Shown piece by piece: positions 1-31,346 of a stretch of 31,346 nt of DNA (the stretch's first letter is position 1; the number at the start of each line of letters is the position of its first letter). The position numbers and the translations under genes were made by a program. The DNA comes from Candidatus Acetothermia bacterium. Its GTDB lineage: Bacteria; Bipolaricaulota; Bipolaricaulia; M55B111. Under the pieces are notes generated by a model, which saw only the letters and a list, made by a program, of their open reading frames with translations, was not told the DNA's origin and did not search any database. Location: contig JBKGZT010000008.1 in assembly GCA_046543235.1 (NCBI GenBank), positions 1 to 31,346 of the forward strand, given 5' to 3'.

Positions 1-1448
1 ACTTCCTCCACGTCCAGAGCGTCGACGAGAGAAGCGCCCTGCCTGGATGCAATTTCGATCAATCTTTCCACCAGAGGCTCCGTAAAAGGCGTCACCAAAT
101 CGGGCTCCACCCAGCGGGACAGTCTGCCGATCTCGCGCTCTTTTAGTTCCTCCAGCTGGGCAGAAGCGAACCTTCTGAGTTCGATCTGCACCTCTTCCGA
201 TCCGAGGGCCTCCAGGAGGTATCCGCTAACAGCGTTCACGAGGGCTTCCCTTTCATCGCTCTCGTTCAGCTCCACCAGTTCGTCCAGCCTTTTACCTTCC
301 GAACTCTCCAGCGCCTTCGTCAGCCCCTGAAAAACAAAGGACCTTATCCTCTTGCTCCTGATAACCGCTACGGATAAATCCGTAAGGGCCGAAGCTGCTT
401 TATCCAGTCCCTGCTGGGAGGGAATAAGTTCCGAAACGTCCCTTCCCAGAAAACGTTCAAGAGCCTCAGTACCCGATTCAGCCGCGGCTTCTCGGAATTT
501 TTCTTGTTCCATCAGCTCGATCAATCTGGGGATTCCTTCATCAATCAGGTTTTCGACTTCCCCCTCGAGCCTACTCCGGGGCATGACCAGCGTTTCCAGA
601 AAACCCCGTTTAACCTGGTCCCAGATAGAATCATCGTCGAACTCACCCTCGATCCGTTCATCGAGCAGGTTCACCATGATCTCTTTCAAACGCGCTCGCA
701 GGTGTGGTCGATCCAGCAGCTCCGCTCCTTTCCGCAGGAGGAAGGGAACGTTCTCTTCGACCTGCCGGAACAGCGTTGACTTCAGGCTTTCTCCGAGATA
801 GTCATCAAGCTTTCCACCTTCCTCCCTCAAACCCCGGAGCTCCTCACGCCAGAAATCTTCTATCAGTGCCCTCGTCTCGTCCCGGTCCGTTAGCTCCGAG
901 GAGATCTCTTCCAGCGTCACCCTGATCTCTTCATAGGACCAGTCCTCCGCCAGTTCTCCTAGCTCCTTGCTCGACAGGTGGTCCACCCCCCTCTCGACGA
1001 ACCCCCTGAGGAAAACCTCCGTTTCCCGGCTCTCCAGAAGTCGACCGAGCCATTCCCGTATTTTTCCGGCCAGAGCGTCAAAACCCCTATCGATTTCGGG
1101 TTCGGAACCTTCAGGCAGAATCTCCTTCAGTGAACCCCGATCCCGTTCAAGGAACTCCACCACCCAATCCTGCAGGGTATTCTCGAGCTGTTTCCTGACC
1201 GCCGGCGCCTTTAACCTCTCTTCAAGCGCCTCCGGAGTCAACAGGTGTTCGCCGACAGCCTGTCCGATGTTCTTCGCTATCTCCTCCCTTCTCTTCGGTA
1301 TTAAGCCAGGGGTAAAGGGAATTTTATAGCCGAAAACCCGCTTTTCTTCCAGAGGCCTAAACAGCATGCGAATGGCGAGCCAGTTAGTGGAATAACCAAT
1401 AAGGCTGGCCACGATTGGCAGGGCAAAAAGGTAATAGTCGAAGTTCAT
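1..1448 (-). CDS. DUF445 (YheB-like) membrane-anchored protein, 3'-partial (runs off the window), >482 aa
   Basis: Not in the ORF track because there is no stop codon in the window. Translated by hand from ATG at 1448: MNFDYYLFALPIVASLIGYSTNWLAIRMLFRPLEEKRVFGYKIPFTPGLIPKRREEIAKNIGQAVGEHLLT..., which matches the DUF445 N-terminal signature (IGYxTNWLAIRMLFRP...GLIPKRR). The frame is stop-free to position 3 (...SLVDALDVEE). SD-like GGTGGT lies upstream. Confidence 0.9.
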   Translation of the reverse strand, partial: MNFDYYLFALPIVASLIGYSTNWLAIRMLFRPLEEKRVFGYKIPFTPGLIPKRREEIAKNIGQAVGEHLLTPEALEERLKAPAVRKQLENTLQDWVVEFLERDRGSLKEILPEGSEPEIDRGFDALAGKIREWLGRLLESRETEVFLRGFVERGVDHLSSKELGELAEDWSYEEIRVTLEEISSELTDRDETRALIEDFWREELRGLREEGGKLDDYLGESLKSTLFRQVEENVPFLLRKGAELLDRPHLRARLKEIMVNLLDERIEGEFDDDSIWDQVKRGFLETLVMPRSRLEGEVENLIDEGIPRLIELMEQEKFREAAAESGTEALERFLGRDVSELIPSQQGLDKAASALTDLSVAVIRSKRIRSFVFQGLTKALESSEGKRLDELVELNESDEREALVNAVSGYLLEALGSEEVQIELRRFASAQLEELKEREIGRLSRWVEPDLVTPFTEPLVERLIEIASRQGASLVDALDVEE

Positions 1449-1660
1449 TTCTCTGTTACCACCAGCTTTTACCTTCCCGTAATCGGATGGGAAGGTCTGA
1501 GGAACTATCTTTGCTAAGCACGCAAGATCGGAAATACAAGAGATTATCTCTCCTATCAGGAGATACCATTTCAAATAGACCGGGTTACCTTTATAATAAC
1601 TCCTGACGTTATATAAAGTTTAAATTGACTTCGGCCTTTATCAATGTTTTACCGAACCGT

Positions 1661-1688
1661 TTGCGAAAAGAGGCCTGAGCTGTACAAT
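1661..1688 (+). promoter_or_regulatory. Possible sigma70-type promoter for the acetate operon
   Basis: TTGCGA-N16-TACAAT in the AT-rich divergent intergenic region. Motif match only. Confidence 0.3.
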
Positions 1689-1915
1689 TTACTGGATGAT
1701 TTTTCAATTCCTGCACTAACCTTTACAGGGTGTGATCATGAATATTTGCTGTAATTCGTCGACCGAAAATTGCAGCCATTACACCATTCCAGCGACCGCG
1801 CCTGAGAAACAAATATTCGGTCCAACTCTATCGGATACCGCAGGTAGCCACTTATTACCCGGATTACCTGAATACAATTATTCTCTAGTTTACTAAATAT
1901 AGAGGAGGGTGGATA

Positions 1916-4594
1916 ATGCCAGCTGAAAAACTGGATAACATATTTAAGCCGGAGTCGCTGGCCATAATAGGAGCAAGCGAGAAGGAAGGTTCCGTCGGAG
2001 CGACTCTAATGCAGAATATCGTCGAGGGGTTCGAAGGGGATATCTATCCCGTCAATATAAACAGAGAAGAGGTAATGAACATCCAGGCGTTTTCGAGCGT
2101 GGGGGAAATAGACGAAGAGGTCGACCTGGCTCTGATAGCCACGCCGGCAAAAACCGTGCCCGGCATCGTGGACGAGTGCGGGGAGGCCGGGATAGAATCC
2201 GCAATAATAATTTCCGCGGGTTTTAGCGAAACGGGGAATAAAGGCAAGGAGCTAGAGAAACAGATTTCGGCCAACAGAAAGAAGCACGGGATGAGGATCC
2301 TCGGTCCCAATTGTCTGGGTACAATAAGACCCGGCCAGAATCTGAACATGACCTTCCTCCGCAAGGATCCCGCAACAGGAAAGGTCGCTTTCCTCTCCCA
2401 GAGCGGAGCCATGGGTTCGGCCATACTCGACTGGTCAACCCGGGCGAAGGTCGGCTTCAGCGCCTTTGTCTCCGTCGGGAACATGATGGATATAGATTTC
2501 GGCGACCTGATAGATTACTTTGGCCAGGACCCGAAGACTGACAGCATAATAATGTACATGGAGACAGTCAAGGACGCCGAAAAGTTCATGAGCGCGGCCA
2601 GAAGTTTCGCCCGAACAAAGCCGATACTGGTGATAAAGGCCGGTAAGTACTCGAAGAGCGCCGAAGCAGTGGCATCACACACTGGTTCACTTGCCGGCGA
2701 GGACCAGATATATGACGCTGCATTCAAGAGAGCCGGGGTAACCAGGGTTTCGGACGTGGACGATCTCTTCAGCAGTTCGGAGACGCTCAGCAAGCAGAAC
2801 TTACCGGACGGTCCAAAAATGGCAATCGTGACGAACGCCGGAGGACCGGGGATAATGACCACCGACGCCATCCTCGATGCCGGCGGGGAACTTGCCGACT
2901 TCTCGAGGAGCACGGAGGAGGAACTTTCCGAGTTCCTGCCGGAGGAAGCAAACGTGAAAAATCCCGTAGACGTCCTGGGTGATGCCGATACCTCCCGCTA
3001 CGAGCATTCCATCGAGGTCTGTGTCGAGGACGACGACGTCGACGGGGTAATAGTAATCTACGCCCCTCAGGGAAAAGCATCCGCAAAGGACGCAGCCCAA
3101 GCCGTAGCAAACGTATCAAAGAAAACCGACAAACCGATAGTTACCTCCTTCATGGGCGCCGGGGAGGTCGACGAAGGCCGGCAGATCCTGCGCTCGAACA
3201 ACGTGCCGACGAGACCCACCCCCGAACAGGCGATAAGCGCTTACATGTACATGCACCGGTACGCACGGAACCTCGAGCTCCTGTACGAAACACCTGAGGA
3301 ACTGCCCGTAAACAACCAGCCGCCGCACCACCACCTGAAAGCGATGGTCAGGAAAGTTCTCCGCTCGGATCGGATGACGCTGACGGAAGTGGAATCCAAG
3401 AAGTTTCTCGATACTTACGGCATACCTGTTTCAAACACGAAAGTAGCGGAATCACCCTCTCAGGCGGCAAACCTGGCCTACGAAATGGGTTATCCGGTGG
3501 TACTCAAAATCCATTCCTACGATATCACTCACAAGACCGACGTAGGCGGAGTGGAACTAAACCTGCAAAGCAAGGAGGAAGTAAAGGAAGCTTACGAGAG
3601 GATCGTTTCCCGGGCCAAGAACCACCGGCCTTCGGCGGAGATAAATGGGGTTTCCGTGCAGAAAATGGTCTCAAACGTCGATTACGAGCTTATTCTTGGC
3701 TCTAAAAAGGATCCACTTTTCGGATCCTCCATCCTGTTCGGCCGGGGGGGAACCGGAGTAGAGCTGTACAAGGATACCGCTGCCGGTTTTCCACCCCTCA
3801 ACCAGGTACTGGCCCATCGGTTGATGGAGGATACCAAGGTCTATCAGCTCCTTAAGGGTTACCGGGGGAAAGAAGGCGCGAACATCCGGGAACTGGAGAA
3901 ACAGCTGATAAGGTTTTCCCAGCTGATAATAGACTTTCCGGAAATCAAGGAAATCGACATAAACCCACTTGCCGTAATCGACGGCTCCTTCCGGGCTCTC
4001 GACGCAAGGATAATTCTGGACAAAGAGTACAAGGATAGAAAGGTCGACGAGTCCCGCGAACACCTGGCAATCGAACCCTACCCACGTAAATACGTGGAAG
4101 ACTGGCGCATGGACAACGGCCAGGAGGTGACACTCAGACCGATTAAGCCGGAGGACGAGCCACTCGAGTTCGAGCTCTTTGACTCCTTCTCCGAACAGAC
4201 CTGGAGACAGCGCTTCTTCGGCCCAAGGACGGAAATAACGCACGAGGAAATGACGCGCTACACCAACATCGACTACCGCCGAGAAATGGCAATAATCGGA
4301 CTGCTGGAGGAAAACGACAAAAAGAAAATGATAGGAGTGGGGAGGTTGATCATCGGCTCCGACCAGAACACCGGAGAATACGCCGTAGTGGTTGGAGATC
4401 CCTGGCAAAGACAGGGCCTGGGAGAGAAACTGACGGACTCCATCATCGGCGTTGCCGAAGACAAGAACCTGAAGAGCATATACGCGACGATCCTGAAAAG
4501 CAACAAACCAATGCTCCAGCTTGCCAGAAAGATGGGATTCCAGGAAACGGACAGGGATTCCGATACGGTCAAGATGGAGATGGAGCTCAGATAG
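1916..4594 (+). CDS. pat: ADP-forming acetate--CoA ligase-like (alpha+beta) domains fused to a C-terminal GNAT; Pat/PatZ-type protein lysine acetyltransferase architecture
   Basis: 892 aa. N-terminal CoA-binding fold (IIGAS...YPVN), LGPNCLG, SQSGA, SHTGSLAG, ATP-grasp part with HKTDVGGV and EIDINPL, C-terminal GNAT (RPIKPED, EYAVVV, WQRQGLG motif A). SD AGGAGGG upstream. Confidence 0.92.
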   Translation: MPAEKLDNIFKPESLAIIGASEKEGSVGATLMQNIVEGFEGDIYPVNINREEVMNIQAFSSVGEIDEEVDLALIATPAKTVPGIVDECGEAGIESAIIISAGFSETGNKGKELEKQISANRKKHGMRILGPNCLGTIRPGQNLNMTFLRKDPATGKVAFLSQSGAMGSAILDWSTRAKVGFSAFVSVGNMMDIDFGDLIDYFGQDPKTDSIIMYMETVKDAEKFMSAARSFARTKPILVIKAGKYSKSAEAVASHTGSLAGEDQIYDAAFKRAGVTRVSDVDDLFSSSETLSKQNLPDGPKMAIVTNAGGPGIMTTDAILDAGGELADFSRSTEEELSEFLPEEANVKNPVDVLGDADTSRYEHSIEVCVEDDDVDGVIVIYAPQGKASAKDAAQAVANVSKKTDKPIVTSFMGAGEVDEGRQILRSNNVPTRPTPEQAISAYMYMHRYARNLELLYETPEELPVNNQPPHHHLKAMVRKVLRSDRMTLTEVESKKFLDTYGIPVSNTKVAESPSQAANLAYEMGYPVVLKIHSYDITHKTDVGGVELNLQSKEEVKEAYERIVSRAKNHRPSAEINGVSVQKMVSNVDYELILGSKKDPLFGSSILFGRGGTGVELYKDTAAGFPPLNQVLAHRLMEDTKVYQLLKGYRGKEGANIRELEKQLIRFSQLIIDFPEIKEIDINPLAVIDGSFRALDARIILDKEYKDRKVDESREHLAIEPYPRKYVEDWRMDNGQEVTLRPIKPEDEPLEFELFDSFSEQTWRQRFFGPRTEITHEEMTRYTNIDYRREMAIIGLLEENDKKKMIGVGRLIIGSDQNTGEYAVVVGDPWQRQGLGEKLTDSIIGVAEDKNLKSIYATILKSNKPMLQLARKMGFQETDRDSDTVKMEMELR

Positions 4595-4762
4595 CTGGTA
4601 CCGGTTCAGAGTTTCGAACTAACTTGGTCCAACCAGCTGGAAGCTCTTATTTTGAACCTGGTTCTTTAGGTTCCAAAAGAAATATAAAAAAGTTAAAGGT
4701 AAAAGGGGGACGAAAAGTCACCCGGAGACAAGTTTTAATTACCAAAACAGGAGGGTAATAAA

Positions 4763-6727
4763 TTGACCGAACCAAAACAATGGGTCAAGGAAGACCCTGA
4801 AAGAGAGGACGTATTTTGGCCAACGGAAGAGATGAAGGAAAAGGCCTGGGTTTCCGACGAATCCATCTACGAAGAGGCCCTGGAGAATCCACAGGAGTTC
4901 TGGGCAGAGCACGCCGAGGAAGGGATAGACTGGTACGAGAAGTGGGACGAGACCTACGTAGAAGAACCCTACAACTACGAGTGGTTCAAGGGCGGCAAGC
5001 TCAACCTCACCTATAACGCCGTAGACAGGCACGTAGAAAACGGAGACGGCGACAAGAACGCGATAATCTGGGAACCGGAGCCCACCGACGAAGAGACGGT
5101 CAGAATGACCTACTCCGAACTCAAGGACGAGGTATCGAAGTTCGCCAACGTCCTCGAAGGCTTCGGAGTGGAAAAAGGCGACCGAGTGGGAATCTACATG
5201 CCGATGATTCCGGAAGCACTGATAGCAATGCTCGCCACCGCGAGAGTCGGCGCAGCCCACAGCGTCGTCTTTTCGGCCTTCAGTCCCGACTCACTAAAGG
5301 ATAGGCTGGAAGACGCCGACGCCAAAGTCCTCGTCACCGCCGACGGTTACTACAGGCGGGGCAAACCACTTAACCTGAAGAAGAACGCAAACAAGGGGCT
5401 GGAAGGATCTCCGGTAGAGGACGTGGTTACCGTAAAGCGCACCGGGGCGGACGTCGAGATGGAAGACGGTCGGGACCACTGGTACCACGAGCTGATGGAA
5501 GACGCGGATCCGGAACACGAGCCGGAAGTTATGAACAGCAGCGATCTCGCCTTCATCCTCTACACCAGCGGAACTACCGGTAAGCCAAAGGGAGTCATGC
5601 ATCACGTCGGTGGTTACGCCGTTCAGGCCTATCTGACCGCAAAGTGGAACTTCGATCTCCACGAGGACGACATATTCTGGTGTACTGCGGACGTTGGCTG
5701 GATTACCGGCCATACCTACATTAACTACGGACCTCTTCTCAACGGAGTAACCACAGTGGTCTACGAAGGTGCTCCGGATTATCCCGAGTACGATAGGCTC
5801 TGGCAGATAGTCGAGGACGAGGGAGTGACCGGCTTTTACACCGCTCCAACCGCGATAAGGATGTTTATCAAACAGGGAACCGAGTGGCCTGAAAAACACG
5901 ACCTCTCCAGCTTGAGGGTACTTGGAACGGTCGGTGAGCCGATCAACAAGGACGCCTGGCTCTGGTACTTCGAAAATATCGGCGACGGACGAACTCCGGT
6001 CATCGACACTTGGTGGCAAACCGAAACGGGGGCTAACGTAATAAACTCCTTACCGGGAATAGGCCCCTTCATCCCGACTTACGCCGGCAAGCCCTTTCCG
6101 GGTATCGACGCGGACCTGCTCGACACCGAGGGAAAACCGGTAGGGGTCGACGAGGGAGGCTATCTGACTCTGAAATCGCCCTTCCCGCCGAGTCTGATCA
6201 GGGGAGTCTACAAACGCCCCGAGAAGTTCAAGGACGAGTACTGGAGCGAGTACGGTCCTGACTACTACTTCACCAGCGACGGTGCAAGGAAGGACGAAAA
6301 CGGCAACATAAGGATCACCGGCAGGCTCGATGACGTGATGAACGTGGCCGGCCACAGGCTGGCAACCGGCGAGGTAGAGAACGCGCTGGGCAAACACGAA
6401 GCAGTAGCTGAGCCCGCCGTCGTATCACGTCCGGACGACGTGAAAGGCGAGGTACCCGTCGCGTTCGTCATGCTGGAAAAGGGTGCTGAAATCGACGAAG
6501 AGACCCTGCAGGAGGAACTCATACAGCTGGTTGACGACACGATAGGACCGACTGCGAGGCCGGCTGACATCATAATTGCGGACGAGGTACCGAAGACCAG
6601 ATCCGGCAAGATAATGAGGAGAATTCTGAAAAGCCTCGTCAGAGGCGAAGACGTCGGAGACCTGACTACCCTTAGGAACCCCGGTGCGGTCGAAGACCTC
6701 CAGCAGAAGCTCGAGGAAGAGGAATAG
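4763..6727 (+). CDS. acs: Acetyl-CoA synthetase (AMP-forming)
   Basis: 654 aa. YTSGTTGKPKG, ADVGWITGH, GEPIN, DTWWQTETG, GRLDDVMNVAGHR, PKTRSGKIMRR (acetylatable Lys616). TTG start behind SD AGGAGGG. Confidence 0.96.
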   Translation: MTEPKQWVKEDPEREDVFWPTEEMKEKAWVSDESIYEEALENPQEFWAEHAEEGIDWYEKWDETYVEEPYNYEWFKGGKLNLTYNAVDRHVENGDGDKNAIIWEPEPTDEETVRMTYSELKDEVSKFANVLEGFGVEKGDRVGIYMPMIPEALIAMLATARVGAAHSVVFSAFSPDSLKDRLEDADAKVLVTADGYYRRGKPLNLKKNANKGLEGSPVEDVVTVKRTGADVEMEDGRDHWYHELMEDADPEHEPEVMNSSDLAFILYTSGTTGKPKGVMHHVGGYAVQAYLTAKWNFDLHEDDIFWCTADVGWITGHTYINYGPLLNGVTTVVYEGAPDYPEYDRLWQIVEDEGVTGFYTAPTAIRMFIKQGTEWPEKHDLSSLRVLGTVGEPINKDAWLWYFENIGDGRTPVIDTWWQTETGANVINSLPGIGPFIPTYAGKPFPGIDADLLDTEGKPVGVDEGGYLTLKSPFPPSLIRGVYKRPEKFKDEYWSEYGPDYYFTSDGARKDENGNIRITGRLDDVMNVAGHRLATGEVENALGKHEAVAEPAVVSRPDDVKGEVPVAFVMLEKGAEIDEETLQEELIQLVDDTIGPTARPADIIIADEVPKTRSGKIMRRILKSLVRGEDVGDLTTLRNPGAVEDLQQKLEEEE

Positions 6728-6765
6728 GACTTCAGGTAAAATGCTCACTACCGGAGTGATCGAAC

Positions 6766-7332
6766 TTGGAAATTAACGAAGACGTAGCCAATCCCGCGCC
6801 GCTGGGCCTGGGAGGGTTCGCGCTCTCGACGTTTATCCTTAACCTGGTTAATTCCGGGCTCGTGGACGGTGCCTCCCTGGGCATAGTCATGCCCATGGCA
6901 ATTGCTTACGGAGGTCTCGCCCAGCTACTAGCCGGGATGTGGGAGTTCAGGCGTAACAACGTTTTTGGAGCTACGGCATTTTCATCATTCGGAGCTTTCT
7001 GGATTGGTCTCGCTACCTTTGAAATTCTTACCTGGGCGGGAATAATCTCCGAAGTCCCCAAGGAAGGAATCGCGATAGCACTGGTGGCCTGGGGTATTTT
7101 CACGTTCTACGCAACTATCGCATCCCTCAAGGAGCCCTGGGCAATTACGTGGATATTTATCACCCTGACGATACTATTCTTCTTGCTGGCTTGGGGTGAG
7201 TTTAACTCCACGGTCCATACTATTGCAGGCTACGAGGGGATCTTAGTTGCTTTGATAGCCTGGTATTCGTCCGCGGCAATACTGATCAATTCCATGTTCG
7301 GGCGGACGGTCCTTCCCATGGGAGAACGCTAA
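6766..7332 (+). CDS. satP: Acetate channel/permease, GPR1/FUN34/YaaH (SatP) family
   Basis: 188 aa, about six hydrophobic segments. Family signature ANPAPLGLGGF, YGGLAQ, FGATAFSSFGAFW. Adjacent to acs. Confidence 0.92.
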   Translation: MEINEDVANPAPLGLGGFALSTFILNLVNSGLVDGASLGIVMPMAIAYGGLAQLLAGMWEFRRNNVFGATAFSSFGAFWIGLATFEILTWAGIISEVPKEGIAIALVAWGIFTFYATIASLKEPWAITWIFITLTILFFLLAWGEFNSTVHTIAGYEGILVALIAWYSSAAILINSMFGRTVLPMGER

Positions 7333-7365
7333 AAGGAACGACACTTTTCATTTAGAGGATTACTC

Positions 7366-7413
7366 GACGGTCACGGGCTCCAACAGCGAACTCGTGGCCG
7401 TCTTCTTGATTTT
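7366..7413 (+). terminator. Probable intrinsic terminator of pat-acs-satP
   Basis: 12-bp stem GACGGTCACGGG (7366-7377) / CTCGTGGCCGTC (7391-7402). Its two G-U pairs form only on the + strand. Followed by TTCTTGATTTT. Confidence 0.6.
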
Positions 7414-7435
7414 ACTTCCCACCTTGGTCCATAAT
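7406..7435 (+). promoter_or_regulatory. Possible secA promoter
   Basis: TTGATT-N18-CATAAT, 80 nt upstream of the secA ATG. Motif match only. Confidence 0.3.
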
Positions 7436-7514
7436 TGGTTGGACAGTCAAAATCGTTTAATCAAGTCACCTATCCCGCAACGCCGTCGATAATTTACTTT
7501 ACGAGAGGATAACG

Positions 7515-10118
7515 ATGTTCGACAAAGTAAAAAGAGCGGTAGACTGGATCTTCGGTCAGACAAACGAACAAAAGCTATCCAAGCTCAGGGATTACGTAGA
7601 TCGGGTCAACGAACTTTCTTCGGAAATAAAGAAACTTTCTCCCGAAGAAATGAGGAGAAAGACCGATGAATTCAGGGAAAGAATCGCGGACGGGGCCGAA
7701 CTGGACGATCTGATTCCCGAGGCGTTTGCCTTGGTGAGAGAGGTAGCGGAAAGAGAAACCGGAATGCGGCCTTACGATGTCCAGATCATCGGCGCCGTCG
7801 CCTTGCATCAGAGAAGGATCGCCGAAATGGCTACCGGAGAAGGCAAGACCCTCGTCGCAACGATGCCCGCATACCTGAACGCTCTGGAGGGCCAGGTCCA
7901 TATTGCCACGGTAAACGATTACCTAGCGAGGCGGGATCGAGACTGGATGGGGCCGATTTACGAAGAACTTGGCCTGGACGTCTCCGTTATCCAGGAGAAT
8001 ATGGGGGTCGAAGCCAGAAAGGAAGCTTACGAAGCCGACGTGGTATACGGCACTGCCAACCAGTTCGGCTTCGACTACCTCAGGGATAACATGGTTCTCT
8101 CCAAGGATCAGCGCGTCGGAGCGGAACGTGACTTCGCCATAATCGACGAGATAGATAGCATACTGATAGACGAAGCGAGGACTCCATTGATAATTTCCGG
8201 GTCAACGGAGGAATCAACCAAGCTATACAAGAGATTCGCCTCCCTGGCACCCAGGTTTAAACCCGGTGAAGATTATGAACTGGACGAGAAGAACAAGTCC
8301 ATATCGCTCACGGAAAACGGGGCAAACAAGGCGGAAAACTTCTTGGATCTAGAGGACCTGTATACCCCGGAAAACATCTCCATGCTCCACCACCTAAAAA
8401 CCTCTCTGAAGGCTAAGGAATTCTTTAAGAAGGACGAGGATTACATAATAAAGGACGGGAGCATAGTACTGGTTGACGAGTTCACGGGCCGGCTGATGCC
8501 GGACAGACGACTTTCGGATGGCCTCCATCAGGCAATCGAAGCAAAGGAAGGCATGATGGTGCAAAAGGAGAATCAGACGTTTGCCCAGGTAACCCTACAA
8601 AACTTCTTCCTTCTCTATGACGGGTTGAGCGGCATGACCGGCACGGCCAAGACCGAAGAGGAGGAGTTCGAGGACATCTACGACCTGGACGTGGTCGTCG
8701 TCCCGACCAACGAACCACTTCAACGAGAACACAAGCCCGACGTCATATTCAAGACGAAGAAAGCAAAATACCGGGCCGTGGCTGACGAGGTCGAAGGTTT
8801 ACACGAGAAAGGCAGACCGGTCCTGGTCGGAACCAACGCGATAGAGAAATCGGAAAAACTCAGCGGGCTTCTCGAAGAGAGAGGGGTCCCCCACGAGGTC
8901 CTGAACGCCAAGAACCACGCCAGGGAAGCGGAAATCATCAAGGAAGCCGGGAGGAAGGGAGCAATTACGATCGCAACGAACATGGCCGGGCGCGGTACTG
9001 ACATCAAGCTCGAAAAAGGTGTAGCGGAGCTTGGAGGACTGCACGTACTGGGCACCCAGAGACACGAGAGCCGACGCATCGATAACCAGCTCAGGGGGCG
9101 TGCCGGCCGCCAGGGAGATCCCGGGTCAACCCAATTTTACCTTTCGCTCGAGGACGATCTGCTGAGGATTTTCGGGGGCGATCGAATAGAGAACCTGATG
9201 GAGAAGGCGGGTATGGAAGAAGGCGAGGCAATCGAACACCCCCTCCTGACCAAGGCTATACGCAGAGCCCAAAAGAAAGTCGAGGGTATAAACTACGAAC
9301 GGCGTAAGAACGTGTTGAAGTACGACAAGGTACTGGCACAACAACGCGAGGCAATCTACAGCCTGCGTGACCACTTCCTCCTCTCCGAAGAGGGAAGCAG
9401 TTCCTGGGCGGAAATTGACAGTTACTTAAAGCCGGTACTTCGAGATTACGTGGAGGATTTGCTTGAAGAACACGGCCTGGAAGACGGCGCCAAGGAAGCC
9501 GACCCGGAAGGGCTGGAAAAGGAGCTCTCGGAGTTTCGCAATGCTTCGTTCGATGAGGACCTTCCCGAAGGAGGCTCCAACGACTTAAAGGTTCTCGCGG
9601 AGGAGTTCGTTTTCGAGAACTGGGAAACGCAACTCAACAGGTTCAAAGAGGGGGAGGGGGTAGAACCCGAACTAATCAAGTCGGTCCTGATAAAGGTAAT
9701 AGATCGTAAATGGAGGGACCACCTTTACCTAATAGACGACCTGAAATCGGGCGTTGGGTGGTCGTCTTACGGGGGTAAAGATCCTCTCGTAGAATTCAAG
9801 CGGGAATCCTTTCGGCTATTCCAGGACATGCGGAGCGATTTGCGCCAGGAAATAGTTAACTTGCTGGTAAAAACACGTCTGGAAGTCGAAAGATCGGCCG
9901 AGAAAGTCGATTCGAGGGTCGACACCTCAAAATTCAATTTCCAGGGCGGCGAGAGCCGTGGCGGTTTGCCCGATAAGGAACCTACCGGAACCGACGGGAG
10001 CAGAAATAAGGAATCCAATCAAGGGCAAAGAATAGTAGAGGACGAACCGGGACGGAACGACCCCTGCCCGTGTGGTAGTGGAAAGAAGTATAAATACTGC
10101 TGTGGTGCGGACGACTGA
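7515..10118 (+). CDS. secA: Protein translocase ATPase SecA
   Basis: 867 aa. MATGEGKT Walker A, GFDYLRDN, IIDEIDSILIDEARTPLIISG, NMAGRGTDI, ESRRIDNQLRGRAGRQGDPG, C-terminal zinc-binding GRNDPCPCGSGKKYKYCC. Confidence 0.98.
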   Translation: MFDKVKRAVDWIFGQTNEQKLSKLRDYVDRVNELSSEIKKLSPEEMRRKTDEFRERIADGAELDDLIPEAFALVREVAERETGMRPYDVQIIGAVALHQRRIAEMATGEGKTLVATMPAYLNALEGQVHIATVNDYLARRDRDWMGPIYEELGLDVSVIQENMGVEARKEAYEADVVYGTANQFGFDYLRDNMVLSKDQRVGAERDFAIIDEIDSILIDEARTPLIISGSTEESTKLYKRFASLAPRFKPGEDYELDEKNKSISLTENGANKAENFLDLEDLYTPENISMLHHLKTSLKAKEFFKKDEDYIIKDGSIVLVDEFTGRLMPDRRLSDGLHQAIEAKEGMMVQKENQTFAQVTLQNFFLLYDGLSGMTGTAKTEEEEFEDIYDLDVVVVPTNEPLQREHKPDVIFKTKKAKYRAVADEVEGLHEKGRPVLVGTNAIEKSEKLSGLLEERGVPHEVLNAKNHAREAEIIKEAGRKGAITIATNMAGRGTDIKLEKGVAELGGLHVLGTQRHESRRIDNQLRGRAGRQGDPGSTQFYLSLEDDLLRIFGGDRIENLMEKAGMEEGEAIEHPLLTKAIRRAQKKVEGINYERRKNVLKYDKVLAQQREAIYSLRDHFLLSEEGSSSWAEIDSYLKPVLRDYVEDLLEEHGLEDGAKEADPEGLEKELSEFRNASFDEDLPEGGSNDLKVLAEEFVFENWETQLNRFKEGEGVEPELIKSVLIKVIDRKWRDHLYLIDDLKSGVGWSSYGGKDPLVEFKRESFRLFQDMRSDLRQEIVNLLVKTRLEVERSAEKVDSRVDTSKFNFQGGESRGGLPDKEPTGTDGSRNKESNQGQRIVEDEPGRNDPCPCGSGKKYKYCCGADD

Positions 10119-10288
10119 GTTTAAAAGTTCTTCAACCCGAAACTGCACTTAGTGTTCGTTCACCTCAATACTTCCACAAAATAACTTCGAGACCAAAACT
10201 TTGAATAGATGGGAAAACTGAGGTAAGAATTTTATCGTTCTTTTCCCTTTCAGGGACCAGCTATAGACCATAGTTCGTTTTGTTTCGA

Positions 10289-10316
10289 TTGATTTATCGC
10301 CCAAAAACGTTATAAT
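10289..10316 (+). promoter_or_regulatory. sigma70-type promoter driving the small peptide gene and probably the downstream gene
   Basis: TTGATT (10289-10294)-N16-TATAAT (10311-10316), a perfect -10 box. Predicted +1 near 10323. Confidence 0.6.
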
Positions 10317-10403
10317 AATCATAGACAATATTAGAGTGGAATAGAGGTAAGCTGTTTAACAAGCAAGGTCGATTAACAATATTCACAAAAGGAGGTGTTT
10401 TAG

Positions 10404-10493
10404 ATGGAACCTATAACTGCCATGGTGTTGGGTTTCTTCTGGTCCATGTGGGCAACTGCCTTTCTCTCCTTCATGGGATGCGGAATCTGCTAA
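10404..10493 (+). CDS. Unannotated 29-aa hydrophobic peptide MEPITAMVLGFFWSMWATAFLSFMGCGIC
   Basis: Below the ORF-track size cutoff. Near-perfect SD AAGGAGGTG (10389-10397), ATG at 10404, TAA at 10491-10493, upstream promoter. One membrane-length hydrophobic stretch and a terminal CxxC. Confidence 0.75.
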   Translation: MEPITAMVLGFFWSMWATAFLSFMGCGIC

Positions 10494-10535
10494 CTTTAAA
10501 CAGTTAGAGCAAGCTGCAAAAGATAGGTGATTTTC

Positions 10536-11333
10536 TTGTCGAAACGTAGAATATTAGCAATTGTGGCTATTGGGTTCTCGTTACTAATTCTTTTTACCTT
10601 TCTCGTAACGGGGGACGAGGTCTCGGGCAAGTTATCCCAGGTTATCACGAGCAGGCTTGGCCTTAGCTCAGACGTATACAGGGTCATAGAGACTGAGTAC
10701 CAGGGAGAAAGGGTTATTTTAATTGCTATATATGGAAGCGACCGGGCGCTTGATAGTTCGCTAGGGGAGGACATCAAGTCAGGACTGCAGGAAAACATGG
10801 ACGAATCACCGATAGCGTTATCCGTGCTAACCCGGAAAAAGGACGCCAAATTTCACCCTTACGCTGTGAGAGTTTTACAGGGGGATGAGAAAAAGCGTCC
10901 GAAGAACATGGTCGGAATTACGGAAGGTTTCAAGGACGGTCAGATGCCCGAGAAAGTCCCGATTGAAGATGAAGTATTCTGGGGAAGCAAGGGGATAATT
11001 ACCCTCGGGGACGGATTTGACGCCAGTTCCCCTTTTAAAGTTAAATACGGGTCTTCCAGTGCCGATTTCTCCCTAGGGGACGAGGTAATCAGGCAAGAGG
11101 AAAAAGTCACGGAGGAAAAAGAGGTAACGGAAGAAAAACCCGAAACCGGGGAATCGGGGTTGAAGGCCGCGGAACCAAAAACGGAAAGCAGAGGGGAAGA
11201 CAGTAGCTCTGACTCCGAAACCCCTTCGGATTCGGGGCAAAATTCAGCTGTCAGTGACTCCAGAACTGGACAGGGGGCCACTCTTTTAGCATCGCTGGCG
11301 ACCTTGTTATCAATTACTCTTTCGTTTTTGTAA
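10536..11333 (+). CDS. Hypothetical exported protein: signal peptide, globular domain, acidic/Ser-rich linker and hydrophobic C-terminal tail
   Basis: The ORF track starts at GTG 10527. That GTG is part of the SD AGGTGA (10525-10530), so the in-frame TTG at 10536 is the more likely start (MSKRRILAIVAIGFSLLILFTFLVTG). The protein ends ...TGQGATLLASLATLLSITLSFL. No family recognised. Confidence 0.8.
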   Translation: MSKRRILAIVAIGFSLLILFTFLVTGDEVSGKLSQVITSRLGLSSDVYRVIETEYQGERVILIAIYGSDRALDSSLGEDIKSGLQENMDESPIALSVLTRKKDAKFHPYAVRVLQGDEKKRPKNMVGITEGFKDGQMPEKVPIEDEVFWGSKGIITLGDGFDASSPFKVKYGSSSADFSLGDEVIRQEEKVTEEKEVTEEKPETGESGLKAAEPKTESRGEDSSSDSETPSDSGQNSAVSDSRTGQGATLLASLATLLSITLSFL

Positions 11334-11353
11334 GCGCACGTGCGTTTATAATT

Positions 11354-11407
11354 AAAATAAGAAAACGGGGCAGGACCAAAGAAGGTCCTGCCCCGTTACT
11401 ACTTTTC
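11354..11407. terminator. Intrinsic terminator between convergent genes (strong on the - strand for gcvH, possibly bidirectional)
   Basis: Perfect 14-bp stem AACGGGGCAGGACC (11364-11377) / GGTCCTGCCCCGTT (11384-11397). A-rich left flank gives a U-tract on the - strand; weaker T-rich right flank. Confidence 0.85.
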
Positions 11408-11426
11408 GAAAAAACCTCCGGTTTGT

Positions 11427-11813
11427 TCAAGACTCCTCTTCCACCAATTCTTCGTATTCCGTTTGGGATAACAGCGAGTCAAACTGGCCTTCATCCTTCA
11501 TATCCAGCCTAACCAGCCAACCTTCATCTCTGGGTGATTCATTGATCTTCTCAGGAGCACCTTCCAGGTCATCGTTCACTTCTTTCACTGATCCGTCTAC
11601 AGGAGCCTCTACCTCGGAAACGGACTTGACGGATTCTATAACGACCATTTCTTCCCCTTTGGAGTACTCGTCGCCGGTCTCGGGCAACTCGACGAAAACG
11701 ATATCCCCGAGCTCGTTTTGGGCGTAATCGGTTATCCCCACGCTTACCCCGTGACCTTCCTTTTCCACCCAGTCGTGATTTTCCGTATACCTTACGTTCT
11801 CTTCTTCTGCCAT
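11427..11813 (-). CDS. gcvH: Glycine cleavage system H protein (lipoyl carrier)
   Basis: 128 aa. YTENHDW, GITDYAQNELGDIVFVELP, lipoyl-Lys motif IESVKSVSE, INESPRDEGWL. SD GAGGAGGT. Confidence 0.95.
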   Translation of the reverse strand: MAEEENVRYTENHDWVEKEGHGVSVGITDYAQNELGDIVFVELPETGDEYSKGEEMVVIESVKSVSEVEAPVDGSVKEVNDDLEGAPEKINESPRDEGWLVRLDMKDEGQFDSLLSQTEYEELVEEES

Positions 11814-11968
11814 TGTACCTCCTCTTCAGTTATGATTATGATTTTTGGTAAACAGCTTTGTTCAAAATCCCATCATAAATGCCACTTCGTCCGACATTAT
11901 TTTCCTGAAACCCGGGGATCATTGCAACCTAGAACCCGATTAATTATATTTAATCGGTGAAATTTTCA

Positions 11969-12991
11969 ATGGATGCGGTAATTTTAGCTGCAGGCAAGGG
12001 AACCCGCATGGTTTCGGAAAAGCCAAAGGTACTCCACTATTTACACGGGTCCCCGCTAGTCCAGCACCTGCTCGATTCCATCGGACAAGTCTCAACCGGC
12101 AAGGTAATTTTAGTAATCGGTTACGGGGCGAACCTGGTAAAGGAAGAGCTCGAGGGTAGGAATCTGGAGTTCGTCCTCCAGGAGGAGCAAAAGGGGACGG
12201 CACATGCCCTGGAACAAGCTCGGGAGAAGATAGACTCGGACAGGTTTATCGTCTTCCCCGGCGATATGCCCCTGATTGAGGCAAATTCCATCAGGAAGTT
12301 TCTGGAGAAGTCAACGAAAAATCCGTCCAAAATCTCTCTTCTCACGGTAAAAAGAGAAGACCCAACCGGCTACGGAAGGATAAAGAGGGGAAAAGACGGG
12401 AAAATAGAGGAGATCGTCGAAGAAAAGGATGCGAGCAAGGAAGAGAAGGGGATAAAAGAAGTCAATACGGGGGTATACCTTTTCTCGAACGAAGAATTTA
12501 TCTGGTCCGAACTCCGATCGATCACTCCGGAAAATGCTCAGAACGAACTATACCTGACCGATCTAGTGGAGCGAACTTTTAACCAGGGATTTAAGATATC
12601 TTCTTTTAGGAGTAGTTCTCCCGAGGAATTCCTCGGCGTCAATACTCGCAAGGACCTGGCCAAAGCCGGTCAGGTTATCAACGAAAGGAAGCTTGACTCT
12701 CTGATGGATGGGGGCGTAACAGTGGTAGATCCAGGTAAGACGGTTGTCGAGTCTCCCGTTTCGGTAAAAAAAGATACAGTTATCAGACCTTTCACTACTC
12801 TCAGGGGAGCGACTCAGATCGGCAAAAAGGTCGACCTGGGTCCGAACCTGGAAGTACACGACGGAAAAATCGGGGATGGCGTAGATATAAGCCACTCCGT
12901 GGTCCGGAATGCGGAGGTTTCAAGCGGGCGAGAAGTCCCGCCCTTTAAAGTTTTCGGACCGGAAGATGAGTCCAGCACCGATTCTTCATAA
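11969..12991 (+). CDS. glmU: GlmU-like N-acetylglucosamine-1-phosphate uridyltransferase, C-terminally truncated (about 340 aa)
   Basis: VILAAGKGTRM...PKVLH, QKGTAHA, GDMPLI, DPTGYGRI, EVNTGVY, NAQNELYLTD, GVNTR. Only a short stub of hexapeptide repeats. Start moved to ATG 11969 behind SD GGTGA (the track uses GTG 11957). Conserved glmU-prs-rplY order. Confidence 0.88.
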   Translation: MDAVILAAGKGTRMVSEKPKVLHYLHGSPLVQHLLDSIGQVSTGKVILVIGYGANLVKEELEGRNLEFVLQEEQKGTAHALEQAREKIDSDRFIVFPGDMPLIEANSIRKFLEKSTKNPSKISLLTVKREDPTGYGRIKRGKDGKIEEIVEEKDASKEEKGIKEVNTGVYLFSNEEFIWSELRSITPENAQNELYLTDLVERTFNQGFKISSFRSSSPEEFLGVNTRKDLAKAGQVINERKLDSLMDGGVTVVDPGKTVVESPVSVKKDTVIRPFTTLRGATQIGKKVDLGPNLEVHDGKIGDGVDISHSVVRNAEVSSGREVPPFKVFGPEDESSTDSS

Positions 12992-13027
12992 AAATCAAAA
13001 GCCAAACAACCTAAAGAGGCGATCAAA

Positions 13028-13975
13028 GTGGATAATTTGAAGATCATTACGGGTAATTCCAACCGCGATCTGGCGGAAGAAATAGTCTCCTATCTGGGTA
13101 AGGAACTGACCGAAACCACTGTAGATCGGTTTCCGGACGGCGAAATTCACGTCCACGTCCAGGAGACCGTAAGAGGTGCTTCCGTATTCGTAATTCAGTC
13201 CGTAGCACCCCCGGTGAACAGAAACCTGATGGAGTTACTCTTAATGATTGATGCCTTAAAGCGTGCTTCAGCCAACCAAATAGCGGCAGTTATTCCATAT
13301 TACGGTTACGCACGACAGGACAGAAAACAGACGGGGAGAGTACCCATTAGCGCCAAGCTCGTTGCGAACTTGATATCGACCGCGGGGGCGGACCGAATAC
13401 TGACGGTTGATCTCCACGCCGGCCAAATACAGGGCTTCTTCGATATCCCTGTCGACAATTTACGGGGAGACCCCTTCCTGGCGGAGAACATAAAAAACAA
13501 GCTCTCTCCGGATAAAGGAGTGGTAGTCAGCCCCGATGTCGGAGGGGCAAAGCGGGCCAGAAAGGTCTCTCAGAAGCTAAACATGCCACTGGCCATAGTG
13601 GAAAAGAAAAGAGATAGCGAAAACGGAAACGTCGAGGTCCTCAACCTCATCGGAAACGTGGACTGTAAGAGATGCTTGATCGTGGATGACATAATAAGCA
13701 CCGGCGGCACCCTGACAGAGGTGGCCGGAATCCTGGCGGAGAGAGGGTGCAGCAGCGTAGAAGCAATCTGCACACACGGAATCTTCGCCGATGATGCCCT
13801 GGAATCAATCGAGGCCTCCCCGATTAACTCCGTAACGGTAACGAACACTATAAAGAACTCGGCCGCGGAAGAAGCGGATTTCATCAATTACACTTCAGTA
13901 GGCAACCTGTTCGCCGAGACTATCAAAAGAATATATAAGGAAAAATCGGTGTCGACTTTGTTCCCCCATTCCTAA
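13028..13975 (+). CDS. prs: Ribose-phosphate pyrophosphokinase
   Basis: 315 aa. FPDGE, PYYGYARQDRK, DLHAGQIQGFF, VSPDVGG, VDDIISTGGT. Confidence 0.97.
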   Translation: MDNLKIITGNSNRDLAEEIVSYLGKELTETTVDRFPDGEIHVHVQETVRGASVFVIQSVAPPVNRNLMELLLMIDALKRASANQIAAVIPYYGYARQDRKQTGRVPISAKLVANLISTAGADRILTVDLHAGQIQGFFDIPVDNLRGDPFLAENIKNKLSPDKGVVVSPDVGGAKRARKVSQKLNMPLAIVEKKRDSENGNVEVLNLIGNVDCKRCLIVDDIISTGGTLTEVAGILAERGCSSVEAICTHGIFADDALESIEASPINSVTVTNTIKNSAAEEADFINYTSVGNLFAETIKRIYKEKSVSTLFPHS

Positions 13976-14035
13976 TATAATTGGTAGGAGAAATCTCAAC
14001 CCAGGAATACGAAAACAAATAAAAAGGTGATATCG

Positions 14036-14770
14036 ATGAAGACGGTTCAGGCAAGCAAGAGAGAATCCTCGGAGAATCCTAATACGCTTCGGCGGAAAGG
14101 TAAACTTCCGGCGATTCTGTACGGGCCCGAGAGAGATTCAGTAAGTATAACTGTAGATAAGAAGAAGATGAGAGAGCTGTTGAATAGAGTTACCAGGAGT
14201 ACCAGACTGGAACTTTCCACTGACGACGGAACTCATAAAGTCTTCTTAAAAGACATCCAGTACGACCACCTGACCGACGAACCGGAACACGTAGACTTTT
14301 ACGAGGTTCCCGACGATTACATAGTCGAGATGGAGATTCCCGTCGTGACGGTAGGGACTCCCGAGGGCGTCAATTCGGGCGGCATTATGGACCAACTGAT
14401 GGAAACCATTACGGTCCACGGAAAAGCGACTGATATCCCTGAGATTCTCAGACTGGACGTAGAGGAGCTGGAAATCGGCGATGCAATTCACGTTTCGGAT
14501 CTGGATCTCGGAGATATCGAGATACTGACGCCGAAGGATCGGACGGTTCTTTCCATCCTTGCCCCGAGAAAGGAGATAGAGATCGATCTTACCGAACCCA
14601 CGATCGGGGAGGAACTTCTCGGCGAAGAGGAAGAAGAACTGGCCGAAGAGGAAGAAGAACTGGCCGAGGAAGAACTCGAGGAAGGAGAGGAACTGGCCGA
14701 AGGCGTGGAACCCGAAGGAGCCGAAGGGACTCCGGAAGAGGAAGGGGAAGAAGGCGCGGAAGTTGAATGA
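14036..14770 (+). CDS. rplY: 50S ribosomal protein L25/Ctc (long form) with a very acidic C-terminal tail
   Basis: LRRKGKLPAILYG, KDIQYDHL...HVDFY, GTPEGVNSGG, LEIGDAIHVSDL. ATG 14036 follows SD AGGTGA (the track uses GTG 14027). Follows prs. Confidence 0.93.
   Translation: MKTVQASKRESSENPNTLRRKGKLPAILYGPERDSVSITVDKKKMRELLNRVTRSTRLELSTDDGTHKVFLKDIQYDHLTDEPEHVDFYEVPDDYIVEMEIPVVTVGTPEGVNSGGIMDQLMETITVHGKATDIPEILRLDVEELEIGDAIHVSDLDLGDIEILTPKDRTVLSILAPRKEIEIDLTEPTIGEELLGEEEEELAEEEEELAEEELEEGEELAEGVEPEGAEGTPEEEGEEGAEVE
14624..14665 (+). repeat. Exact 21-bp tandem duplication in rplY (EEEEELA x2) with degenerate copies after it
   Basis: GAAGAGGAAGAAGAACTGGCC at 14624-14644 and 14645-14665. Confidence 0.9.
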
Positions 14771-14825
14771 TAACGACTGCATTTGCAGCTATACTGGTCC
14801 CATCGGGCCTTTGAGTAATTTACTT

Positions 14826-14855
14826 TTGAATTCGATCATTGGCTTTACGTATAAT
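14826..14855 (+). promoter_or_regulatory. sigma70-type promoter of clpC-radA-disA-punA
   Basis: TTGAAT (14826-14831)-N18-TATAAT (14850-14855), followed by SD GGAGGTGA (14877-14884). Confidence 0.6.
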
Positions 14856-14889
14856 TACTCTGGACGAGGAATCGCGGGAGGTGAGCCGA

Positions 14890-17373
14890 GTGAGTAACAT
14901 GTACAAGAAGTTTTCGAAAAAATCGATGGAGATAATGGCCACGGCATATGACGAGGCGGAAAAACTGAACGACAAAGCAGTCTCTCCGGAACACCTGTTA
15001 CTGGCATTGCTCAAGGCAAAAAACACAAGAGTTTACAAGTTCCTGAAGGATAACGGGCTCTCCTATCATCACGTCCTCAGGGTAGTAAAAAGGAACGACG
15101 AAGAAGAGCTTTCCCTACCCCTGCAGGACGAACTGGAGCCAACTTCAAAGTTAAAGAAGATCATGAAGATGGGTTACGACGAAGCGAGGGCAACCCAGGG
15201 AGAGAACAAAATAGAACCTGCTCACCTCTTGATAAGCATCCTCGAAGAAGGAAATGGAACGGCCTCTTCCGTGATAAAACAATTCGGTATTACTTCCAGA
15301 AAAGCCCGTTCTTACTTCTCTATGGTGAGAAAGGGCGACTCGAAGCAGGGGATGGAGCTGAAGCTCCAGTCGACGGAAAAAGGTAGTAGCGAGGAAGGAG
15401 TGCTGGAAGAATTCGGGAGAAACCTTATAGAAGAAGCCCGTCAAGACAAACTAGATCCCGTGATAGGCCGAGAAGAGGAAATAGACCGTGTAATCCAGAC
15501 CATAAGCCGGAGAAAGAAGAACAATCCTGTTCTGATAGGTGAAGCCGGCGTGGGTAAGACCGCGATAGTCGAAGGCCTGGCCCAGAGGATTGCAAATCAA
15601 AAGGTCCCTCAGCTCCTCGCGGACAAAAAGATATACGAAGTCGACATGGCAGCCATGGTAGCGGGGACGAAGTACCGCGGCGAGTTCGAACAGCGGTTAA
15701 AAACCCTGATCAACGAAGTGTCCAACAAGAACGAGGTCATCCTCTTTATAGACGAACTGAGCACCGTAGTGGGTGCAGGCGGAGCGGAAGGCGCCATCGA
15801 CGCGTCTTCGATTCTAAAGCCGCCACTCGCCTCAGGAGCCATCCAGAGTATAGGCACCGCGACGATCGACGATTACCGAAAATCCGTGGAAAAAGACCCG
15901 GCGTTAAAGAGGCGGTTCAAGACGATCACCGTAGAGGAACCGTCGATTGAACATACCATAAACATTCTGGAAGGAATTCAGGAAAGGTACGAAGACCACC
16001 ACAACGTAAAGATAACCGCTGAAGCGATTGAGCAGGCCGCCAGATTGAGCGATCGCTATATAACCGGTCAGTTCCTTCCCGACAAGGCAATCGACTTGAT
16101 AGACGAAACGGCCGCTAAAGTACGGCTGGATAACTTCAATCTGCCTCCGGAACTCAGGGAGGTTTCGCGTGAGAGATTGACGATAAAGGAACAAGAGGAC
16201 GAAGCCACCGAGGAAGGCGATTACGAAAAGGCGGCGGCGCTCAGGGATGAACGGATGGATCTGGACGAGGAGCTCGAAAACTACGAAGAACAGGGGGAAA
16301 GCTCTCACAATGGCGATGGCCTGGTGGAGGGAAGCGACATAGCCAAGATGGTCTCTTCCTGGACCGGCGTGCCAGTTGGCCGCCTTCAGAAAGAAGAGAG
16401 GAAGAGAATGGTCGACATGGAAGCCGAGATACACAAACGCCTCATCGGCCAGAAAGAAGCAGTTAACGCCATCTCTCAATCCCTCAGGAGGGCATATTCC
16501 GGCATAAAGGATCCTAATCGACCGATCGGCTCCTTCATGTTTCTCGGGCCAACCGGTGTCGGCAAGACAGAACTGAGCAAAACGCTCGCGGAATTTCTAT
16601 TCGGCGACGAGGAAGCCCTTATAAGGGTCGACATGTCCGAATACATGGAGAAGTTCAACGTGTCACGTCTGACAGGCGCTCCTCCGGGTTACGTGGGGTA
16701 CGAAGAGGCCGGAAAGCTAACGGAGGCCGTCAGACACAGACCGCACTCCGTCATCCTTTTCGACGAAATAGAGAAGGCCCATAGCGACGTCTTCAACATC
16801 TTACTTCAGGTAATGGAGGACGGCGTTTTAACCGACTCTCAGGGGAGACAGGTGAACTTTCGCAACAGCGTAATGATAATGACCTCAAACTTGGGTGGGA
16901 AGCTTATTACCGACAAGACACAGCTGGGCTTCGGCTCACAGCAGGTCGATTCCAAGGAATCCTATCAGGAAATGAAGAACCTTGTAATGGAAAAGGTCAA
17001 GGACGAATTTCGGCCCGAATTCTTGAACCGGCTGGATGATACGGTCGTCTTCCACCAGTTAACTGAGGACGAGGTCTTCCAGATAGCGGAATTGATGCTT
17101 GAGAGGCTCGACAAACGGCTAGACAGCAAACACGGTCTCCGCCTCGAACTTTCCGATTCTGCAAAAGGGATCCTTGTCGAAGAAGGCTACGACCCGAAAT
17201 ATGGCGCAAGACCGATGAGAAGGACAATAGAGCGCCTAATAGAGAACAAGATCTCCGATCACCTATTAAAGGACGACTTTGCGGGCAAGGACGTAGTAAG
17301 GGTGGATAGTTCCCAGGGCGATATCGTACTGGAGGGGGTCAGCGAGAAGAGCGCCGTCGGCGTCGGAGACTGA
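14890..17373 (+). CDS. clpC: ATP-dependent Clp protease ATPase subunit ClpC
   Basis: Clp-N repeats ([18 protein letters not shown]), D1 GEAGVGKT and [12 protein letters not shown]-type M domain ([10 protein letters not shown]), D2 GPTGVGKT and [11 protein letters not shown], ClpP-binding LGF loop, YGARPMRR. Start placed at GTG 14890 from SD spacing; the track start at 14839 lies inside the promoter. ATG 14899 is an alternative. Confidence 0.94.
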
Positions 17374-17379
17374 TAGTGG

Positions 17380-18729
17380 ATGGCTTACGAATGCAGTAAT
17401 TGCGGCTTCACTTCCGTCCAGTGGCTTGGCAGGTGCCCGAAGTGCGGAGAGTGGGACGCCTTTGAAGAGGAAAGGGAAGTTTCGGAAGACGGCGAGGGTC
17501 GGATTCTAAACGACGAATCACCAACTCCGCTTTCGGAAATCCCCCTTGATTCCAAAGAAAGAATACCAACTGGGATTGGGGAATTCGATCGAGTCCTGGG
17601 AGGAGGTTTAATCCCGGGTGGAATAGTCCTCCTCGGCGGTGACCCGGGAATAGGTAAATCCACACTGCTGTTGCAGACCGCCACCAACTTATCGCAGCAC
17701 GGAGAAGTCCTCTACATCTCGGGTGAAGAATCCTCCAAACAAATCAAGATGAGAGCCGAAAGGCTCGGTTTATCCTCCGAAAAACTGATAATCTATAGCG
17801 GAGGGAGCCTGAAGAAGGCTCTTCACCACCTAAGGGAACTGGACCCGATTACCGTGGTCGTTGACTCGATTCAGTCGCTGAAAAGCCCCGATAGCTCCAG
17901 TTCCGTCGGTAGCACCAAACAGGTGAGGGAACTGGGTAAGGAGTTTACCAGGCTGGGCAAGGAAAAAGAGGTACCGGTAATCCTCATCGGCCACATAACA
18001 AAATCCGGAGACTTTTCCGGTCCTAAAACGATAGAACACCTGGTAGATACAACGATTTATTTCGAAGGAAAGCGCGATAACAAAGTACGGTTGTTGCGGC
18101 CGGAAAAAAACAGGTTTGGTTCGACCGACCCCCTTGGGTTGTTTCGGATGGCCGAGGACGGTCTGGAGGAAATACTGAATCCGTCCCAGTACTTCGCCAA
18201 AAAGGACGGAGGAACGGACGGGAAAGGTACAACAACGGTATGCACGCTTGAAGGTTCTCGACCGATACTTGCCGAGATTCAGGCCCTGGTTACGCCCTCC
18301 AACTTCGGGGGCAGCCCCCAGAGACGAACCACAGGCCTGGACTACAACCGTGTATCACTGCTCTTCGCGGTCATACAAAAACAGCTCGGGATAAACTTGC
18401 AGGAATTCGATATCTATCTTAACGTAATCGGTGGATTTAGGGTCGAGGAAACGGCCGGGGACTTGGGTGTGATTTCCGCTATATTATCGAGTCTCAACGA
18501 GGTTGAGGTTCCCCGAAGAACGGTGATAATTGGAGAGGTCGGTCTAAGCGGCGAGTTACGGCCCGTCAAAGCTCTCAGTTCCCGGCTCAACGAAGCGGAA
18601 AAGCTGGGTTACAATAGGGCACTCGTACCCGGGAGCAACCCGGGTCTAGGTCATTTGGACCCGAACTTAGACCTTCACGCCGCCGAGGACGTTTCGGAGG
18701 CCCTGAACGATCTCGGACTAAAGGAGTAA
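17380..18729 (+). CDS. radA: DNA repair protein RadA/Sms
   Basis: 449 aa. C4 zinc finger (CSNC...CPKC), GDPGIGKST, KNRFG motif, Lon-like C-terminus (GEVGLSGELR). Confidence 0.97.
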   Translation: MAYECSNCGFTSVQWLGRCPKCGEWDAFEEEREVSEDGEGRILNDESPTPLSEIPLDSKERIPTGIGEFDRVLGGGLIPGGIVLLGGDPGIGKSTLLLQTATNLSQHGEVLYISGEESSKQIKMRAERLGLSSEKLIIYSGGSLKKALHHLRELDPITVVVDSIQSLKSPDSSSSVGSTKQVRELGKEFTRLGKEKEVPVILIGHITKSGDFSGPKTIEHLVDTTIYFEGKRDNKVRLLRPEKNRFGSTDPLGLFRMAEDGLEEILNPSQYFAKKDGGTDGKGTTTVCTLEGSRPILAEIQALVTPSNFGGSPQRRTTGLDYNRVSLLFAVIQKQLGINLQEFDIYLNVIGGFRVEETAGDLGVISAILSSLNEVEVPRRTVIIGEVGLSGELRPVKALSSRLNEAEKLGYNRALVPGSNPGLGHLDPNLDLHAAEDVSEALNDLGLKE

Positions 18730-18730
18730 T

Positions 18731-19792
18731 ATGGCTTTTGAGACGCTTAAAGAACTTCTGGAGAACACAGCTCCTGGAACTACCCTGAGAGACGCGATAG
18801 ACAGAATCGTGGAACAGGGCAATGGGGGCATGCTCGTCATCTCCACTCTGGAAAAGCTGGAAGAGCTAATAACTACAGGTTTTCGGATTAACGCCGAGAT
18901 AACCTCCCAAAGGGTGAGCGAGCTATCCAAAATGGACGGAGCGATTGTAATAAGTGACGACCTCCAGAGAATTACCTACGCAAACGCTCACCTTTCACCT
19001 GACCCTTCAATCGAAAGCAAGGAGACAGGGACTAGACACAAAGCGGCCGAACAGACCGCCAAACAGCTGAAGATACCCGTTGTAGCTATATCGGAAAGGA
19101 GAAACAGGGTTACGATCTATTACAGGGAAAAGAGGTACATACTGAGAGATATCTCAACCATAATGTCCAAGGTCAACCAAGCCCTATTGATAATGGAGCA
19201 GTACAGGGGAAACTACGACGAGGCCATCCAGGAGTTAACTGCCCTGGAACTGGACGGAAACGTTCTCCCCTTCCACGTAGCCAACCCCCTGATAAAAATC
19301 GGACAGATGCTTACCTTAAAGGAGGAGATCCTCAGGATGTTTATAGAACTAGGGGAGGAAAAGGCCCTTCCCGGTCGCCAGCTAGATAACATGATGGCAG
19401 GCATTGAACGGGATCTGGAATTTATAATCAAGGATTTCCAGAAAGAACCTGAGAACAACTACGAAGAGATCAGAGAGAGAATAATCGAGCTCTGCGCAGA
19501 TACTCCTCCTTCGACAAAAAGCATCATGGCCCTTCTGGGTTACGAGGAGGAAGACCTGGACGAGTTTCTGTTGCCCCGGGGCTACAGAGTGCTACACCAA
19601 ATTCCTAGACTGCCCCACTCCGTCATAAAAAGGATGGTCGAAGAGTTCGGCAGCCTGGAGCACATACTGGAAGCGGACAGGGAGGAGTTACAAAAGGTAC
19701 GGGGTATAGCGGAAACCAGGTCCAGTACGATACAGGCTGGCCTGAAAAGGCTGGAGAACCGAATAACTTTAATGGAGGAATTAGAAACTTGA
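18731..19792 (+). CDS. disA: DNA integrity scanning diadenylate cyclase DisA
   Basis: 353 aa. APGTTLR, KMDGA, ETGTRHK, linker domain, C-terminal helix-hairpin-helix (PRGYRVL...VRGIA). Canonical radA-disA pairing. Confidence 0.94.
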   Translation: MAFETLKELLENTAPGTTLRDAIDRIVEQGNGGMLVISTLEKLEELITTGFRINAEITSQRVSELSKMDGAIVISDDLQRITYANAHLSPDPSIESKETGTRHKAAEQTAKQLKIPVVAISERRNRVTIYYREKRYILRDISTIMSKVNQALLIMEQYRGNYDEAIQELTALELDGNVLPFHVANPLIKIGQMLTLKEEILRMFIELGEEKALPGRQLDNMMAGIERDLEFIIKDFQKEPENNYEEIRERIIELCADTPPSTKSIMALLGYEEEDLDEFLLPRGYRVLHQIPRLPHSVIKRMVEEFGSLEHILEADREELQKVRGIAETRSSTIQAGLKRLENRITLMEELET

Positions 19793-20607
19793 ACGGAACT
19801 GAAGAGATCAGGCAAAGCACCGAGTGGATCGAGTCAAGACTTTCGAGAGAACCAAAGGTAGGGATGGTCCTGGGCTCAGGGCTTTCAGATACCATGAACG
19901 AGCTCGTCGATACGGACGTGGAATTCAGCTGGGAGGAAATCCCCAACTTTCCGGTTCCCAGCGTCGAAGGCCACGAGGGAAGGTTCATATCTGGTGCACT
20001 CAGGGGAACTCCCGTCTTGATCCAGCAGGGTAGGCTTCACTGGTATGAGGGCCTACCGTGGGAAGACGTAATTTATCCCGTAAGAGTTCACGCTGACCTC
20101 GGCGTCGAAAAACTATTTATGACCAACGCTGCTGGAGGTATAAACCGGGACTTCGAACCAGGTGATCTTTGCTTGATAAAGGATCATATCAATTTTGCCG
20201 GAGATAATCCACTTAGAGGTCCAAACCAGGACGAATTCGGCCCCAGGTTTCCGGACATGAGTCACGCCTACTCAAAGCAATTGAGGGAAATTGCCTTCAA
20301 GGTTGGCAGAGAGACGGGGGTCGACCTAAACCAGGGAATTTACGTAATGACCTCCGGGCCCAGTTACGAAACACCCGCTGAGATATCGGCACTGAGAACT
20401 CTCGGTGCTGACGTAGTGGGCATGTCGACGGTCCCCGAGGTAATTACGGCAAACCACTCAGGGCTGGAGGTGCTGGCAATATCCCTGGTAACAAACAAAG
20501 CTGCGGGTTTGCAGGAGGAGCTTTCGCACGAAGAAGTGCTCGAGGTGACGGAAAGAACCAATCAGAAGCTTGGAAGGTTGCTCTCGGGTATAGTCGGTGA
20601 AATCTAA
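19789..20607 (+). CDS. punA: Purine nucleoside phosphorylase (trimeric, PNP-I/XapA type)
   Basis: 272 aa. VLGSGL, VEGHEG, GRLHWYEG, TNAAGG, GPSYETPAE, VGMSTVPE, VTNKAAG, SHEEV. The TTG start overlaps the disA stop. Confidence 0.93.
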   Translation: MNGTEEIRQSTEWIESRLSREPKVGMVLGSGLSDTMNELVDTDVEFSWEEIPNFPVPSVEGHEGRFISGALRGTPVLIQQGRLHWYEGLPWEDVIYPVRVHADLGVEKLFMTNAAGGINRDFEPGDLCLIKDHINFAGDNPLRGPNQDEFGPRFPDMSHAYSKQLREIAFKVGRETGVDLNQGIYVMTSGPSYETPAEISALRTLGADVVGMSTVPEVITANHSGLEVLAISLVTNKAAGLQEELSHEEVLEVTERTNQKLGRLLSGIVGEI

Positions 20608-20608
20608 C

Positions 20609-21574
20609 CTAATCCTCTTTTTCCTTCTTAACTACTCGGCGTAAGCTTCCTACTTCCCGGTACTTTTCCCTTCGACTCGACAACAGTTCGTCACGGTCCA
20701 GGCTAATTAATTGATCCAGATGTCGGGAGAGGGAACGAGAAAGGTTTTTGGCCGAAGTCTGAAAATCATCATGGGCTCCTTTACCTCCCTCCTCGACGAT
20801 CTCGTCCACGATGCCGAGATCTCTGGCGCCGTTCGCGGAAAGTTTTAAGGCCCTTGCTGCTTCATCCGCACGGTCCCGGTCCTTCCAGAGGATGGCTGCC
20901 GCGCCTTCAGGAGAAATAACCGAATATATCGAATTCTCCAGCATCAACACTCTATCGGCAGCTCCAATTGCCACGGCGCCTCCGCTCCCCCCCTCGCCGA
21001 TCACGGCCGCGACAGTGGGGACCTCCAGCGAAACCATCCTGGAGATGCTCCTAGCTATCATCCCGCCGATGTTTTTTTCTTCGGCTTCCTTGCCCGGGTA
21101 GGCACCTGGAGTATCGATTAGCGTTAGCAGCGGAAAATCAAACTTCTCGGCCAGGTTCATCAGCCTCCTGGCTTTTCTATAACCCTCGGAACGGATCATA
21201 CCGAAGTTCGTCTGCCGCGATTTCTCTGCCTCTCCTCCCTTGCTCTGTGCAACCACAACAACCGTATCACCCTGAAACCTGGCCAGACCGCCTTTCAAGG
21301 CGCTATCGTCACCCAGCAATCTGTCGCCGTGCAGGGGGTAAAAGTCCTCCATGAGGAACTCCAGGTAATCTTCCGAACCGGGCCTATCCGGATGACGGGC
21401 TAGTTTGACTCGATCCCATTCGTCCAGTTCCTTCTTTGTTTCTTCCTGCCGGTCCGCAAGTTTTGCGGTCAGGTTTTCGATTTCCTGAGACAGGTCCAGA
21501 CCGTTCCTGGAATTCAACGATTTCAACCGCTCTATCTGCTCTTCAAGTTCTTCTAAAGTACGTTCCTCGCTCAT
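20609..21574 (-). CDS. accA: Acetyl-CoA carboxylase carboxyltransferase alpha subunit
   Basis: 321 aa. LARHPDRP, LHGDR, NFGM...EGYRKA, IDTPGAYPG, GEGGSGGA, YSVISPEG. Confidence 0.96.
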   Translation of the reverse strand: MSEERTLEELEEQIERLKSLNSRNGLDLSQEIENLTAKLADRQEETKKELDEWDRVKLARHPDRPGSEDYLEFLMEDFYPLHGDRLLGDDSALKGGLARFQGDTVVVVAQSKGGEAEKSRQTNFGMIRSEGYRKARRLMNLAEKFDFPLLTLIDTPGAYPGKEAEEKNIGGMIARSISRMVSLEVPTVAAVIGEGGSGGAVAIGAADRVLMLENSIYSVISPEGAAAILWKDRDRADEAARALKLSANGARDLGIVDEIVEEGGKGAHDDFQTSAKNLSRSLSRHLDQLISLDRDELLSSRREKYREVGSLRRVVKKEKED

Positions 21575-21576
21575 CG

Positions 21577-22416
21577 TTAGTTAAAAAACCTCAGTATATT
21601 GGAAAGTTCTTCTCGCAACGAATCCCTCTCCACGACTGAATCCACCATCCCGTGCTCCAGCGCGAATTGGCTGGACTGGAAGTCTTCGGGCAACTCTTCC
21701 CCGATCGTCTGCTCGATCACGTCCCTTCCGGCAAATCCGATTAAAGCACCTCTCTCAGCCACGATAACGTCGCCCAGACTGGCTATACTGGCTTCGACTC
21801 CCGCCGTAGTCGGGTAGGTCATGACTGAAATAAACGGAAGGCCTGCCTCCGAAAGTTTCTCCCTTACGGAAGTCGTCTTGACCATTTGCAAGAGGGACAG
21901 GAGCCCTTCCTGCATTCGGGCTCCCCCGGAAGAACTGATCAGTACGAACGGTAAGTCCTCCTCGACGGCAAGCTCTATCCCGGAGGCTATCTGCTCTCCA
22001 ACGACCGAACCCATGGAGCCACCGATGAATCGAAAATCCATTGCAGCGAGGACTAAAGGGTTATCGTTTACCTCTCCGGTTCCGACAATTATCGCGTCAA
22101 ACATACCCGTTTCGGCCTGACTCTCGTCAATCCTGTCCTTGTAGTCCTTGGTGTCCAAAAAGTCGAGAGGGTCATCCGACTCAATTCGCTTAGTCCTGTC
22201 CTCGAACGTTTCCTCGTCCACCAGGTTCTTAATCCTTTCCTTCGCAGTTAAAAAGAAGTAGGCATCACAGTTTGGGCATACGTGGTTGTTTTCCTGTAAT
22301 TTCTTCTTGAATATAAGCTTTTCACAGGATTTACACTTTACCCAGAGGGCCTCGTCTTCTTCCTCCTCTTTCTCGAAATCCACCCTCAGGTATTCTTCGT
22401 CGCGAAATAATGGCAT
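21577..22416 (-). CDS. accD: Acetyl-CoA carboxylase carboxyltransferase beta subunit
   Basis: 279 aa. LWVKCKSC...CPNC zinc finger, MDFRFIGGSMGSVVGE, SGGARMQEG, ALIGFAG. Confidence 0.95.
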   Translation of the reverse strand: MPLFRDEEYLRVDFEKEEEEDEALWVKCKSCEKLIFKKKLQENNHVCPNCDAYFFLTAKERIKNLVDEETFEDRTKRIESDDPLDFLDTKDYKDRIDESQAETGMFDAIIVGTGEVNDNPLVLAAMDFRFIGGSMGSVVGEQIASGIELAVEEDLPFVLISSSGGARMQEGLLSLLQMVKTTSVREKLSEAGLPFISVMTYPTTAGVEASIASLGDVIVAERGALIGFAGRDVIEQTIGEELPEDFQSSQFALEHGMVDSVVERDSLREELSNILRFFN

Positions 22417-22418
22417 AC

Positions 22419-23090
22419 TTACTCCTTTTCGGTAACATCTGGTCCGACTTTATTATCCAGGAGCTTTGAAGGTATTACAATCCCCATTGAAAGCACCAGT
22501 CTCAAACCCTCTTCAATGGTCAAATCCAGGTAAGTCAGATCCTTTTTCGGTATGAACAGAGTCTTGCCGCTCAAAGGGTTCGGGGTGGTGAAAACGAAGG
22601 CAGCTACCACGTCTTCCCCAATGATCTCTTCTATCTCTCCCAGCTCCTCGTTCGTGACGAACCCCACCACATAACTCCCCCTACGAGGATACTCAAACAT
22701 TACCACGTCTCGGAAAGTATTGGATTCCCTGCTAAAAACTGCACTGGTGATCTGTTTAAGAGTAACATACATCTTATTCACGAATGGAGTGGAGCCCATA
22801 ATACGATCCAGAAGGTCGTAGACTTTCCTGCCCACGTAGATTCTTGTCACCAGGCCGACCAAAAAAACAAGCAGCAGCGTCAGCAAGGCACCAATTCCCG
22901 GCAACCACTCCCGACCTACGGTCAGCTTGAGGAAGTCAGTTATCAGGTGACCAAACTCCGAGCCCTCTCCAGTAAACCTGAGAATAGTCTTATAAATTAC
23001 CCAGAGCACGTAAAACGTAATGCTCAGCGGGAGTATAACCAGTAGTCCGTTGATAAAAGTGCTCTTTATGTAAGCAAGAATTTTTTTCAT
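22419..23090 (-). CDS. DUF502-family membrane protein
   Basis: FINGLLVILPLSIT, two further hydrophobic segments, EYPRRG...GFVT, FVFTTPNPLSG (family PTTPNPTSG-like). Start placed at ATG 23090 (MKKIL, SD AAGGT); the track extends to 23138. Confidence 0.88.
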   Translation of the reverse strand: MKKILAYIKSTFINGLLVILPLSITFYVLWVIYKTILRFTGEGSEFGHLITDFLKLTVGREWLPGIGALLTLLLVFLVGLVTRIYVGRKVYDLLDRIMGSTPFVNKMYVTLKQITSAVFSRESNTFRDVVMFEYPRRGSYVVGFVTNEELGEIEEIIGEDVVAAFVFTTPNPLSGKTLFIPKKDLTYLDLTIEEGLRLVLSMGIVIPSKLLDNKVGPDVTEKE

Positions 23091-23186
23091 CTTAACCTTT
23101 CTAGAACGTTTTCTTACTAATATTAGTACATCCCCCACCGTCTTTCTAACGTATCCGGAAAGCTGGAAGAAAGGTTACCCCTTCTC

Positions 23187-23192
23187 TATAAT
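23187..23192 (+). promoter_or_regulatory. Perfect -10 box upstream of the structured RNA and pncB
   Basis: TATAAT at 23187-23192 with no good -35 box. Predicted +1 at about G23198-23199. Confidence 0.4.
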
Positions 23193-23197
23193 AAGCC

Positions 23198-23369
23198 GGG
23201 AATCGGAAATTGTTCCACCGGCCGAGTGCGAATCACCGATAATTCAATAAATATAAGTGCTTTTGAACTCTCCAAACTCGTTAACGCAAGTAGGGGATCG
23301 GTCCCTTTTGCTCCGTGATGTTCGCGCCGGTGGAACAACAAAGGAGAAAGAAAGGGTCTCTCTTTGTTC
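23198..23369 (+). ncRNA. Candidate structured RNA (cis-regulatory leader of pncB or 6S-like ncRNA); family not identified
   Basis: Perfect 13-bp stem 23210-23222 / 23326-23338, continued by GCGAA/TTCGC and TCAC/GTGA. It encloses an A/U-rich unpaired tract and inner hairpins. A second hairpin spans 23337-23368. Confidence 0.5.
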
Positions 23370-24578
23370 AACAAGAACTTCCTCAGTTATTTCAGAAAGA
23401 AGGAGGTAAATATTTTCAACCTAGCTTCCGAAGAGCAAATCAAAAACGGTCAAATTACGGACGTGTACTTCGAGCGAACCAGGGAAATCCTGCGGGAAAA
23501 CGATATAGATAAAAAGGTAAGGCTGGAGGTAAGGACGAAGAGCCTGCCCGTGGATGGACCCGGCGTGCTGTCCGGTCTTGACGAAGTGGTGGAGCTATTC
23601 GAGGGAACCGATATGACGGTCCATTCGTTGCCCGAGGGAAGCACTTTCCTCCCCTACGAGCCCGTGATGACCCTTGAGGGGGGCTACAGGGACTTCTCCG
23701 TCCTGGAAACCCCGCTGCTCGGGTTCCTTTGCCAGGCCAGCGGGATTTCGACCAAAGCGAGGTTCGTTAAGCGAGCTGCCAACGACAAACCGGTTTATCA
23801 CTTCGGTTCTCGACGTATGCACCCTTCTATTGCCCCTATGATCGGACGTAGCGCTTATATAGGTGGTTGTGACGGCGTTGCGGTAAGTGAAACCGCCAGG
23901 CGGCTGGATCTGGAGCCGGTAGGAACTATACCTCACGCCCTTATTCTGCTAGTCGGCGACTCCACGACTGCAACGGCCATGTTCGAGGAACTCTTCGGTG
24001 AAGAGGTCAATACGGTTGCCCTGGTTGATACTTTTTGCGACGAAAAGTTCGAAGCTCTGAAAAACGCCGAGGCCTTAAAGAAACTTGATGCAGTTCGTCT
24101 GGACACTCCTTCGTCCCGACGCGGGGACATGCTCGAGATAGCAAAAGAGGTCAGGTGGGAACTCGATCAAAGGGGTTTCGAAGAGGTAAAAATCCTCATA
24201 TCGGGGGGACTAGACGAGGAAAACATCCCCGAGTTGAACGAAGTCGCTGACGCCTACGGGGTAGGCACTTCCATAGCTAATGCTCCCGTCGTGGACTTTT
24301 CCCTGGATATCGTCGAGGTGGAGGGGGAACCAACTGCCAAACGAGGAAAAAAATCCGGTGCAAAAGCACTTTACGTCTGTGATAACTGTGGTCACCGAAA
24401 GGTCACACCCTGGTCCACCAAGGATAAGAGTTGCCCGGGGTGTGGAGAAGACGTCACCCCAGCCCTGGAAAAGGTACTCGTAGACGGAAATCCTGTTAAA
24501 GACTTCCCTGACGCCAAAGAGATTCGGGAGTATTCGCTATCACAGCCTTTCCTCGAAGACAAGGACCCCAGTAGGTGA
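23364..24578 (+). CDS. pncB: Nicotinate phosphoribosyltransferase (archaeal/Thermoplasma-like type with C-terminal zinc ribbon)
   Basis: TDVYF, SGISTKA, FGSRR, GTIPHA (phospho-His), ALVDTF, VRLDTPSSRRG, ISGGLD, YGVGT, AKRGKKSG, CDNC...CPGC. Start uncertain: TTG 23364 or ATT 23412 (see findings). Confidence 0.93.
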   Translation: MFNKNFLSYFRKKEVNIFNLASEEQIKNGQITDVYFERTREILRENDIDKKVRLEVRTKSLPVDGPGVLSGLDEVVELFEGTDMTVHSLPEGSTFLPYEPVMTLEGGYRDFSVLETPLLGFLCQASGISTKARFVKRAANDKPVYHFGSRRMHPSIAPMIGRSAYIGGCDGVAVSETARRLDLEPVGTIPHALILLVGDSTTATAMFEELFGEEVNTVALVDTFCDEKFEALKNAEALKKLDAVRLDTPSSRRGDMLEIAKEVRWELDQRGFEEVKILISGGLDEENIPELNEVADAYGVGTSIANAPVVDFSLDIVEVEGEPTAKRGKKSGAKALYVCDNCGHRKVTPWSTKDKSCPGCGEDVTPALEKVLVDGNPVKDFPDAKEIREYSLSQPFLEDKDPSR

Positions 24579-24682
24579 CCTTTTAGTTCCCTTGACTCCT
24601 CATTCGACGCAATAAAACTCCGCAGTTCCGCCAGTTGCATTAGGAACCTCTATCACCAACAATTTAACAAGAGGTGATTTAG

Positions 24683-25429
24683 TTGAGATTTGATGCGAAA
24701 GGTTTATTGATATTTTCTTTGGCAGCCCTTTTACTGGTTACGCCTTCCTTTGCCTTACTGGCGCAGGATAGTTCGGAAGGAAATTCGGAAGGAAACCAAC
24801 AGCCGACGGTAGTAGCGACTGTCAACGGAGAAGAAATAACCGATCAGCAGCTCTCCCAGTCAGCCCAGGTATACCAGATAATCATGACCCTCTCCCAGCA
24901 ATTCCGGAGTTTCGCTCAATTCCTGATGACCAGCGAGGCGGGCAACAACTTCCTAACCGAGTACAGGAAACACGTACTGGACCAGTTAATAGACCAGGAG
25001 CTTCAGAACCAGAAGATGGAAGAGCTGGATATTCAGGTCACCAAAGAAGACGTACAGGACGAAATCGACGGGATAATCTCAAACAACGACCAGTTCGAGA
25101 GCGAAAGCGACCTGGATGATTACTTACAGAACAACCAGAACACAAGCCTGGACAACTTCAAAGGCCAGATCAGAGAGAGTCTTAGGCGTGAAAAACTGAG
25201 AGAGGAAGTAACAGGGCAGGTTAACGTAACCGAAGAAGAAATCAGCTCCTATTACGACCAAAATAAGAACAACTTTACCGACCAGGAAGGAAACGTAAAG
25301 TCGCTGGAAGAAGTCAAGGGGCAGATAGAGGAGACTATAGAGGGACAAAAAAGGAACGAAGAGTGGAACAAATGGCTGGAAGAGGCAAGGGAATCCGCCG
25401 ACATAGAAAAGAAGGAAGAAAACCTTTAA
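24683..25429 (+). CDS. Exported SurA N-terminal-domain chaperone-like protein with no recognisable parvulin domain
   Basis: 248 aa. Sec signal peptide ending ALLA, VVATVNGEEIT, VLDQLIDQEL, VTEEEISSYYDQNK, SLEEVKGQIEE...WLEEARESADI. SD GAGGTGA, TTG start. Confidence 0.8.
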   Translation: MRFDAKGLLIFSLAALLLVTPSFALLAQDSSEGNSEGNQQPTVVATVNGEEITDQQLSQSAQVYQIIMTLSQQFRSFAQFLMTSEAGNNFLTEYRKHVLDQLIDQELQNQKMEELDIQVTKEDVQDEIDGIISNNDQFESESDLDDYLQNNQNTSLDNFKGQIRESLRREKLREEVTGQVNVTEEEISSYYDQNKNNFTDQEGNVKSLEEVKGQIEETIEGQKRNEEWNKWLEEARESADIEKKEENL

Positions 25430-25587
25430 AACATTAACATTTATCAAAGACGAGAGGGCGACTGGTAAATTGGTTAGGTGTCCTCTTTGCTTTTATAAAC
25501 CCGTCGGGGATCCACCGAACGCGAAAATCAATCGAATTGTACCAGCTTTACGGAAATCCTAATCAACCCACCAGCTCAGGAGGATCT

Positions 25588-26130
25588 CTACTCTCGGTCC
25601 ACGAACTTCTCCCGGAAGAGCTCTTTTGCCTCGAGAATGGAATCCTTTGCTTCCTCTCGTCCGAACCACCCTTTTGTATCTACCACTTTGTCACCTTCTA
25701 GCTCCTTGTAGACTTCGAACATATGAGAAATCTCGTTCAGTATATGAGAAGGTACGTCGTCTATATCACGGTACCCTTCGTACCTCGGATCCCTCAAGGG
25801 CACCCCGAGTATCTTGTCGTCCCGCTGCCCCGAATCCAACATTTTCAATATCCCGATCGGTCTAGCCTCCATAATGCAACCGGGGAAGGTTGGGTTCGTA
25901 ACAAGAACGAGTATATCGGTGGGATCCCCGTCCTCGTCGAACGTTCGTGGGAGAAACCCATAGTCTCCCGGGTAATGAACCGCCGTATGTAGGACCCTGT
26001 CGAGGACTATCTCCCCTTTTTCGACGTCGTATTCGTACTTGTTTTCCGTCCTACGAGGGTTCTCGATGATGGCATTAACTATCCTGGGGGCATCCCGACC
26101 AGTCTCGAGCTCCTTCCACATGTTTTTCAT
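25588..26130 (-). CDS. ppa: Soluble inorganic pyrophosphatase, family I
   Basis: 180 aa. NKYEYD, LDRVL, YPGDYGF, DGDPTD motif, DDKIL, FEVYKELEG. Confidence 0.96.
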   Translation of the reverse strand: MKNMWKELETGRDAPRIVNAIIENPRRTENKYEYDVEKGEIVLDRVLHTAVHYPGDYGFLPRTFDEDGDPTDILVLVTNPTFPGCIMEARPIGILKMLDSGQRDDKILGVPLRDPRYEGYRDIDDVPSHILNEISHMFEVYKELEGDKVVDTKGWFGREEAKDSILEAKELFREKFVDRE

Positions 26131-26134
26131 CGTA

Positions 26135-27100
26135 CTACCTCCGAATATCGTTCATTTCGACTACGTTCTCGATCATTTCCCCGACAAGATCAGGAAAACC
26201 GATTCCGGCTTCTTGCGCAGCCAACGGCAGGTCACTCATCTCCGTCATTCCTGGAAGAGTATTGACCTCCAGACCGTAAACCCCTCCTTTATCGCCAATG
26301 ATGAAATCCACCCTGCTGTAGCCCCGACACCCGAACTCCTCGTGAGACCGCAGAGCCCGGTCTTTTACCTCGTGCGCAAGGTCGTCGGGAACCTCAGCAG
26401 GGACGATGAATTCCGTCTCCCCCGGGGTGTACTTCGCCCTGTAATTGAAAAACCTCTCTCCTTTTACCCTGATCTCAACCAAAGGGAGAGCCTTTAGTTC
26501 ACCGTCGTGTCTCAATACCCCGGCGGTGACTTCCTTCCCGTCGATCATCTCTTCCGCGAAAACCTCGCCGTAGTTTTCCTCCGTTTCCCGTAGTTTCTCA
26601 TAAAGATCCTCTCGATCGTCAGCGATGCTTATCCCGCGACTCGAACCCTCCTTAGCGGGTTTTACCATTACCGGATAGGAGAATTCGCCGTCAACCCGTT
26701 GTACGAGTTTCTCGAAAGAGGTCCCGCGCTTTGCCCTGAAAGCCGGGGTTCGAACGCTGGCCCGGTGAAAAGCCTTTTTCGAGGCTAGTTTGTTCATTGC
26801 AATCGCGCTCCCCAGCGGGCCGGTACCGGTATAGGGTATCTCCAGCAGGTCCAGCAGCGCCTGCACGGTTCCGTCCTCCCCGATACCTCCATGTAGGGCG
26901 TTGAAGACCAGATCCGAACCGACGACAAGATCGAGCAGATCCTCCTCTTCACTGAACTCGCCCCGGAAGGGATTTAATTCGGCAGATCCCTCCTCCAGGG
27001 CGCGGTAAACCCTTTCGCCACTTTTGAGAGAAACCTCGCGTTCCGAGGAAGTACCACCGGTTAGTACACATATATCCAGTTCCCGCTCGATTTCGGACAT
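26135..27100 (-). CDS. ddl: D-alanine--D-alanine ligase
   Basis: 321 aa. GGTSSEREVSL, LHGGIGEDG, IPYTG, KPAKEGSS, omega loop FNYRAKY, RVDF, EVNTLPG. Confidence 0.96.
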   Translation of the reverse strand: MSEIERELDICVLTGGTSSEREVSLKSGERVYRALEEGSAELNPFRGEFSEEEDLLDLVVGSDLVFNALHGGIGEDGTVQALLDLLEIPYTGTGPLGSAIAMNKLASKKAFHRASVRTPAFRAKRGTSFEKLVQRVDGEFSYPVMVKPAKEGSSRGISIADDREDLYEKLRETEENYGEVFAEEMIDGKEVTAGVLRHDGELKALPLVEIRVKGERFFNYRAKYTPGETEFIVPAEVPDDLAHEVKDRALRSHEEFGCRGYSRVDFIIGDKGGVYGLEVNTLPGMTEMSDLPLAAQEAGIGFPDLVGEMIENVVEMNDIRR

Positions 27101-27168
27101 AGTTATCTACAACCACCTACCATCATTTACTGAAGCGAACTATTTTACGCAATAACTGGGTCGGAGTT

Positions 27169-27206
27169 CAAAAACAAAAAGCACCCTCCGTTTTTGAAGG
27201 ATGCTT
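27169..27206 (-). terminator. Intrinsic terminator of the methyltransferase-fhs-folE-folD operon
   Basis: On the - strand, AAGCATCCTTC-AAAAAC-GGAGGGTGCTT (11 bp, with two G-U pairs possible only on this strand), followed by TTTGTTTTTG. Confidence 0.8.
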
Positions 27207-27258
27207 CAACAACTCGATCAAAAGTAACCTATTTCTTATCTGGAAGTCAGCCCGGAAC

Positions 27259-28140
27259 TCATCCCTTCAGGTTCTTCGCCGCCTTGACCGTATTTGCCAT
27301 TATCAGGGTAGTCGTCATCGGACCGACACCTCCGGGAACCGGCGTGATGTAAGAAGCCTTATCCTTCACGCTCTCGTAATCCACGTCACCGGTAATCCCG
27401 TCCTCCGTCGAGTTAATCCCCACATCTACGACGACCGTTCCCTCCGAGACCATATCTTCGGTAATGAAATTCTTCCGACCAACGGAGGAGCAGAGAATAT
27501 CCGCCCTCCTCGTCTTCTCTGGGAGATTGCTTGCCTTATACTCAGTTACCGAAACGGTCGAATATCCCTCACGAAGGGCAAGCAAAGAAAGAGGCAACCC
27601 GACGGCTCCACCGCCCACGACGAGGAACTCCTTCCCGGTCAGTTCTATATCAGAGTAGTCCAGTATCTCCATTACTGCGTACGGGGTCGCCGGCAGCAGG
27701 ACGTCAGGATCCTTCTTGAGGTCCTGGTAACTTGCCCTTGCCGCTCCTCCGGAAAGCAACTTTCCGCTGTTAATCGGATTAATGCAGTCCACGTCTTTCT
27801 TGGGGTCTATCTCCGTCCTCAGCTCCCCTATATCCAGTCCCTCCGGAAGCGGTAACTCGACGAACAAACCATGAACTTCGGGATCCTCGTTGAGCCCTCG
27901 CAGTTTATCCAGCAGATCTTCCCTGGAAATATCCCCGTCGAGTTTAACGCCTCTGTACTTTATCCCCAGTTCTTCGGCCAGCTTTTTCTTTGTTCTATAG
28001 TAGACTTTTGCACCCGGATCGTTACCTACCAGTACCGGTGCAATGGCGGGTTCGAGCCCTTCCTGCTTCAGTTCAGATACTTCTTCCTTTAGCTCTTCTC
28101 TATATGATTCGGCAATCGCGTTTCCATCTAGTTCAGTCAT
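27259..28140 (-). CDS. folD: Methylenetetrahydrofolate dehydrogenase (FolD family, atypical motifs)
   Basis: 293 aa. LDGNAIA, YYRTK, ELPLP, KDVD, VVVDVGIN, GDVD, ITPVPGGVGPMT. Confidence 0.93.
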   Translation of the reverse strand: MTELDGNAIAESYREELKEEVSELKQEGLEPAIAPVLVGNDPGAKVYYRTKKKLAEELGIKYRGVKLDGDISREDLLDKLRGLNEDPEVHGLFVELPLPEGLDIGELRTEIDPKKDVDCINPINSGKLLSGGAARASYQDLKKDPDVLLPATPYAVMEILDYSDIELTGKEFLVVGGGAVGLPLSLLALREGYSTVSVTEYKASNLPEKTRRADILCSSVGRKNFITEDMVSEGTVVVDVGINSTEDGITGDVDYESVKDKASYITPVPGGVGPMTTTLIMANTVKAAKNLKG

Positions 28141-28152
28141 GTCGCCTCCTCG

Positions 28153-28725
28153 TCAATTGAGGTCTTTTGGCTCGCCTATAAGGCTCAATGCTTCGTCCCT
28201 GGCGGCCTTGTCCGTCTTAAACTTACCCCTGATAGCCGAAGTGACCATTTTAGATCCCGGTTTCTTGACGCCTCTTATCGTCATGCAAAGATGGGACGCC
28301 CTGATTTTAACCAGAACGCCGTAGGGCTTTATCTTTTCCATCAGTACATCGGCCACCTGCGAAGTGAGCCTCTCCTGTATCTGGGGTCGGCTGGACGCCA
28401 CCTCCAGCGCCCGGGCCAGCTTGCTAGCCCCGACGATCCTCCCATCCTTGGGCATGTAGACGATGCTCGCTTCTCCCAGTATGGGGAGCAGGTGGTGCTC
28501 ACAAAGGGACTGAAATGGAATACCGTCGAGCACCACCATCTCCTTATAATCCTCCTGAAAAAAAGTAGAGACTACCTCGGCCGGGTCCTCGTCGATTCCG
28601 GAACACAACTCACCCATCATTCTCGCGACCCGTTCGGGAGTCTCTTTCAAACCAGGTCTCTCGGGATCCTCTCCTATTCCCTCCAGTATCAGCTCCGTCC
28701 CCCGTGCTATCTTCTCTTTATCCAT
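28153..28725 (-). CDS. folE: GTP cyclohydrolase I (type 1)
   Basis: 190 aa. GLKETPERVARM, SLCEHHLLP, SKLAR, QIQERLT, HLCMTIRGV. Zinc ligands retained. Confidence 0.95.
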   Translation of the reverse strand: MDKEKIARGTELILEGIGEDPERPGLKETPERVARMMGELCSGIDEDPAEVVSTFFQEDYKEMVVLDGIPFQSLCEHHLLPILGEASIVYMPKDGRIVGASKLARALEVASSRPQIQERLTSQVADVLMEKIKPYGVLVKIRASHLCMTIRGVKKPGSKMVTSAIRGKFKTDKAARDEALSLIGEPKDLN

Positions 28726-28754
28726 TTATTCTCCCGTCGTCCAGGTACTATCGC

Positions 28755-30488
28755 TTAGAAAAGGCCTTCGACGTTCCCGTCTTCGTCGATATCCACGTCT
28801 TCGTAGGCCGGTTCGGACGGCAGTCCCGGCATGGTACTCATCTCGCCGCAAAGCGGGTAGACGAACCCGGCGCCAACGCTGGCCCTGACCTCTCTAACGG
28901 GCAGGGTGAACCCTGTCGGAACGCCCTTCTTCTTCGGATCGTGGGAGAACGAGAGGTGCGTCTTGGCCATGCAGATTGGCAGGTCGCCAAACCCCGATTC
29001 CTCGTAATCCTGGATCTGTTTCTCGGCTTTGCTCGAGTAATCAACTCCGTCCGCGCCGTAGATCTCAGTCGCTATCGTCTCTATCTTTTCCTTGATCGAC
29101 TTGTCCAGGTCGTAGAGGAATTCGAAGTCGGATTCGGCCTCGGAGGCTTCGACCGTCGCCTCGGCCAGTTCTATTGCGCCCTCGCCGCCTTCCGTAAAGT
29201 GGTTGGATTCTACGGCATCAAACGCACCTGCCTCTTTTGCCATCTTCTTGACCAGCTCTACTTCCTTGTCCGTATCCGTCTGGAACCTGTTGACTGCAAC
29301 TACCACGGGAACGCCGAACTTCTGAGCTATTTCGATGTTCCTGGCCAGGTTTTCGGCACCCTTTTCCAGTAACTCGAGGTTCTCCTCCTTGTAGACGTCA
29401 TCCAGTTCCTGGCCCGCAACTACTTCTGGACCTCCTCCGTGGACCTTGAGGGCCCTGATGGTGGCAACTAGTACGACCGCATCGGGTACGTTACCGCTGT
29501 ATCTACACTTGATATTAAAGAACTTCTCCATACCGATATCGGCTCCGAACCCGGATTCGGTTACCACGTAATCGGCCAGCTTCAGCCCTACCATGTCGGC
29601 CAAATTGGAACTATTGCCGTGCGCTATATTGGCAAAGGGTCCGGCGTGAACGAACGCGGGCTGGCCTTCCAGGGTCTGGAGCAGGTTGGGCTTTACTGTG
29701 TCCTTCATGAGCACCGTAGCGGCTCCCGCAGCTCCGAGGTCCTCCACGGTCACCGGCTCTCCGTCCCATGAATAACCCAGAACTATCCGGCCGATCCTTT
29801 CCCTTAAATCCTGCAGACCGTCGGTCAAACCGAGTATAGCCATGAGCTCCGAGGCAACGGTGATATCAAATCCGCTTTCTCGAGGATAACCGTCCCATTT
29901 GCCCCCGAGCCCGACGTTTATGTTCCGCAAAGCCCGGTCATTTATGTCCACTACCCTATTCCATGTAATTGAATAAGGGTTAATATTTAGCTTTTCCTTT
30001 CCCTTTTTGGCCCATGCCTCGTCGGAGTAGTTCCGTTCGTGCATCATCCGGGCGTCCAGGGCAGCGGCAATCAAGTTGTGTGCAGCTCCGATCGCATGGA
30101 TGTCGCCGGTGAGATGAAGATTGAAGTCCTCCATCGGAATTACCTGGGAATACCCCCCACCTGCGGCTCCTCCTTTAATACCGAACGTCGGCCCCTGAGA
30201 AGGCTGCCGGATTGCGGTCATGACGTTCTTCCCTATCTTACCCAGCGCCTGAGTCAGTCCTATGTTGGTCGTAGTCTTGCCCTCACCAAGAGGTGTTGGC
30301 TGAATAGCAGTCACGTCCACGTATTTTCCGTCTTCAACGTCCTTCCTGTCCTCGTAGGCGTCGAGCTTTACCTTCGCTTTGTAATCGCCGTAGAGCTCCA
30401 GTTCGTCCCTTTCGAGACCTACTTTGCTCGCTATCTCCTCAATCGGCCTTAAATCTGCCTCATGTGCAATTTCGATATCGCTTTTCAT
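28755..30488 (-). CDS. fhs: Formate--tetrahydrofolate ligase
   Basis: 577 aa. [77 protein letters not shown]. Confidence 0.98.
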
Positions 30489-30555
30489 AGTACTTTCTTA
30501 CCTCCTACTAAGTAGTGTTTTTATTTTTCTCCACCACGGATCCGCCCGGATAATC

Positions 30556-31341
30556 CTAGCCGGATCTCTTGTACTGCAGGTAGTTGAGACAGTTCTTATC
30601 GACACCCAAAAGCGCTTCGGCTGCCTTCAGCGTATCCATCATGTCCCTGTCGGTCGGATCTATTAGTGCCGCATCCAGGCCGGCCTCAAGCAACATGGCG
30701 AATACAGTTCGGTTGATCAAGCCCCTGTCAGGCAGTCCGAAGGACATGTTACTCAGCCCGATGTTCGTCTTGACGTCGAATTTTTCCTTGATCTCTCTGA
30801 CGGAATCAATCACGTACTGGCCCTGCTCCTGGTTGCTGCCAATTGTCATCGCTATTACGTCTATATAGAGCTGGTCCTTTTCGATCCCTAGGTCCTCGCA
30901 CTTCTCAAGCATGGCCTCCGTTTCGTTGAGCCTATCCTCGACGGTCTCGGGCATACCCTCTTCCCCCATAGCGAGGCCAATTATGTCGGCATCGTACTCT
31001 GCCGCAACCTCGCGGGCTCTGGCTTTATCGTCTTCGTTGCTTATCGAGTTAATCACGGGTTTGTTTTCTACTTTTTCCAGAGCAAATTCCAGGACTTCCG
31101 GGTCAGGGGTGTCTATACAGATCCTGGCGTCATCGACCTCGTCCTCGACCAGGTCGATCAACCAGTCCATGTCCTCCTTTTCGTCCTCCATCGATTCACC
31201 GGCATTAAGATCGATTGCGTCAGCTCCTGCTTCGTCCTGTTCTCTCGCTAACTTCCTAATTAGCTCCTCGTCCTTTTCCTTCAGCGCTTCCTTGACTTCG
31301 TCCCTGGTTGAATTAATTAACTCTCCAATTGTTAAGAACAT
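30556..31341 (-). CDS. Methyltetrahydrofolate:corrinoid methyltransferase (AcsE/MtqA-like pterin-binding TIM barrel)
   Basis: 261 aa. IGELINSTR, GADAIDLN, ICIDT, INSIS, GLSNMSFGLP...LIN, GLDAALIDP. The start is at the window edge, so upstream context is not visible. Confidence 0.88.
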   Translation of the reverse strand: MFLTIGELINSTRDEVKEALKEKDEELIRKLAREQDEAGADAIDLNAGESMEDEKEDMDWLIDLVEDEVDDARICIDTPDPEVLEFALEKVENKPVINSISNEDDKARAREVAAEYDADIIGLAMGEEGMPETVEDRLNETEAMLEKCEDLGIEKDQLYIDVIAMTIGSNQEQGQYVIDSVREIKEKFDVKTNIGLSNMSFGLPDRGLINRTVFAMLLEAGLDAALIDPTDRDMMDTLKAAEALLGVDKNCLNYLQYKRSG

Positions 31342-31346
31342 CTTTT

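Follow-up and report, generated by a model that had tools for sequence, protein, structure and literature searches.

A conserved 29-residue microprotein with a predicted membrane helix is genetically linked to an exported-protein gene across the Bipolaricaulota

Does an open reading frame (ORF) of 29 codons, lying between secA (7515-10118) and a convergent gcvH, encode a real protein, and if so, what might that protein do together with the product of the gene directly 3' of it? The question arises from an earlier note on a contig of a Candidatus Acetothermia bacterium (JBKGZT010000008.1; the whole stretch of 31,346 nucleotides is called the window here). The note read a TTGATT-N16-TATAAT promoter, an ~80-nt leader, a Shine-Dalgarno site and the 29-codon ORF, and each of these was found at its place when the sequence was read again. 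The features of the locus are listed below.

10289-10316, plus strand: sigma-70-type promoter, with the -35 box TTGATT at 10289-10294, a 16-nt spacer and the -10 box TATAAT at 10311-10316.
10323-10388, plus strand: 5' leader of ~80 nt (folding z-score 0.04, ribosome site exposed).
10389-10397, plus strand: Shine-Dalgarno site AAGGAGGTG, six bases 5' of the ATG at 10404.
10404-10493, plus strand: microprotein gene of 29 codons and a TAA stop codon (10491-10493), read directly and supported by conservation and a median dN/dS of 0.11.
10413-10475, plus strand: codons 4-24, predicted single membrane-spanning helix with a conserved face of Leu9, Phe12, Trp13, Trp16, Phe20 and Phe23.
10479-10490, plus strand: codons 26-29, terminal Cys-x-x-Cys tail, with at least two close Cys in all complete copies of two families.
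10525-10530, plus strand: AGGTGA, the weaker ribosome site of the partner gene, recurring before TTG or GTG in most of 17 syntenic loci.
10536-11333, plus strand: partner gene, 265 aa, TTG start, with a signal/anchor, a predicted beta-sandwich, an acidic linker and a terminal helix.
11364-11397, either strand: two-way hairpin terminator of 14 pairs, closing both the two-gene unit and the convergent gcvH.

The promoter is the top-ranked candidate within positions 9900-11900, with 10 of 12 matches. Four promoter-like sites were found in this interval against 1.8 ± 1.4 in shuffled sequence, so the scan taken by itself is no more than suggestive; a TATAAT-like box also lies ~40-70 nt upstream of the start codon in many related loci. 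The predicted fold of the leader is in no way unusual when compared with shuffles and leaves the Shine-Dalgarno site open, and Rfam gave nothing relevant across 9900-11500, leader included. The microprotein gene is separated from the partner gene by 42 nt, in which a sequence scan found no terminator-like site, and no conserved hairpin or attenuator was found between the two genes in 17 syntenic loci. Because no internal terminator is seen and the 14-pair terminator follows the partner gene, the promoter, the peptide, the 265-aa protein and the terminator are regarded as one unit. Four DNA sequencing runs, all from one study of a hypersaline mat and lake, contain the stretch, and no RNA run is among the matches.

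Other genes of the window were also noted. Directly 5' of secA, at 4763-7332 on the plus strand, lie an acetyl-CoA synthetase gene and an acetate uptake transporter gene (AceTr/SatP type), which we take to fit the acetate metabolism ascribed to the Bipolaricaulota phylum. At 11957-12991 on the plus strand there is a GlmU-like ORF of only 344 aa, which aligns with the first 329 of the 452 positions of the GlmU model (332.5 bits, cut-off 366.85) and, judged from this alignment, seems to be without the end of the acetyltransferase part; prs starts 36 nt after it.

The evidence that the 29-codon ORF is a gene comes from its relatives, and the range of the peptide given here is that of six-frame genome searches. 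Homologues were found in all 18 other genomes of the window's own family (three genera), at one to five copies each; 22 other genomes of the class gave no convincing match to the window peptide itself. Across an 18-codon core of 28 copies (378 pairs), the mean pS is 0.71, which is near saturation, against a pN of 0.12, and the median dN/dS cited above (154 usable pairs) indicates purifying selection. Among the copies, Leu9 is encoded by all six of its codons and Gly10 by all four. Furthermore, a GGAGG-type site (in one case a GGGGG variant) is located 6-9 nt 5' of the start in 29 of the 31 family copies that were compared with their upstream sequence. The two exceptions are L017 and L031. The latter (G005:C180, ~1830-1900) is an extra copy broken by a frame change, with neither a ribosome site nor a start, to be read as a pseudogene or as an error of assembly. 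The conservation, the purifying selection and the strong ribosome sites of nearly all copies together support the note's inference: as judged by sequence comparison, the ORF is a real gene under strong protein-level selection, and its product is probably an abundant microprotein.

The peptide is not represented in the family databases. Neither Pfam nor NCBIfam (the latter at E up to 1) gave a match for the window peptide and 22 relatives, in line with the note, which had recognized no family. The sub-threshold noise consisted of DUF2953, DUF2842 and JDVT-CTERM, of which JDVT-CTERM (NF033191) was considered and rejected: four of the 23 members match it at 12.1-14.5 bits against a curated 27, and the window peptide does not match it. 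The exact window peptide is absent among ~15 billion predicted proteins, which fits its description as unannotated, and three of the ten family members looked up in predicted proteins are present, either unnamed or as "hypothetical protein." A protein-atlas search with a natural 31-residue orthologue returned no usable match, and a narrow search of the literature on the Bipolaricaulota envelope and small membrane proteins found no paper on such a peptide.

We sought whether the peptide gene keeps company with any other gene across the phylum. At 20 loci of the window's own family, a partner of ~250-270 aa lies directly 3' of the peptide; 19 of these loci have secA before the pair and 17 have gcvH after it. 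A profile that included two weak matches from a second family was then used to search that family, and 58 of its 74 genomes have the peptide, with 26-35 residues and, in nearly all cases, a strong ribosome site and a terminal Cys motif. A same-strand partner homologue follows the peptide at 33 of 43 second-family loci; one of the remaining 10 is at a contig end and the others are extra copies. There, neither secA nor gcvH lies in the vicinity, and the genes after the partner are maf and panB. The position downstream of secA, which the note had proposed to inspect, recurs in the own family and not in the second; the secA linkage was rejected as meaningful, because it holds in the window's own family only.

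In six further families, a small aromatic ORF with a ribosome site was found just 5' of the partner at 19 of 20 loci. The filter that defines these ORFs demands a ribosome site, a length of 20-40 codons, a share of hydrophobic or small residues of 80% or more and no fewer than five aromatic residues, and it is passed by 23 ORFs in the 111,924 strand-bases of those loci, 19 at the partner-upstream position and four elsewhere. Two ORFs pass it in the whole window, the microprotein itself and one on the minus strand near 8275, antisense within secA, which is taken as chance. Across families, the peptides next to partner homologues have 24-35 residues. Among 184 genomes of the phylum, the partner profile alone matches 115 and the phylum-wide peptide profile 110. 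Both genes were scored in 103 genomes, the partner only in 12, the peptide only in nine and neither in 60; these genomes are related MAGs, 56-99% complete, so the table overstates independence and is read as co-inheritance and not as an independent statistical test. Two genera (14 and 11 genomes, two closed genomes among them) have neither gene.

The peptide-partner pair persists over at least eight families while all other neighbors change, and the two genes are present or absent together. For an accessory microprotein subunit of a membrane complex, one would look for co-location and co-occurrence with a larger protein, and both are observed here. The earlier suggestion that the peptide is a partner of the downstream exported protein is strongly supported in the sense of genetic linkage.

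The partner starts with an N-terminal hydrophobic signal/anchor, followed by a domain of ~140 residues (about 45-180) and an acidic low-complexity linker; the protein of the window's family ends with a conserved hydrophobic helix (249-265). Its homologues align from the TTG at 10536, where the note had placed the start. No conserved Cys, His or Met is present in the partner alignments. The AlphaFold2 model is a beta-sandwich (mean pLDDT 72, with most 10-residue core blocks above 90), for which Foldseek found no match in the PDB at E up to 0.001. A wide structural search gave best Z-scores of 6.6 (3fbq, 3cfu), with CrdA at 6.0 and archaellin at 5.8; since all of these are within the range common for such searches, assignment to a named fold family was dropped, and the domain is modeled as a generic beta-sandwich. 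The partner belongs to no Pfam family. Its profile collects 44 cluster representatives among 1.84 billion proteins, a protein-atlas search with the domain matched unnamed hypothetical clusters only, and the homologues come from Candidatus Bipolaricaulota/Bipolaricaulia MAGs, some of them filed as "uncultured Thermotogae." The partner varies in architecture among families. At L043 and L047-L085 of the second family, it contains the beta-sandwich module twice in tandem (~370 aa), and the second-family partner has a cleavable-looking signal, is without the terminal helix and looks fully secreted. At L088 and L102, in two other families, a lipobox-like Cys closes the partner signal peptide, a motif suggesting that the partner may be a lipoprotein in some lineages.

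The microprotein itself has a single charged residue (Glu2), a run of ~21 hydrophobic residues (4-24) and a C-terminal Cys-Gly-Ile-Cys, so that the note's description of one charge, one membrane-spanning length and a terminal CxxC is borne out. Phe12 and Trp13 are invariant in the phylum-wide peptide alignment. The conservation moment of that alignment at 100 degrees is 0.68, a value reached by two of 5000 permutations, and that of the family-only alignment is 0.46, reached by 172 of 5000. Conservation of aromatic residues along one face is the pattern expected of a helix that packs against another helix.

Taking these observations together, we tentatively favor, at slightly less than an even chance, an abundant single-pass membrane microprotein that forms one envelope unit with an exported beta-sandwich partner, the Cys pair serving as an accessory clasp. 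The peptide would be co-transcribed with the partner from its own promoter, and both would act as one unit of the cell envelope. The aromatic helix face would pack on further helices, which may belong to more copies of the peptide or to a different membrane protein. Embedded in the membrane, the peptide would be the base of the unit, and the exported protein would make up the outer part. Several peptides may serve each partner, the peptide being made in excess. Such an excess is suggested by the translation signals, because in the window's family the peptide is read from an ATG behind a near-perfect site, whereas the partner has a weaker site and a TTG or GTG start in most loci (TTG in the window). 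Among the observations that count against this account, the second-family partner, fully secreted as it appears to be, has no membrane helix for the peptide to pack against, and stand-alone copies, some of them among the 10 second-family loci mentioned above, suggest that the peptide can act apart from an adjacent partner gene. The note had also proposed a self-assembling envelope subunit, which the peptide may be.

The favored unit resembles a known arrangement. KdpF, CydX, AcrZ and MgtS are single-helix accessory microproteins of membrane complexes, and they share with the peptide a length below 50 residues, one membrane helix, a location in or beside the operon of a larger protein and a frequent lack of annotation. 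The peptide is unrelated to them in sequence, as neither it nor its 22 relatives match a Pfam or NCBIfam family. The partner here, however, is an exported beta-sandwich protein and not a transporter or oxidase, and the peptide differs from those four in its aromatic stripe, its terminal Cys pair and its one to five copies per genome. Another likeness is the YjcZ family of tiny transmembrane sporulation proteins in Bacillus (NCBIfam "tiny_TM_bacill"), with several copies of 30-40 residues, one hydrophobic stretch and a Gly/Cys-rich end; the Bipolaricaulota peptide differs in having no NCBIfam match, in its phylum, in the absence of a sporulation context and in its conserved partner gene. We regard the peptide as a new family within a familiar type, the small membrane protein of one helix that goes with a partner.

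What the Cys tail contributes can be judged from its variation. In two families, every complete copy has at least two Cys a few residues apart, and the interrupted L031 has none. The tails of the own family are Cys-x-x-Cys, Cys-x-x-x-Cys or longer with four Cys, those of the second family are mostly Cys-Gly-Gly-x-Cys or vicinal Cys pairs, and one Bipolaricaulota family has a vicinal Cys pair at both helix ends. Three families, however, retain the peptide and the partner with no Cys in the peptide; these Cys-less peptides were counted as members by position, length, the invariant Phe-Trp and a profile partly built from them. The conservation of CxxC for which the note had proposed to look exists as close Cys in the complete copies of two families and is absent from three others. 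Because peptide and partner persist there without it, the terminal Cys pair is, on this comparison, lineage-specific and strongly kept where present, and not the core of the function.

In the favored unit, the Cys pair, separated by Gly/Pro-rich turns, would most likely tie neighboring peptides together by a disulfide or by a metal ion held in common, and it would act as an accessory stabilizer, because three families do without it. The tail would hand nothing to the partner, since conserved Cys, His and Met are all missing there. In the zinc clasp of CD4/CD8-Lck and the zinc hook of Rad50, each chain contributes no more than one Cys-x-x-Cys or Cys-x-Cys, and a full site arises where chains meet. 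By analogy, an inter-chain clasp of this kind would be within reach of a peptide that has 29 residues and one Cys pair, with the difference that three peptide families have no Cys pair.

Alternatively, the Cys pairs themselves could be the active part, with the peptide as a single-helix thiol relay or handler of soft metals whose Cys pairs at the membrane surface would, without involvement of the partner, bind a thiophilic metal or metalloid and hand it on, or take part in disulfide exchange. The unbroken presence of close Cys in two families, the Cys pairs at both helix ends in one family and the existence of stand-alone copies are all consistent with this account. MerT, MerF and MerC likewise have vicinal or close Cys at the ends of membrane helices, although these proteins have at least two helices and belong to mer operons with MerP and MerA, and no such genes lie near the peptide copies examined. 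We nevertheless consider the relay unlikely: the Cys-less families keep both genes, the surface under selection is the aromatic face and not the tail, and no metal-resistance or redox gene is among the recurrent neighbors. The "redox or metal" half of the note's partnership proposal is likewise weakened, because the partner has no conserved Cys, because the peptides of three families have none and because one family has Cys pairs at both ends.

The extra copies of the peptide stand alone in unrelated contexts with their own promoters, and the neighbors of ten such copies are unrelated housekeeping or envelope genes, which implies that the peptide can act without an adjacent partner gene. Three of the stand-alone copies (L026, L029 and L033) lie ~1 kb downstream of a shared protein of 282-305 aa, which resembles OmpH, below threshold, at two of these loci. 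The stand-alone copies with promoters of their own, together with the very small size, the almost wholly hydrophobic composition and the several copies per genome, would also suit an autonomous membrane-active peptide, either type I toxin-like or a membrane disruptor used in stress or competition, for which adjacency to the partner would be historical only. Against this account, which we regard as improbable, is the order of peptide and partner gene, which holds in at least eight families. Furthermore, type I toxins are usually far less conserved than the helix of this peptide, and the ribosome site is open (z 0.04) and strong (29 of 31 copies), not sequestered. No promoter-like site was found on the opposite strand near the ORF (minus strand, 10289-10540; promoter scan of the sequence alone). 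The type I toxin offered as one option in the note is unlikely on these grounds, namely the constant gene order, the exposed ribosome site and the negative result of the antisense promoter scan.

Three further accounts are each very improbable. The first, which the note raised from the Phe-Met-Gly-Cys of the window peptide, is a lipoprotein-type prepeptide that Lgt and LspA would process to a lipidated tetrapeptide or to a released, functional signal peptide. This motif fits the loose PROSITE lipobox pattern, both enzymes are encoded in the assembly of the window (Lgt, 175.8 bits; LspA, 116.3 bits), and the peptide shares with lipoprotein signal peptides its length, its hydrophobic core and, in the window's family, a small residue before the Cys (Gly25-Cys26). 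The PROSITE lipoprotein rule, however, needs a Lys or Arg in the n-region, and none of the 25 aligned copies has either among its first seven residues, before the helix. In most second-family copies the residue before the first Cys is Trp, and three families have no Cys at all. Moreover, only three residues follow the Cys, and the "signal" part, hydrophobic core included, is where conservation lies, in contrast to ordinary signal peptides. The lipobox option therefore fails on the absent basic residues, on the Trp before Cys in the second family and on the conserved "signal" part.

The second of these accounts, a RiPP precursor whose hydrophobic part would be the leader of a modified, exported Cys-containing peptide, has a slender chance at best. 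A conserved N-terminal part, a variable Cys-rich end and several copies per genome would suit it, but a fully hydrophobic RiPP leader is unusual, the variable part is just 4-8 residues long, and no recurrent maturase, protease or exporter was found in the window, at the ten stand-alone loci or in the second family, where the following genes are maf and panB. The third, a regulatory leader peptide whose translation would only tune expression of the downstream gene, could draw on the position of the ORF 42 nt 5' of the partner gene in one transcription unit, and we give it equally little credence: the amino-acid sequence is selected and not the reading frame alone, stand-alone copies have no downstream partner, and no attenuator or conserved hairpin was found 3' of the ORF. 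A thioredoxin-fold or heavy-metal-associated Cys-x-x-Cys protein was rejected, as 29 residues, 21 of them in one hydrophobic helix, leave no room for a fold of ~70-110 residues and no Pfam match was obtained.

The favored unit of membrane microprotein and exported partner can be extended, at a small probability, to a phylum-specific envelope module in which multiple copies of 24-35-residue aromatic helices, clasped by disulfides or by metal sites shared between Cys pairs, would form a platform that holds or organizes the periplasmic partner. In one family, clasping might take place on both membrane faces. A bolder variant would make the Cys-helix-Cys form the smallest known thiol relay, moving a soft metal across the membrane. 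A preprint on the first cultured Bipolaricaulota member describes a multilayered envelope, sheath-like polar extensions and an S-layer (bioRxiv 10.1101/2025.11.21.689855). Speculatively, the module could be part of this multilayered, sheath-bearing envelope.

The microprotein is among the most conserved sequences of its neighborhood and yet is missing from ~15 billion predicted proteins. Small membrane proteins are routinely missed, and the present locus illustrates well why the annotation of MAGs should include conserved genes of very small size. The tie to the partner spans a candidate phylum whose first culture appeared only in a preprint of 2025. The two genes define a module marked by the aromatic face of the helix, by a Cys pair that can be dispensed with and by translation signals of unequal strength, and a laboratory host could be used to express and test it. 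Such a module could be a marker of, and an entry point to, the unusual envelope biology of the Bipolaricaulota.
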